64,000 nt of DNA, taken from positions 28,449 through 92,448 of the forward strand of contig JANRJA010000086.1 in assembly GCA_033764315.1 (NCBI GenBank). The letters run 5' to 3'. The DNA comes from Oculatellaceae cyanobacterium bins.114. GTDB taxonomy: Bacteria; Cyanobacteriota; Cyanobacteriia; Elainellales; Elainellaceae. The position numbers and the translations under genes are program-made. Of the stretch, positions 1-64,000 are shown in pieces (the stretch's first letter is position 1; each line of letters opens with the position of its first letter). The notes beneath the pieces were generated by a model. The model did not search any database. It saw only the letters and a program-made list of their open reading frames with translations, and was not told where the DNA came from.

Positions 1-306
1 GGAGCAGAAGTCAATGCAAAAGACGAGTACGGTAGTACAGCATTGAGTTGGGCAGCCAAAAATGGACATCAACGTATCGTTCTGACCTTGCTTAAGTTTG
101 GAGCTAGAGTCAACACTAAAAATCGAGAACACCACACTCCACTGAGATACGCGGTGGAGCACGAGCATCTAGAAGTAATTCGCATTCTTCTTGATGCTGG
201 AGCTGATCCTGATATTCCCGATCAAATGGGACAAAACACATTTTTGATAGCTTCTCAAACAAAGAACGAGAAGATTATCAAAATCTTAAATGGTAATTGT
301 ATTTAA
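1..306 (+). CDS. Ankyrin-repeat protein, 5'-truncated by the window edge
   Basis: Frame +1 is open from base 1 (GAEVNAKDEYGSTALSWAAKNGH...). It contains ankyrin motifs GARVNTKNREHHTPLRYAV and GADPDIPDQMGQNTF. Confidence 0.9.
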   Translation, partial: GAEVNAKDEYGSTALSWAAKNGHQRIVLTLLKFGARVNTKNREHHTPLRYAVEHEHLEVIRILLDAGADPDIPDQMGQNTFLIASQTKNEKIIKILNGNCI

Positions 307-387
307 TCATTTCCTCCCCTCAATTAGATTACCTCTTGTAATGAATATGCTTTTTAATATAAATCGCTAGATCATTAAGCTGACTAA

Positions 388-1023
388 ATGAATAGAGTTG
401 ATTCAATGAGTAAGACACAAGCAGTAGAGTTATTAAACACCTTGTTAAAGTTAAATTGCTTAGAGATAAAAGATTGGCTTCGTCAAGTGTGGAAAGAAAC
501 AGAACAGATACCTACTGAATTTCACTGGTTGGGGTTAGCTGAAGCGATCGCCTTTAAAGCAAGGAATGAAATTAATTCTGACATGGGAGAATCTAATTTA
601 ATTTGTGCAGAAGTAGCAACAAGCATTTATGATTTTTTAGCAGAATGTGAAATAGATTCCGCTATTAAAGAATCACTCTTGAACTCTTCTATGATGCTTC
701 GGACATATATGATTAGAAAATTTGGAGTTATTCCCAATGATCCGGTTCTTGATCCAGAAGTCATCAATAATTGGTTCTTTAATCATTCAGAACAGTATGA
801 GAGTGTGCAAAAACAAATATTAAAATGGAAAGAATCCGTATTACTCTCTCCAAGAAACAATGATTTAGCCAAAATTTTTGATGAATTTCCTATTGAGAAC
901 ATCCAACGTTTGAGATGCATTAAAACAAGATTAAGGGTTCTTAAGTATCTATATGAAGATGAACACCTTAAACCTTCTGAAGAAATTTCTAAATGGCTAG
1001 CTATCCATCAAGATTTACCTTAA
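388..1023 (+). CDS. Hypothetical protein (AT-rich orphan)
   Basis: 211-aa ATG ORF, co-oriented with the ankyrin gene. No family recognised. Confidence 0.75.
   Translation: MNRVDSMSKTQAVELLNTLLKLNCLEIKDWLRQVWKETEQIPTEFHWLGLAEAIAFKARNEINSDMGESNLICAEVATSIYDFLAECEIDSAIKESLLNSSMMLRTYMIRKFGVIPNDPVLDPEVINNWFFNHSEQYESVQKQILKWKESVLLSPRNNDLAKIFDEFPIENIQRLRCIKTRLRVLKYLYEDEHLKPSEEISKWLAIHQDLP
544..551. repeat. HIP1 palindrome GCGATCGC (example site; recurs many times, e.g. 1036-1043, 1145-1152)
   Basis: The octamer is visibly over-represented in coding and intergenic DNA, a known cyanobacterial hallmark. Confidence 0.95.
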
Positions 1024-1118
1024 TTTCGCTGGAGCGCGATCGCCCCTTCCCCTGACACCCTTAATATTGCCGCGTCTGAGGAATTAGGTTAATCTCAGAG
1101 CGTTGAGAGGAATCGGAT

Positions 1119-1967
1119 ATGAAGTTGAAACTGGGACTAGTCGGGCGATCGCTGCTGTTAGGGTTCATCATCCTCAGCATTGTGTTATTGCCCAGTGTGG
1201 TGCGGGCGATCGCCCCTAACGCTTCATTTTTTGCCCAGCTTCCCCCAATCCTAGAGAGAATCATTCCGATCGCTCCATCAGTTCCTGAACTAACACCCGA
1301 CAACCTGCTACCAGAGACCAATCAAAGTGTCTTTAGCCGCATGCCTGGAGGTCAAGATGCCCCTGCCCCTGCACCCAACCGTTTTGTGCCCCGTCAAGAG
1401 CGAGTCACGGTCAACCCCACCAACTACGATCGCCGCATGGAAGTTGACATCTACGGCAATCCGGTCAACAATGCACCGATTGTCGTGCTCCATGAAACGG
1501 TTGGGTCTGCCAGCAGTGCCATCAACACCTTTCGTAACGCCTATGCCAGCGACGATGACCAAGTGAGCTATCACAGCTTGATCAAACGCGATGGCACGAT
1601 TGTCTATTTGGTGCCGCCAGAGCTAAGAGCTTATGGGGCAGGCAATTCGGTGTTTGCTAGCGCAACTGGGATTGAAACCGTAAAGCTTGATGCGGTTTTA
1701 CCTCCCTCTGTCAACAACTTTGCTTATCACACCTCACTAGAATCTCCCTCTGATGGACGCGGTAACGGAGCACGTCACAGTGGCTACACCGCCGCGCAAT
1801 ATCGTTCGCTAGCCTGGTTGGTTGCTCAAACTGGGGTTCCCGATAATCGGTTGACCACCCATCGTGCTGTCGATCGCTCTGGCACCCGACGCGACCCCCG
1901 CAGCTTTGACAGCCAGCAGTTTACAAATCTTTTAAGAATAGCTAGAGAAAATATCGCTCAACCTTAG
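1119..1967 (+). CDS. N-acetylmuramoyl-L-alanine amidase (Amidase_2/AmpD-like), exported
   Basis: Hydrophobic N-terminal signal. Motifs IVVLHET, VSYHSLIKRDGTIVYLVP, AYGAG and HRAVD...RDP. Confidence 0.88.
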   Translation: MKLKLGLVGRSLLLGFIILSIVLLPSVVRAIAPNASFFAQLPPILERIIPIAPSVPELTPDNLLPETNQSVFSRMPGGQDAPAPAPNRFVPRQERVTVNPTNYDRRMEVDIYGNPVNNAPIVVLHETVGSASSAINTFRNAYASDDDQVSYHSLIKRDGTIVYLVPPELRAYGAGNSVFASATGIETVKLDAVLPPSVNNFAYHTSLESPSDGRGNGARHSGYTAAQYRSLAWLVAQTGVPDNRLTTHRAVDRSGTRRDPRSFDSQQFTNLLRIARENIAQP

Positions 1968-2158
1968 CGATCGCTGCATAATCTCAGCACTTCATACATC
2001 TTTTTATACATACTCTTAGGGTGATACAAGCGTTCTATCTTAAGAGTGATAAGGTGCATCTGTTGTTTGTCTACCCTTGTCTTAGCTTGAGCTAGTCCTT
2101 CGCCGTTCCATGACGGATTTGTTGTGATGACTCCCTTTAACTCATTAGGTGCATACTT

Positions 2159-2344
2159 ATGGTTTCCTCACTCATGTTGATCCTAGCGATCGCCAGTTTC
2201 TTAGGCGTTATTTGCTTCGGTGTTGGGGAAAAACTCAACCCTGAGAAGAAAAAGGAAAGAGAAAAAAGCCCAGAAGAAAAATTTGGAGAAGCCCTGACAG
2301 CTTATGCCAAACACTTGAACAAAGAGTTAGGAAAATCAGACTAA
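2159..2344 (+). CDS. Small single-pass membrane protein, unknown function
   Basis: 61 aa with one hydrophobic helix followed by a charged tail. AGGT lies upstream of the ATG. Confidence 0.65.
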   Translation: MVSSLMLILAIASFLGVICFGVGEKLNPEKKKEREKSPEEKFGEALTAYAKHLNKELGKSD

Positions 2345-2591
2345 ATGAGAGCAAATCATTGATGTGAGTTCAGGATCAGGATTTTGGTGGTTAAAACCGC
2401 AGATATATGAGCCAAATTGACCTGCGTCGATCGCCAGACTCTTAACCTGAACTGATGTTAATTAAGGCTAAAGTTTGTCAGGTTAACCCTAACACTCACT
2501 GATTTGGCTAGCTGCTCTCACTTCAACAAAACCCTTTAAAAGGATGAAGAGTCAAGAGTTATGGGTCAACGGTCAATCACAAGTTCACCCC

Positions 2592-3866
2592 TCACTCTTC
2601 ACCATTCCTTTTTCTCTCTTCTTTTTTCTCCTGTCTGCCTCCTCCCATCGCCTGTCCGGCCAACCACCCCGTTGTCCAGGCACTTTGAAAATTAAACCCA
2701 CCCGTAATTCCATCAATATCTAAAATTTCTCCAGCAAAATACAAACCTGGGCAGAGGCGGCTTTCCATCGTCTTAAAGTCAACCTCCTTGAGCACAACCC
2801 CACCACAGGTGACAAACTCTTCTTTAAATACTCCTTTGCCCGCGATCGCATATTGGCACTGCGTCAGCACTTGCACCAGTTGACCCAGCGTTTTTTTGGA
2901 TAGATCTGCCCAGCGTTGTTCTTCACCGATCTGACAGCGATCGACTAGATATTGCCAAAGCCGACGCGGGAGAGATATGGGTGAATACGAGGCGATCGCC
3001 TTTCGTCCATCCGTTGTTTTGACCTCGTTTAACAACTGCTCTACTTGGCTGAGAGATAACTGCGGCAGCCAATTCACCTGCAATACGGCTTGATAACGGC
3101 AGTCATGCAACACTCGCGCCCCCCAAGCTGATAAGCGCAAAATCACAGGCCCACTCAAACCCCAATGGGTAATCAATATCGCCCCTGATTGCTCAATCGG
3201 TTTTTGATTGGGGACTAAAAATTGGGCTTGGACAGACTCCACCGCCACCCCTGCCAGTTCTCTCAACCGGGCATCCGCAACATTAAAGGTAAATAACGAG
3301 GGCACAGGCGGTTCAATCTGATGTCCTAAAGTTCTAGCAAACTCATATCCCTTAACGTTGCTGCCCGTTGCTAACAGCAGGCGATCGCCTTCAATCGACT
3401 CCCCTGATTTCAACTGCACCACAAAGGTTGTCCCAACTCGTTTAATAGCGGCTACAGTAACCCCTGTTTTGATCCTGACTCCAGCTTCTTGAGCCGCCTC
3501 TACCAAGCAATCAACGATGGTGGCAGAGTCATTTGTCACCGGAAACATCCGTCCATCAGCTTCAGTTTTGAGCCTAACTCCTCGACGTTTGAACCACTCA
3601 ATCGTGTCTTTGGGCTGAAAGCGACTAAAGGCCCCTCGCAAAGCTTTGCCTCCACGCGGATAATGCTGCACTAACACCGCCGGATCAAAACAGGCATGAG
3701 TGACATTGCACCGCCCACCCCCCGAAATCCGCACCTTGGCTAATGGAGCCTGTCCCGCTTCTAGCAGCGTCACTTGAGTATGAGGATGGGCCTCCGCACA
3801 GGCGATCGCCCCAAAAAAGCCTGCCGCACCCCCTCCAATCACCAAAACGTTCAAATTGCCACTCAT
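2592..3866 (-). CDS. NAD(P)/FAD-dependent oxidoreductase, HI0933/BaiN family
   Basis: Motifs GGGAAG, KVRISGGGRCNVT, EFVTCGGV and GEILDIDGITGGFNFQSAW. Confidence 0.93.
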   Translation of the reverse strand: MSGNLNVLVIGGGAAGFFGAIACAEAHPHTQVTLLEAGQAPLAKVRISGGGRCNVTHACFDPAVLVQHYPRGGKALRGAFSRFQPKDTIEWFKRRGVRLKTEADGRMFPVTNDSATIVDCLVEAAQEAGVRIKTGVTVAAIKRVGTTFVVQLKSGESIEGDRLLLATGSNVKGYEFARTLGHQIEPPVPSLFTFNVADARLRELAGVAVESVQAQFLVPNQKPIEQSGAILITHWGLSGPVILRLSAWGARVLHDCRYQAVLQVNWLPQLSLSQVEQLLNEVKTTDGRKAIASYSPISLPRRLWQYLVDRCQIGEEQRWADLSKKTLGQLVQVLTQCQYAIAGKGVFKEEFVTCGGVVLKEVDFKTMESRLCPGLYFAGEILDIDGITGGFNFQSAWTTGWLAGQAMGGGRQEKKEERKRNGEE

Positions 3867-4074
3867 GTCTCAACACTAGCCCAAACCAAATCTACTTGTG
3901 GGTCGTGACTCATCCATGACAATACTTCCATGACAAGACTCAGAAATTAAACTGCTCCTCTCGCTTAAGAGCGATACAATTTCCTAGATAAAAACTTCAA
4001 TTAAACCCACAACTTCTCTGACACGCTTTAACACTCTGTGTTGTTTCCCAGTTGTTTTGAGGAGATGCATCATT

Positions 4075-4521
4075 ATGACAGTCAGAAGAACCAGACAAGC
4101 CACAACAGGTTTTATTCACGACTTTCGAGAGTTTGCCCTCAAAGGCAACGTCGTCGAATTGGCGATCGCAGTCGTTATTGGAGCCGCTTTTAGCAAGATC
4201 ATCACCTCCTTCGTCGAGGACATCGTGATGCCCTTCATCAATCCCCTGGTGCCTGAAGGCAACTGGCGCGAGGCAACGATTGGCCCCGGCATCCGAATTG
4301 GGAATTTCTTTGGCTCCATCATCGATTTCATCATCATTGCCCTGGTGCTCTTTATAGCCATTCGAGTTCTTGGAAGTTGGAAGCGAAAAGAACAAGCAAC
4401 CCCAGCCCCCACCGAAAAGGAATGTCCCTATTGCTTAACGCTGGTGCCGCTTGCGGCTAGCCGTTGTCGCTCCTGTACTTCAAATCTGCCGCCTGATCCC
4501 TCCCAGGCTTTTAATCGTTAA
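4075..4521 (+). CDS. mscL: Large-conductance mechanosensitive channel with C-terminal CxxC..CxxC extension
   Basis: FREFALKGNVVELAIAVVIGAAFSKIITS and GNFFGSIIDFIII. GAGGAG RBS precedes ATG 4075. Confidence 0.93.
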   Translation: MTVRRTRQATTGFIHDFREFALKGNVVELAIAVVIGAAFSKIITSFVEDIVMPFINPLVPEGNWREATIGPGIRIGNFFGSIIDFIIIALVLFIAIRVLGSWKRKEQATPAPTEKECPYCLTLVPLAASRCRSCTSNLPPDPSQAFNR

Positions 4522-4592
4522 CTAAACCTCATTTGAGTCATTGCATCTTAAGCAGAAATTAACGAAAAATTTGTTACCGCATTGAACTTCCA

Positions 4593-4603
4593 GGGCATAC
4601 TAT
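4593..4603 (+). promoter_or_regulatory. Putative SigJ/SigF-type -10 element (GGGCATACT) upstream of ebsA
   Basis: One mismatch to the GGGAATACT J-box described for Nostoc motility genes. It overlaps TACTAT. Confidence 0.45.
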
Positions 4604-4608
4604 ACCTC

Positions 4609-4646
4609 ATGGAGCAGATAATGCGTTATGGAGCAGATAATGCGTT
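4609..4646. repeat. Perfect 19-bp tandem duplication ATGGAGCAGATAATGCGTT x2
   Basis: Units at 4609-4627 and 4628-4646. Confidence 0.95.
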
Positions 4647-4710
4647 TTTGTGCATTGGTGCTGTTTACTACTCCAACCCTCTCATCAGCAAAACCAAGGA
4701 AAATTTGATC

Positions 4711-5085
4711 ATGGGTCTTGAGAAACTTGAACCCGCCGATGCGCGTGCTGTCAATGTTTATGCCCCCTACTACCAAGGTCGTAAACGGAACGCTCTACCC
4801 CTAGCCATTAGCCTTTATCAAAAAGGTAGTCTTGAAGGCTCACGAAAGATTGAAGGAGGAGACAGCATTCCTTTTGTCGCCAGTTGGAGCGTCTCTTCAC
4901 TACCGGCTGACTTGACCCGCTGCCGGATGCAATTTGACGGCAATGCCGACTTGAGTTATGAACTCACACTGGCAAACTTTGAATATGTTGATTTTCTCAT
5001 TGACGTTGTTTATACATTCAGAACATCTCGATTAGTTGACTTCTCACAAGCCTTTTACCGCAAACTCTTGCGCTTAGACGACTAA
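4711..5085 (+). CDS. ebsA: Type IV pilus/biofilm-suppression protein EbsA
   Basis: LEPAD...VNVYAPYYQGRKRNALPLAISLY...GSRKIEGG...DFSQAFYRKLLR matches the cyanobacterial EbsA pattern. ATG 4711 follows AAGGA. Confidence 0.85.
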   Translation: MGLEKLEPADARAVNVYAPYYQGRKRNALPLAISLYQKGSLEGSRKIEGGDSIPFVASWSVSSLPADLTRCRMQFDGNADLSYELTLANFEYVDFLIDVVYTFRTSRLVDFSQAFYRKLLRLDD

Positions 5086-5192
5086 TCCCTATCCACTAAA
5101 CTTCTTACCCACCACCCCTAAAACAACCCCTCAACACAGAGCTTGTCAAATCACGCTCTGTAATTTTTGTCGGTGCTTTTTATCGGTTTCCC

Positions 5193-5311
5193 ATAGCCAT
5201 CAAAGGGTTAGTTTAAGACGGGGGCCTCCCTCCAGCTTGAGCATTCAGGTCAAGAACAGACTGGGGGCGAAGCCTCCACACCCCGTTGTCTCAACTATCT
5301 CGATAGTTACT
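5193..5311. mobile_element. Degenerate miniature palindromic (MITE-like) element, copy A
   Basis: Imperfect terminal inverted repeats (TAGCCATC...GATAGTTA). It shares GACGGGG...GGCGAAG..CACACC...AGTTACT with 9931-10031. Confidence 0.6.
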
Positions 5312-5402
5312 CGACAATGTACGACTAATGTCCTGTCCGAACAAAATTTAGTCCCAAAATAACGCCATAATAAATGGTTTGTTGTTTCGCAAAGTAATGG
5401 TC

Positions 5403-6608
5403 ATGGGGCGCGCTGAACGAGTTGTGTTGGCATATTCGGGTGGGGTCGATACCTCCGTCTGTATTCCTTACCTAAAGCACGAATGGGGCGTAAAAGAGGT
5501 CATCACACTAGCGGCTGATTTAGGTCAGGGAGATGAACTCGAACCGATTCGTGAGAAAGCGTTGAAGTCAGGTGCAGAAAAATCTCTGATTGCAGATGCT
5601 ACTGAGGGGTTTGTTAAAGATTATGCGTTTCCGGCAATTCAAGCGAACGCTTTGTATGAAAATCGCTATCCCCTCTCTACGGCTTTAGCCCGTCCCCTCA
5701 TTGCTAAATTGCTGGTCGAGGCGGCAGCAGAATATGGTGCAGATGCTGTGGCTCATGGTTGCACAGGCAAAGGTAATGATCAGGTCCGATTTGATGTATC
5801 GATCGCCGCTCTAAACCCTAGCTTGAAGGTGCTTGCTCCGGCTCGTGAGTGGGGGATGAGTCGAGAAGAAACCATCGCCTATGGAGAACGCTACGGTATT
5901 CCTTCTCCTGTCAAAAAATCTTCACCCTATAGCATCGATCGCAACTTGCTAGGTCGCAGCATCGAGGCGGGTCCTTTGGAAGATCCCTGGACGGAGCCGC
6001 TCGAAGAAATTTATGCCCTGACTCAGGCGATCGCCAACACTCCTGACGAGCCAGAGTATGTCGAAATTGGTTTTGAGCGAGGCATTCCAACAACGCTCAA
6101 CGACACAGACCTAGCTCCAGTCGCCCTGATCACCCAACTCAACGACCTGGTTGGCAAGCATGGCGTTGGACGCATCGATATGCTCGAAAATCGTCTGGTG
6201 GGGATTAAATCTCGTGAAATTTATGAGGCACCTGCGCTGTTAGTGCTAATTCAAGCGCACCGTGATTTAGAGAGCTTGACTCTGACGGCTGATGTCAGCC
6301 ACTACAAACGGGGTATCGAAGAAACCTACTCTCAACTGGTTTATAACGGGCTGTGGTATAGCCCTTTGAAAGCCGCACTAGATGCATTTGTTATCCAAAC
6401 ACAAGAGCGGGTATCTGGAATAGTCCGAGTGAAATTGTTTAAGGGCACCGCCACAATTGTCGGACGCAAATCTACCAAATCTCTCTATAGCCCTGACCTG
6501 GCAACCTATGGTGCTGATGATCAATTCGATCACAAAGCCGCCGAAGGATTCATTTATGTCTGGGGTCTACCCACGCGCGTTTGGTCAGAAAAACTGAGGG
6601 GAGCGTGA
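5403..6608 (+). CDS. argG: Argininosuccinate synthase
   Basis: Motifs [23 protein letters not shown] and [11 protein letters not shown]. Confidence 0.98.
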
Positions 6609-6814
6609 AGGATAAGGGATAAGGGATGAACGATGAAACATGAAGGATAAAAAATAAAGCGTGAAGACTAGACAGGCGGATGGGATCATGCAATTCAGTT
6701 GCCTGCTCTTCCCCTCCTATGCTCTTACTCCCTTTTAGCCTTTGTCCTTCATCCTTGATCTTTTCCCTGGCTAACCTCACTCCCTTTTAGCCTTTATCCT
6801 TCATCCTTTATCCT
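6607..6814. repeat. STRR-like heptamer repeats in inverted arrangement, with a 30-bp direct duplication
   Basis: A run of (A/G)GGAT(A/G)A-like heptamers follows the argG stop, with complementary TT(T/C)ATCC runs downstream. 6727-6756 and 6779-6808 match at 29/30. Confidence 0.85.
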
Positions 6815-6886
6815 GATTAATATCACTATCTCTCTTCATAAGGGAGTAAGATTTTAGGTTGAACTATTAAGCAGAACTGAACCCCA

Positions 6887-7870
6887 ATGGCAGAAACCCT
6901 CCTGTACAACGCGCTGCGTGAGGCGATCGACGAAGAGATGGCGCGAGATCCCTCCGTCTTTGTTTTAGGCGAAGATGTAGGGCATTATGGCGGCTCCTAT
7001 AAAGCCACAAAAGATTTGTATAAGAAGTACGGAGACCTCCGACTACTCGACACTCCTATTGCTGAAAATAGCTTTACAGGCATGGCAGTGGGGGCAGCAA
7101 TGACGGGGTTGCGCCCTATTGTCGAAGGCATGAACATGGGCTTTTTGTTGTTGGCGTTTAACCAAATTGCTAACAATGCTGGGATGTTGCGCTACACCTC
7201 TGGAGGCAACTTCAAAATTCCTATGGTGATTCGAGGGCCAGGTGGCGTAGGGCGGCAATTAGGGGCAGAGCACTCTCAACGGTTAGAAGCTTATTTCCAG
7301 GGGGTTCCTGGGTTGAAGCTAGTGGCCTGTTCTACTCCCTACAACGCTAAGGGGCTTCTTAAAGCAGCAATTCGTGATGACAACCCTGTCCTCTTTTTTG
7401 AGCACGTTCTACTGTATAACTTGAAGGAAGATCTGCCAGAGGGCGAATATGTATTGCCTTTAGATAAAGCAGAGGTTGTGCGCACAGGAGCAGATGTGAC
7501 GATTCTCACCTACTCCCGGATGCGTCATCACGTCACACAAGCGGTCAAAACCCTTGAAAAAGAAGGGTATGATCCTGAAGTCATCGACTTGATTTCTTTG
7601 AAACCACTTGATTTTGATACGATTGGAGCTTCTATTCGCAAAACCCACAAGGTCATTATTGTGGAGGAGTGTATGAAGTCAGGTGGAATTGGGGCAGAAC
7701 TGAGTGCCTCAATTAGCGATCGCCTGTTTGATGAGTTAGATGCTCCGGTTTTGCGGCTTGCTTCGCAAGATATTCCGACTCCTTACAATGGCATGTTAGA
7801 AAACCTAACCATTGTGCAACCGGCTCAGATTGTAGAAGCTGTTCAAAAAATGGTGGCTCTGCGAGTTTAA
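6887..7870 (+). CDS. pdhB: Pyruvate dehydrogenase E1 beta subunit
   Basis: Motifs [23 protein letters not shown] and GAEHSQRLE. Confidence 0.98.
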
Positions 7871-7949
7871 GACACAAGTTTAAGGTTGGGCGATCGCACC
7901 TTCGATGCTACAAGTATAATTTTTCTTGTAGTATAGTCACTCGATTGCA

Positions 7950-9122
7950 ATGAATGCCTCATTCAGCTATGAAACGCTTACCTCCTCCCAGGAAGAGGAT
8001 GAGTTCTCACGACTACTCAGTCTATGCTTTAACAGCCTGGGTGAGTCTCTTTATATGAAACGGGTTGGCTCCCAAAACTTTCGCGTGATGCGTCAGGGGG
8101 GTCAACTCATGGGTGGATTAGCTATTTTGCGGATGGGGCAGTGGTATGGGGGGCAGTGCGTGCCGATGGCAGGTATCGCTGCTGTTGGGGTTGCCCCAGA
8201 ATATCGTGGCTCAGGAGTCGCGATCGCTCTAATGCAAAAAACCTTGAGTGAACTGCGAGAACAGGGCATTCCGTTGTCGGTGCTTTATCCAGCCACACAA
8301 CGACTCTACCGCAAAGCCGGATATGAACAAGGGGGATCGCTGTGTACTTGGGAAGTGAGTACACAAGCTATTCACTTGAGCGATCGCTCTTTGCCTGTTC
8401 ACTCCATCACTCCATCGGTTGAAGTGTTAGAGCCGCTTTATCGCCAAAAAGCACAGACTTACAACGGTCACTTAGACCGCCATGCCGCTCTCTGGAAAGA
8501 CTTAACCAACACTGAAGTCAAGGAGGCGATCGCCTCTACTTATCTGTTTGGAGACATTAATCACCCAGAAGGGTATGCCATCTTTCATCAAGTCCGAGTT
8601 AATAACAGTAATCGACTCATTATTAAAGATTGGGTCCTGCTAACTCCAGCATCTGTTCAACGATTTTGGTCATTTTTAGCCGATCATCGAACTCAGATTG
8701 ATCACATTCAATGGCGTAGTTCAATGGTTGATCCTCTAACATTATTGCTACCCGAACAATCGGCCGATCTAGTCGAGACAGAACGCTGGATGGTGCGAAT
8801 TATTGATGTCAGCAAAGCATTAGAAAAAAGAGGATATCCGGCTGATTTGCAAGCTGAATTGCACCTAGAGATCCAAGATGATTTATTCCTGCAAAACACG
8901 GGTAAATTTGTCTTAACTGTAGCCAATGGTAAAAGCGAAGTTGCAACAAGTGGAAACGGTGATTTAAAGCTCACTATACGAGCTTTATCTTCTCTCTATA
9001 GTGGGTTATTTACACCTCAAGAACTGAAATTAATGGGGCAATTAGAGGCAACCGAAAGTGCCCTTAAAACAGCTGCTCATCTGTTTAACAGTCACGCTCC
9101 CTGGATCTCTGATTTCTTTTAA
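7950..9122 (+). CDS. GNAT acetyltransferase, Eis family (C-terminal SCP2-like domain)
   Basis: VGVAPEYRGSGVA, LYPATQRLYRKAGY, WMVRIIDVSKALEKRGY and C-terminal PWISDFF. Confidence 0.9.
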   Translation: MNASFSYETLTSSQEEDEFSRLLSLCFNSLGESLYMKRVGSQNFRVMRQGGQLMGGLAILRMGQWYGGQCVPMAGIAAVGVAPEYRGSGVAIALMQKTLSELREQGIPLSVLYPATQRLYRKAGYEQGGSLCTWEVSTQAIHLSDRSLPVHSITPSVEVLEPLYRQKAQTYNGHLDRHAALWKDLTNTEVKEAIASTYLFGDINHPEGYAIFHQVRVNNSNRLIIKDWVLLTPASVQRFWSFLADHRTQIDHIQWRSSMVDPLTLLLPEQSADLVETERWMVRIIDVSKALEKRGYPADLQAELHLEIQDDLFLQNTGKFVLTVANGKSEVATSGNGDLKLTIRALSSLYSGLFTPQELKLMGQLEATESALKTAAHLFNSHAPWISDFF

Positions 9123-9250
9123 GTTCGATTGCTATTCTTGCCCTCTTTCAATTGATGGATTCTCAGGTTAATGCTTGAGAACGAGGGAGTTAATGGCAGT
9201 CGTTTGTACGCTGGGTTTCATACACGTTGATCAATAATGGAACTGGCATC

Positions 9251-9781
9251 ATGGCTAAACAAGAGACCAAGAGCAAGCAAAGCGGTGAAGACAAAGAAAA
9301 GCAACATGAAACTGCTCACAAAACTAGCAAGCCTGCCCATCAAGATGAAGATCAGCACAGCCAGACTAAGTCTGCTAAAGCAGAGAATCATGCTGAGACT
9401 CACGATGACCTCAACGAAGGGGAAGAACTGGATACTCTGTTAGAAACCTTCGAGGACAATGATCTGACTGCGATCGGTTTGGATGCGGCTACAGGCGTCG
9501 TTGATGAGTGGTATGACGTCTTGCACAAGTCTAAAGAGCCAGAACTGAAGGAAATTGGGAACAGTCTCAAACACCTGAAGAAATTGTTGACCGCTAAAAA
9601 GACAAAGGGAGAAGATTTGGTTGAGGTTTTGAACCAGTTGAGCGAACAAACCGAAAGCTTTGCAAATAACGCTGAGCGGGGTTATAAAACCAAGCTCCAT
9701 AAACTAGGCAAAGCTCTCAGCAAGGCTGGTTCTTTTATCGAAAAGGAGCTAAAGAGAGATGACAAGGATCAGGACAAGTAG
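9251..9781 (+). CDS. Hypothetical highly hydrophilic, charged helical protein
   Basis: K/E/H/D-rich ORF followed by a strong hairpin. Confidence 0.75.
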   Translation: MAKQETKSKQSGEDKEKQHETAHKTSKPAHQDEDQHSQTKSAKAENHAETHDDLNEGEELDTLLETFEDNDLTAIGLDAATGVVDEWYDVLHKSKEPELKEIGNSLKHLKKLLTAKKTKGEDLVEVLNQLSEQTESFANNAERGYKTKLHKLGKALSKAGSFIEKELKRDDKDQDK

Positions 9782-9852
9782 TTTTTACAAACTGCTCATC
9801 ACTTCTCTTTTACTGAAAACAAAGCTGTTTTACTAAAGGCTCCATCAAGACA

Positions 9853-9884
9853 AAATCCCCGAAATTTCTAAATTTCGGGGATTT
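9853..9884. terminator. Near-perfect inverted repeat, probable terminator between convergent genes
   Basis: AAATCCCCGAAATTT-CT-AAATTTCGGGGATTT. Confidence 0.8.
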
Positions 9885-9930
9885 ATTGCATTAAAGCTTG
9901 AACATGACCAGTCTTTGTAGCAACTGATTT

Positions 9931-10031
9931 GTAGCAACTGAAGAGTTGGTTAGGACGGGGTGCAGGGGTTTTATCCCTAGATGAGGCGAAGTCCCTCACA
10001 CCCTCTTGTATCACCTGTCTTAACAGTTACT
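9931..10031. mobile_element. Degenerate miniature palindromic (MITE-like) element, copy B
   Basis: TAGCAACTGAAGAGTTGGTTAGGACGGGG...GGCGAAGTCCCTCACACC...CAGTTACT is co-linear with copy A. A 14-bp tandem duplication sits at its left end (9914-9941). Confidence 0.6.
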
Positions 10032-10111
10032 TTAGTTGGAGTTTTGGCGTGAAGGCTGTGCGGTTAAGCCTTGCTCTCTTAACGCTCTCAACACTGATTC
10101 ATATAAAAGCT

Positions 10112-13100
10112 CTATTGAGCTGGGGTCAAGACTTTTTCTTCAGCATCACTGGTTTCAGGGCTATTTGCCTCTGAGGGTGGCACTACTTGCCAAAACTGGG
10201 GCAAATAGGTTGACCAATTCTCTAAAATTTGCTGCGCTCGTTGGCTGCCTGTGTGCTCTAGGTGCGCCTCAATTAACGATTTAAGCCGCTCTTCCCCAGC
10301 AGGAGTGCTAATTCGTTGAATCTTGACAATTTCTGGGTTGACCTTAGAGGGGAAACTGCCATCTTCATCTAAAAAGTAAGCTAATCCACCCGTCATGCCT
10401 GCGCCCACGTTACGTCCTGACTTGCCTAGTACGACAATGACACCCCCTGTCATGTATTCACAGCAGTGGTCGCCCGTTCCCTCAATCACCGCCTGGGCTT
10501 TTGAGTTTCTGACAGCAAAGCGTTCTCCAGCTTGACCATTAGCAAACAGGAATCCGCCTGTCGCCCCATATAAACAGGTGTTGCCGATGATGACGTTGTC
10601 AGCTGGATTATAGGTGGCGATCGCCAATGGTTTGATGACAATCTCGCCGCCATGCATGCCTTTGCCCACATAGTCGTTTGCCTCACCCTCTAGGTTTAAG
10701 GTCATCCCTGGTAAGTTAAAAGCACCAAAGCTTTGACCCACGCTGCCTTGAAAGTTGAGCGTGATTTGTCCTTCAAAGCCTGTGTCACCATACTGCTTTG
10801 CGATGACTCCAGCCAGTCTGGCTCCCACCGTGCGATCGGTGTTAACCACCGTCACCTGATGGTTGACTATGCCCTGTTGCTGAATGGCCGCTTGAATCTC
10901 AGGCTCACTCAGAAGTTGGTCATCCAGCACAAAGCCATTAGAATGAACCGTTTCATGATTGAGCCAACTGCGATCGTCGCGAGTGTCAGGTAGTTTAGTG
11001 AGACAGTCTAAATTGAGGGATTGGGTTTTGGTTAACTTCACCTGGTCGCGTACTTTTAACAAATCAGCCCGACCAATGATCTCATTGAGTGAGCGATAAC
11101 CCAAACGAGCTAATAGCGATCGCACCTCTTCTGCCACAAAGTAGAAGAAGTTGACGACATGCTCTGGAGTTCCGGTAAAACGTTGACGTAACTTTTCTTG
11201 CTGGGTCGCAACACCCACTGGGCAGTTATTCGTATGACAAATTCGTGCCATGATGCAGCCTTCAGCAATCATTGACACCGAGCCAAAGCCATACTCTTCA
11301 GCCCCCATCAACGCCGCGATCAGCACATCCCATCCGGTCTTAAAGCCTCCGTCTGCCCGCAACAAGACGCGATCGCGCAAGCGGTTCTCCATCAACACCC
11401 GATGCACTTCGGTTAAACCCAGTTCCCAGGGCACCCCAGCATGTTTAATCGAACTGAGAGGAGAGGCACCCGTACCTCCGTCATGACCTGAAATTTGAAT
11501 GATATCGGCATTTGCTTTGGCTACCCCAGCCGCAACAGTCCCAATACCCACTTCTGCCACAAGTTTGACCGACACCTGGGCCACAGGATTAATCTGGTGC
11601 AAATCAAAAATCAGTTGAGCCAGGTCTTCGATCGAGTAGATGTCATGGTGTGGCGGCGGCGAGATCAACGACACTCCGGGCTTAGAGCGACGCAACATCG
11701 CAATATAGGGACTTACCTTTTTACCAGGAAGTTGTCCCCCTTCACCAGGTTTTGCACCTTGAGCCACTTTGATTTCGAGTTGCCGAGCACTCAGCAAATA
11801 TTCTGGGGTGACACCAAAGCGACCCGACGCCACTTGCTTGATCGCAGAGCTAGCTGTGTCGCCATTGCGCAATCCCTTTAAGTGAGGAAAGAGCAGAGAA
11901 TGTCCTGTGGGATCGACATCATCTAGCACTTGATAGCGAGTCGGATCTTCGCCCCCTTCGCCACAGTTTGATTTGCCACCCAATCGGTTCATAGCGATCG
12001 CCAGTGTCTCATGCGCTTCTCGTGAGAGTGACCCCAACGACATCGCCCCCGTACAAAAGCGTTTAACGATCTCCTCAATGGGTTCGACTTCCTCAATCGG
12101 AACAGCGGGGCGATCGCCCTGAAAGTCCAACAAATCTCGCAAGGCAGTCACTGGACGATGCTCTAACTGACTCTTGTAAACCTCGTAGTGGTCATAGCTC
12201 TTACTAGCAACCGCCTTGTGGAGAGCTTTTGCCATTTCGGGGCTATTCATGTGATATTCGCCCCCCGGCTTGTAGTTAAAGAAGCCATAGTTTTCTAGCT
12301 TTTTGCTGGTCAACTCTGGAAAAGCCCGTCCGTGGAAGGTGAGCACCTCTTGAGCCAGATCGGCCACACTAAGACCACCCAAACGCGAAGCCGTTCCAGT
12401 AAACCCTAAATGGAGCAGGTCTGCTCCAACGCCGATTGCTTCAAAGATTTGAGCACCGTGATAGCTCGACAACAGCGAGATGCCCATCTTCGAGAGAATT
12501 TTTAGCAACCCATACTCCAACGCTTTGCGATAGTTGCGTTGCGCTCCACTGAGAGTCGTCGCAGGAATCTTGCCCCGCTCCATAAAACTTTGGGTTTTGG
12601 AGTCAGACCACCAATGGCGCACCGTCTCCCACGCCAAATAAGGGCAAACTGCACTGGCCCCATAGCCAATCAAACACGCCACATGGTGAGTGCTCCAACA
12701 TTGAGCTGTGTCAACCACCAGAGAAGCTTTCATGCGCAACCCCTGACGAATCAGGTGATGGTGAACGGCACCCACCGCCAACAAGGGAGGAATGTAACTG
12801 GAGTTAGCACTCAGTGTAGTCGCTTCGCCAGCTTGATTGAGGCGATCGCTCAAGACTAAAATCTTTTTGCCTGCCCGCACCACCGCCATTGCTTGCTGAC
12901 ATAGAGCTGTCACGGCTCGGCGCAACCCCTCTGGCCCATCAGCAATCTCAAACAAGGTAGATAGCGTCGTCGTCTCAAACCCAGACCGATGAATTTGATC
13001 TAGCTCAGTCTCACTCACCACAGGAGAATCAAGCTTTAGCAAACGGGCATAGTCTGGCTTTGTCTCCAGCAAATTGCCCCGTTCCCCCAGTTGCACCGTC

Positions 13101-14788
13101 AATGACATCACCAATTTCTCCCGCAGGGGGTCAATCGGTGGATTTGTCACCTGAGCAAACCGTTGCTTGAAATAGTCGTAGAGTAACCGAGGCTTATCAG
13201 ACAACACCGCCAGAGGAATATCGTCACCCATACAGAAGGTTGGCTCACCCCCTTGAGCTGCCATTTCCTCAATCACCATCTCAACATCTTCCGTGTTGTA
13301 GCCAAAGGCAATTTGATGGCGTAGCAATGTGGTTGCATCCATCTGAGTCGATTCGAGGAAAGGCTGAGCCTCCAATTCAACCCGATTGTGCTGCAACCAT
13401 TCTCCATAAGGATGCCGACTGGCAATGCGCTGCTTGATCTGCCAATTTTTGAGAATTTCGTGGCTTTCTAAATCAACAGCAATGGTTTGTCCGGGCCCTA
13501 AGCGACCTTTTTCCACAATCTCTGCTTCGGGTAGGTCAACGACACCTGCCTCTGACGACACCACCACAAACCCATCTTGAGTAATGCTATAGCGAGCAGG
13601 GCGCAGGCCATTTCGATCGAGGGTCGCTCCTACTTTTTTACCATCGCTGTAAATCAGTAATGCCGGACCATCCCAGGGTTCCTGAATGCCACTGTAGAAT
13701 TCGTAGAAATCGGTAATTTCAGGATAGTCTGCTAGATCGGGCTGGTTTTTGTAGGCTTCTGGCACCATGATCATGATCGACTCTAACGGAGTGCGACCCG
13801 ACCGGACGAGCAGTTCAAAGGAGTTATCCAAATTGGCAGAATCGCTGTTTTCTGAATTAACGATCGGTTTTAGTTCTGCTAAGCGATCGCCCCAACAGGA
13901 GTGCTCCAAATCAGCTTCTCGTGCCATCATCCAGTTGATATTGCCCAACAGAGTGTTAATTTCTCCGTTGTGCCCCAACAGGCGCATCGGCTGAGCTAAA
14001 GACCAGCGAGGCATTGTGTTAGTGCTAAAGCGGCGATGATAGATCGCAAAGGCACTCTGATATGCCGAATTTTGCAAGTCTAGATAAAACTCACCCAACA
14101 CAGCCGATCGCACCATGCCCTTATACACAATGGTGCGACTAGAGAAAGAACACACGTAAAACTCACGCAATTGCTCAGCTGTTTCAGAAGATGCATTTCC
14201 AGCGGCGATCGCCACTGACTTCTCAGCCTGTTTACGCACTAAAAACAGCAGCCGCTCCAACTCATCGCCGCTAACTGCATCCGACTTCACCACAACCTGC
14301 TCGATTTGAGGCAAATTTTCGCGTGCCTGTGGCCCTAATGTCTCTGGCTTAACCGGGACAACACGCCACCCCAGCACCGTCAAACTAGCCGCTTCAATGG
14401 CTTGATTAAACAATTGACGAGCGATCGCTGCCGCCGCTTCTGATTGTGGCAAAAATACCATCCCCACTCCAACGTGAGCGGGGTGAGCCATTCCTTGAGC
14501 ACTCAACCATTCACTCAACAATTCCCAAGGCAAAGCCGTCATCAATCCGGCTCCATCCCCCGACTCCTGATCAGCACTACAGGCTCCCCGATGCTCCAAA
14601 CATGTCAAAGCCGATAGGGCTTTTGCAACCAGCATGTGACTAGCACGACCCTGCTGATCGGCGATAAAACCAACGCCACAAGCATCTCGCTCTTCCACTA
14701 GCCAACGCTGCCCTGCAAACCCTACCACTCCCTGATTCATCAGTGTAGACTGAGTCACATTTGTATCACCCATATCAATTTGTTTCAC
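10112..14788 (-). CDS. glsF: Ferredoxin-dependent glutamate synthase (Fd-GOGAT)
   Basis: [40 protein letters not shown] and [13 protein letters not shown]. The [21 protein letters not shown] loop is typical of Fd-dependent enzymes, and no gltD is adjacent. The start may be GTG 14788 or ATG 14773. Confidence 0.95.
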
Positions 14789-15497
14789 CTATTGCATTTG
14801 TAATGCCGAATGACGACCCAAGAATTTCATATTGCCGAACGACCCCTGTCATCAACAACAGTAGAAGGGAAAACTATCGGTAAAGAGACAAATACATCAC
14901 AATTTGACCAAGAGGGATGTAAATAACTCACCGACACTGCTGTTGGTGCCATTCGTTGAAATGGCACCCAGATCTAAGTTATGAGCTAAAGAGGGCATTT
15001 GCAGATGACACACTTAAAGCGAGATGAAGCTGTTTCAATCGGCTTGCATCGTTGCATCTAAGATTTAGAGTTCAAATCTTATAAAAAGTGATACATCTTT
15101 GCAATCCCTAACACAGGGACTGCCTGCACCATCTAACACCAAAGATACAGACCAAAGGACTTTTGGAGTTCTGAGGCAACTCTGCGCTCTATAGGTTTTG
15201 AATTCACGTCCTAATAAGTTCAGTGTTTAACCTCACTTCATTCATTATGAAACCAAATTTCAGGGTTGAGATCTATCGGTTTTTCTCACTCCAGTTATGA
15301 AATTTATTTCTTTTTCCTGGAGGTTGAGTCTTATGAGTCAATGTTGAATATAGATAAACAGCGATCGCCGTCTTAACAATTTGTGAATCATCAGTGGCAA
15401 CATTTTCTGACTTGAGAGATTCTGTATACAACATCCGTCTGCTCATTTTGCTCAACGAGATAGGCTAGACCTGCAACTACACTCTCCAACAACTCCG

Positions 15498-17363
15498 TTG
15501 GTTAAACGAAATCTTTTGAGACAGCATCCTTCTCATCCCCCATCTCGACCTGGGAAACCATTGAAGCCATTTCTTGTACCCGCTTATCTGGCGATCGCGG
15601 CCTATCTTGTCATTTCTGCCAAAGGCAACGCTAATACGCTCGCCTCTCAAGCCATCTTTCATCAACAGTCCTGGGTTCCCACCCTGGCTCAAGCTTCTCC
15701 TCCATTGCCGTTAACACACCAGGGTAATCAAATTGTGTTGAATGGGCGATCGCTTCCTGGCAACTGGAGTCAACGTCAACAGAGTATTGGAATCAGCGAT
15801 ATATCCCTGCTGCAAACCATTGGGGTCGATTTGCTCAACAGCACTGATGCCACACGCCAACCTGTGCAATGGTTTTCAGATCCTGCTACCAACTTCACAA
15901 CGCTCTCCACCTGGTTCACTGCTCAATATCGCTACCTCGACATCACAGCGTTTGCCCAACAAGCCGGATGGCAGGTGCGGGTCAACGGCAACACACTGCA
16001 AATCTCAACTCCCCCGTCTCAAGTCGTAGGGATTCGCCAGGGACGACAAGACTGGGGCGATCGCATTGTCCTCGATCTCGATCAACCAACTCCGTGGCAG
16101 GTCACTCAAGAAGCCAGCGAATTGGTCATCACCTTAGGGGTGCAAGCCAGTCCTGCCTTACTTCAAAGCTTCATTCCCACGTCTGGCAATCGTTTAACTC
16201 GCTTAAATGTAGAGGCAAGTAGCAACCAAACCGTCATTCGTGTTGGCATTCCAGCAGGCTTACGACCTCAAATTTGGACACTGCCCAATCCCAATCGATT
16301 AATCATTGATATTCGAGACACTGTGAGAGAACGCGATATCCTCTGGTCAGCCGGAGTGCAATGGAGAGAGCAAATTGTCAGCACCGACAATGCCCGATTT
16401 CCAGTCATCTCGCTACTCATTGATCCCCAACAAGCAGGACTAGCAGTCAAACCTATTTGGACTAATCCTGCTGGTGCTGCTGGCACAACTCCCCTTATCA
16501 CTATGGCTCAACAATCTCAAGTCGCGGCGGCGATCAATGGGGGGTTCTTTAACCGCAACAATCAGTTGCCGTTGGGGGCATTGAGACGAGATAACCGTTG
16601 GATTTCGGGACCCATTTTAAATCGAGGGGCGATCGCTTGGAACGACACTGGGGCGATCGCCATTGACCGACTAGATTTTAGAGAAACCCTCACCACCTCA
16701 ACCGGGCAACAATTTCCCATCACCCTATTCAACACAGGCTACGTCAGAGCCGGACTCGCCCGCTACACTCCCGATTGGGGTGCCAACTACACCAACATCA
16801 TTGATAACGAAACAATTCTCACCATTCAAAATAATCAGGTCATTCGCCAACAAACAACCAGTGCTCAGGGGCAAACAACGGTTCCTATTCCCACCAACGG
16901 CTACCTACTGGTGGCACGCTCCTTTAACACAGCTCTAAACGCGCTCCCAGTTGGCACAACGCTTCAACTGTCTACGGCCTTAACGCCTGCTACCTTCAGT
17001 CAATACCCACAAATAGTTGGTGCAGGACCACTGCTCATACGCGATCGCCAAATCGTCCTTAATCCTCAAGCAGAGCAATTTACAGAGGCATTCATTCAAC
17101 AGGCAGCCGTTCGCAGTGTCATCGCCAAAATGCCAGATGGCAAACTAATGATACTAACCATCCAAAATCGTATTAACGGCAGCGGGCCTACCCTCAATGA
17201 AACGGCTGAAATCCTCTATCGACTAGGGGCGATTGATGCCCTTAATCTGGATGGAGGCAGCTCTACCAGTCTCTATCTAGGCGGCACCCTGATTAACCGC
17301 TCTCCCCGAACCGTTGCCCGTGTTCACAATGGCATTGGTATTTTCATCCAACCCAACTTCTAA
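15498..17363 (+). CDS. Exported phosphodiester glycosidase (NAGPA/DUF2233) family protein
   Basis: AAINGGFFN, GAGPLL, ALNLDGGSSTSL and VHNGIG, plus an AMIN-like DRIVLDL segment. Start codon uncertain. Confidence 0.88.
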   Translation: MVKRNLLRQHPSHPPSRPGKPLKPFLVPAYLAIAAYLVISAKGNANTLASQAIFHQQSWVPTLAQASPPLPLTHQGNQIVLNGRSLPGNWSQRQQSIGISDISLLQTIGVDLLNSTDATRQPVQWFSDPATNFTTLSTWFTAQYRYLDITAFAQQAGWQVRVNGNTLQISTPPSQVVGIRQGRQDWGDRIVLDLDQPTPWQVTQEASELVITLGVQASPALLQSFIPTSGNRLTRLNVEASSNQTVIRVGIPAGLRPQIWTLPNPNRLIIDIRDTVRERDILWSAGVQWREQIVSTDNARFPVISLLIDPQQAGLAVKPIWTNPAGAAGTTPLITMAQQSQVAAAINGGFFNRNNQLPLGALRRDNRWISGPILNRGAIAWNDTGAIAIDRLDFRETLTTSTGQQFPITLFNTGYVRAGLARYTPDWGANYTNIIDNETILTIQNNQVIRQQTTSAQGQTTVPIPTNGYLLVARSFNTALNALPVGTTLQLSTALTPATFSQYPQIVGAGPLLIRDRQIVLNPQAEQFTEAFIQQAAVRSVIAKMPDGKLMILTIQNRINGSGPTLNETAEILYRLGAIDALNLDGGSSTSLYLGGTLINRSPRTVARVHNGIGIFIQPNF

Positions 17364-17974
17364 ACCTCCAAACTGATTGCCAAACAAGCAATAAGGGGTA
17401 AAGAGCAAAGGGCATTTGTGAATGGTCAACTCGTCTCGGCTTCTGCTCATCAACCCTACAATTGATACCATCTCTAGAAACTTGGGCTACACATCAACAT
17501 TCTCCATAAAAGGCATTTCGCATAGGCATTTCGCATGTGGCCGTTGTTTGTTGATTATTGGTTGAATTGGTATGACTACTGCATGACTGACTACTAATGG
17601 TCAATTCATAACCTGGCACTTCATTCTCACCCCCCACTCCCCTACTCTCTCACTCCCTCGCTCTCTGCTAGCTAAACACACCCCCCACCCAACCTTGACT
17701 GCCAACATATCACAATAAGTATTTCTACTCTTTTAGAAGAGACAAAAATAAAGCTCCTTTGAAGCTGCTATCCCTCCAGTGAAGAATCCATATAAATCGG
17801 CCTGTTTTCTAACAAGCGAGTTCCAGAACCCTAAAAATTTCTGCTATGTTTAGCTTCGGTTTCCCAATGCATACCAACCCTTCTGAGAGTTCATCTCCAC
17901 GCCTTACTTTAGTTAAACTGACTTAACTCAAACCATTCTTCCACCCTCTAACCAACCATTAAGGAGATCATGTC

Positions 17975-18394
17975 ATGCCTCAGACTCAAGAACTCATTCA
18001 GCCTACTGTGTCAGCTTTGTCTGCTTCCGTCGGAATCAAAGGAGTCGCCGCGACTGAACTCAGACCTTGGGGATCATTTACGGTTTTAGAAGAAGGACGA
18101 GGATACAAAATCAAACGGATTGAGGTTAAGCCCGGTCATCGCCTTAGCTTACAAATGCACCACCACCGTAGCGAACACTGGATCGTGGTATCTGGCACTG
18201 CCAAAGTGGTTTGCGGAGATCAAGAAACGCTGCTATTTAGCAACCAATCAACCTATGTGCCTCCTTGCACAACCCATCGCTTAGAAAACCCTGGCGTTAT
18301 CAACTTGGTGCTCATCGAAGTCCAGAACGGGGAATATTTAGGAGAAGACGATATCGTCCGGTTCCAGGATGACTACGCTCGCGCCAAAGCTTAA
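17975..18394 (+). CDS. Mannose-6-phosphate isomerase type II C-terminal cupin domain protein
   Basis: RPWGSF, LSLQMHHHRSEHWIVVSG and EVQNGEYLGEDDIVRFQDDY. AAGGAG RBS. Confidence 0.93.
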   Translation: MPQTQELIQPTVSALSASVGIKGVAATELRPWGSFTVLEEGRGYKIKRIEVKPGHRLSLQMHHHRSEHWIVVSGTAKVVCGDQETLLFSNQSTYVPPCTTHRLENPGVINLVLIEVQNGEYLGEDDIVRFQDDYARAKA

Positions 18395-18423
18395 TTTTTT
18401 TCTTAAAAGTTATGACAGTTATC

Positions 18424-18464
18424 GATGGGATCGCAATTAAACTTGCGATCCCATCTTGTTTTTT
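18424..18464 (+). terminator. Rho-independent terminator
   Basis: GATGGGATCGCAA-TTAAAC-TTGCGATCCCATC followed by a T tract. Confidence 0.85.
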
Positions 18465-18539
18465 GTGAATGCCTGAAGCGATCGCCACAGCTTAGCAGTA
18501 AAATCAGTGGGTTGATTTTGTGATGCTGCCATCACCGTC

Positions 18540-18878
18540 ATGATTCATCTTAGTCATGCAGCTATTTATGAACTGAATCGCCTCAAAGCACGTCATCCTA
18601 ATGCTACCGGGGTACGCTTAGCGGTTAAACCTGGAGGATGTGCTGACCTCTATTACTCCCTAGAATTTGATCAAGAAATAACCCCTACGGAATACGCTTA
18701 TCAATATGAGGGAATCCAAATTGCCATTGCTCCTGATAGCCTAAACCACTTAAAAGGGACTACCATCGATTATTCAGAAGACCTAATGGGGGGCGGATTT
18801 CGGTTTCACAACCCTAATGCCACGCGCAGCTGTGATTGTGGAAATTCTTTTGCAGTTACTCAATTGCATGAAGAGTAA
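18540..18878 (+). CDS. HesB/IscA family Fe-S cluster assembly accessory protein
   Basis: PGGCA, IDYSEDLMGGGFRFHNPNA and CDCGNSF. Confidence 0.93.
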   Translation: MIHLSHAAIYELNRLKARHPNATGVRLAVKPGGCADLYYSLEFDQEITPTEYAYQYEGIQIAIAPDSLNHLKGTTIDYSEDLMGGGFRFHNPNATRSCDCGNSFAVTQLHEE

Positions 18879-18900
18879 TCAAGCAATTTTTTTAGCCAAA

Positions 18901-18930
18901 TTGACAAGCAATCGATAAAATCGGTATAGT
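18901..18930 (+). promoter_or_regulatory. Sigma70-type promoter of the str operon
   Basis: TTGACA-N18-TATAGT, 50 bp upstream of rpsL. Confidence 0.75.
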
Positions 18931-18980
18931 TAGAGACTGTGAAAAGTTAGACCCGTTAAGAGGTATCCTCACGCTACATC

Positions 18981-19367
18981 ATGCCCACTATTCAGCAACT
19001 TATTCGTGACGAGCGCCGCAAGGCGAGCAAAAAAACCAAATCGCCAGCCTTAAAAAGCTGTCCTCAGCGGCGTGGTGTTTGCACAAGAGTCTATACCACC
19101 ACTCCTAAGAAGCCCAACTCTGCCCTCCGGAAAGTTGCCAGGGTTCGTTTGACTTCTGGGTTTGAGGTAACAGCTTACATTCCGGGTATTGGGCATAACC
19201 TTCAAGAGCACTCAGTAGTGATGATTCGTGGAGGTCGGGTTAAAGATTTACCTGGCGTGCGCTATCACATTATTCGCGGCACTCTTGATACAGCAGGGGT
19301 CAAAGATCGTAAACAAGGTCGTTCAAAATACGGTGCTAAGCGACCTAAAGCGGCAGCAGCCAAGTAA
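18981..19367 (+). CDS. rpsL: 30S ribosomal protein S12
   Basis: [20 protein letters not shown] and [12 protein letters not shown]. Confidence 0.99.
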
Positions 19368-19562
19368 AATTAGAAATTGCCTTTTTCAAGAGCAACTGAT
19401 TTAGCATTCCGATTAAAATGTTCTTTGTCTGCTACTGATGCTGATTGACGCATCTGTCAGATAGAGAGTTTTGTTGAGCCAGCTTTTCCACTTGCCTCAA
19501 GCTATTGGTTTACGGTCAAGTGTTCACTATCTCTGAGTAAAATTACTTTTCACGGTTCTGTT

Positions 19563-20033
19563 ATGTCTCGTCGTACAGTTATTCAAAAGCGTCCAGTTCC
19601 TCCCGATCCCACCTACAACAGTCGCCTCGTCAGTATGATGGTGCGGCGATTAATGCATTCTGGCAAAAAGTCGATCGCATATGGCATTATTTACGATGCC
19701 TTCAAGATTATTCAAGAGCGGACTGGGGGAGAGCCTCTAGAAACGTTTGAGAAGGCGGTTCGTAACGCTACCCCACTGGTTGAGGTCAAAGCTAGACGGG
19801 TTGGTGGAGCTACTTATCAGGTGCCAATGGAAGTTAGAACCGATCGGGGTATTGCACTAGCACTTCGCTGGCTTGTTCAATTCTCCCGTTCTCGAACAGG
19901 GCGAACAATGGCAGGTAAGTTGGCAAATGAGCTGATGGATGCAGCAAACGAAACAGGAAGCACCATTCGCAAGCGCGAAGAAACTCACAGAATGGCAGAA
20001 GCCAACAAAGCATTTGCCCACTATCGTTACTAA
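19563..20033 (+). CDS. rpsG: 30S ribosomal protein S7
   Basis: [11 protein letters not shown] and [15 protein letters not shown]. Confidence 0.99.
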
Positions 20034-20120
20034 GCTTCTCTGCAACTTAGCTTCGCAAAAGTATAAAATCTTAATAGAGCCGCTAGGATTGTGTATCAGC
20101 GGCAATGTAAGGAGATAGCT

Positions 20121-22199
20121 GTGGCACGCACCGTCCCGCTTGAACGAATAAGAAATATCGGAATTGCCGCACATATCGATGCAGGCAAAACGACAACAAC
20201 TGAGCGCATTTTGTTCTACTCTGGTGTGGTTCACAAAATGGGTGAGGTTCACGAAGGGACTGCTGTAACTGATTGGATGGATCAGGAACGGGAACGCGGA
20301 ATCACCATCACAGCCGCCGCCATTAGTACCAGTTGGAAGGATCACCAAGTCAATATCATTGATACCCCAGGACACGTTGACTTCACAATTGAAGTCGAAC
20401 GCTCTATGAGAGTCTTGGATGGTGTGATCGCAGTGTTTTGCTCTGTTGGTGGTGTTCAACCCCAATCTGAGACAGTTTGGCGGCAAGCTGATCGCTACAA
20501 AGTTCCCCGTATCGTCTTTGTGAACAAGATGGATCGGACTGGGGCAAACTTTTTTAAGGTTTACGGTCAGATTCGCGATCGCCTCCGAGCTAATGCCGTC
20601 CCTATCCAAATTCCTATCGGCAGCGAAGATGTCTTTAAAGGCATTGTGGACTTGGTACGGATGAAGGCTTACATCTACACCAACGACATTGGAACAGACA
20701 TCCAAGAGACGGCTATTCCTGACGAGGTCAAAGAGCAAGTCGAGGAATTTCGCCTGAAGTTAATCGAGTCTGTTGCAGAAACAGATGATCTTCTGACTGA
20801 GAAGTATTTGGAAGGTGAGGAATTAACTCAGGAAGAAATCGCAGCTGCTCTCCGTAAGGCAACTCTTACTGGAGCTATTGTTCCAATGCTCTGTGGCTCT
20901 GCCTTTAAAAATAAGGGAGTTCAACTATTGCTGGATGCAGTTATTGATTACCTACCTGCTCCCATCGATGTCCCTGCCATTCAAGGTATGCTACCAGATG
21001 GAAGCCCTGTCGAACGCTGTGCGAGTGACAGTGAGCCTCTATCGGCCTTAGCATTCAAAATCATGGCTGATAAGTTTGTCGGTCGTTTGACCTTCATCCG
21101 GGTCTACTCTGGGGTTTTGAAAAAAGGCAGCTACGTCCTTAACTCTTCTAAAAATAAGAAGGAAAGGGTGTCTCGTCTGATTGTATTAAAGGCTGATGAA
21201 CGAATTGACGTAGATGAGCTTCGAGCAGGAGACCTAGGAGCAATTCCGGGATTATCAGATACCCTCACGGGTGATACTCTTTGTGATGAGTCTGCCCCAG
21301 TTATTCTAGAGTCGCTCTTCGTTCCAGAACCTGTCATCTCGGTTGCAGTTGAACCTAAAACCAAGCAAGACATGGATAAGCTTTCTAAGGCACTGAAAGC
21401 TCTATCAGAGGAAGACCCTACTTTTCGTGTCAGCATTGACCCAGAAACCAACCAAACCGTAATTGCCGGGATGGGTGAGCTGCATCTGGAAATCCTGGTT
21501 GATCGGATGTTACGAGAGTTCAAGGTTGAGGCAAATGTGGGCGCACCACAGGTGGCTTATCGAGAAACGATTCGTAAGTCTGTTCGGCAGGAGGGCAAAT
21601 TTGTCCGCCAGAGCGGTGGTAAAGGTCAATATGGACATGTGGTAATTGAGTTAGAACCAGGTGAGCCTGGAACTGGCTTCGAGTTTGTCTCTAAGATAGT
21701 TGGGGGAGTCATTCCCAAGGAATACATTTCTCCAGCAGAACAGGGCATGAAGGAAGCTTGTGAATCTGGCATCATGGCAGGATATCCAGTCATTGATGTT
21801 AAGGTGACTTTGGTAGATGGCTCTTATCACGATGTTGATTCTTCTGAAATGGCTTTTAAGATTGCAGGTTCAATGGCAATCAAAGAAGCTGTGATGAAGG
21901 CTTCCCCAGTTCTGCTAGAACCTATGATGAAGGTTGAAGTAGAAGTTCCAGAAGGATTTCTAGGGGATGTCATGGGAGATCTCAACTCTCGTAGAGGACA
22001 GATCGAAGGGATGGACTCTACGGATGGCATTGCTAAGGTTACTTCAAAGGTGCCTCTAGCGGAAATGTTCGGATATGCTACTGATATTCGGTCTAAAACC
22101 CAAGGTCGTGGCATATTCTCAATGGAGTTCAGTCGCTATGAGGAAGTGCCTCGCAACGTGGCTGAAACTATCATTGCTAAGAGTAAAGGGAACGCATAA
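20121..22199 (+). CDS. fusA: Elongation factor G
   Basis: [14 protein letters not shown] and NKMD. GTG start at 20121 follows AAGGAG. Confidence 0.99.
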
Positions 22200-22223
22200 T
22201 CAGAAAAAGGGACACATAGATTC

Positions 22224-23453
22224 ATGGCACGCGCAAAATTTGAAAGAACCAAACCCCACGTCAACATTGGCACAATTGGTCACGTTGACCACGGCAAAAC
22301 AACCCTGACAGCCGCTATCACAATGACTTTGGCGGCGTTGGGTCAGGCTCAAGCAAGAAAGTACGATGAGATTGATGCGGCTCCTGAAGAGAAAGCTCGG
22401 GGCATCACGATTAACACAGCTCACGTCGAATATGAGACTGAGAATCGTCACTATGCTCACGTAGATTGTCCAGGGCACGCTGACTATGTGAAGAACATGA
22501 TCACAGGGGCAGCCCAAATGGATGGTGCTATCCTCGTGGTTGCGGCAACAGATGGCGCGATGCCTCAAACTAAAGAGCACATCTTGTTGGCAAAACAAGT
22601 GGGTGTTCCTAGCATGGTGGTCTTTCTGAATAAGGTAGACCAAGTTGATGATGAAGAACTTTTGGAACTTGTTGAACTAGAATTGCGCGAGCTTCTAAGT
22701 GACTATGAGTTCCCTGGTGATGATATTCCAATCATCCGGGGTTCGGGGTTGATGGCATTAGAAGCCATGATTAAAAATCCTAAAACTAGCAAAGGTGACA
22801 ATGAGTGGGTTGATAAGATCTACGAATTGATGGATGCTGTTGACTCCTTCATCCCCACGCCTGAGAGAGATATAGACAAGCCATTCTTAATGGCGGTAGA
22901 AGATGTCTTCTCCATCACAGGTCGGGGTACTGTTGCTACAGGTCGGATTGAGCGTGGCAAAGTCAAAATCGGTGATGATGTTGAGCTTGTAGGCATTCGC
23001 GATACCCAAAAAACCAAGGTAACTGGGATCGAGATGTTTAAGAAGAGCTTAGAAGAAGGGATGGCAGGCGATAACGCGGGTCTCCTACTTCGCGGTGTCC
23101 AGAAGACTGATATTGAGCGCGGCATGGTGATTGCTAAGCCTGGCTCAATTACTCCTCACACTCAATTTGAGGGTGAAGTTTACATTCTGACTGAAAAAGA
23201 GGGGGGGCGCAAAACTCCTTTCTTCCCTGGATATAAGCCTCAGTTCTATGTTCGGACAACGGATGTAACGGGAACAATCGCGGCTTTCACAGCTGACGAT
23301 GGTAGTGCAGCTGAAATGGTAATGCCCGGCGATCGCATCAAGATGACTGTTGAGTTAATCAACGCGATCGCAATCGAACAAGGGATGCGCTTTGCCATCC
23401 GTGAAGGGGGTCGTACCATTGGTGCTGGCGTTGTCTCTAAGATCGTCAAGTAA
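22224..23453 (+). CDS. tuf: Elongation factor Tu
   Basis: [17 protein letters not shown] and [16 protein letters not shown]. Confidence 0.99.
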
Positions 23454-23486
23454 CGCTCACCGATTTAGGTTGGCTCATCTTTGATC

Positions 23487-23518
23487 ATCAGCAGTCGATC
23501 TTTAGATTGGCTGCTGAT
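23487..23518 (+). terminator. Hairpin after tuf (terminator or stabilising stem)
   Basis: ATCAGCAGTCGATC-TTTA-GATTGGCTGCTGAT, a 14-bp stem with two G-U pairs. Confidence 0.6.
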
Positions 23519-23679
23519 TATTCTGGAGCTAATATCTTTAAGGTCTAGTCAACCAACCGATCAACGATTGGTTGCACGCTAACTTTTACCGCGTTTTATC
23601 AAAGTAGGCTAGACCAGTTTTTGTAGTTCACTCTTCAAATTGAACCTAGACAATTTAATCAGTTCATAGAGGTATATTC

Positions 23680-23997
23680 ATGGCAGCTATTCAACAACAA
23701 AAGATTCGTATTCGCCTGAAAGCATTTGATCGTCGTTTATTAGACACATCTTGCGAAAAGATTGTGGATACGGCTAACCGGACAAATGCCACTGCCATCG
23801 GTCCTATTCCTTTACCAACTAAGCGTCGGATCTATTGCGTTTTGCGATCGCCCCACGTTGATAAAGACTCCCGAGAGCATTTTGAGACTCGTACCCATCG
23901 CCGCATTATTGACATTTATCAGCCTTCTTCTAAGACCATTGACGCATTGATGAAACTTGATTTACCCGCTGGCGTCGATATCGAGGTTAAGTTATAA
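23680..23997 (+). CDS. rpsJ: 30S ribosomal protein S10
   Basis: [17 protein letters not shown] and [14 protein letters not shown]. Confidence 0.99.
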
Positions 23998-24152
23998 CCT
24001 CCTGATTGCTGCCGAGAGACCTAAACAATGCGATAAACTAGGGATTAGTGACATTCAGCAGTTGAAAACTTTGCTTTAGCTACGGCAAGTAGTGTTTGTA
24101 AGGTTACACTTTTGTTCTGCTTGTGGGATCCCTAATGGGGATGAAAATTACG

Positions 24153-24797
24153 ATGACCTTTTCATCTGTTGCTGTACGAGAGCTTCCCTTGTTTCCATTG
24201 CCTGAGGTAGTCCTATTTCCTGACAGGCGGCTTCCCCTTCATATCTTTGAGTTTCGGTATCGAATCATGATGAATACAATCCTTCAAAGCGATCGCCGCT
24301 TTGGGGTGTTGATGGTCGATCCAATTGAGGGTAAAGTCGCCAATGTCGGTTGCTGTGCAGAAATCATCCATTGTCAGCGTTTGCCTGACGATCGTCTAAA
24401 AATTATGACGTTGGGTCAGCAGCGATTTCGAGTTTTAGATTATGTGCGTGAAAAACCCTATTATGTCGGGTTAGTAGAGTGGATTGAAGACCACCCTACA
24501 GAGCGAGACATTCAGACCCTCTCAGTCGAAGTAGACCAGTTATTAAGAGATGTGGTGCGGCTGTCGGCTAAGCTGACGGGTCAAGAAATTGAGCTTCCTG
24601 ATGACATTCCAGATTCTCCTATTGAGTTATCTTATTGGGTTGCAAGCAATTTGTATGGGGTTGCTCAAGAGCAGCAGTCACTTTTAGAAATGCAAGATAC
24701 AGGGACTCGTTTAGAACGCGAGGCAGAGATTTTAACATCTACCCGTAATCATCTGGCAGCCCGTACCGTTCTAAAAGATGCTTTTCAATCTGAATGA
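24153..24797 (+). CDS. Lon peptidase N-terminal substrate-binding domain protein
   Basis: ELPLFPLPEVVLFP...LPLHIFEFRYRIM. No AAA+ or protease domain. Confidence 0.92.
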   Translation: MTFSSVAVRELPLFPLPEVVLFPDRRLPLHIFEFRYRIMMNTILQSDRRFGVLMVDPIEGKVANVGCCAEIIHCQRLPDDRLKIMTLGQQRFRVLDYVREKPYYVGLVEWIEDHPTERDIQTLSVEVDQLLRDVVRLSAKLTGQEIELPDDIPDSPIELSYWVASNLYGVAQEQQSLLEMQDTGTRLEREAEILTSTRNHLAARTVLKDAFQSE

Positions 24798-24818
24798 CCT
24801 CAATAACCCTGTCCCAAT

Positions 24819-25661
24819 TTAAGAACTAAGGGGCAAAATTGCATAACTTCCAAAGATTTTTAGGGTCTCGGTGTATTGCTGGAGTTCTTCTAAGGCATCT
24901 TGCACCGATGGGTAGTGTACATCTACCTCGATATCAATAAAAAAAAGATATTCTCCCAGCGATCGCTTGGTTGGGCGAGACTCAATGCGGCTCAGGTTAA
25001 TATCCCTCTGAGCAAAAATTTGTAGCACTTTGGCTAAGGCCCCTGGTAAATTAGCAGGCAAACTAAAGGCGAGAGAGGTATGACTGCCACCCGGTGAGGG
25101 TTCTAAACTGAGTGCCCAAAAACGAGTGCAGTTATCAGGGTGGTCGTTAATGGGATGTGCCAAGGTGGGCAGATGATAGAGCTGAGCAGCCCGTTGAGAA
25201 GCGATCGCCGCTACCGTTTCATCTTGTTCTAGATATTGCAATGCCTCTGTCGTTGAGTGGGTAGGAAGCAACTGGGCATTAGGTAACGCTGTTTCTAGCC
25301 ACCCTTGGCACTGTGCTAATGCTTGAGGATGGGAGTAGACCGTTCGCAGTCCTTCTAGGTGCTTAGCATACGATAGCAAGGCGTGAGAAATCGGGAGCAC
25401 AAGTGCCTGTTGAATGCGTAATGCATCCAGTTGCCACAAAGTATCAAGCGTAACGGTGACACTGCCCTCAATAGAATTCTCAACCGGCACAACCGCAACT
25501 TGGGATTGTTGGGAGGCGATCGCTCTCAAGCAATGGGCAATCGTGGGATAAGGATGGAAGTGAGACTCAATTTCTCGTTGTTTAAGAGCAGCACTATAGG
25601 CAAGCGCAGCAACTTCTGAGTATGTTCCGGAAGGGCCTAAGTAAGCGATCGCTAGAGACAT
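24819..25661 (-). CDS. pheA: Prephenate dehydratase
   Basis: YLGPSGTYSE, VPVENSIEGSV, SHPQALAQC, NCTRF and the ACT-domain motif IESRP. Confidence 0.96.
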   Translation of the reverse strand: MSLAIAYLGPSGTYSEVAALAYSAALKQREIESHFHPYPTIAHCLRAIASQQSQVAVVPVENSIEGSVTVTLDTLWQLDALRIQQALVLPISHALLSYAKHLEGLRTVYSHPQALAQCQGWLETALPNAQLLPTHSTTEALQYLEQDETVAAIASQRAAQLYHLPTLAHPINDHPDNCTRFWALSLEPSPGGSHTSLAFSLPANLPGALAKVLQIFAQRDINLSRIESRPTKRSLGEYLFFIDIEVDVHYPSVQDALEELQQYTETLKIFGSYAILPLSS

Positions 25662-25870
25662 AGAGTCGGCTGTAAGGTCTTAATCAAGTTGAGCAACTGA
25701 AACAGCAGAATTATTGAGAAATTACTACATTGGGTTAAGCATAATCAGAAAGTTTACTGGGAAACACGTATACTTCCTAAAATCAACGTTGTTTTCTTGG
25801 AAAAATTGTAAAATTTAGTTAAAGACAGTTCTGAACAGTTCACATTCAATCTCATCTCCCCCAACCTCCC

Positions 25871-26458
25871 ATGTCTATTCGCTTTACTGCGTCCCAATCG
25901 GTTGAATTGGCTGTTCCAGAGCAGCCCATTCCCATTCAACATTACCTCCGTCAACCTCAGCGTTTGATTCGAGCACTAGTTGACCCAAGCCGAATGGAGC
26001 AGTTAAGTGCTGATAGCTTTCGCCTCAAGATGCGTCCCATCAGCTTTATGATGTTGAGCTTGCAACCTGTTGTAGACATGCGAGTCTGGTCAGAGGCAAA
26101 TGGCACCATTCGTTTAGAATCGATTGGGTGTGAGATTCGTGGTATTGAGTATATCAATCAACGGTTTAAGCTGAATTTAGTGGGAAAGCTTAGCCCTGTT
26201 GTGGTTAACCAGACGACGCATTTGCGGGGAAGGGCTGATTTAGAGGTGCAGGTAGAATTGCCTCCCGCTTTTTTAATGACACCCAAACCGCTGTTAGAAG
26301 CAACAGGTAATGGATTGCTGCGGAGCGTCTTGTTGACCGTCAAACAACGATTGATGCACCAACTGTTAGTGGATTATCGCAAATGGGTCACAGCTCAGAC
26401 TGTAGATGCTCAGAATGAGCGATCGCCCATGTTGCCAAGCAACAGCCCTATCATCTAG
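25871..26458 (+). CDS. DUF1997 family protein
   Basis: PIQHYLRQPQRL and LEATGNGLLRSVLLTVKQRL match the conserved cyanobacterial/plant family. Confidence 0.8.
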   Translation: MSIRFTASQSVELAVPEQPIPIQHYLRQPQRLIRALVDPSRMEQLSADSFRLKMRPISFMMLSLQPVVDMRVWSEANGTIRLESIGCEIRGIEYINQRFKLNLVGKLSPVVVNQTTHLRGRADLEVQVELPPAFLMTPKPLLEATGNGLLRSVLLTVKQRLMHQLLVDYRKWVTAQTVDAQNERSPMLPSNSPII

Positions 26459-26461
26459 GGT

Positions 26462-27103
26462 TCACCTATCTTGCAGATCAATTGCTGGCATACGACAAGG
26501 GCTAAATGAGCGACGGTGATAGAGTGTCACCCCTAGCTGTTGTAAAGCTTGCCGATGCTTGGCTGTGCCATAGCCTTTATTAGTCGCCAAATCATAGCCT
26601 GGATATCGTTGTGCGAGACGGGTTATCAATTCGTCTCGCCATACTTTAGCGATAATGCTAGCCGCCGCGATCGCCAAAGACTGTTGATCACCCTTAATCA
26701 GAGTTTGTTGGGGAATAGGCAGATGAGGCACTCTCTGATTGCCATCAATCAGGCATAGCTGTGGTGCGGGAACTAACCGTGAAATAGCCCGCCGCATCGA
26801 CAGCAAAGACGCTTGCAAGATGTTGAGCCGATCAATCTCACGAACCGATGCAATCCCAATTTTGCAATCAATGGCGATCGCTCGAATTAGATGCCCCAAT
26901 GCCACTCGCTGGGTTGCCGTAAGCTGCTTGCTATCAGTCACTCCTGCTGCCATCAAATCTGCTGTCGCCATCTCTGGCAAAATTACCGCTGCCGCCACAA
27001 CAGGGCCAAACAACGCTCCTCGCCCTACTTCATCAACACCCGCAACACAATCTGTATGGGGAAGGGGGCTGGTCTCCAACAAAGTAAGCTGTTGAGGAAT
27101 CAC
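26462..27103 (-). CDS. rnhB: Ribonuclease HII
   Basis: AGVDEVGRG, DSKQL, AAASIIAKVWRD, KGYGT and HRRSF. Confidence 0.97.
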   Translation of the reverse strand: MIPQQLTLLETSPLPHTDCVAGVDEVGRGALFGPVVAAAVILPEMATADLMAAGVTDSKQLTATQRVALGHLIRAIAIDCKIGIASVREIDRLNILQASLLSMRRAISRLVPAPQLCLIDGNQRVPHLPIPQQTLIKGDQQSLAIAAASIIAKVWRDELITRLAQRYPGYDLATNKGYGTAKHRQALQQLGVTLYHRRSFSPCRMPAIDLQDR

Positions 27104-27128
27104 GATTAATGGTTCATCCTCCTAAGGC

Positions 27129-29153
27129 TTAGTCCTCTGATGTAGAAACAGAGGAGCGGCGGCGACGGCGGCGACGATTAACACCACCATCTTCAGCTTC
27201 CGCTTCAGGGTCAGACGCATAAGAAGGAGTCGATTCTTCAATGTCAGTCACCGCCATCACTGCCTCTGACGGGAGCTGTTGCTCTTCTGCTTCTGTTTCC
27301 ACCTCTTCCTCAACAGGGGTTTCTTCAACAGCTGGAATCAGAGTTACTACTGAACCATTGCCTAACTTCGCACCTTCACCGGGCAATGCAACTTTGACCA
27401 CAACTGACTTTGGATCCTTCACTGACTCTGTCGTCAAAATCAGGGGTGAAATTCCCATCAAGGCATAAACCTCCTGCTCATCAGGAGTCATTTCAACACT
27501 AATGATTTGAGGAGGTTCAGGAGCATGCTTTTCACGCCCACGAGGTGGACGATTACGCTCTGTTTTCTCAAGTCGATTTTCTTTGGGTGCTAACGTTGGT
27601 GCAGGAATTGTAAAGGGTTCCTCTGGGGTAAATCCATCCCCTTCTGCATCTAGTTCTGGTTTCAGACCGTTAATTTTAGGAACTGGTTCACCAATGCGAC
27701 CCCGACTGCGGCGACGGCGACGGTTATCACCACGACCTCGCTCTTGATAGTTCGGGTGGTTCATGAGAGACAACTCTTGCAAATCTGACGCTGGCTCAGC
27801 GTCAAACTCTTCATTGCTACTGCTACTCTCCCAAGTCTCTTGAAACTGAGGCAAGCGAGGCTGAGGTTGAGGAATCGAACGAGTTACAGCTTCTATCGGT
27901 TCTGTGAGCCGTTCAGCTTCACCAGGTAAGTGAACCAAATGCCCTAACCCGCCACAGGTCGTACAAGGACGTCCAAATAATTCGTAAATGTTTTGTCCCT
28001 GCCGCTTACGAGTGAGTTCGACCAGTCCTAATTCTGTCAACTGAGCAATTTGAGGACGGGCTTTGTCAGCTCGTAAGGCTTTGTTAAATTGTTCAAGGAC
28101 TTGCAATTGGTCACGCCGAGAGTCCATGTCAATGAAATCAATAATGATTACTCCGGCAATATTTCGCAGTCGCAATTGACGAGCAATTTCTAGGGCAGCT
28201 TCACAGTTAGTCCACAAGACTGTTTCGCGAGCAGTGGCAGAGCGGGTAAAAGACCCAGAGTTGACATCAATCACTGTTAACGCTTCTGTGCGTTCGATAA
28301 TGATGTAGCCACCAGAGGGCAGATCTACTCTTGGCTTGAGGGCCTCTCGAATTGCCGCATTGACTCGGAAGTACTCCAAGATAGAAACGCGATCGCGGTG
28401 GTGATCAATTAACACCCCTTGAGGCGATCGCCCACCGCTCCAGTTCATTAAATGTTGCTTGACTCGCTTCATCCCCGTATGCGAATCAACGACAATGCGG
28501 TTTACATCAGCACTGTAAACATCTCGCAAAACTCGTTGAATAAAATCATCGTCTCGATTTAGCAAACTGGGGGCACGGGTCGTCAGGGCCTCTTGCCGAA
28601 TGTTTTCCCACTGTTTTTGCAGCGATTCTAGATCTTCCATAATGGCTTCTTCTGCCATTCCTTCTGCTTCAGTGCGGACGAGTAACCCCATTCCAGCAGG
28701 TTTAATTAGAACCGCCAACGCTCTCAACCGATTTCGCTCATTCTCGTTGCGAATGCGCCTGGAAAGATTTACACCGCGACCAGAGGGCATCAATACTAAA
28801 TAACGACCCGGAAGACTGACATTTCCGGTTAACCGAGGCCCCTTATTGCCCGTTGGCTCTTTCATCACCTGCACCAACACTTTTTGTTGGGGTTCTAGCA
28901 ATTCGGTAATAGAGCCAGCCGCCCGCTTGAGCCGGAGTGGGCCCAAGTCAGTCACGTGGATAAATCCGTTCCGCTCGGTGTCCCCTAAATTAACAAATGC
29001 TGCATCAATCCCAGGTAATACATTCTCGACAACTCCTAAATAGATGTCACCGACTTGGTGACTGCCGGTTGCAACAATTAATTCTTGAATCTGGTCTTCT
29101 GAAAAAACAGCAGCAATCCGATGTTGTTCTGCAATAATGATTTGCTTCGACAT
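27129..29153 (-). CDS. rne: Ribonuclease E (Rne/Rng family)
   Basis: S1 domain, IDVNSG, DFIDM, CTTC and the C-terminal RRRRRRSS motif typical of cyanobacterial RNase E. Confidence 0.97.
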   Translation of the reverse strand: MSKQIIIAEQHRIAAVFSEDQIQELIVATGSHQVGDIYLGVVENVLPGIDAAFVNLGDTERNGFIHVTDLGPLRLKRAAGSITELLEPQQKVLVQVMKEPTGNKGPRLTGNVSLPGRYLVLMPSGRGVNLSRRIRNENERNRLRALAVLIKPAGMGLLVRTEAEGMAEEAIMEDLESLQKQWENIRQEALTTRAPSLLNRDDDFIQRVLRDVYSADVNRIVVDSHTGMKRVKQHLMNWSGGRSPQGVLIDHHRDRVSILEYFRVNAAIREALKPRVDLPSGGYIIIERTEALTVIDVNSGSFTRSATARETVLWTNCEAALEIARQLRLRNIAGVIIIDFIDMDSRRDQLQVLEQFNKALRADKARPQIAQLTELGLVELTRKRQGQNIYELFGRPCTTCGGLGHLVHLPGEAERLTEPIEAVTRSIPQPQPRLPQFQETWESSSSNEEFDAEPASDLQELSLMNHPNYQERGRGDNRRRRRSRGRIGEPVPKINGLKPELDAEGDGFTPEEPFTIPAPTLAPKENRLEKTERNRPPRGREKHAPEPPQIISVEMTPDEQEVYALMGISPLILTTESVKDPKSVVVKVALPGEGAKLGNGSVVTLIPAVEETPVEEEVETEAEEQQLPSEAVMAVTDIEESTPSYASDPEAEAEDGGVNRRRRRRRSSVSTSED

Positions 29154-29515
29154 TCAATTTCCTCAAAAAGTGGCTGCACAGAAGGCACAATCTCAATGGG
29201 TACCATTCTGTGAAAAGTTAAGACTGAAAAACAAACGAAAAATTCTGACATATAGGGAGGCGATGAAGCTGCTCCAACCTAGTAAATGCCACATCGTTCA
29301 CCAAGCCAAATTGGCTGAACGCAGTGACGAACGATTAAGCAACCGTCCATCGAACAATTCTTGGAAAGATACCTTATCCCTAAGAACCAGGCACCCAACT
29401 GAACCAAGATGGAAAACTAAAGTGTTACAGATGCGACTGACCCCACTCTCATTACCGATTGAACCACTGGCAACCGCTTGGGCTTCTGATCTGCAACAGC
29501 TTCTATTAGTCAAGC

Positions 29516-29521
29516 ATTATA
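29516..29521 (-). promoter_or_regulatory. Candidate -10 box (TATAAT) for rne, implying a long 5' leader
   Basis: ATTATA on the + strand, about 360 bp upstream of the rne ATG. No clear -35. Confidence 0.45.
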
Positions 29522-29675
29522 GCGTGCAGTGACGAATCCGCTATTAAAAGTGAACGATTCGTGAAAAAATGCTCGGAAAATCACAGGAACCAACGTCTCA
29601 GGGAGAAGTCACCCTCACCCCCACCATATCTCAAGCGATGCTGTGTTGGGTAGGGATAGACCCAACGAAACGAGT

Positions 29676-32354
29676 TTAGAGGTCACCTAATATCAGTTGA
29701 TGACGATGACTATGGCGCAGTTGAAATTGCCGTTGAGACACCTGCTCTAGCATGTAAATGACGTGCTCTGGGCGCAGCAGCGTGCCGTCATTGCGGCAAC
29801 TACCTCTGTAATGCAGGGTCACCAGAGACGCTGTTAACGTTGTCAGAGATAGCAACTCCTCAGGCGTTTGATCTGGGTTGAGGCACTCTAAGCAAAACAG
29901 GCGATCGCGCAAGTTGACTATGCGCTTTTTACCCGATTTACTAGTTTGTTCCCACTCAATCACATCCATTGCCTGCACCGCATCAATCCAGGTCTGCCAA
30001 TCAGCATCACTTGGAGCGATCTCAGACTCACTCTCTAAGACGGGACTGAGAACTATGTGATAGTCAGCACGATCAAGCAATTGCGTTGCCGAGGGCGCAT
30101 CAACCGCGATCGCCTCGACTCGGTAAACTGGCATTTCGGCTGGGAGCTGAGCCGATAATTTGGCTTGAAACTCCGCTACATCCATCACTTCAGTGAGTTC
30201 AAAATCCACAATTTCTCCAGAACTCGTGGTGCCCAACGGTAAAGCACTCGCAGGAGAAATGCGTGGATTTGGATGAAACCCTCCAGTAAAAGCGATAGGC
30301 AGCGCAGCACGGCGCACTACCCGTTCAAATAACCGCACCAAGTCTAAATGGCTGACCAATGCCATATCTCCCCGTTTACCGTGCCACACCCGCAACCGTT
30401 GCACCCGTCGTTGATTAGGAACAAACTCTCCAGCAAAAACTGGAATCGGAGGTGGAGGAATGACGATATTATGTCCAAAATCGGGTCCACAAATCCCACA
30501 GTGAGAACATCCTTCAAAGGAGCAATCAGGAACGATCGCGGCCTCTAATGCTCGTTGTAGATCCTGCTTGAGCCAGTCTTTGTCAATTCCAGTGTCAAGA
30601 TGGTCCCAGGGAAGAGGGGCGTCTAATGAGGTCGCGAGGGAAAAGTGAGAAACAGATAAGGAAGGGTCAAAGACATTCCATTCACCATTCTCGATTTGGC
30701 GATATTTCCAGGTCAGATCAGACTCTTCGATTGCTCCAGTCCAAGCTGCAAAAGCACAGTCTAAATTCTCCCACCAGGCATCCATGCCTGCTCCTAGCTC
30801 CCAAGCTCGGCGAACAACGCTAGCAAGACGGCGATCGCCTCGTCCTACAAAATCTTCCATCGCTGAAATCCGCACATCTGTGAAATTGGCTTTTAAGCCA
30901 CGAATGCTGCGAAACTCGCGTCGTAATAGCTCCTGCTTGCGCTTAAACTCTGTTGTTGAAACCGAATGCCACTGAAAGGGAGTGTGTGGCTTAGGGGTGA
31001 AGTTAGAGATGGTCACATTGAAACTGATGCGTTTGCGACCGGGGATATAGCACTCCTGTTGCAACCAACGAATCGTTTCTGCAACACCCACTACATCCAC
31101 ATCCGTTTCACCCGGCAGACCGATCATGAAATAGAGTTTGATTTTATCCCAACCCTGCTCATATGCCGTTTTGACTCCCCTCAGCAACTCCTCATTGGTC
31201 AGTCCTTTGTTGACAATATCACGCAGTCGTTGGGTGCCTGCTTCAGGTGCAAAGGTAATACTACCTTGACGAGCACCACCCAAAATATGGGCAATATTTT
31301 CATCAAAGCGATCGACTCGTTGGCTCGGCAAACTTAGGGAAATATTGTCATTTTGCAATCGATTTTTGATCTCTGTGCCAATCGCAGGCAACGCTAAATA
31401 ATCAGAACAACTGAGAGACAACAGCGAAAACTCGTTGTATCCTGTTGCCCGCATGCCCTGCTCAATAGCCTCGATCACCTGATCAGGCTCAACATCCCGT
31501 GCTGGACGAGTCAGCATTCCTGGCTGACAAAACCGACATCCCCGGGTGCACCCCCGACGAATCTCGATTGTCAAGCGATCGTGTACGGTTTCTACATAAG
31601 GCACCAGACCAATTGAATACGCCGGAATAGGAGTTGCTACACGTCGCAAAATCCGCGCAGGCACATCGTCTCGATTGCGTTGCACAGAGCCATCTGGATG
31701 CATGTCATAGAACTGAGGCACGTAAACACCAGGAATCTGAGCCAGATCGAGCAATAAATCTGCTCGGCTCAGTCCAGCTAGCTTGCCTTCCTCTAAAACT
31801 AGTCCAATCTCAGGGAGCAGTTCCTCGCCATCTCCTAAAGCAATGAAATCAAAGAAATCAGCATAGGGTTCTGGATTAGAAGTTGCCGTCTGTCCTCCTG
31901 CAAAGATCAGTGGGTAGCTTCCTTGCTCTACAGCCCATGCACCCGATCTATGACGCTCCTGTGAGGTCAGAGGAATTTTGGCTAAATCCAACATCTCTAA
32001 AATGTTGGTCGCCCCTAACTCATAACTCAGGCTAAAGCCTAAAATATCGAAATCAATTAGCGATCGCCTCGACTCCACAGCAAATAAGGGAGTTTGAGTT
32101 GCCCGCAACTGAGCGGCCAGATCAGGAGCAGGCAGATAAGCGCGATCGCACAACTGGCGAGGCTGAGCATTAAGAATGCTGTAGAGAATAATGTGCCCTA
32201 AGTTAGACGCACCTACTTCATAAATTTCAGGGTATGTCAGTACCCACCGAACCACTGCATCATTCCAGGGTTTGTGAACCGCGCCCAATTCGTTACCCAA
32301 ATAACGAGCCGGACGAGCAATCTCAGAGGTCAATAAAGAATTAACAGCAGTCAC
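29676..32354 (-). CDS. TIGR03960-type radical SAM protein fused to a DUF2344-like C-terminal domain
   Basis: RPARYLGNE, RGCTRGCRFCQ (CxxxCxxC), CSFEGCSHCGIC, then SHLDLVRLFER...FTGGFHPNPRI. Confidence 0.92.
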   Translation of the reverse strand: MTAVNSLLTSEIARPARYLGNELGAVHKPWNDAVVRWVLTYPEIYEVGASNLGHIILYSILNAQPRQLCDRAYLPAPDLAAQLRATQTPLFAVESRRSLIDFDILGFSLSYELGATNILEMLDLAKIPLTSQERHRSGAWAVEQGSYPLIFAGGQTATSNPEPYADFFDFIALGDGEELLPEIGLVLEEGKLAGLSRADLLLDLAQIPGVYVPQFYDMHPDGSVQRNRDDVPARILRRVATPIPAYSIGLVPYVETVHDRLTIEIRRGCTRGCRFCQPGMLTRPARDVEPDQVIEAIEQGMRATGYNEFSLLSLSCSDYLALPAIGTEIKNRLQNDNISLSLPSQRVDRFDENIAHILGGARQGSITFAPEAGTQRLRDIVNKGLTNEELLRGVKTAYEQGWDKIKLYFMIGLPGETDVDVVGVAETIRWLQQECYIPGRKRISFNVTISNFTPKPHTPFQWHSVSTTEFKRKQELLRREFRSIRGLKANFTDVRISAMEDFVGRGDRRLASVVRRAWELGAGMDAWWENLDCAFAAWTGAIEESDLTWKYRQIENGEWNVFDPSLSVSHFSLATSLDAPLPWDHLDTGIDKDWLKQDLQRALEAAIVPDCSFEGCSHCGICGPDFGHNIVIPPPPIPVFAGEFVPNQRRVQRLRVWHGKRGDMALVSHLDLVRLFERVVRRAALPIAFTGGFHPNPRISPASALPLGTTSSGEIVDFELTEVMDVAEFQAKLSAQLPAEMPVYRVEAIAVDAPSATQLLDRADYHIVLSPVLESESEIAPSDADWQTWIDAVQAMDVIEWEQTSKSGKKRIVNLRDRLFCLECLNPDQTPEELLSLTTLTASLVTLHYRGSCRNDGTLLRPEHVIYMLEQVSQRQFQLRHSHRHQLILGDL

Positions 32355-32455
32355 AACGGTGGGTTACCCTCGGCAACTCTAGCGAACTTCACTGATCCAC
32401 TATACCGAATGCTCACCTTTATCGTTGAACCTTAAAACCCAAAGCGGGTTGAAAA

Positions 32456-32791
32456 TTAAGCGATCGCCATTTCAAAGGCAGCGCGATCGTCAAAAATCTC
32501 AAATACTCGGTCTAGCTGAGTCAGCTCAAAAATAATACGACTTGATGGAGAGACACCACAAAGCCCTAATCGCTTATCAAGTCGTTGAGCTAACGAAAGG
32601 GCCGTTACTAAAGCAACCAAACCCGCACTGTCTAAAGACTCAACTTCGCTCATATCCACCAAGAGGGCAGAGCACTGACTGGATGAAACAGATGTTGTCA
32701 ACTCCTGTTGAAAGTCTGCCGCATTAGCTGCATTGAGATGACCGCAAGGCTGAATGACTGCCATTTGGGAGTGAGATAGCACGTTTTGCAT
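32456..32791 (-). CDS. STAS-domain anti-sigma factor antagonist
   Basis: DMSEVESLDSAGL and IFELTQLDRVFEI. Confidence 0.92.
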   Translation of the reverse strand: MQNVLSHSQMAVIQPCGHLNAANAADFQQELTTSVSSSQCSALLVDMSEVESLDSAGLVALVTALSLAQRLDKRLGLCGVSPSSRIIFELTQLDRVFEIFDDRAAFEMAIA

Positions 32792-33258
32792 CGTCCAAGT
32801 CCTACAAATCTACTTAGCAATTGGTGAATCGCCCTTAACAGATGATTCCGAGAATAACCGCACTTTTCCGGACAGAGCTAGAAGCTTCGACCAAATTCGT
32901 CAAAACTTTATCTGTCAACCCCTATTGTTTAAAGTTTTCAGTAAGTATTTCCACCAGGAAGTGTAAGAGAATACGTTTTTTCAAGCTTTTTAGGGGTTTA
33001 AGGGTTGAATCTGTCCAATTTTTGATAAAGAGCAGATAAAGCAATTCTTAAAGCAAATTTTCGTTTAGTCAAGTTTTGCTGCATAAAACAACTAATTTTT
33101 ACAGTTAAAATCTGGTTTTTCCTCCTCAGGATAGTTTCATTGCCCCCCCTGCAAAGGTTATCTGAACAGATATCAAAACTCTTAGTCCGCCCATAACTCT
33201 AATTAGGGCTGTGATGAGGGGCTGTGATTCTGGGGTGCAATAATCTCCGAGATTCGGC

Positions 33259-33274
33259 TGTGATTGTAATCACT
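33259..33274. promoter_or_regulatory. Putative CRP-family (SyCRP1-like) binding site
   Basis: TGTGAT-TGTA-ATCACT, one mismatch to TGTGA-N6-TCACA. Confidence 0.55.
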
Positions 33275-33369
33275 CAAGCTTCACTCTTCGGATCACTTCC
33301 TCTACTAAATATCCAGCAGAGAATGCGTACTAGAAGAACACTACTCACTCGCCTGAAAAGGTACTGGTT

Positions 33370-33564
33370 ATGAAAACTACGTGTGTCATTCGTAAACTTG
33401 TGGAGCAGGCTCTCCAAATTAAACAGTTAACGCCTGATATTGAGAATGAGATTAACTATGAACTCACTCGCTTAGGATATGTTTCTGATGTTGACTATGA
33501 AGCATTAGAACTATTGATGTCAGAGATGGATGCAGGTCGCGTTCGCCTGGTTCCTAATCCGTAG
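33370..33564 (+). CDS. Small conserved-looking hypothetical protein (64 aa)
   Basis: AAGG RBS. The IRKLVEQAL...LT..E..I...EAL.LL....AGRV pattern resembles small cyanobacterial helical proteins. Confidence 0.75.
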   Translation: MKTTCVIRKLVEQALQIKQLTPDIENEINYELTRLGYVSDVDYEALELLMSEMDAGRVRLVPNP

Positions 33565-33899
33565 TCCCATAAAATTTCTTTTCTAAGGTGTCATCCTAAA
33601 GCTTTTAAACTAAAACCTTCAAATTCATCGCTGTGCCAATCAAGGCGATCGCTCCTGGGGAAACTGTTCTGTATTGCCCCAGCCCCTTCAATAAAACTCT
33701 GGTATATCCCAAATTTAACTAAATCTTTACTATTCCGCCCTGATGACGCTTTAAGAGCAAATGCGCTAGGTCGATTTAGGGTTTTGCACATGAATTCGCT
33801 TCAACTATTCCTACCCTAAAGATCGCCTCTAATTCGGGCAAACAAACTTTAAAACCCATTCAACATCAGCCAAAACGTATATTGTTATTGTGCTTTGGT

Positions 33900-34295
33900 T
33901 CAAGTACGAGTCGCTTGGAAGGTTTGAGGATGAGCCTGCCAAAGACGATGAATAAATGCTTGCAACTGCCGACGGGCACTATGATCCACGTCCAGTTGTA
34001 GTTTAGACTCACCTAGCTCTACTAAAAGCGGAATCACCTCAGTATCGAGCGATGCCCGAAATAGAGAACTAGGACACAACAGATCAGCCCCCTGCCGCAA
34101 GTCATACAAAATTGGGGCACTGGGTGTGTCTGTTGAAGAAGCTGGAAGTACCGAAGACATAACTTTTAACACAATCGGTCGCGCCCAGCATAAGTGACGA
34201 TCAGGTATCACCTGAATCACCTCTGAATATAGACATGCCTCTTCAAACTCAATACAAAGAATCTCAGAAGGGTAAAAGCTTGGATTTAGCTCCAT
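33900..34295 (-). CDS. Hypothetical cyanobacterial protein
   Basis: LYSEVIQVI..R.LCWARP and YDLRQGADLLCP..LFRASLDTEVIP. Confidence 0.78.
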   Translation of the reverse strand: MELNPSFYPSEILCIEFEEACLYSEVIQVIPDRHLCWARPIVLKVMSSVLPASSTDTPSAPILYDLRQGADLLCPSSLFRASLDTEVIPLLVELGESKLQLDVDHSARRQLQAFIHRLWQAHPQTFQATRT

Positions 34296-34577
34296 TGCAA
34301 AACAAGATAAGGAAATCGATTTGATCCTATAACGTCTCCAGCGATCGCCGTTTCAGTGAGAACGGGTGCAAGGAATCTTAGCGTCAGTACTCAAGCAAAG
34401 GGTGGAATCCCTGCAACTGTCCCAACTCTTCAGTTGCTATACCTTACGATCATACTGAACTACGTTGAAGGTCAGTCCAGCGAGATGCGCAGCAATAGTT
34501 GAATCAACTCTAAAATGTTATAAATATTTAGGGAAATACGAAAAAGCTGATTATCGTCTTCGGAGAGGATTGGAGCA

Positions 34578-34859
34578 GTGGCAGTCGAAACGATTCAACA
34601 GCAGTCAACTATCCGCAAACATGCACCCCAATATCGGGTGCTATTGCACAACGACGATTACAACTCAATGGAGTATGTCGTCATGGCTTTGCTAAAAACC
34701 GTAACAAGTTTGACACAACCTCAAGCTGTCAACATCATGATGGAGGCTCATACCAACGGCATTGCATTAGTGATTGTCTGCGCTCAAGAGCATGCAGAGT
34801 TTTACAGTGAATCCTTAAAGGCTCAAGGCTTAATGAGTACAATTGAGCCTGACGAGTAA
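34578..34859 (+). CDS. clpS: Clp protease adaptor ClpS
   Basis: YRVLLHNDDYNSMEYVV, MMEAHTNG and STIEPDE. Confidence 0.96.
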   Translation: MAVETIQQQSTIRKHAPQYRVLLHNDDYNSMEYVVMALLKTVTSLTQPQAVNIMMEAHTNGIALVIVCAQEHAEFYSESLKAQGLMSTIEPDE

Positions 34860-34889
34860 TTGCCCCATTCACCATTTTTGTTAGGGCTC

Positions 34890-35279
34890 ATGTTAGGCAC
34901 ATTTCAACAAAGTCATCTTCGTATTGAAGTCGAAGCATCTGAGGCAGCAATTCGAGATAGCTTGATGCGCCCAGAACAATTTCAACGGTGGATGTTTCCG
35001 CAGCAATTTTCCCCAGGGTTGCCCGATCAATTACAGGTTGGCACTGTTTTTACTAGCCGACTAGGCCCTGTTGCTGTGCGACATCATGTCCAAACCATTA
35101 CCTCTAATGGCTTATGTTTGCTCATGAATCAGGGTATTGATGGATGCCACCGCTGGAGTTGGGGAGACGGATGGGTGCAATCTTGCTTAGAAGGCGTTTC
35201 TCTTTTGCCTTTAAATCTAGGACAAACTCTGAGCTTGATTCGACTGCGAGAGTTTTTAAAGAATCCCCCTCAAACCTAG
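34890..35279 (+). CDS. Hypothetical protein (possible SRPBCC-like fold)
   Basis: MLGTFQQSHLRIEV...WSWGDGWVQSCLEGVSLLPLNLGQT. Directly downstream of clpS. Confidence 0.78.
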   Translation: MLGTFQQSHLRIEVEASEAAIRDSLMRPEQFQRWMFPQQFSPGLPDQLQVGTVFTSRLGPVAVRHHVQTITSNGLCLLMNQGIDGCHRWSWGDGWVQSCLEGVSLLPLNLGQTLSLIRLREFLKNPPQT

Positions 35280-35413
35280 TTCCTATCAACCAAGGAGCAG
35301 AGCAGCCAAACGCAGCTTCTCTCTCACCAGTTTCAAGGACTAGCAGATGAGGTATTGGCGGCCAGCAGACTCTCTACTTAATATCTAGAGTGATGTTGGT
35401 CTGCTAATACGGT

Positions 35414-36733
35414 TTAGGGTTCTTGTTCTAAATTTCCTCGTACTCGTAAACGGACTGAATCTCCATGAGAGGGCAATCCCTCTGCTTTAGTTAGAGTTTC
35501 GATCGCCCCAGAAACTTGCTGGAGAGCAGTAGGTGAATATTGAATGAGACTGGAGTATTTCATAAATGTCTCCACTCCTAGAGCAGACGCATAGCGTGCA
35601 GAACCAGAGGTTGGTAGTGTATGGTTAGGCCCCGCTAAATAATCTCCTACCGCTTCGGGCGTAGATAACCCCAAGAAGATAGCACCTGCATGGCGAATGT
35701 GCTCCAGTAGTGCCCAGGGATCAGCAACCTCAAGTTCTAAGTGCTCTGGAGCAAATTCATTAGATAGCTCAGCTGCCGCCTGAAGTGAATCGACAACGAC
35801 AACTAAGCCATAGTGGGCGATCGCCTTTTCGGTTAATAAATTGCGAGGGTGATTAACCAATTGTCGCTCTACCTCGACCACGACCTGTTGCGCCAGCGCA
35901 GCATCTGTAGTTAGCAAAATCGCTGCTGCCATCGGGTCATGCTCTGCCTGAGCCAACAAGTCAGCAGCAATATGAACTGGATTGGCACTTGAGTCAGCAA
36001 TCACCAAGACTTCTGATGGGCCGGCTAAAGAATCAATCCCAACGGCTCCATAAACTAGCTTCTTTGCCAAAGTGACGTAGATATTACCAGGACCTGTAAT
36101 CACATCTACTTTAGGAATGGTTTCAGTGCCATAAGCTAGAGCCGCGATCGCCTGTGCTCCACCAACCCGATAAATTTCATGGACTCCTGCCTCCTGCGCT
36201 GCCACTAACACAGCCGGATTGACCATTTTGTCAGGGCCAGGGGGCGTAGTAATAATAATTCGCGGAACCTTTGCTACCTTCGCTGGAATCGCATTCATCA
36301 GGACTGTGCTGGGATAGGCCGCTTTCCCCCCAGGAATGTAAAGCCCAGCCCGATCGATAGGAGTATATCGTTTTCCTAAAACAATTTCATGATCCCCAAA
36401 TTGAACCCAACTCTTGGGAATCCGCTGCCGATGGAAATCTTCAATTTTTTGACAAGCCAACCGGATGGCATCCAACAGTTCCTTAGAGACTTGCTGATAT
36501 GCCGCATCTAATTCTGACCCATTAACTCGCAGGTCCTCAGGCTTGAGAATCTGTTGGTCGAATTCTTCGGTGTAATGCAGAACTGCACGGTCACCTTTAC
36601 GTTTGACATCCTGGAGCACTTGCTGAACAGTCGCTTCCTTGTGGACGACCTGCTCATCGTGGGTGCGATCGCAGATCCGCCGCAGTTCAGTTAGTGCCTC
36701 AGATCGCTGATTAATGATTCGCAGCATCGCCAC
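35414..36733 (-). CDS. hisD: Histidinol dehydrogenase
   Basis: YIPGGKAAYPSTVLM, AGPSEV, QAEHD, APEHL and GDYLAGPNHTLPT. Confidence 0.98.
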   Translation of the reverse strand: MAMLRIINQRSEALTELRRICDRTHDEQVVHKEATVQQVLQDVKRKGDRAVLHYTEEFDQQILKPEDLRVNGSELDAAYQQVSKELLDAIRLACQKIEDFHRQRIPKSWVQFGDHEIVLGKRYTPIDRAGLYIPGGKAAYPSTVLMNAIPAKVAKVPRIIITTPPGPDKMVNPAVLVAAQEAGVHEIYRVGGAQAIAALAYGTETIPKVDVITGPGNIYVTLAKKLVYGAVGIDSLAGPSEVLVIADSSANPVHIAADLLAQAEHDPMAAAILLTTDAALAQQVVVEVERQLVNHPRNLLTEKAIAHYGLVVVVDSLQAAAELSNEFAPEHLELEVADPWALLEHIRHAGAIFLGLSTPEAVGDYLAGPNHTLPTSGSARYASALGVETFMKYSSLIQYSPTALQQVSGAIETLTKAEGLPSHGDSVRLRVRGNLEQEP

Positions 36734-36961
36734 ATTAAGAAATGCTAATTGAGGAGTAGCTCTTTAAGAACCAGGCTCACAATCTCTAGCGATTGAAACC
36801 GCCAGATTAACCTGTACCTATCTAGCTTAACCTGGATTTTTAGAGGATTTAGTATTATGACAACAGATACTTCCTTAAATTTAGCTAGTCTTTTGGTAAG
36901 ATCATTCGCTAGAATAGTAGGTCGCTATTCTAATTTCGCAGAGATACCTTAGAGATTAACC

Positions 36962-37267
36962 GTGGCAAATATTAAGTCGGCTATCAAACGCGTCCAAATT
37001 ACAGAACGCAACCGTCTTCGCAATAAATCCTACAAGTCGGCTGTTAAGACCCTAATCAAGCGGTATTTGACTGCTATCGGCGATTACACAGCTAACCCCA
37101 ACCCTGAATCGTTAGAAGAGGTTCAACAACGTTTGTCAGCGGCTTACAGCAAAATTGACAAAGCTGTCAAACGCGGAGTCTTGCACCGTAACAACGGAGC
37201 TCGAAAAAAATCACGCTTAATGAAAGCATTAAAACGGCAGACCGCGTCGATTTCAGCGGAAGCTTAG
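36962..37267 (+). CDS. rpsT: 30S ribosomal protein S20
   Basis: ANIKSAIKR and [22 protein letters not shown]. Confidence 0.98.
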
Positions 37268-37347
37268 GCTTTAATCTCTCAAGCGTTGGCTTAAGTCTGA
37301 ATCTGTTTCACCTGATCTTTCAGAGGCTGTCCTGAATATTGGTCGCC

Positions 37348-38172
37348 ATGCAACTTATTGACACTCACGTTCATCTCAATTTTGAGAGCTTTCAGCCTGA
37401 TTTGGCAGAAGTTGCTCAACAGTGGCGTGATGTAGGTGTTGTCCGCTTAGTGCATTCCTGCGTTGAGCCTGCGGAGTTTCAAGCAATTCAAGCGATTGCA
37501 AAGCGATTCCCAGAAATTTCCTTCGCCGTTGGGTTGCACCCTCTAGATGCAGACAAGTGGACTGAGGCAGTGGCTGATGAAATTTTAGCCTTGGCTCAAT
37601 CTGATCCCCAAGTAGTTGCTATTGGAGAGACAGGGTTAGATTTTTACAAAGCTGATAACCAGGATCAGCAACGAGTTGCGTTTGTCAATCAACTGGCGAT
37701 CGCTCAACAACTCGATCTACCAGTGATTATCCACTGTCGAGATGCTGCTGCAGAGATGGTTGACCTATTGCGGTCTTTCTGGAATGAGCGAGGAGCCGTG
37801 TCAGGAGTGATGCATTGCTGGAGTGGCACCCCTGAAGAGACCCAATGGTTTTTAGATCTAGGGTTTTATATCAGCTTTAGTGGCATTGTCACCTTCAAAA
37901 ACGCCGTTCAAGTGCAACAATCGGCTCAGATGGTTCCTTCTAATCGCTTGTTGATTGAAACAGACTGCCCCTTTTTGGCTCCTGTGCCAAGACGAGGAGA
38001 ACGGCGAAATCAACCCGCTTATGTTCGATATGTGGCAGAACAAGTAGCTCGATTACGGGGTACGTCGATTGAAGCGATCGCCTCTCAAACGACTAATAAC
38101 GCTTGTCAACTATTTAGGCTCTCGATTCCCGAACTCGAAATCTCTCAAACGTTGGCTTGTTCTCATTCCTGA
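37348..38172 (+). CDS. tatD: TatD family hydrolase
   Basis: [29 protein letters not shown] and ETDCPFLAP. Confidence 0.95.
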
Positions 38173-38581
38173 AAATCAAACCCCAAAAACTGCCTGCTTT
38201 TTAACAAAGTGCCGCTAACACAATAGCGTGCTCTTGCGCCATAATGTTAGAAAATGTAGACTATCTGAATTCACTAGTGGAAATCTGTGTTAAAGTTGCT
38301 AGTCCTTGGTTAATTCTTTCCAATTGCCCCTAACTTTTTAACTTGCTAGCTAAGATGGGTGCATTCACCCCCCCAGCTCATCAGTCTGCCCGGTTGCTCA
38401 TACGTATATCCGCTAAATTGCTCTATTGCAGCTCTCATTATCACCTTTTCTTATATCCTTGCCAAACCAAGTTTGGTGGTTTTCAGTCCTCAATGTGAGG
38501 TCTGACTTTTTTCGTTGGTACTTCTATCAAGATGCTATAGCGCCGGGGAATTCCCTGAGCTTGAGTCGTTCGAGGAGACGC

Positions 38582-41500
38582 ATGACTAATCTAACCCAAG
38601 CCTCAATTAACTTTACCCTACCAGACCTGGTCGAAATTCAACGCTCTAGCTTCCGTTGGTTCCTCGAAGAGGGGTTAATCGAAGAATTAGATAGCTTTTC
38701 CCCAATTACTGATTACACCGGGAAACTAGAGCTTCATTTCCTAGGTAAAGATTACAAGCTGAAACGTCCAAAATATGACGTAGACGAAGCCAAACGGCGT
38801 GATAGCACCTATGCCGTTCAAATGTATGTTCCTACCCGTCTGATTAATAAAGAAACGGGTGAAATTAAAGAACAAGAAGTGTTCATTGGCGATCTTCCCC
38901 TCATGACCGATCGTGGAACCTTCATCATCAACGGGGCTGAACGGGTTATCGTCAATCAGATCGTCCGCAGTCCTGGGGTTTACTACAAAGCTGAAACTGA
39001 TAAAAACGGCCGTCGCACTTACAACGCCAGCTTGATCCCCAACCGGGGGGCATGGCTCAAGTTTGAGACAGATAAGAACGACTTGGTTTGGGTTCGTATT
39101 GACAAGACCAGAAAACTGTCAGCTCAAGTGTTACTCAAAGCTCTGGGGCTGAGTGATGGTGAGATCTTTGATGCTTTGCGTCACCCCGAATACTTCCAAA
39201 AAACCATTGAGAAAGAAGGGCAGTTCAGTGAAGAAGAAGCTCTGATGGAGCTTTATCGTAAGTTGCGTCCTGGTGAACCTCCAACAGTTTCTGGAGGGCA
39301 GCAGTTGCTAGACTCCCGCTTCTTCGATCCTAAGCGATATGATTTGGGTCGAGTCGGACGCTATAAGCTCAACAAAAAATTGCGTCTTACAGTTCCAGAA
39401 GCAACCCGTGTGTTGACTGCACAGGATATTTTGGCAGCAATCGACTACTTGATTAATCTAGAGTTTGACATCGGCATCGTCGATGACATCGACCACTTGG
39501 GTAATCGTCGGGTTCGTTCTGTGGGTGAGTTGCTGCAAAACCAAGTGCGAGTTGGTCTCAATCGGCTAGAGCGAATCATTCGAGAGCGGATGACTGTGTC
39601 AGATGCCGATTCTCTGACACCAGCTTCTTTGGTCAACCCCAAGCCTCTAGTCGCAGCGATCAAAGAATTCTTTGGTTCGTCCCAACTGTCTCAGTTCATG
39701 GATCAAACTAATCCTTTGGCTGAGCTAACTCACAAACGTCGTCTCAGTGCCCTAGGCCCAGGCGGTTTGACACGAGAGCGGGCAGGTTTTGCAGTGCGAG
39801 ACATTCACCCCTCTCACTATGGACGTATTTGCCCAATCGAAACACCTGAGGGCCCAAATGCAGGTCTTATCGGTTCTCTGGCAACCCACGCACGGGTTAA
39901 TAGCTATGGCTTTATCGAAACGCCTTTCTATCCAGTCGAAGGTGGACGAGTGATTAAAGATCGCCCTCCAACTTATATGACAGCGGATGAGGAAGACGAT
40001 TTTCGGGTGGCTCCAGGTGATATTCCTACGGACGAGAATGGCTATATTCTGGGTGAGCAAGTCCCAGTCCGGTATCGTCAAGAGTTTACCAACACTATCC
40101 CTGACGAGGTTGACTATGTGTTAGTTTCTCCCGTTCAGATTATTTCGGTCGCTACTTCATTAATCCCGTTCTTGGAACATGATGACGCCAACCGAGCTTT
40201 GATGGGTTCTAACATGCAACGTCAGGCAGTTCCTCTCCTGCGCCCAGAACGCCCTCTGGTAGGTACAGGGCTTGAGGCTCAAGCTGCACGTGACTCTGGG
40301 ATGGTTATCGTCAGTCGTACTAATGGTGAGGTCACCTATGTGGATGCCGATCGCATCCGAGTTCGAGACGACAACGGCAAAGAACACGAGTACTTCCAAC
40401 AAAAGTATCAACGTTCAAACCAGGATACCTGTCTCAATCAACGCCCGATTGTGTTTGTGGGCGATCGCGTTGTAGCGGGACAGATCATGGCAGACGGTTC
40501 TGCTACCGAAGGTGGAGAAATCGCCTTGGGTCAAAACGTAACCATCGTTTACATGCCTTGGGAAGGGTACAACTACGAGGACGCGATCCTGATCAGCGAA
40601 CGTTTAGTGTACGACGACGTTTACACCTCCATTCACGTTGAGAAATACGAGATTGAGGCTCGTCAGACCAAGCTTGGTCCTGAAGAAATCACTCGTGAAA
40701 TCCCTAACGTCGGAGAAGACGCCCTACGACAACTGGATGAGACTGGCATCATTCGAATTGGTGCCTGGGTTGAGTCAGGAGACATTCTGGTTGGTAAAGT
40801 GACTCCAAAAGGGGAGTCAGATCAACCGCCTGAAGAAAAGCTCTTACGAGCCATCTTCGGTGAAAAAGCACGAGATGTACGCGACAACTCCTTACGGGTA
40901 CCGAATGGTGAGAAAGGGCGTGTCGTTGACGTGCGCGTGTTTACTCGCGAACAAGGTGACGAACTTCCGCCAGGTGCCAACATGGTTGTTCGAGTCTATG
41001 TGGCCCAAAAACGGAAGATTCAGGTTGGTGACAAAATGGCGGGCCGTCACGGCAACAAGGGTATCATCTCCCGCATTTTACCTATTGAAGACATGCCTTA
41101 TTTGCCCGATGGTTCACCCGTTGACATTGTTCTCAATCCCCTTGGCGTTCCTTCTCGGATGAATGTCGGTCAGGTGTTTGAGTGTTTGTTGGGGTGGGCA
41201 GGCGAGAACTTGGGTGTGCGGTTTAAGATGACTCCCTTCGATGAAATGTACGGAGAAGAATCGTCTCGTATTACCACCCACGGCAAACTGATGGAAGCCA
41301 CGAAAATGCAGGATAAGGGATGGGTATTTGACCCTGAACATCCTGGCAAAATCAAGGTGTTTGATGGGCGAACTGGAGAAGCATTTGATCGCCCTATCAC
41401 CGTGGGTAAAGCTTACATGTTGAAGCTGGTTCACTTGGTAGACGACAAGATTCACGCCCGATCGACTGGTCCTTACTCGCTCGTGACTCAACAACCTCTA

Positions 41501-41881
41501 GGGGGTAAAGCTCAGCAAGGAGGTCAGCGATTTGGAGAGATGGAAGTATGGGCACTCGAAGCGTTTGGGGCGGCCTATATTCTCCAAGAGTTGTTAACCG
41601 TGAAGTCAGATGATATGCAAGGCCGCAACGAAGCTCTAAATGCGATCGTCAAAGGCAAAGCTATTCCTCGACCTGGCACACCAGAATCCTTTAAGGTGTT
41701 GATGCGCGAACTCCAGTCTCTCTGTTTGGATATTGCTGCCCACAAGTTAGAAACCAAGGATGACGGTTCTAGTCGAGATGTTGAGGTTGACCTCATGGCC
41801 GACGTCAGTGCTCGCCGTACTCCCTCACGTCCAACTTATGAATCTATCTCACGTGAAGAGATGGAAGAAGTCGAAGAATAA
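38582..41881 (+). CDS. rpoB: RNA polymerase beta subunit
   Basis: [20 protein letters not shown] and [17 protein letters not shown] 38582 follows GAGGAG. Confidence 0.99.
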
Positions 41882-41898
41882 CGGGTTCACGATAGATA

Positions 41899-41935
41899 GG
41901 GACTGTTGATGGCACGTTTAAGCATCAACAGCCCC
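41899..41935 (+). other. Intercistronic hairpin between rpoB and rpoC1
   Basis: GGGACTGTTGATG...CATCAACAGCCCC. Confidence 0.6.
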
Positions 41936-41983
41936 TGTCTAAATCACTCTTAAACTGCCACACATAATGAAGGAAGAATAGTG

Positions 41984-44050
41984 ATGCCGAAGCTAGAACA
42001 GCGATTTGACTACGTCAAGATTGGACTGGCATCTCCAGAACGGATTCGCCAATGGGGTGAACGAACCTTGCCGAATGGCATGGTTGTTGGTGAAGTGACC
42101 AAGCCAGAAACCATCAACTACCGAACCCTCAAACCAGAAATGGATGGTTTATTCTGTGAACGTATTTTTGGTCCCGCGAAGGATTGGGAATGCCACTGTG
42201 GTAAATATAAGCGAGTCCGACACCGGGGTATTGTCTGTGAACGCTGTGGCGTAGAAGTAACAGAATCACGGGTTCGGCGGCACCGCATGGGTTATATCAA
42301 ATTGGCGGCTCCCGTCGCTCACGTTTGGTATCTCAAAGGCATCCCCAGCTATATGGCGATTTTACTAGACATGCCTTTGCGGGATGTTGAGCAAATTGTT
42401 TACTTTAACGCTTATGTAGTTCTCAATCCTGGTAATGCGGATAATCTCACCTACAAGCAACTCCTTACAGAAGACCAGTGGATTGAAATCGAGGACCAGC
42501 TTTATAGCGAAGATTCGCAACTGACCGGGGTTGAAGTAGGGATTGGGGCTGAAGCACTGCAACGCCTATTACAAGACTTAGAGCTTGAAAAAGAAGCTGA
42601 GCAACTGCGTGAAGAGATTGCAACCGCTAAGGGGCAAAAACGGGCAAAGCTGATTAAGCGGCTGCGCGTGATTGATAACTTTATTGCCACTCAATCTAAA
42701 CCAGAGTGGATGGTGCTGGCTGTCATTCCAGTGATTCCACCTGACTTGCGTCCTATGGTGCAACTGGATGGGGGTCGTTTTGCAACCTCTGACTTAAATG
42801 ATTTGTATCGTCGGGTCATTAACCGAAATAATCGTCTGGCTCGATTGCAAGAAATCTTGGCACCTGAAATTATCGTCCGAAATGAAAAGCGGATGTTGCA
42901 GGAAGCAGTAGATGCACTGATTGATAATGGTCGTCGAGGTCGGACAGTTGTAGGTGCTAACAACCGCCCCTTAAAATCGCTTTCTGACATTATTGAAGGA
43001 AAACAAGGCCGTTTTCGTCAGAACTTGCTGGGTAAGCGGGTTGATTACTCTGGACGTTCTGTCATTGTGGTAGGGCCAAAACTCAAAATTCACCAGTGTG
43101 GCTTGCCCAAAGAGATGGCGATCGAGTTATTCCAGCCGTTTGTAATTCATCGGTTAATTCGCCAAGGGTTAGTCAATAACATCAAGGCAGCAAAGAAACT
43201 GATTCAACGCAATGACCCCAGTGTTTGGGATGTCTTAGAGGAAGTAATCGATGGACACCCTGTGCTGTTAAACCGTGCTCCAACACTGCACCGTTTAGGG
43301 ATTCAGGCGTTTGAACCCATTTTGGTGGAAGGGCGAGCAATTCAGCTACACCCATTGGTTTGTCCTGCATTCAACGCTGACTTTGATGGTGACCAAATGG
43401 CGGTTCACGTTCCTCTGTCACTGGAAGCCCAAGCAGAGGCTCGACTGTTGATGTTGGCATCTAATAATATCCTCTCACCCGCTACAGGTAGACCTATTGT
43501 TACCCCTAGCCAAGATATGGTGTTGGGCTGTTATTACCTGACTGCTCACAACCCTACTCCTCAAAATGGAGAGAGTAAGTATTTTGTCAGCATGGACGAT
43601 GCGATCGCTGCTTATGAATCAGGGAAAGTGAGCCTCCACGCCTATGTCTGGGTGCGGTTTAATGGGCTGATTGAGCACGATGAGCCAGAATCAGAACCGC
43701 TCTACGTTCATGACGATCTATTTACGCTTGATCTTAAGGATGAGGATCCTCTGGTCAGCAAAGGGGATGTCGTCCTTCCTAATACTGAGATAGTCCCCGG
43801 CGTCGTGGTTCCTGAAATGGGTCAAGTCGTCCAGATCACTGATTCTCAAATCGTGCTTCGACCTGTTCGCCCTCAGGCACCCACCTCTAACTCTATTGAA
43901 GTAACGAAGGTGTATTTAGGAGCAAAGAGTAATAAACCAATGCGTTTGGTACGTGAAGATAACGATGGCAACGTCATATCTCAGTACATTCGCACAACTC
44001 CCGGTCGAGTCATTTACAACAAGGCTATTCAAAATTCCTTGGTGAGTTAG
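41984..44050 (+). CDS. rpoC1: RNA polymerase gamma subunit, with an extra SBHM-like insertion
   Basis: Zn-finger CHC..CERC and catalytic NADFDGDQM. It is 688 aa, longer than usual for this subunit. Confidence 0.99.
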
Positions 44051-44158
44051 TAGGGCATATCAACAGGGAGCCATGAACGTCATTCGATTTGATTGGAGAG
44101 TTCACTGGCTCCACGCATCACTCGTGATATCACACACGAAAGAGGGCAGATTAGCAAG

Positions 44159-47100
44159 ATGACAGAGCAGCAATTAAATCAACAGCCTGAGCAGGCATTT
44201 GTTTTTCGGAATCAGGTCATTGGTAAGAAGCAACTACGGAACCTGATCGCATGGGCATTCACCAATTATGGAACGGCACGTACTGCCCAAATGGCAGATG
44301 AGTTAAAGGATTTGGGCTTCCGCTTTGCGACCCGAGCTGGGGTATCAATCAGTATTGATGACTTGCAGGTGCCACCCAGCAAGCGAGAACTACTGGAGGC
44401 TGCCGAAGAGGAGATTCGTACTACTGAAACTCGCTATACTCGCGGCGAAATTACTGAAGTAGAACGATTTCAAAAAGTAATTGACACTTGGAACGGAACA
44501 AGCGAAGAACTCAAAGATGAGGTTTTGCGATTCTTCCAGGCAAACAACCCGCTAAACTCGGTTTATATGATGTCAACCTCTGGAGCACGGGGAAATATCT
44601 CCCAAGTGCGTCAGTTGGTGGGCATGCGGGGGTTGATGGCGGATCCTCAAGGGGAAATTATTGACTTACCCATTAAAACCAACTTCCGAGAAGGCTTAAC
44701 CGTTACTGAGTACATCATCTCATCGTATGGAGCTCGTAAAGGTCTGGTAGACACGGCATTACGAACTGCTGACTCCGGATATCTAACCCGTCGTTTAGTA
44801 GACGTCTCTCAAGATGTCATCATTCGGGAACTTGATTGCGGTACAGAACGGGGCATTCCGGCTCGGGCAATGACCGATGGTGAGCGGGTGCTGATCCCAT
44901 TAAAAGACCGTTTATTAGGTCGGGTTGCAGCACGTGATATTGTTCATCCGGTCACTGGTGAGGTGATGGTTGCTCGCAATGAAGCGATTTCAGACGAGGT
45001 CGCTCAAAAAATTGGCAAAGCCAAGATTGAAGAAGTAACAGTGCGATCGCCCCTGACCTGCGAGGCAACTCGTTCAGTGTGCCAACACTGCTATGGCTGG
45101 AGTTTGGCTCATGCCACGATGGTTGATTTGGGTGAAGCCGTTGGGATCATTGCGGCTCAGTCTATTGGTGAACCAGGCACCCAGTTAACGATGCGGACGT
45201 TCCACACTGGGGGAACCTTTACCGGTGAACTTGTGCCTCAAGTGCGGGCTCCCTTTGATGGCACAGTTCGTTTAAAACCCAAACAGTTCCGCTCTCGTCC
45301 TTTCCGCACCCGTCACGGGGAAGATGCTCTCGTCGTTGAAGTCTCAATTGATGTCATCGTCGAAGCAGGAAATAAAAAAGAAGCTGTTTCCGTTCCCCCA
45401 GGTTCCATCTTGTTTGCGCAAGAGGGTGCCACTGTGAAGTCAGGACAGATGATGGTTGAAATGCCAGCCACTGGTCGGGTGCGCAAGATTACGGAAAAAG
45501 CAACTAAAGACGTTGCTTCTGACTTGGCAGGAGAAGTGAAATTCTCTGACCTTGCTCCTGAAGAAAAGAAAGACCGTCAAGGCAACACGACCCGTATTGC
45601 TCAACGGGGTGGCTTAGTTTGGATTTTGTCGGGTGAAGTGTATAACTTACTGCCCGGAGCAGAACCCATTATTAAGAATGGCGATCGCGTCGAGAGCAAT
45701 AGCATCTTGGCTGAAACCAAACTGGTTACAGAGCACGGCGGTACGGTTCGTATCCCGCAAGAGAGCGAAGGCAGCAAAGGCGGACGAGAAGTTGAAATTA
45801 TTACTGCCTCTGTTTTATTAGGTCAAGCCCGAGTCTATGCTGAGAGCTATCAAGGGCGAGAACACTACTTTATTGAAACCCAACACAATCAGCGTTTCTC
45901 TCTCATTGCAACTCCAGGTACAAAAGTCACAAACGGACAAGTTGTTGCCGAATTGATTGACGATCGTTATCGCACTCAGACGGGAGGCATCATCAAGTAC
46001 TCTGGTATTGAAGTTGCTAAGCGAGGTAAGGCAAAGGAAGGCTACGAAGTCATTCAGGGAGGAACTATTCTTTGGATTCCCGAAGAATCTCATGAAGTAA
46101 ACAAAGATATCTCGCTCTTGATTGTTGAGGACGGTCAATACGTCGAAGCTGGCACAGAAGTTGTCAAAGATATCTTTTGTCAAAGCAATGGTGTTATCGA
46201 AGTCACTCAGAAAAATGACATCTTACGAGAGATCGTCATTAAACCGGGTGACCTGCACATGATCGACAACCCAGATGCAGTGATCGGCAAAGACGGCACA
46301 ATCGTCAACCCCGGTCAAGAAGTCCTACCAGGTATCACGGTATCTGACCTGCGCTATGTGGAGTATGTTGAAACCCCAGAAGGACCTGCCCTACTCCTGC
46401 GCCCCGTCACCGAATTCTCAGTTCCTGATGAGCCATCGATTCCAACTCAAGAGTCGAGCCAAGAAGAGTCAGGGCGTTCAATCAAGCTCAGAGCAGTGCA
46501 ACGGCTGCGTCACAAAGATGGCGATCGCGTCAAGTCCGTTGAAGGCTTAGAACTCGTTCGCACCCAGTTAGTTCTTGAAATTGACGAAGACGCACCTCAA
46601 TTGGCAGCAGACATTGAGTTGATTCCAGATGAAGTTGAGCCAGAAATATTGAGGTTACAGCTAGTTATCCTCGAATCTCTAGTCATTCGCCGAGATGTAG
46701 CGGCCGATCAAACACAAGGTAGTACTCATACTCGCCTTCTCGTCAAAGACGGGGATCAAATTGCTGCTGGAGCGGTTGTCGCTCGCACCGAAATTCAATG
46801 TAAGGAAGCGGGTGAAATCCGAGGAATTCGTGAAGGAGCCGAAGCCATTCGGCGTTTACTGGTTGTGCGAGATGTCGATCAACTCACTTATCCATTAAAC
46901 GGTCAGCAAGCCAAAGTCAAAGTTGGTGATTTACTAGTTGCGGGCACCTCAATCTCTTCAGGCGTGATTACGGAAGAATCGGGTCAAGTCGTGGATGTGA
47001 CTGATAGTCATGTGGTTCTGCGAATCGCTCGACCTTATCGTGTATCATCTGGAGCTGTTCTCCACATTAATGATGGAGATCTGGTTCAACGTGGTGACAA

Positions 47101-48193
47101 CTTGGTGTTGCTAGTGTTTGAACGCACCAAAACAGGAGACATCATTCAGGGTCTACCTCGGATCGAAGAACTGCTAGAAGCACGCAAACCCAAGGAGGCA
47201 TGCATCTTAGCAGCAAGACCGGGAATTGCTCAGGTTGTCTATGGAGATGACGAGTCGGTTGAAGTCAAAGTCATCGAAAACGATGGTGTAGTTACAGAAT
47301 ATCCACTGGGTCCTGGACAAAACGTTCTCGTTTTAGACGGACAGGAGGTTCGGGTTGGAGAAGCCCTGACCGATGGCCCAGCAAACCCTCACGAAATCCT
47401 GGAAGTGTTCTACAAAATTCATCGGGAAACGTTAGGCACTCACGAAGCAGCCTTAAAAAGCTTGCAAGCAGTCCAAACTTTCTTAGTGAACGAGGTTCAG
47501 TCTGTATACCAATCTCAAGGAATTGAGATTTCTGACAAGCACATTGAAGTCATTGTGCGTCAGATGACCTCTAAGGCTCGTGTCGATGATGGTGGTGATA
47601 CAACCATGCTACCTGGGGAGCTAGTTGAGCTGTATCAAGTAGAACAGGTCAATGGAGCCATGTCTATCACAGGAGGGGCTCCAGCTGATTACACACCTGT
47701 TTTATTGGGGATTACAAAAGCATCTCTGAATACAGACAGCTTTATTTCAGCCGCCAGCTTCCAGGAAACCACACGGGTGTTAACGGAAGCCGCGATCGAA
47801 GGTAAATCTGACTGGTTGCGTGGTCTAAAGGAAAACGTGATCATTGGTCGCTTGATTCCCGCAGGGACAGGGTTTAATGCCTACGACGAACCTAACAACA
47901 TCGATATAGACCTGAGCTATGAAGCCGGTCTATATGATGATGATGTAGATCTCAAGGATGTTGTTCTTGACGATCGCACCGCTCGTACCTATGAGTTAGA
48001 AGGGGGTTTTGATGTCTTTCCACCCCCTGATGCCTTGAGAGGTCGAGATGGCGGAGACTTTACTCGTCCTAGTACGGACTTTAATCGGGCTCCCTATGGT
48101 GCTGCCTTCTCAGGTGACGATGACGATGAGTCATATTCACCCATCCTAGAAGACGATGACGACTTTGAAGATGACACTGATGATGATGATTAA
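44159..48193 (+). CDS. rpoC2: RNA polymerase beta' subunit (C-terminal half) with large SI3 insertion
   Basis: [54 protein letters not shown] and an acidic tail. Confidence 0.99.
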
Positions 48194-48245
48194 TGATGGC
48201 CAAGTTTAGGGCTGTCATTGCTCAACCGTTGTAAATCATTAATCA

Positions 48246-48287
48246 AAAAATCCTCTTGAATTCACCCTGCGGTTCAAGAGGATTTTT
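48246..48287 (+). terminator. Terminator of the rpo operon
   Basis: AAAAATCCTCTTGAA-N12-TTCAAGAGGATTTTT. Confidence 0.85.
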
Positions 48288-48348
48288 CTATGATGCTGAT
48301 GTGTGACCGTTATGTATCAAATTGGTAGGAAATGACAACACCAATAAC

Positions 48349-48453
48349 TATAGCCGTAGCCACATTTGATGGGGCGGAGGCGAGTCAGAAAGCTGTCCCA
48401 GCATCAGGATTTGAGCCATTGCCTTTGCCTTGAGCTTTCTGACCAAAGCTATA
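48349..48453. mobile_element. Miniature palindromic element with TATAGC...GCTATA ends
   Basis: Terminal TATAGC/GCTATA and an internal perfect 11-bp IR (48384-48394 / 48433-48443). Confidence 0.5.
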
Positions 48454-48667
48454 ATTTGGGTTTCCTAAGGGGTTAGCCCCCCAACCCCCCAGGAGAGACA
48501 ATACGTCTCCTAATGATACGACTCCGTAATACTCTAGATTGTTCCAGAGCAAAAATATTGCACCATAGCGGCTCTGTTTGATGGGTTAGTTGATGCTGCC
48601 TACTTTAGAAAACAGTCACTAACTCCCGTATTCATGCGGTTCCTATTGCCCCTTAGGAAACTCTAAT
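48454..48667. mobile_element. MITE-like element bounded by 19-bp terminal inverted repeats
   Basis: ATTTGGGTTTCCTAAGGGG (48454-48472) and CCCCTTAGGAAACTCTAAT (48649-48667) are 17/19 complementary. No ORF inside. Confidence 0.6.
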
Positions 48668-48799
48668 CTAGGGATGTAAGGCAATATAGCTAGCATTTGT
48701 ATTAATAGTTTTGCCAGTCGTAACTCCCAATCAAAGATTAAAAACTGGATACAAAGCCCAATTACTCTGAGTCATCAAGCTAGTTGCTGTCTATAAACT

Positions 48800-49522
48800 A
48801 TGAGACTTGATATGTTAGGAGCAAATTCTTTTTTTAGTTCAGAATCATTAGAGTCATCAGACACGGTTGCAAACCCAGAGTTAAACCGTCGGCTAGGGCT
48901 TTATCAACTGTTTTTGAAACTTTATGATCAGCGACGTGAGTTATTAGATGAGATTCTCGATTTAGAGAACTCAGGTCATAAAACATTAACAAGTAAGGCA
49001 TCTCTCTATGTTCAAGGTGTCATCTCAAATGACCAAATCCATTTAGTCTCTAACTTAGCAAATGGACAAACCCAAGCTCTAATTCAACCTCAACAGATTT
49101 GGACGATTGGGCGTGATTCTCGGCGAGTCATGATATCTATTCCAGACAAACGCCTATCGCGTTGCCATGCAGCTATTCAGTATTGTGGAGATCAAAAATT
49201 TCAATTAATTGATTTCAATAGTACTAATGGTTCTTTCGTTAATGGTGAATTAGTTAAACACATCACTCCATTAGAAGATGGAGATCAAATTCGCTTAGGA
49301 AGTTTAACATTTAGTTTTTTTGGTTGTTACACACAACGCATTTTGGATGAGATATCTCCTGAGTTACTCGATCAAATTACTGGAATCCAAAAATCCTTCA
49401 TTCCAAGAGGCGATCGCCCTTCTAATTCGGACATTCCTTCTGAAAAAATAGCTTCTTCAGGTATCTATTCCCCTGAAAAAACTCTTATGTTTTTAAGGAA
49501 TAAAAATTCAAACCCAGTTTGA
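48800..49522 (+). CDS. FHA domain protein
   Basis: WTIGRD, LSRCHAAI, DFNSTNGSFVNG and LEDGDQIRLG. Confidence 0.93.
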   Translation: MRLDMLGANSFFSSESLESSDTVANPELNRRLGLYQLFLKLYDQRRELLDEILDLENSGHKTLTSKASLYVQGVISNDQIHLVSNLANGQTQALIQPQQIWTIGRDSRRVMISIPDKRLSRCHAAIQYCGDQKFQLIDFNSTNGSFVNGELVKHITPLEDGDQIRLGSLTFSFFGCYTQRILDEISPELLDQITGIQKSFIPRGDRPSNSDIPSEKIASSGIYSPEKTLMFLRNKNSNPV

Positions 49523-49652
49523 TCATTGGGGTGTTATTGCGTTTCATCCCAGGTTTAACAGAGGTAACTCTACTGAAATTTATCAATCCATTTCTGCGAT
49601 CTGTTCCTTGACACCTGCTACAATATCTGGGTTGTTTAGGCTGGTCGTGTCT

Positions 49653-50156
49653 TTGAGTCAATCCATAGATCTACCTAAGGTGGATGATTTTTTGCAAGAG
49701 TTAGCAACGATCCAACAGACTGGGTCGAAGCGAATTGCGGTGTTAGGGTCGCGTCATGTCCCAATTACTCATCAACACTTGATTGAGTTAATGAGTTATG
49801 CTCTGGTTTTGGCTGGCAATCGACTCTTAACATCTGGTGCCACAGGCACGAACTCTGCTGCTATTCGTGGTGCAATGCGGGCTGATCCAAATCTGTTAAC
49901 CGTTATTTTGCCTCAGAGCCTAGAGCGTCAACCTAGAGAATCTCGTGAGCAGCTAGAACAAGTCATGCATCTTGTTGAGAACCCAGCGAATGACCATTTG
50001 TCTTTAGCAGAAGCAAGTGCGTTGTGTAATCAAGAAATTGTCTCTCGTTGTCAGCAGTTGGTCTGTTTTGCATTTCATGACAGCCATACTCTGCTCAAAA
50101 CCTGTAAGGACGCAGAGGATCAGCGTAAGTTGGTAACGTTGTTCTATTTTGATTAA
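49653..50156 (+). CDS. DprA/Smf-like (SLOG-fold) conserved cyanobacterial protein
   Basis: KRIAVLGSRH, TSGATGTNSAAIRGA and CFAFHDS. Probable TTG start at 49653, downstream of TGCTACAAT. Confidence 0.82.
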   Translation: MSQSIDLPKVDDFLQELATIQQTGSKRIAVLGSRHVPITHQHLIELMSYALVLAGNRLLTSGATGTNSAAIRGAMRADPNLLTVILPQSLERQPRESREQLEQVMHLVENPANDHLSLAEASALCNQEIVSRCQQLVCFAFHDSHTLLKTCKDAEDQRKLVTLFYFD

Positions 50157-50162
50157 CTGAAT

Positions 50163-50585
50163 ATGGCTTTTCTAGAACAGTTGCCGTCATCTGTTACTTT
50201 GTTATATGCGATCGCTGTCGCAGCCGTCTTGATTTATCTCCCCTTCCTTTTAGTGCTTTTTGGACGAGTTCAGGTGGGCTATGACATGGCAGCCCCTCGT
50301 GCTTTGTTTGACAAGTTACCTCCCTACGCTCAGAGGGCCACTTGGGCACATCAAAATTCATTTGAAGCGTTTACCCTGTTTGCTCCAGCCGCACTCATGG
50401 CCTATGTCACTCAAACGCAAGGGGAATTGATCACAGGGGCGGCGATCGCTCATGTGATTGCCCGATTCTTTTTTTCGGTGTTTTATATTCTAAACATTCC
50501 CTTGGGGCGATCGCTGATGTTTGGCATTGGCTCTGCGGGTACTGCGACTTTGATTGGCTTGAGCCTGGTACACATCAATTCATAA
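50163..50585 (+). CDS. MAPEG family membrane protein
   Basis: RATWAHQNSFE plus several hydrophobic helices. Confidence 0.9.
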   Translation: MAFLEQLPSSVTLLYAIAVAAVLIYLPFLLVLFGRVQVGYDMAAPRALFDKLPPYAQRATWAHQNSFEAFTLFAPAALMAYVTQTQGELITGAAIAHVIARFFFSVFYILNIPLGRSLMFGIGSAGTATLIGLSLVHINS

Positions 50586-50654
50586 ATTCACTCAAACTCT
50601 TTTGAGCGAAGATTTTTATACTCATAGAATCCCATCCATTTTTGATAACTACTC

Positions 50655-51146
50655 ATGGCTGAGACTTTCTCATTTGATATCGTCAGCGACTTTGATCGTC
50701 AAGAATTGGTCAATGCCATCGATCAAACGGTGCGTGAGATCAAAAGTCGCTATGACTTGAAAGATACCCAAACGACGGTCGAGTTAGGAGAAGAGGCGAT
50801 CGTCATCAACACAAACAGCGATTTTACGCTAGATGCTGTTCATACTGTATTGAACACAAAAGCTGCCAAACGGAACCTTTCTCTCAAGATTTTTGAATAC
50901 GGCAAGGTCGAATCTGCTAGTGGCAATCGCGTTCGCCAAGAGATTAAATTGCGCAAAGGAATTGCCTCTGATCTGGCTAAACAGATTTCTAAACTGATTC
51001 GCGACGAGTTTAAGAAGGTACAGGCTTCCATCCAGGGAGATGCAGTCCGAGTATCAGCCAAATCAAAGGATGAGCTGCAAGCCATTATCCAACGCCTAAA
51101 ACAAGAAGAGTTTCCGGTAGCCCTCCAATTTGTTAACTACCGTTAG
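50655..51146 (+). CDS. yajQ: YajQ family nucleotide/c-di-GMP-binding protein
   Basis: [25 protein letters not shown] and LQFVNYR. Confidence 0.96.
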
Positions 51147-51195
51147 GCTCATACAATTAGGCTTGTGGAGTGCCTACAGAACCGTACAACGGGGT

Positions 51196-51546
51196 TTAGT
51201 AAGCATAGGACGACAACATCTCTGAGTCACACGTTTGTTGCCATCTGTAGGATTGAGGTGGTTCATAAATGCTGACTCCATTAACCTCAACTCCGACTGC
51301 ACCGTCAACTTTAATGGCAACTGTGACTAACTCGTTTAACAGACGCCGACTATGAACTTCGCCTCTAAGCAGTACGACGGCTCCTCGTTGACCGATCTGT
51401 AAATTTTCAATTTGCTCTGCTGTGAACTGTTGCTCAAGCATTAGGCGGACTCGTTTTGACAGCCCGTTGTAATCGTATTCGCCTCGTAACCCAACACGCT
51501 CAGGCGGAATTGTAGCAAAAAGAGAATTTGGAGTGGAGTCATTCAT
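51196..51546 (-). CDS. BON-like (phospholipid-binding) domain protein
   Basis: IPPERVGLRGEYDYNGLSKRV and QRGAVVLLRGEV...VDGAVGVE. Confidence 0.78.
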   Translation of the reverse strand: MNDSTPNSLFATIPPERVGLRGEYDYNGLSKRVRLMLEQQFTAEQIENLQIGQRGAVVLLRGEVHSRRLLNELVTVAIKVDGAVGVEVNGVSIYEPPQSYRWQQTCDSEMLSSYAY

Positions 51547-51967
51547 GGATGCTGTACCTAGTTCAGGCTGAATGCAATAATTTAGCCCTAATTCAAAAAC
51601 AGGGTCGAGAGCATTAATTGCACTCGTTCATCAAAAAGATTTGATGAACTAAATTTAATCTTCTTTAAATGAAGAGGACAATACACCCGAAGACAGTTTT
51701 TGTTCAACCAGTAGAAATGACGCAAACACAAAGGTTTTGGAGAGACATCAATTCTGACTGTTGCTTAAACCCGTATTACTCTGCACAACTTCTGCAAAGA
51801 GACGGGTTTGCATTAACGATAGTTCCCACTTTAGCGAGTCAAGCGATCGCTCTCGCATCAGAGAGAACCTAAGGCTGAAATATCAATGCAAAAACTCGCC
51901 CCAGCCCAAGACTGAAGACGAGTTTCATCTATCGGTATTTATTTAGAGTTGTCTAGGCAATTTTGCC

Positions 51968-52507
51968 TTAGTTAATCCGTAGCAGCTCAACATCAAAGAT
52001 CAAAGTGGCATTTGGAGGAATCACACCTCCGGCTCCTCGTACCCCATATCCTAAGTCAGGAGGAATAATCAGTTGGCGATGACCGCCCACTTTCATAGTG
52101 CTGATGCCCTCATCCCAACCTCGAATCACTCGTCCCGTTCCTAACGGAAAAGAAAAGGGTTGATTGCGATCGCGGGAGCTATCAAATTTGGTGCCATCTT
52201 CAAGCGTGCCTGTGTAGTGAACGATGACCGTTTGTCCGCGTTGAGGAGTAGCACCCGTTCCTTCAACCAAATCGACATATTTCAGACCTGATTCAGTAGT
52301 CACCACGTTTTCAGAATTATCCACAGATGGAGTTGTAGGGGTAGAGGATTCAGGCTGTTGAGCAATTTGCGCGATCGCAGGAGTGGAAATGGCGACTAGG
52401 GGTTGTTTTTCAACCGCGATCGCTTCTGATTGAGGCAGCACCTGGGCAATCACCAACAGCACTACACAAACTAGCATGACTCCGACACTAATTAAAATTT
52501 CCCGCAA
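51968..52507 (-). CDS. FKBP-type peptidyl-prolyl isomerase, exported
   Basis: [27 protein letters not shown] and [13 protein letters not shown]. Signal peptide, and AGGAGG before the TTG. Confidence 0.96.
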
Positions 52508-52672
52508 AATCTGACCTCCTGAAATGCAACGGGGTTTAGAGTTATAGCAGTTGCGTTGAGTAAAACCGTTTGCTTTAACGTCAAAACCTCGAATTCAACA
52601 TTGATCGATTTCAGTCTAATACGCAAAGGGTATCAATCTGGCGATCGCAATAGATTATGTTAGCAATTTCTA

Positions 52673-52996
52673 CTAACGCCAGAGCTTATTCTCTAAATCG
52701 CGAACTTGGCGTTCTAGGCGATCGAGTCTCCCTCGCAATTCATCCATTTCGTTTTGACGGGGCACACCCAAATCTTGCAGGACATTGCGGAGTTGACGCT
52801 GCATTTGTGACTCTAGGCTGCTCTGCTCAGTCTTCATTTGCTGCATTAAATCATTGACAAAACTATTAGCTTGTTCAGCATCTAACTTGCCATCTTTGAC
52901 CCACTCATCACTGACTTCGCGAAGTTTATCAGCGACCAAAGATGTAGTGCCGACGCCAATCATGAGCAACTGCTTGAGCAGATTATTACTATCCAT
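52673..52996 (-). CDS. Phasin-like coiled-coil protein
   Basis: LMIGVGTTSL...WVKDGKL...ELRGRLDRLERQ. Confidence 0.8.
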   Translation of the reverse strand: MDSNNLLKQLLMIGVGTTSLVADKLREVSDEWVKDGKLDAEQANSFVNDLMQQMKTEQSSLESQMQRQLRNVLQDLGVPRQNEMDELRGRLDRLERQVRDLENKLWR

Positions 52997-53191
52997 ATCA
53001 GTGTCCTATACTCTCACTAAAAATTAAGACCGAGCGGTGGGTTAAACCAAATTACAAAGCGGGTTGCTTTTAGCCTACTGCTCTATTGTGGCAAATCTTG
53101 CACAGCAACTATGGTTAAAAGTGGAGGGTTGAAGGGGTGAAACCTGACATGAAATTTAAATTAGGTCAGCAATTTAGTCGAGGATTTGCGC

Positions 53192-53503
53192 GTGGTTATT
53201 GAGTTTTTAAGGTTTACAGTCACCGCCGAATTACGAGAACAGTTTGTTCGGTTAGATTCGGATATTTGGACACCCGTTCTCGCGGCGACTTCAGGTTTTT
53301 TAGGCAAAGAAGTTTGGATTAGCCCTGATGATCTAACTGAAGTTGTTGTAATTGTGCATTGGGAAACATTTGAGGCTTGGCAATCGATTGCTCAAGCAAG
53401 TTTGCAACAGACAGAGGAAACGTTTTCACAAGCTATGGGAGACACCTATACCCTAATCGAGTCAAAACAATATCAAGTTCGGAAGTTTTTTCCAGCCTTG
53501 TAG
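53192..53503 (+). CDS. ABM-like (TIGR03792-type) protein
   Basis: VIEFLRF...D..IWT..L...GFLGKEVW...VHWET. GAGG RBS before the GTG. Confidence 0.82.
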   Translation: MVIEFLRFTVTAELREQFVRLDSDIWTPVLAATSGFLGKEVWISPDDLTEVVVIVHWETFEAWQSIAQASLQQTEETFSQAMGDTYTLIESKQYQVRKFFPAL

Positions 53504-53578
53504 ATAGCTGATTAACAATTCTTTAAATTTAGGAAAGCGATGGGCTAGGATCAAGAAGAAAATTACCCGTCATGCTCG

Positions 53579-53932
53579 ATGCTGGATTGTCCTCGTTGTC
53601 ACCAACCCGTTGACACTCAGGCGATCGCCTGCCCCCACTGTTGCACTCTTCTCAAAGCTCATGGACACCCCGGCATCACGTTATATCGAGCCACGGGACA
53701 GGATTCTTTATGCTCGACCTGCACTTACCACGACGATGATACGTGCAATTTTCCACAGCGTCCTTTTGCTAAAGAATGCACGCTCTATCACAATCGAGCA
53801 CAACCGTTTTTAGCTCATATTTCCACCAAACCCCGTGATTCTCTTAGGTTGTGGGCACAGCGTAATGGCGGCTGGTTATTTTTAATGGGTCTGGTTTTGG
53901 TCAGTTTAGCCATTGCATTATCAAACCGATAA
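53579..53932 (+). CDS. Zinc-ribbon membrane-anchored protein
   Basis: CPRC, CPHC and CSTC..C..C, with a C-terminal hydrophobic helix. Confidence 0.82.
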   Translation: MLDCPRCHQPVDTQAIACPHCCTLLKAHGHPGITLYRATGQDSLCSTCTYHDDDTCNFPQRPFAKECTLYHNRAQPFLAHISTKPRDSLRLWAQRNGGWLFLMGLVLVSLAIALSNR

Positions 53933-54031
53933 CATAAAACCTTAAAACTTGGGTGCAATAACACACATTAAAATTCCAGGAAAGCCTCTAAAATGATTGG
54001 GATTTATGCATTTTGACTTGGGCACTGCTCT

Positions 54032-57000
54032 ATGCCTCGCCGCACCGATATTCAAAAAATTCTGCTGATTGGCTCTGGTCCGATTGTGATTGGGCAAGCT
54101 TGTGAATTCGACTATTCTGGAACTCAAGCCTGTAAAGCCTTACGGGATGAGGGTTATGAAGTGGTGTTGGTCAATTCCAACCCTGCTACGATCATGACCG
54201 ATCCTGAAATTGCTAATCGCACCTACATTGAGCCACTCACTCCGGAAATGGTTGAGAAAGTCATTGCCAAGGAGCGACCAGACGCTTTGTTACCCACTAT
54301 GGGTGGTCAGACAGCTCTCAATCTAGCCGTGACCCTTGCCAAAACTGGCGTATTAGACCGATATGGTGTCGAGTTAATTGGCGCAAAGCTACCTGCGATC
54401 GAGATGGCAGAAGATCGCAAACTGTTTAAAGAGGCCATGCAGCGCATTGGGGTAGATGTGTGTCCGTCTGGGCTAGCCGAAACCATGCCAGAGGCAAAAG
54501 CGATCGCCATTGAGATCGGCAGCTATCCCTTGATTATCCGTCCTGCCTTCACGATGGGTGGCACTGGGGGTGGTATTGCCTACAATCAAGAAGAATTTGA
54601 AGAGATTGCTCAGTCAGGTATTGACGCCAGCCCAGTATCCCAAATTTTGATCGAGCAGTCACTTTTAGGATGGAAAGAGTATGAACTAGAGGTGATGCGT
54701 GACCTCGCTGATAACGTCGTCATCATTTGCTCGATTGAAAACCTCGATCCAATGGGAATTCATACTGGCGATTCGATCACCGTTGCTCCGGCTCAGACGC
54801 TAACCGATAAGGAATATCAACGTCTGCGGGATGCCTCTATCAAAATTATTCGTGAGATTGGGGTTGAGACGGGTGGCTCTAACATTCAGTTTGCCGTCAA
54901 CCCCATAACAGGGCAGTTGATTGTGATTGAGATGAACCCGCGTGTCTCCCGTAGTTCGGCCTTGGCGTCTAAAGCAACGGGCTTTCCGATCGCCAAAATG
55001 GCGGCTAAGCTAGCCGTCGGCTATACCCTGGACGAAATTCCCAATGACATTACGAAGAAAACCCCAGCCAGCTTTGAACCGACGATTGACTATGTTGTCA
55101 CTAAAATCCCTCGGTTTGCCTTTGAAAAATTTCCTGGCTCTAGTCCCGTCTTGACTACTCAGATGAAGTCAGTGGGCGAAGCAATGGCGATTGGGCGAAC
55201 GTTTCAGGAGTCGTTTCAAAAGGCACTGCGATCGCTCGAAACGGGGCGAGCTGGCTGGGGTTGTGATCGCTCTGAGAAGTTGCCTAGTTTAGAGCAAATT
55301 CGAGCAGGTCTGCGGACTCCTAACCCCGATCGGATCTTTACAGTCCGCCATGCCTTGCTGATGGGCATGAGTGTTGAAGAAGTCTATGAGCTGACCTGCA
55401 TCGATATTTGGTTTTTGGATAAGCTCGCTGAGCTACTAGAAACTGAGAAATTCTTGAAGCGATCGCAGTTAACCAAGCTGAGTCAGGAGCAACTCTTTGC
55501 CATTAAACAACAGGGCTTTAGCGATCGCCAAATTGCTTATGCGACCAAAACCACCGAGGATGAGGTGCGAGCCTATCGTCAGCAATTGGGCGTCATCCCA
55601 GTTTACAAAACGGTAGATACTTGTGCCGCTGAGTTTGAGGCGTTTACCCCCTACTATTACTCCACCTATGAGAGCAGCTTTGAGTGCCTAGAAACCGGGT
55701 CTGACGCTAGCATCCAGCATTCAGAATTTGCCACTGAGTCTGAAGTTTTGCCTTCTGACAAACGCAAGATCATGATTTTGGGGAGCGGCCCCAACCGGAT
55801 CGGACAAGGCATTGAGTTTGACTATTGTTGTTGTCATGCTTCCTATGCGTTGCGCGATCGCGGCTTTGAAACCATCATGGTTAACTCTAACCCAGAGACG
55901 GTTTCTACGGACTACGACACGAGCGATCGCCTCTACTTTGAGCCGCTTACCAAAGAAGATGTCCTCAATATCCTGGAAGCAGAACATCCAGAAGGCATCA
56001 TCATTCAATTTGGTGGGCAAACGCCACTCAAATTAGCAGTTCCTTTACAGACTTATCTAGAACAACTTAAGAGTGAAGGGGCGGCTTCGATTCCGCAAAT
56101 TTGGGGCACATCACCTGACTCTATCGACATTGCCGAAGATCGAGAGCGATTTGAGAAAATCTTGCGGGAAGTAGACATTCGCCAACCCCCCAACGGCATT
56201 GCCCGCAGTTTTGAAGAGGCTCTCAAGATTGCCCAAAATATCAGCTACCCAGTGGTTGTGCGTCCAAGCTATGTTTTGGGTGGGCGAGCGATGGAAATCG
56301 TCTACTCAGATGCAGATCTGGAACGCTATATGACCTACGCTGTGCAGGTCGAACCTGATCACCCCATCTTGATCGACAAGTTCTTAGAAAACGCTATTGA
56401 AGTAGATGTCGATGCGATCGCTGATCAAACGGGGCAAGTCGTTATCGGTGGCATCATGGAACACATCGAACAAGCGGGGATTCACTCAGGCGACTCTGCC
56501 TGTTCCATTCCGTCCATCACTTTGTCTACTGAGGTACTTACCCTCATTCGCGATTGGACAATTCAACTCGCACAAGCACTCAAAGTAATAGGGCTGATGA
56601 ACATTCAGTTCGCGGTTCAAGGTAATCAGGTCTACATCTTAGAAGCCAATCCCCGTGCCTCACGCACAGTGCCTTTTGTTTCCAAGGCGATCGGCATTCC
56701 CCTGGCAAAGATGGCGGTCCGAGTCATGTCGGGCGAGACACTACAAGCCTTGAACTACACAGAGGAAGTGATCCCTCAACATATTGCTGTTAAAGAAGCT
56801 GTTTTACCGTTTGAAAAATTCTCTGGTACCGACACGATTTTAGGCCCAGAGATGCGCTCTACGGGTGAAGTGATGGGGATTGACACTGATTTTGGTAAAG
56901 CCTTTGCCAAAGCCGAGTTAGCCGCATCTCAACGACTTCCCCTCAAGGGCACTGTATTTGTGTCGATGAACGATCGCGACAAAGACGCCTCTGTCTCAGT

Positions 57001-57340
57001 TGTTAAAGACTTAATCGATCTGGGTCTCGATGTAGTCGCCACTGAAGGCACTCGGCAAGTCTTGCGAGATAACAATTTAGAGGTTGAGTTAGTGCTCAAA
57101 CTACATGAAGGTCGTCCTAACATCATGGACTCCATCAAAAACCAGAGAATTCAGTTAATTCTCAACACTCCCATTGGAGAAGCGGCCCAAATTGACGATC
57201 GCATCCTGCGTCGCACTGCTCTCACTTACAAAATTCCCACCATTACTACCATTGCAGGTGCCAAAGCCACGGCGGCGGCAATTCGCGCTTTGCAGTCTCA
57301 ACCGCTCGATGTTAAAGCCATTCAAGATTACATGAGCTGA
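54032..57340 (+). CDS. carB: Carbamoyl-phosphate synthase large subunit
   Basis: [42 protein letters not shown] and an MGS-like domain. Confidence 0.99.
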
Positions 57341-57659
57341 AGGGCTAAAGATCAGCAATAGCGATCTGAGTGCCAAGGCAAAGTGTCTCCTGAGGTTGAG
57401 CGCAACGCCTTCTCAGCGGTCTTTGAGGAGTAGTATTGCCCCAACCAAGAGTTTGGGGGTTCTCTTTTAAGTCCTAAACGGGTAAGGATATGCCGCGCGG
57501 AGTGTAGGATATCCTTACTCAAAAATCATTACTTTTAGAGGACTACCCTCTTTTAATGTTTGGTTTTTAGAGGTTTGGTTTTGAATAGCAGACTAGTTTC
57601 TACAGACTGACCCCTACTCTAGGTTGTACAATTGACGGTTGTATTTTGCGTCACGAGCC

Positions 57660-58955
57660 TTGATTGAGCGGTATACCTTGCCCGAAATGGGCGAATTGTG
57701 GACAGAAACGTATAAATTAAAAACCTGGTTGCAGGTTGAGATTGCTGTGTGTGAAGCCCAGGCAGAGCTGGGTTACATTCCTCACGAGGCAGTTGCAGAG
57801 ATTAAAGCAAAAGCAAACTTTGATCCCCGTCGGGTTCTAGAAATTGAACAAGAAGTCCGCCATGACATCATTGCTTTTCTCACTAACGTCAACGAATACG
57901 TTGGAGACGCTGGACGTTACATTCACTTAGGGCTAACTAGCTCAGACGTTTTAGACACAGCATTAGCCTTGCAATTGGTGGCTAGCTTAGACGTCATTTT
58001 GGCGCAACTAGAAGCCTTAAGTCAGGCGATTCGCTATCAAGCACAACAACACCGTGACACGGTGATGATTGGGCGATCGCACGGAATTCATGCTGAACCG
58101 ATTACCTTTGGTTTTAAATTGGCGGGTTGGTTAGCAGAGGTTTTGCGGCATCGCGATCGCCTCTGTCGTCTGCACAATACCATTGCTGTGGGTAAAATCT
58201 CAGGAGCCGTGGGCACCTATGCCAACATTGATCCTCAGATTGAAGCGATCGCTTGTCAAAATCTAGGATTAGAACCTGATACCGCTTCGACGCAAGTGAT
58301 CTCGCGCGATCGCCATGCCGACTACATCCAGGCTCTTGCTTTGCTCGCTGCTTCCATTGAACGGTTTGCGGTTGAGATTCGCAACTTACAACGCACAGAT
58401 GTCCTGGAAGTTGAGGAATTTTTTGCCAAGGGTCAAAAAGGTTCCTCTGCTATGCCCCATAAACGTAACCCCATTCGCTCAGAACGGCTCACAGGTCTAG
58501 CCCGCATCATCCGAGGACATGCGATCGCGGCCCTAGAAAACGTAGCACTGTGGCACGAACGCGACATTTCCCACAGTTCTGTTGAGCGCGTCATGTTTCC
58601 AGATGCCTGCATCTTGACCCATTACATGTTGGTAGAGACGACCGATTTAATTAAGAATTTGCTCGTCTACCCGGAAAATATGCAACGTAACATGAATCGC
58701 TATGGAGGAGTTGTATTCAGTCAACGGGTACTTTTAGCCTTGGTAGACAAAGGCATGAGTCGAGAAGACGCCTATGCTTTAGTTCAATCCTGCGCTCACA
58801 CTGCATGGAACACTCCCACCGGAGATTTCCACGCACTTATCACCCAAAACCCACAAGTTAACACCCATCTCTCGCCCGACGAGATTGCAGCATGCTTCGA
58901 TCCTCAACATCATCTAAAACACTTAGATGTGATTTATCAACGGCTCAATATCTGA
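57660..58955 (+). CDS. purB: Adenylosuccinate lyase
   Basis: IERY N-terminus (TTG 57660), HLGLTSSD and GSSAMPHKRNP. Confidence 0.98.
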   Translation: MIERYTLPEMGELWTETYKLKTWLQVEIAVCEAQAELGYIPHEAVAEIKAKANFDPRRVLEIEQEVRHDIIAFLTNVNEYVGDAGRYIHLGLTSSDVLDTALALQLVASLDVILAQLEALSQAIRYQAQQHRDTVMIGRSHGIHAEPITFGFKLAGWLAEVLRHRDRLCRLHNTIAVGKISGAVGTYANIDPQIEAIACQNLGLEPDTASTQVISRDRHADYIQALALLAASIERFAVEIRNLQRTDVLEVEEFFAKGQKGSSAMPHKRNPIRSERLTGLARIIRGHAIAALENVALWHERDISHSSVERVMFPDACILTHYMLVETTDLIKNLLVYPENMQRNMNRYGGVVFSQRVLLALVDKGMSREDAYALVQSCAHTAWNTPTGDFHALITQNPQVNTHLSPDEIAACFDPQHHLKHLDVIYQRLNI

Positions 58956-59163
58956 TTTAACGACACTTGAGCTAAATAAAAGTCAATAGGGTGGAATGGA
59001 ACCTCTGTTTTGGAACTTTTGATACTGTCTAGCGTGATGATCTTAGAAGAAACTCCATCCATAACAACTCCTATGCAACTCTATCAAGGGTTCTCTATAC
59101 TTGAGCTTGATACAGAGTAGAGGGGCATTGATTACCGCTGATGGTTATTAATCCACCATACTA

Positions 59164-59754
59164 ATGTTGAAACCAGTGAAACTAATGGGACTTAACGTGC
59201 GATCGCCCAAACTTGCCCACTCTCACCTACCGAAACAGATTTTAGTTGCCACCGCTATCATAGCGGGAGCTATCTCCTCCCCAGTTCCAACCCACCCTGC
59301 TATTGCTCAAACCCCAACCAGTGCCGGACAAGCTCTAACCCTGCGTTCTGATATTCAGGAAGCCAATGCAGTCACTGGCGTGATTACAGCCCGTGGCAAC
59401 GTTCAAATCAATTATCCTGCTCGCCAGATTCAAGCTACTTCTGTGCAGGCCCAATACTACAGCCGTGAGCGACGAATCGTCCTCAGTGGAAATGTTTATG
59501 TGCTTCAAAATGGCAACAGCTTACGTGGAGAAACAATCACCTATCTAATTGATGAAGGGCGATTTGTTGCAGTTCCTGATGGGGCACAACAACAAGTTGA
59601 GGCGATTTACATCGTTCCCGATCCCAATCCTCCTGTGGCTCCCAATGCAACGGTGACTACAGTCACCCCCTCTGATGCCTCGGCTCAACCTAGCTCAGAT
59701 TTTAATCCCAAACCAGAATTTAAGACTCCAATCAGTCCGCCTACTTCACCCTAA
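59164..59754 (+). CDS. lptA: LptA/OstA family protein
   Basis: LRSDIQEAN, ARGNVQI, IVLSGNVYVLQ and GETITY. Lies upstream of lptB. Start uncertain. Confidence 0.85.
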   Translation: MLKPVKLMGLNVRSPKLAHSHLPKQILVATAIIAGAISSPVPTHPAIAQTPTSAGQALTLRSDIQEANAVTGVITARGNVQINYPARQIQATSVQAQYYSRERRIVLSGNVYVLQNGNSLRGETITYLIDEGRFVAVPDGAQQQVEAIYIVPDPNPPVAPNATVTTVTPSDASAQPSSDFNPKPEFKTPISPPTSP

Positions 59755-60084
59755 CTCACCCTTAAAAAGCCCTCGCAATCCGTCATAGGATCTACTCACT
59801 GCCTACTATCGTTACAGAATGTAGCTAATAGCCCTTTAAATTGGCTGGTTTTGGGTATTTATTCTTTAATAAATTGTGATTCAGAAGCTTCCCAAATGTC
59901 TTCGTTACCTGGATGAAGGCTATTTATCAAGGCAGGAATGCTGACCTTATTAACAATTGGTATAAAATATTCTTTCCTTCAGACGGTTTATTTGCTTCTT
60001 CTAAATGATTCACTTCTGGATGCAACTGCCTCTGATAAAATCTAAACCATCTTTTATCAAGCTGGGATCACTGAGAGTAAGCCT

Positions 60085-60813
60085 TTGAAGATTGTTCTGG
60101 AGAATATTCATAAATCCTATGGTCGGCGCGTCGTTGTCAATCGCGTTAATCTCTCTGTTGCGAGAGGTGAGGTTGTCGGACTGTTAGGGCCAAACGGAGC
60201 GGGCAAAACCACAACTTTTTATATTGCAACAGGCTTAGAGAAACCCAACTATGGGCGAGTGTGGCTCAATGATTTAGATATCACCGATCTACCCATCTCT
60301 AAACGAGCTCGTTTAGGCATTGGCTATCTTGCTCAAGAACCTAGCATTTTTAGAAATCTGAGTGTACGAGACAATATCTTATTAGTCATGCAACAAACTG
60401 ATATTCCTCGACACGAACATCGCGATCGCCTGCATCACCTCCTCAAAGAATTTCGTTTAGAGCGAATTGCTTCTACAACGGGGATCAAAGTATCAGGTGG
60501 AGAACGGCGTCGAACCGAACTAGCAAGAGCCTTGGCCGCAGGCCCAGAGGGTCCAAAATTCTTGTTGTTAGATGAACCCTTTGCTGGAGTTGACCCAATC
60601 GCTGTCTCTGAAATCCAAACGATTATTGCCAAGCTGCGCGATCGCTACATGGGCATTCTCATCACCGACCATAACGTTCGTGAAACATTAGCTATTACTG
60701 ACCGAGCTTATATCATGCGCGATGGGCAAATCTTAGCGTCAGGTAGTGCTGAAGAACTGTATGGCAACCCATTAGTGCGTCAATATTACTTGGGTGATAG
60801 TTTTCAGCCCTGA
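60085..60813 (+). CDS. lptB: LPS export ABC transporter ATP-binding protein
   Basis: GPNGAGKTT, SGGERRR, LLDEPFAGVDP and TDHNVRETL. Confidence 0.97.
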   Translation: MKIVLENIHKSYGRRVVVNRVNLSVARGEVVGLLGPNGAGKTTTFYIATGLEKPNYGRVWLNDLDITDLPISKRARLGIGYLAQEPSIFRNLSVRDNILLVMQQTDIPRHEHRDRLHHLLKEFRLERIASTTGIKVSGGERRRTELARALAAGPEGPKFLLLDEPFAGVDPIAVSEIQTIIAKLRDRYMGILITDHNVRETLAITDRAYIMRDGQILASGSAEELYGNPLVRQYYLGDSFQP

Positions 60814-60839
60814 TCGTCATTTGCGTTCTCACTGTCTTT

Positions 60840-62024
60840 ATGACTATAGGTTTCTCAAAATCCCCTAGCCCACAATTCAATCTCTGGTATTGGCTCCCTC
60901 AACTCTCTGTCATGGATCGCTATATCGTGACAGAACTAATTTTGCCATTTTTGTTTGGTGTGGGCATGTTCACCTCATTAGGGGTTTCGGTTGACAGCCT
61001 GTTTGAACTCATTCGCCGTGTCACTGAATCTGGGCTACCCCTATCAATTGCCCTCAAGGTACTACTCCTTAAACTTCCCCAATTTATTGTCTACTCATTT
61101 CCCATGTCGATTTTGTTGGCGACCTTAATGACCTATGGTCGATTTTCCAGCGATAGCGAATTAGTAGCAATGCGAGGATGTGGAGTCAGCACCTATCGCA
61201 TGGTAGCTCCTGCCTTGGTTTTATGTATTTTTGTCACAGGTGTAACGTTTATATTCCACGAATTGCTCGTACCTGCGGCTAACTACGAAGCAACCGTCAC
61301 GCTCCAAGAAGCTCTCAACGAAGAAAACCCTTCATTTCAAGAACAAAACATTCTTTACCAAGAGTTTCAAAACGTAGAACAACCCAATGGCGAAGACGAG
61401 CAGGTCTTATCTCGATTATTCTATGCCAGAGAGTTTGACGGAGAGCAAATGCAAGGGTTAACAATCCTTGATTTCTCTCAAGAAGGGCTGAATCAAATTG
61501 TTAGTGCTCGCTCTGCTTTGTGGAATGGTGAACAAAACACCTGGGATTTCTTTGATGGCACCATTTACGTTGTCTCTGCTGATGGCTCATTTCGCAACAT
61601 TGTCAAATTTCAGCAGCAACAACTCAAACTACCCAGAGAACCACTTGACTTAGCCACTCGCCAACGTGACTACGATGAGATGAATATTGCTCAATCTGTA
61701 GATTATTTGCGATTACTACAAACCGGGGGAAATGAATCTAAAATTCGTGAACTGCAAGTGCGTATTCAGCAAAAATACGCGCTTCCATTTGTTTGCATTG
61801 CCTATGGTCTTGTAGGGGCGGCTTTAGGCATGAGATTACAGCGTACAGGCAGAGCCACAAGCTTTGCAATTAGTATCTTAATCATCTTCACCTATTACCT
61901 ATCGGTCGTTATCAGCGGGGCGATCGCCCAAACTGGCAACATCTCGCCTTTCTTAGGAGCTTGGCTACCCAATTTGTTTGGTCTAGCATCTGGCATTGCT
62001 CTCCTAATCAAATCCGCACGATAA
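60840..62024 (+). CDS. LptF/LptG family permease
   Basis: MDRYI...PFLFG, SELVAMRGCGVS and AWLPN. Confidence 0.93.
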   Translation: MTIGFSKSPSPQFNLWYWLPQLSVMDRYIVTELILPFLFGVGMFTSLGVSVDSLFELIRRVTESGLPLSIALKVLLLKLPQFIVYSFPMSILLATLMTYGRFSSDSELVAMRGCGVSTYRMVAPALVLCIFVTGVTFIFHELLVPAANYEATVTLQEALNEENPSFQEQNILYQEFQNVEQPNGEDEQVLSRLFYAREFDGEQMQGLTILDFSQEGLNQIVSARSALWNGEQNTWDFFDGTIYVVSADGSFRNIVKFQQQQLKLPREPLDLATRQRDYDEMNIAQSVDYLRLLQTGGNESKIRELQVRIQQKYALPFVCIAYGLVGAALGMRLQRTGRATSFAISILIIFTYYLSVVISGAIAQTGNISPFLGAWLPNLFGLASGIALLIKSAR

Positions 62025-62249
62025 AGAACATCGGGTTAAAGCAATCGCTATCGAAACGACAGGTCTCTTACAAGGGCTAAAATAAACAAAGCTGAACAAT
62101 ACTTATCTATCACTTCTGTACTTGCATTAAGCAGGAACTTTTTCTACCTTACGGATTCTTGAAGAACAAAAGACATTGATTAAAATAGCCATTAGGATTG
62201 AACCAGCAAACTATTAACCAATATTCCCCTAAGACAACTAACTAGAACA

Positions 62250-63422
62250 ATGCCACTGTCAAACAAACTACCTAACTCACTTCGGTATGTGCGAGGGCGA
62301 CTACGGATTCTGAAGCGACCAATGGTTTGGGGATCAGCAGCAGGACTGCTGTTAGCAGTTATTTTGTTCTCAGAATATTGGAAGCATCCAGAATGGTTTT
62401 CATCCAGCGACGAGTACACCTCCACCTCAGGGGTCGCAAGCTTAGATAATTTGCCAAATTCTGGACAATATGGAGCGTTTCCATCGCAAGAGGATAGTGC
62501 CATTGGAGCTGACATTGATAGTTTACCCGTCCTACTGAATGACTTAGCACTCAATAGCCCTGCTCAAACCGATCAAGCTGATGCTACTGCTACTAGTCCA
62601 TCTGAGCAAGCCGTTGTTCCAAATGGTCAACCAACACCATCCACTGCTCCAACAACAAACCCTCCAAGTCATCCAGATCTAACATCTTCGACTCGCCGTA
62701 ATCCCTTTGCAGCAACACCTCAAAATACTCGATTATTTGATCTCAATCTACCTGGCATTGATCGCGCTAACAACCCCCCTGAAACAAACAACAACTTAAA
62801 TTCAGGCTTCGCTACAGGATTTGACTTGTTAGCAAACCCAGCACAACCACCTCAAAGTCCATTGCGCTCGGCAATTCAACAATATGCTCCTCGTAATGGC
62901 AATGACTCTGAATCTGGTAATACTGCTCAGCGATCGCAAAATAATGGCAGTAACACAGCTTCAAATTCCAACGTTAATCAATCTGCTTCAGACGGGCGGT
63001 TGCAACCCAATCAACCCATCCCTAATGGATTGTTACCTGCAACTTCACTTCAAACTTCTCCCCCGACCGGCACTACAGGCTATACCCTTCCCTCGATACT
63101 ACAAAATACCCCTTCCAGTGCTCCCAGTAACGGCAATACCTACGGCAACACAGGGCGATCTCAACCCCTACCAGGCTTACCAACGACTCCTCAACTTGCT
63201 CCTAGTGTATTACCTCAAACCGGAAACGTAGGGCGATCGACAGTACAAACTCCAACTTATGGAGCTAACCAAGGAAACTTGGTCAATCCTTACAACCTTC
63301 CATCAAGTAATAATCCCAGAACAACACAACCTCAATACGACGCTCCCAATTCCCAACCTGCACCATTTACTGCACCCCATTCACAGGGAGGCGGGGAAAT
63401 TAATACGTTTGCCAACCCATAA
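62250..63422 (+). CDS. Membrane-anchored, low-complexity (P/N/S/T/Q-rich) hypothetical protein
   Basis: One N-terminal hydrophobic helix, an IGADIDSLPVL block, a long disordered-looking tail and a terminal GGGEINTFANP. Confidence 0.82.
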   Translation: MPLSNKLPNSLRYVRGRLRILKRPMVWGSAAGLLLAVILFSEYWKHPEWFSSSDEYTSTSGVASLDNLPNSGQYGAFPSQEDSAIGADIDSLPVLLNDLALNSPAQTDQADATATSPSEQAVVPNGQPTPSTAPTTNPPSHPDLTSSTRRNPFAATPQNTRLFDLNLPGIDRANNPPETNNNLNSGFATGFDLLANPAQPPQSPLRSAIQQYAPRNGNDSESGNTAQRSQNNGSNTASNSNVNQSASDGRLQPNQPIPNGLLPATSLQTSPPTGTTGYTLPSILQNTPSSAPSNGNTYGNTGRSQPLPGLPTTPQLAPSVLPQTGNVGRSTVQTPTYGANQGNLVNPYNLPSSNNPRTTQPQYDAPNSQPAPFTAPHSQGGGEINTFANP

Positions 63423-63459
63423 GTTTCTACCTTCCTTTCAAAAGTCTAAAAAAGAAATA

Positions 63460-63503
63460 ATGCAAAGAGAGCATTCCACTGAGGCGGAATGCTCTCTTTG
63501 CAT
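63460..63503. terminator. Perfect 18-bp inverted repeat between convergent genes
   Basis: ATGCAAAGAGAGCATTCC-N8-GGAATGCTCTCTTTGCAT. Confidence 0.85.
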
Positions 63504-63580
63504 CAACTTTTAAGCTTGTAATGATTAAGGGCTATGTTAGAACAGTAAACACAACTAATTATTTCAGCCCATCACCCTCT

Positions 63581-63991
63581 CTAAGCTAAAACTGCTTCTT
63601 GCAACGCTTCCACATCACCATTAATCTGCGCTGATGTGTCTTCATCATCTCCATTGCGAATAGTATCCAGATCCACATCTAATACCGACATCTGTAAACC
63701 AGCTTTTGGAGCATTCCCATTATTAGATATATAGGGATTTGGTTCTATACTTCCTGTACAAATAATCAGTGACCCTTTTTTCAAGTAAGGGAGTTTTCTC
63801 CATGCTGCAGAATTGTCCCAAATACTTAAAGAAACAGTAAACGATTCTTTGCGGTTTCGAGGTTTGCGAACATACAAAGTTGCCTTAGCAACTTGCGCTT
63901 TTTCACCATCACGCAAATCAACCATCTTAACTTCAGCATCTGCTGCTAAATTGCCACTTACAATCCACTTATTCAAACCTGCACTTGCCAT
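63581..63991 (-). CDS. Single-stranded DNA-binding (SSB/OB-fold) family paralog
   Basis: LNKWIVSGNLAADAE, IW and YLKKGSLIICTGSI follow the SSB pattern. It lacks the DDIPF-like C-terminus. Confidence 0.82.
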   Translation of the reverse strand: MASAGLNKWIVSGNLAADAEVKMVDLRDGEKAQVAKATLYVRKPRNRKESFTVSLSIWDNSAAWRKLPYLKKGSLIICTGSIEPNPYISNNGNAPKAGLQMSVLDVDLDTIRNGDDEDTSAQINGDVEALQEAVLA

Positions 63992-64000
63992 AGATGTCTC

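Follow-up and report, generated by a model that had tools for sequence, protein, structure and literature searches.

Few enzymes evolve as slowly as RNA polymerase, whose surface changes mainly by way of lineage-specific inserts. A stretch of 64,000 nucleotides of cyanobacterial DNA (the window, from Oculatellaceae cyanobacterium bins.114) contains the genes for two polymerase subunits, and an earlier note, made from the letters alone, had seen in one of them (RpoC1) a segment resembling a part of SI3, which belongs to the other (RpoC2). This raises the questions whether a piece of one subunit was copied into its neighbor, how often this happened, and what such a piece might do in its new surroundings.

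The rpoC1 insert and its host hairpin

The genes rpoC1 and rpoC2 are adjacent (Table 1), and the coding sequence of the SI3 fin barrel lies 3 kb downstream of the insert. The open reading frame listed for rpoC1 has 689 codons, starting one codon earlier with a GTG at 41981; the true start of rpoC2 may be an ATG 22 codons downstream of the listed TTG. As had been supposed, RpoC1 is longer here than is usual in cyanobacteria: the stop-to-stop frames measure 698–701 aa in three carriers of the insert versus 625–661 aa in 26 of 27 aligned non-carriers. The frame of the non-carrier L011 reaches 701 aa through an upstream extension, its C-terminal part being short.

Table 1. Positions in the window of the two genes, the insert and the related segments
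Feature	Position	Strand	Basis and remarks
rpoC1 (RNA polymerase gamma / beta'1 subunit)	41984..44050	+	688 codons from ATG; Pfam Rpb1 domains 1, 2, 3; database copy P0005 of 688 aa
Native rising limb of the RpoC1 C-terminal beta-hairpin, residues 553–577	43637..43711	+	alignment of 30 RpoC1 C-termini; strands in model
Insert, residues 578–639, partial copy of the last SI3 barrel plus variable linker	43712..43897	+	in 3 of 30 aligned RpoC1; homology, model, fold match, dN/dS
7-residue indel in the hairpin's falling limb, around residues 646–652	43916..43936	+	RpoC1 alignments
rpoC2 (beta'2 subunit)	44093..48193	+	listed ORF of 1366 codons, TTG start; Pfam Rpb1 domains 3, 4, 5; PDB matches to cyanobacterial beta' chains
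Source-like segment of RpoC2, residues 927–985, the first 59 aligned columns of SBHM-8 (last SI3 barrel, SI3 fin)	46871..47047	+	hhalign
Final hairpin of SBHM-8 in RpoC2, residues 986–1006	47048..47110	+	hhalign coverage; conservation from alignment

Defined against 27 relatives lacking it, the insert comprises 62 residues and stands where the RpoC1 C-terminal beta-hairpin otherwise has a 6-residue turn as its tip; among the 30 aligned proteins the tip is a short turn in 27 (6 residues in 26, 11 in one), and in the three carriers 62–65 residues replace it. The insertion is in frame, restricted to certain lineages and placed on a surface hairpin, all of which had been proposed. The segment first noticed, 43718–43873, lies inside the insert. 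The insert is not SI3 (beta'In6) proper: it is located in RpoC1, about 110 residues C-terminal of the catalytic loop, and the trigger loop itself is in RpoC2. Going by residue numbers, the hairpin (553–660 here) would lie in bD4, a bacterial-specific beta' domain whose limits, according to Table 2 of the survey by Alvarez-Carreno 2024 (PMC11515920), are 527–617 in Prochlorococcus RpoC1; the part of that survey concerned with insertion sites places site iii of beta' in “the middle of bD4”.

Homology to the last barrel of SI3

With high confidence, the insert is homologous to an SI3 barrel of RpoC2, as regards both its identity and its origin. RpoC1 residues 580–631 align gap-free to RpoC2 residues 930–981, and BLASTP of this 52-residue piece against RpoC2 returned 22 identities over 51 positions without gaps (E 7e-11), the next-best SI3 segments in the same search reaching only E 0.002 and 0.004. 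The earlier hand count of 22/52 holds because the first residue pair, which lies outside the 51-residue alignment, differs; likewise, the two protein segments quoted then translate exactly as given, and the identical run of 12 bases is present at 43819–43830 and 46981–46992. The Smith-Waterman score of the two segments is 105, far above the shuffled controls (2000 shuffles; mean 34.1, sd 4.7, maximum 64), none of which reached it. Profile against profile, hhalign gave 99.65% with E 5e-25 over 59 columns; searched against PDB sequences, the insert profile had significant matches only to four cyanobacterial RpoC2/Si3 chains (E 1.5e-13 to 5e-5), while Pfam holds no family matching the 52-residue piece at E up to 1. 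The homology claimed in the earlier note thus stands by BLASTP, shuffling, hhalign and the PDB profile search. In six-frame searches of whole genomes, all matches outside RpoC1 frames fell into frames of 1181–1426 aa, or frames cut by a contig end, that represent RpoC2.

At the DNA level the two segments agree in 81 of 156 bases and in only 19 of 52 third codon positions, so that their likeness is the remnant to be expected of an old protein-level likeness. A chance resemblance, or an assembly artefact joining rpoC2 sequence into rpoC1, has a negligible probability; the genome containing the window is indeed a draft of 251 contigs, but the shuffled controls speak against chance, two copies alike in so few bases do not derive from a misjoin of the same DNA, and the insert recurs in 12 separately assembled genomes and a metagenomic protein. 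On the strength of the shuffles, the base count and the 12 assemblies both possibilities were ruled out.

The source-like segment corresponds to Synechocystis beta'2 residues of about 895–950, within the fin range of 884–973, SBHM-8 and the SI3 fin being used as defined for cyanobacterial SI3 (Qayyum 2024, PMC10895346; Shen 2023, PMC10120043). The idea that a self-contained SBHM had been copied did not survive: a complete SBHM has about 80–90 residues and both halves, whereas the insert covers columns 3–61 of the 82-column last barrel by hhalign, and is therefore a partial copy. What is missing is the final hairpin, which bears the best-conserved GD-box-like motif of SBHM-8 and has no counterpart in the insert. 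In the structural model, a native strand of the RpoC1 hairpin (model residues 35–37) fills the place of a distant SI3 strand (around chain residue 479).

Predicted fold

The AlphaFold2 model of the hairpin module is a confident one (mean pLDDT 94.4, pTM 0.81), and the structure that matches it best is the Si3 crystal structure from T. elongatus, 8emb_B (Z 10.2, rmsd 1.0 Å over 57 residues, 30% identity), although the input alignment contained RpoC2 rows, so that the likeness of the model to SI3 is partly built in. Barrels of Thermus beta' come next (Z 7.6, rmsd 1.6 Å over 51 residues, chain residues 162–398). A first model, in which only four carrier sequences covered the insert, had a pLDDT of 33–61 there and was excluded from the fold comparison. 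As modeled, the insert is predicted to fold as a small open beta-sheet with a hammerhead loop. [quoted passage not shown] One alignment of inserts and RpoC2 pieces, with the flanks split, places the latter wrongly at their first two residues (columns 1–2).

Distribution among cyanobacteria

In the window's family, which is identical with its order, three of 57 genomes are carriers; so are one of the two genomes in the order of G093 and all eight in the order of G120. In addition, the insert was found in one metagenomic protein, P0006. A sample of the class (401 genomes, 41 families) contained carriers in three families only, and a sample of the phylum, again of 401 genomes, yielded two matches, both of them carriers already known. 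The insert is thus absent from most cyanobacterial RpoC1, a point on which its interpretation as an acquired piece had been made to depend; it is not special to the window's lineage, as had been thought, since members of two further cyanobacterial orders have the same insert at the same site. It is in frame and free of stops in all 12 carrier genomes, which are separate assemblies and include one of two contigs and one of ten. A search of the literature found no description of an SI3-derived insert in RpoC1, which is real and, as a variation on a known mode of RNA polymerase growth, apparently hitherto undescribed.

Origin and spread

Several trees bear on the history of the insert. In that of the insert itself, 11 inserts are split from 35 RpoC2 segments by one branch, which, for a tree of 52 columns, has support that is not strong (82/91; 86% of bootstrap trees); the inserts group apart from the RpoC2 of their own genomes. 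In the tree of the flanks without the insert (75 columns), the 11 carriers again lie on one side of a branch (support 97/91). Insert end points are identical in all carriers, and the inserts have derived residues in common. The RpoC1 core tree (550 columns), on the other hand, follows taxonomy and places the carriers in three separate positions, and in a three-gene tree G000, G001 and G011 are nested within their family with support of 100. Since inserts and flanks cluster but the core follows taxonomy, the data are taken to mean that the insert arose once, long ago, and then spread laterally or was lost in places.

Independent copying of the same RpoC2 segment into the same hairpin tip in each of three lineages would account for the three positions in the core tree; as rpoC1 and rpoC2 are neighbors, repeated copying within the operon is conceivable, and the insert of P0006 has a loop one residue longer, as is found in RpoC2 of two other orders. 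However, the inserts do not join the RpoC2 of their own genomes but separate from the RpoC2 segments by the one branch just described, their end points agree, they share derived residues, and their flanks cluster too; we hold repeated copying to be highly unlikely.

An ancient insertion inherited vertically and deleted many times over is also unlikely, if less so. It is favored by insert distances that parallel those of the core (in both, the window's sequence is closer to G093 than to the genomes of the third order), and by a genus of the third order whose linker after the insert has kept the ancestral Asp-Gly turn at its end, from which a deletion could restore the normal tip. With carriers in so few of the 41 families and so few genomes of the window's order, however, vertical descent requires a dozen or more separate deletions; moreover, the tip is exactly 6 residues long in all but one of the 27 non-carriers, and the 7-residue indel in the falling limb, which is present in all carriers and in three non-carrier genomes of other families, occurs in none of 19 non-carriers of the window's family.

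The explanation that fits best as a whole, and which is probably correct, is that the insert is an old in-frame partial duplicate of SBHM-8 with a single origin, now a surface module. A part of SBHM-8 would have been duplicated once, in frame, from rpoC2 into the tip of the rpoC1 hairpin in what is putatively bD4, and its patchy spread would be due to exchange between lineages that replaced the 3' part of rpoC1, many losses being the less likely course. Lateral spread falls short of demonstration, because monophyly of the window's family is compatible with the flanks in an AU test (p 0.126). The flank features common to carriers could be convergent fitting to the insert, and sliding windows of 40 residues, used to look for a recombination break point, showed only the hairpin region to differ, a result which is not decisive. 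In a bolder version, hairpin and barrel piece would form a cassette moved between distant cyanobacterial orders by homologous replacement within a core gene that is essential and highly conserved, leaving rpoC1 a mosaic, and would let the swinging SI3 or another factor dock at a second site close to the secondary channel, thereby tuning the dynamics of the trigger loop in these lineages; this combination is quite unlikely to hold in full.

Selection and possible function

The dN/dS ratios of the insert are 0.105, 0.154, 0.293 and 0.263 in the four least saturated pairs versus 0.003–0.026 for the core; the values are rough, most pairs having a dS (0.5 to over 2) that approaches or exceeds saturation. 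The insert is under purifying selection, which is much weaker than that on the core, and the view that it was kept in frame long enough to diverge agrees with these ratios. Its carrier-invariant residues are those also conserved in the RpoC2 barrel, a pattern that speaks for maintenance of the fold and contains no hint of a new interface.

The insert might be regarded as a neutral passenger, able to fold, put up with by the surface loop that bears it and leaving transcription unaffected, the more so as non-synonymous change is 7 to 45 times faster than in the core, the conserved residues are the fold-maintaining ones and most cyanobacteria do without it. Against this, it is in frame and stop-free in all carrier genomes, including every genome of one order, and its dN/dS of 0.10–0.29 is well below 1; a neutral passenger is possible, though rather unlikely. 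Under the preferred reading of a retained surface module, the insert would form a small beta module whose loop is of the hammerhead (GD-box) type, borrow the native rising strand of the hairpin as an edge strand and protrude from the polymerase surface; it would take no part in catalysis. It may then be a lineage-specific surface module on the pore or secondary-channel side of the enzyme, and act as a steric element or as a docking site for the swinging SI3 or another partner; confidence in this putative role, the functional part of the explanation, is low. The earlier note had thought of a possible new contact surface for SI3, sigma or other factors.

The polymerase of these cyanobacteria works without Gre and DksA factors. 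The patchiness across three orders makes two matters testable, namely recombination of segments of core polymerase genes between cyanobacterial lineages, and the effect of an extra barrel near the pore side of an enzyme devoid of these factors.

Relation to known polymerase inserts

The RpoC1 insert is a refinement of known principles and not a new kind of system. What it adds is a donor that can be named (an SI3 barrel in the next gene), a copy that stops short of a whole domain, and a native strand that appears to complete the module; it is a concrete case of a new surface module built from a domain fragment.

Its closest relative is the last barrel, SBHM-8, of SI3 (beta'In6; PMC10895346, PMC10120043), with which it has clear sequence homology and the same GD-box-like loop in common, the model superposing on the Si3 crystal structure as given above. 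SI3, in contrast, is found in all cyanobacteria examined, resides in the trigger loop of RpoC2 and has its barrels in a nested array, whereas the insert is restricted to a few lineages, sits in RpoC1 and is a single, incomplete unit. The earlier note had further assumed that the subunit normally has no SBHM at all, which is too general: in Thermus, the N-terminal half of beta', which matches RpoC1, has barrels of this type as its non-conserved domain (residues of about 160–450). There, however, the site is bD2 instead of the putative bD4, the barrels are several and complete, and the phylum is another.

Concerning the host domain, the sections of the survey by Alvarez-Carreno 2024 (PMC11515920) on beta' inserts describe insertions in the middle of bD4 as rare variants reported from Firmicutes and the Deinococcus-Thermus group only, assign most lineage-specific beta' inserts to the HABAS or barrel-sandwich kind, and place cyanobacteria in type 3, in which the trigger loop alone carries inserts. 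Measured against these sections, the RpoC1 insert would, by residue numbers, have its host domain in common with the site iii variants, and differs from them in being cyanobacterial.

In E. coli, SI3 consists of two barrels in the trigger loop, and the N-terminal half of beta' has no such piece. Residues 1006–1164 of E. coli beta' align with the RpoC2 source region, which places the copied barrel in the portion of SI3 common to cyanobacteria and E. coli.

The insertion site in RpoC1

Four consecutive open reading frames lie on the forward strand of the window, three of which are relevant to the insert (see the table). Rpb1 domains 1–3 and 3–5 are spread over two frames, which are therefore rpoC1 and rpoC2, encoding the split cyanobacterial β′. 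The split runs through Rpb1 domain 3, RpoC1 496–561 covering positions 1–60 of the Pfam profile and RpoC2 34–91 positions 105–162; the insert region is situated between the two halves. Both starts are ambiguous: rpoC1 opens with GTG followed immediately by ATG (41981–41986; the database copy has 688 aa), and the rpoC2 frame begins with TTG, with the first ATG 22 codons further downstream (44093–44161). The long tail of RpoC2 is strongly acidic, with many Asp and Glu residues (~48080–48190).

Features of the polymerase gene region in the window
Feature	Position	Strand	Extent	Basis
Presumed rpoB	38426–41881	+	1151 codons	identity from position only
rpoC1	41981–44050	+	689 codons	Pfam Rpb1 domains 1, 2, 3
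Insert	43712–43897	+	RpoC1 residues 578–639	coordinates by hand arithmetic
Indel in the falling hairpin strand	~43916–43936	+	7 residues	RpoC1 C-terminal alignment
rpoC2	44093–48193	+	1366 codons	Pfam Rpb1 domains 3, 4, 5

The site was defined by aligning the C-terminal parts of RpoC1 from 30 genomes. Of these, 27 have a short turn with Asp-Gly at its end between the rising and falling strands of a β-hairpin; it is six residues long in 26, and in the other (locus L011, genome G017) the tip has 11 residues, having changed slightly and independently in length at this position. The turn gives way to 62–65 residues in three genomes: the window's own (G000), a second one of its genus (G001) and one of another genus of the same family (G011). 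The insertion point seems to be just before the old turn, as in one genus of family f22 (loci L068, L070, L071 and L074) the linker following the insert ends in Gly or Asp-Gly and thus resembles the ancestral tip.

Relation of the insert to the SI3 fin of RpoC2

An earlier note had proposed that a self-contained sandwich-barrel hybrid motif (SBHM) was copied in frame from SI3, the trigger-loop insertion of RpoC2, into a surface loop of RpoC1. The two protein segments it compared are exact translations of the respective 156-base stretches, and their likeness is real: BLASTP of the RpoC1 piece against whole RpoC2 gave 22/51 identities without gaps (E 7e-11), the runner-up positions in SI3 reaching only E 0.002 and 0.004, and the local alignment score of 105 was attained by none of 2000 shuffles (mean 34.1, sd 4.7, maximum 64). 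Of the 156 bases, 81 are identical between the two stretches, and the 12-base identical run described is present (43819–43830 and 46981–46992); third codon positions match in only 19 of 52 cases, so the copy is old, without a recently shared stretch of DNA.

A profile of 11 inserts matched that of the last SI3 barrel, built from 29 RpoC2 copies (99.65%, E 5e-25), with insert columns 1–59 on barrel columns 3–61 of 82. Against PDB sequences, significant matches were confined to four cyanobacterial chains: the Thermosynechococcus (T.) elongatus Si3 construct (E 1.5e-13), 8h3v_B, 8syi_Z (905–958) and 8gzg_Z (903–951). The RpoC2 source region aligns to residues 837–1037 of Synechocystis β′2 and 843–1040 of Synechococcus elongatus β′2; the SI3 fin is given as Synechocystis residues 884–973 plus 424–478 (Shen et al., PMC10120043), and SI3 is described as eight barrels, the fin consisting of SBHM-2 and SBHM-8, the latter contiguous in sequence (Qayyum et al., PMC10895346). 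The profile match, the alignment to the fin range and this definition together identify SBHM-8 as the donor. Nothing in RpoC1 corresponds to the last 21 columns of SBHM-8, which include the best conserved, GD-box-like hairpin of the barrel; the copy amounts to roughly three quarters of a barrel, and the notion of a self-contained SBHM therefore fails, while that of an in-frame copy from SI3 stands.

Distribution and evolutionary history

Residues 560–660, used as query in a word-based search of 5.8 billion proteins, matched only the window's own protein and one metagenomic RpoC1 (P0006; 692 aa, 49% identical over this stretch). Among 41 relatives, full-length matches came from G000, G001 and G011 alone; of the 38 others, 35 show a match that breaks off at residue 567–577 and a second that resumes at 635–657, and for the remaining three (G023, G025, G031) the first part only is among the matches listed. 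In the window's family, which constitutes its whole order in the genome set, three of 57 genomes (38 of them at least 90% complete) have the insert. Of 401 genomes sampled from the class, 11 had a match in an RpoC1-sized frame, namely the same three, G093 of family f12 and seven of f22; the other six matches were RpoC2. With a profile of the carriers, 8/8 genomes of the order of f22 and 1/2 of that of f12 proved to be carriers; in a phylum sample of 401 genomes, G000 and G077 alone were found among the best candidates scored, at most 11 per genome. Thus, the insert extends beyond the window's lineage, yet it is rare in the sampled genomes. Inspection of the sequences showed that all carriers agree in site and end points and have the 7-residue indel; the indel is also present in non-carriers G035, G036 and G037 (families f12, f13 and f14) and in 0/19 aligned non-carriers of the window's family.

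In a tree combining the presumed C-terminus of RpoB, RpoC1 and the N-terminus of RpoC2, restricted to columns free of the insert (29 rows, 1479 columns; locus L030, lacking RpoC2, was omitted), G000, G001 and G011 form one clade within their family (support 100). In the RpoC1 core tree (550 columns, 38 rows) carriers fall in three separate places, requiring a minimum of three changes: the f22 carriers form a clade, G093 adjoins non-carrier G035, and G000, G001, G011 and P0006 are inside the window's family. In the tree of the copied region (52 columns; G100 and G152, the latter identical to G120, left out), one branch separates 11 inserts from 35 RpoC2 segments (support 82/91; present in 86% of bootstrap trees), and when the hairpin flanks alone are used, with the insert removed (75 columns), the 11 carriers lie on one side of a branch with support 97/91. 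Set against the core tree, the insert tree, the flank tree and the indel pattern favour a single origin in a lineage already bearing the indel, with other lineages later acquiring the hairpin region by replacement. This is not proven, because the alignments are short, an AU test on the flanks does not reject monophyly of the window's family (p 0.126), and the likeness of the flanks could be convergent fitting to the insert. Further, distances among inserts parallel those among RpoC1 cores, which is also what vertical descent with many losses predicts; against many losses speaks the uniform six-residue tip of 26 of the 27 non-carriers.

The GD-box loop of P0006 is one residue longer than in other inserts and has the length found in RpoC2 barrels of f12 and f22 genomes; P0006 is also the insert closest to the RpoC2 group in the copied-region tree. 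Both features could be due to later gene conversion from rpoC2.

Constraint and predicted fold

For the four least saturated carrier pairs, dN/dS of the insert (Nei-Gojobori) was 0.105 (G000–G001), 0.154 (G137–G179), 0.293 (G137–G166) and 0.263 (G179–G166), and 0.003 to 0.026 for the core (544 codons), the ratios being rough because dS is 0.5 to over 2. Between members of the window's family, and likewise between members of one f22 genus, amino-acid identity is 97–99% for the core versus 51–86% for the insert, which is constrained, though far less than the enzyme core. Two Gly, one Gln and one Arg are invariant in all carriers and conserved in the RpoC2 barrel as well, a pattern indicative of fold upkeep.

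AlphaFold2 modelling of residues 540–689, with four carrier sequences covering the insert, gave a pLDDT of 33–61 there. A second alignment, of carriers, the split flanks of the 27 non-carriers and 30 RpoC2 barrel pieces at the insert columns, yielded a mean pLDDT of 94.4 and a pTM of 0.81; owing to the RpoC2 rows, this model represents what homology implies and does not prove the fold independently. Foldseek ranked RpoC1 chains highest, together with 8emb, a crystal structure of Si3. With VIA-align, 8emb_B matched best (Z 10.2, rmsd 1.0 Å, 57 residues, 30% identity), model residues 35–91 lying on chain residues 479 to 948; RpoC1 chains matched the flanks only (81–86 residues, Z 8.2–9.8), and Thermus β′ barrels (chain residues 162–398) reached Z 7.6. 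As the matched range spans 479 to 948, in the model a fin strand contributed by a distant part of SI3 seems to be replaced by the native rising strand of the hairpin.

Comparison with known insertions and possible role

Lineage-specific barrel inserts in β′ are well known, among them SI3 and the N-terminal barrels of Thermus. According to Alvarez-Carreno et al. (PMC11515920), β′ has seven insertion sites, one being the middle of bD4; the rare mid-bD4 variants described there belong to Firmicutes and the Deinococcus-Thermus group, and cyanobacterial β′ is classed as type 3, its inserts being confined to the trigger loop. Few indels are reported at the ends of the two subunits (Shen et al., PMC10120043). 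Full-text searches of the literature turned up no description of an RpoC1 insert; supplements or the catalogue of Lane and Darst (2010) may list one. Three aspects are new: one polymerase gene acted as donor to the adjacent one, only part of a barrel was copied, and the occurrence is patchy over three cyanobacterial orders.

In 12 genomes and one metagenomic protein the partial barrel is kept in frame and caps a surface hairpin; it would form a small β module, completed by a native strand and projecting from domain bD4 of β′. Rpb1 domain 3 corresponds to the pore 1 domain at the border of the secondary channel. The bD4 domain comprises residues 527–617 in Prochlorococcus RpoC1 (Alvarez-Carreno et al., Table 2, PMC11515920), and the tail and fin of SI3 lie around the rim helix at the secondary channel (Qayyum et al., PMC10895346). 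On these grounds, a steric or docking role toward SI3 or another factor is conceivable, albeit improbable; the main rival reading is that the insert is a neutral but foldable passenger.

No other part of RpoC1 changes nearly as fast as the bD4 region (43547–43960, RpoC1 ~523–660), whose identity to other families is 0.3–0.7 in 40-residue windows; that of the remainder is 0.9–1.0 in nearly all such windows, the lowest being 0.71.
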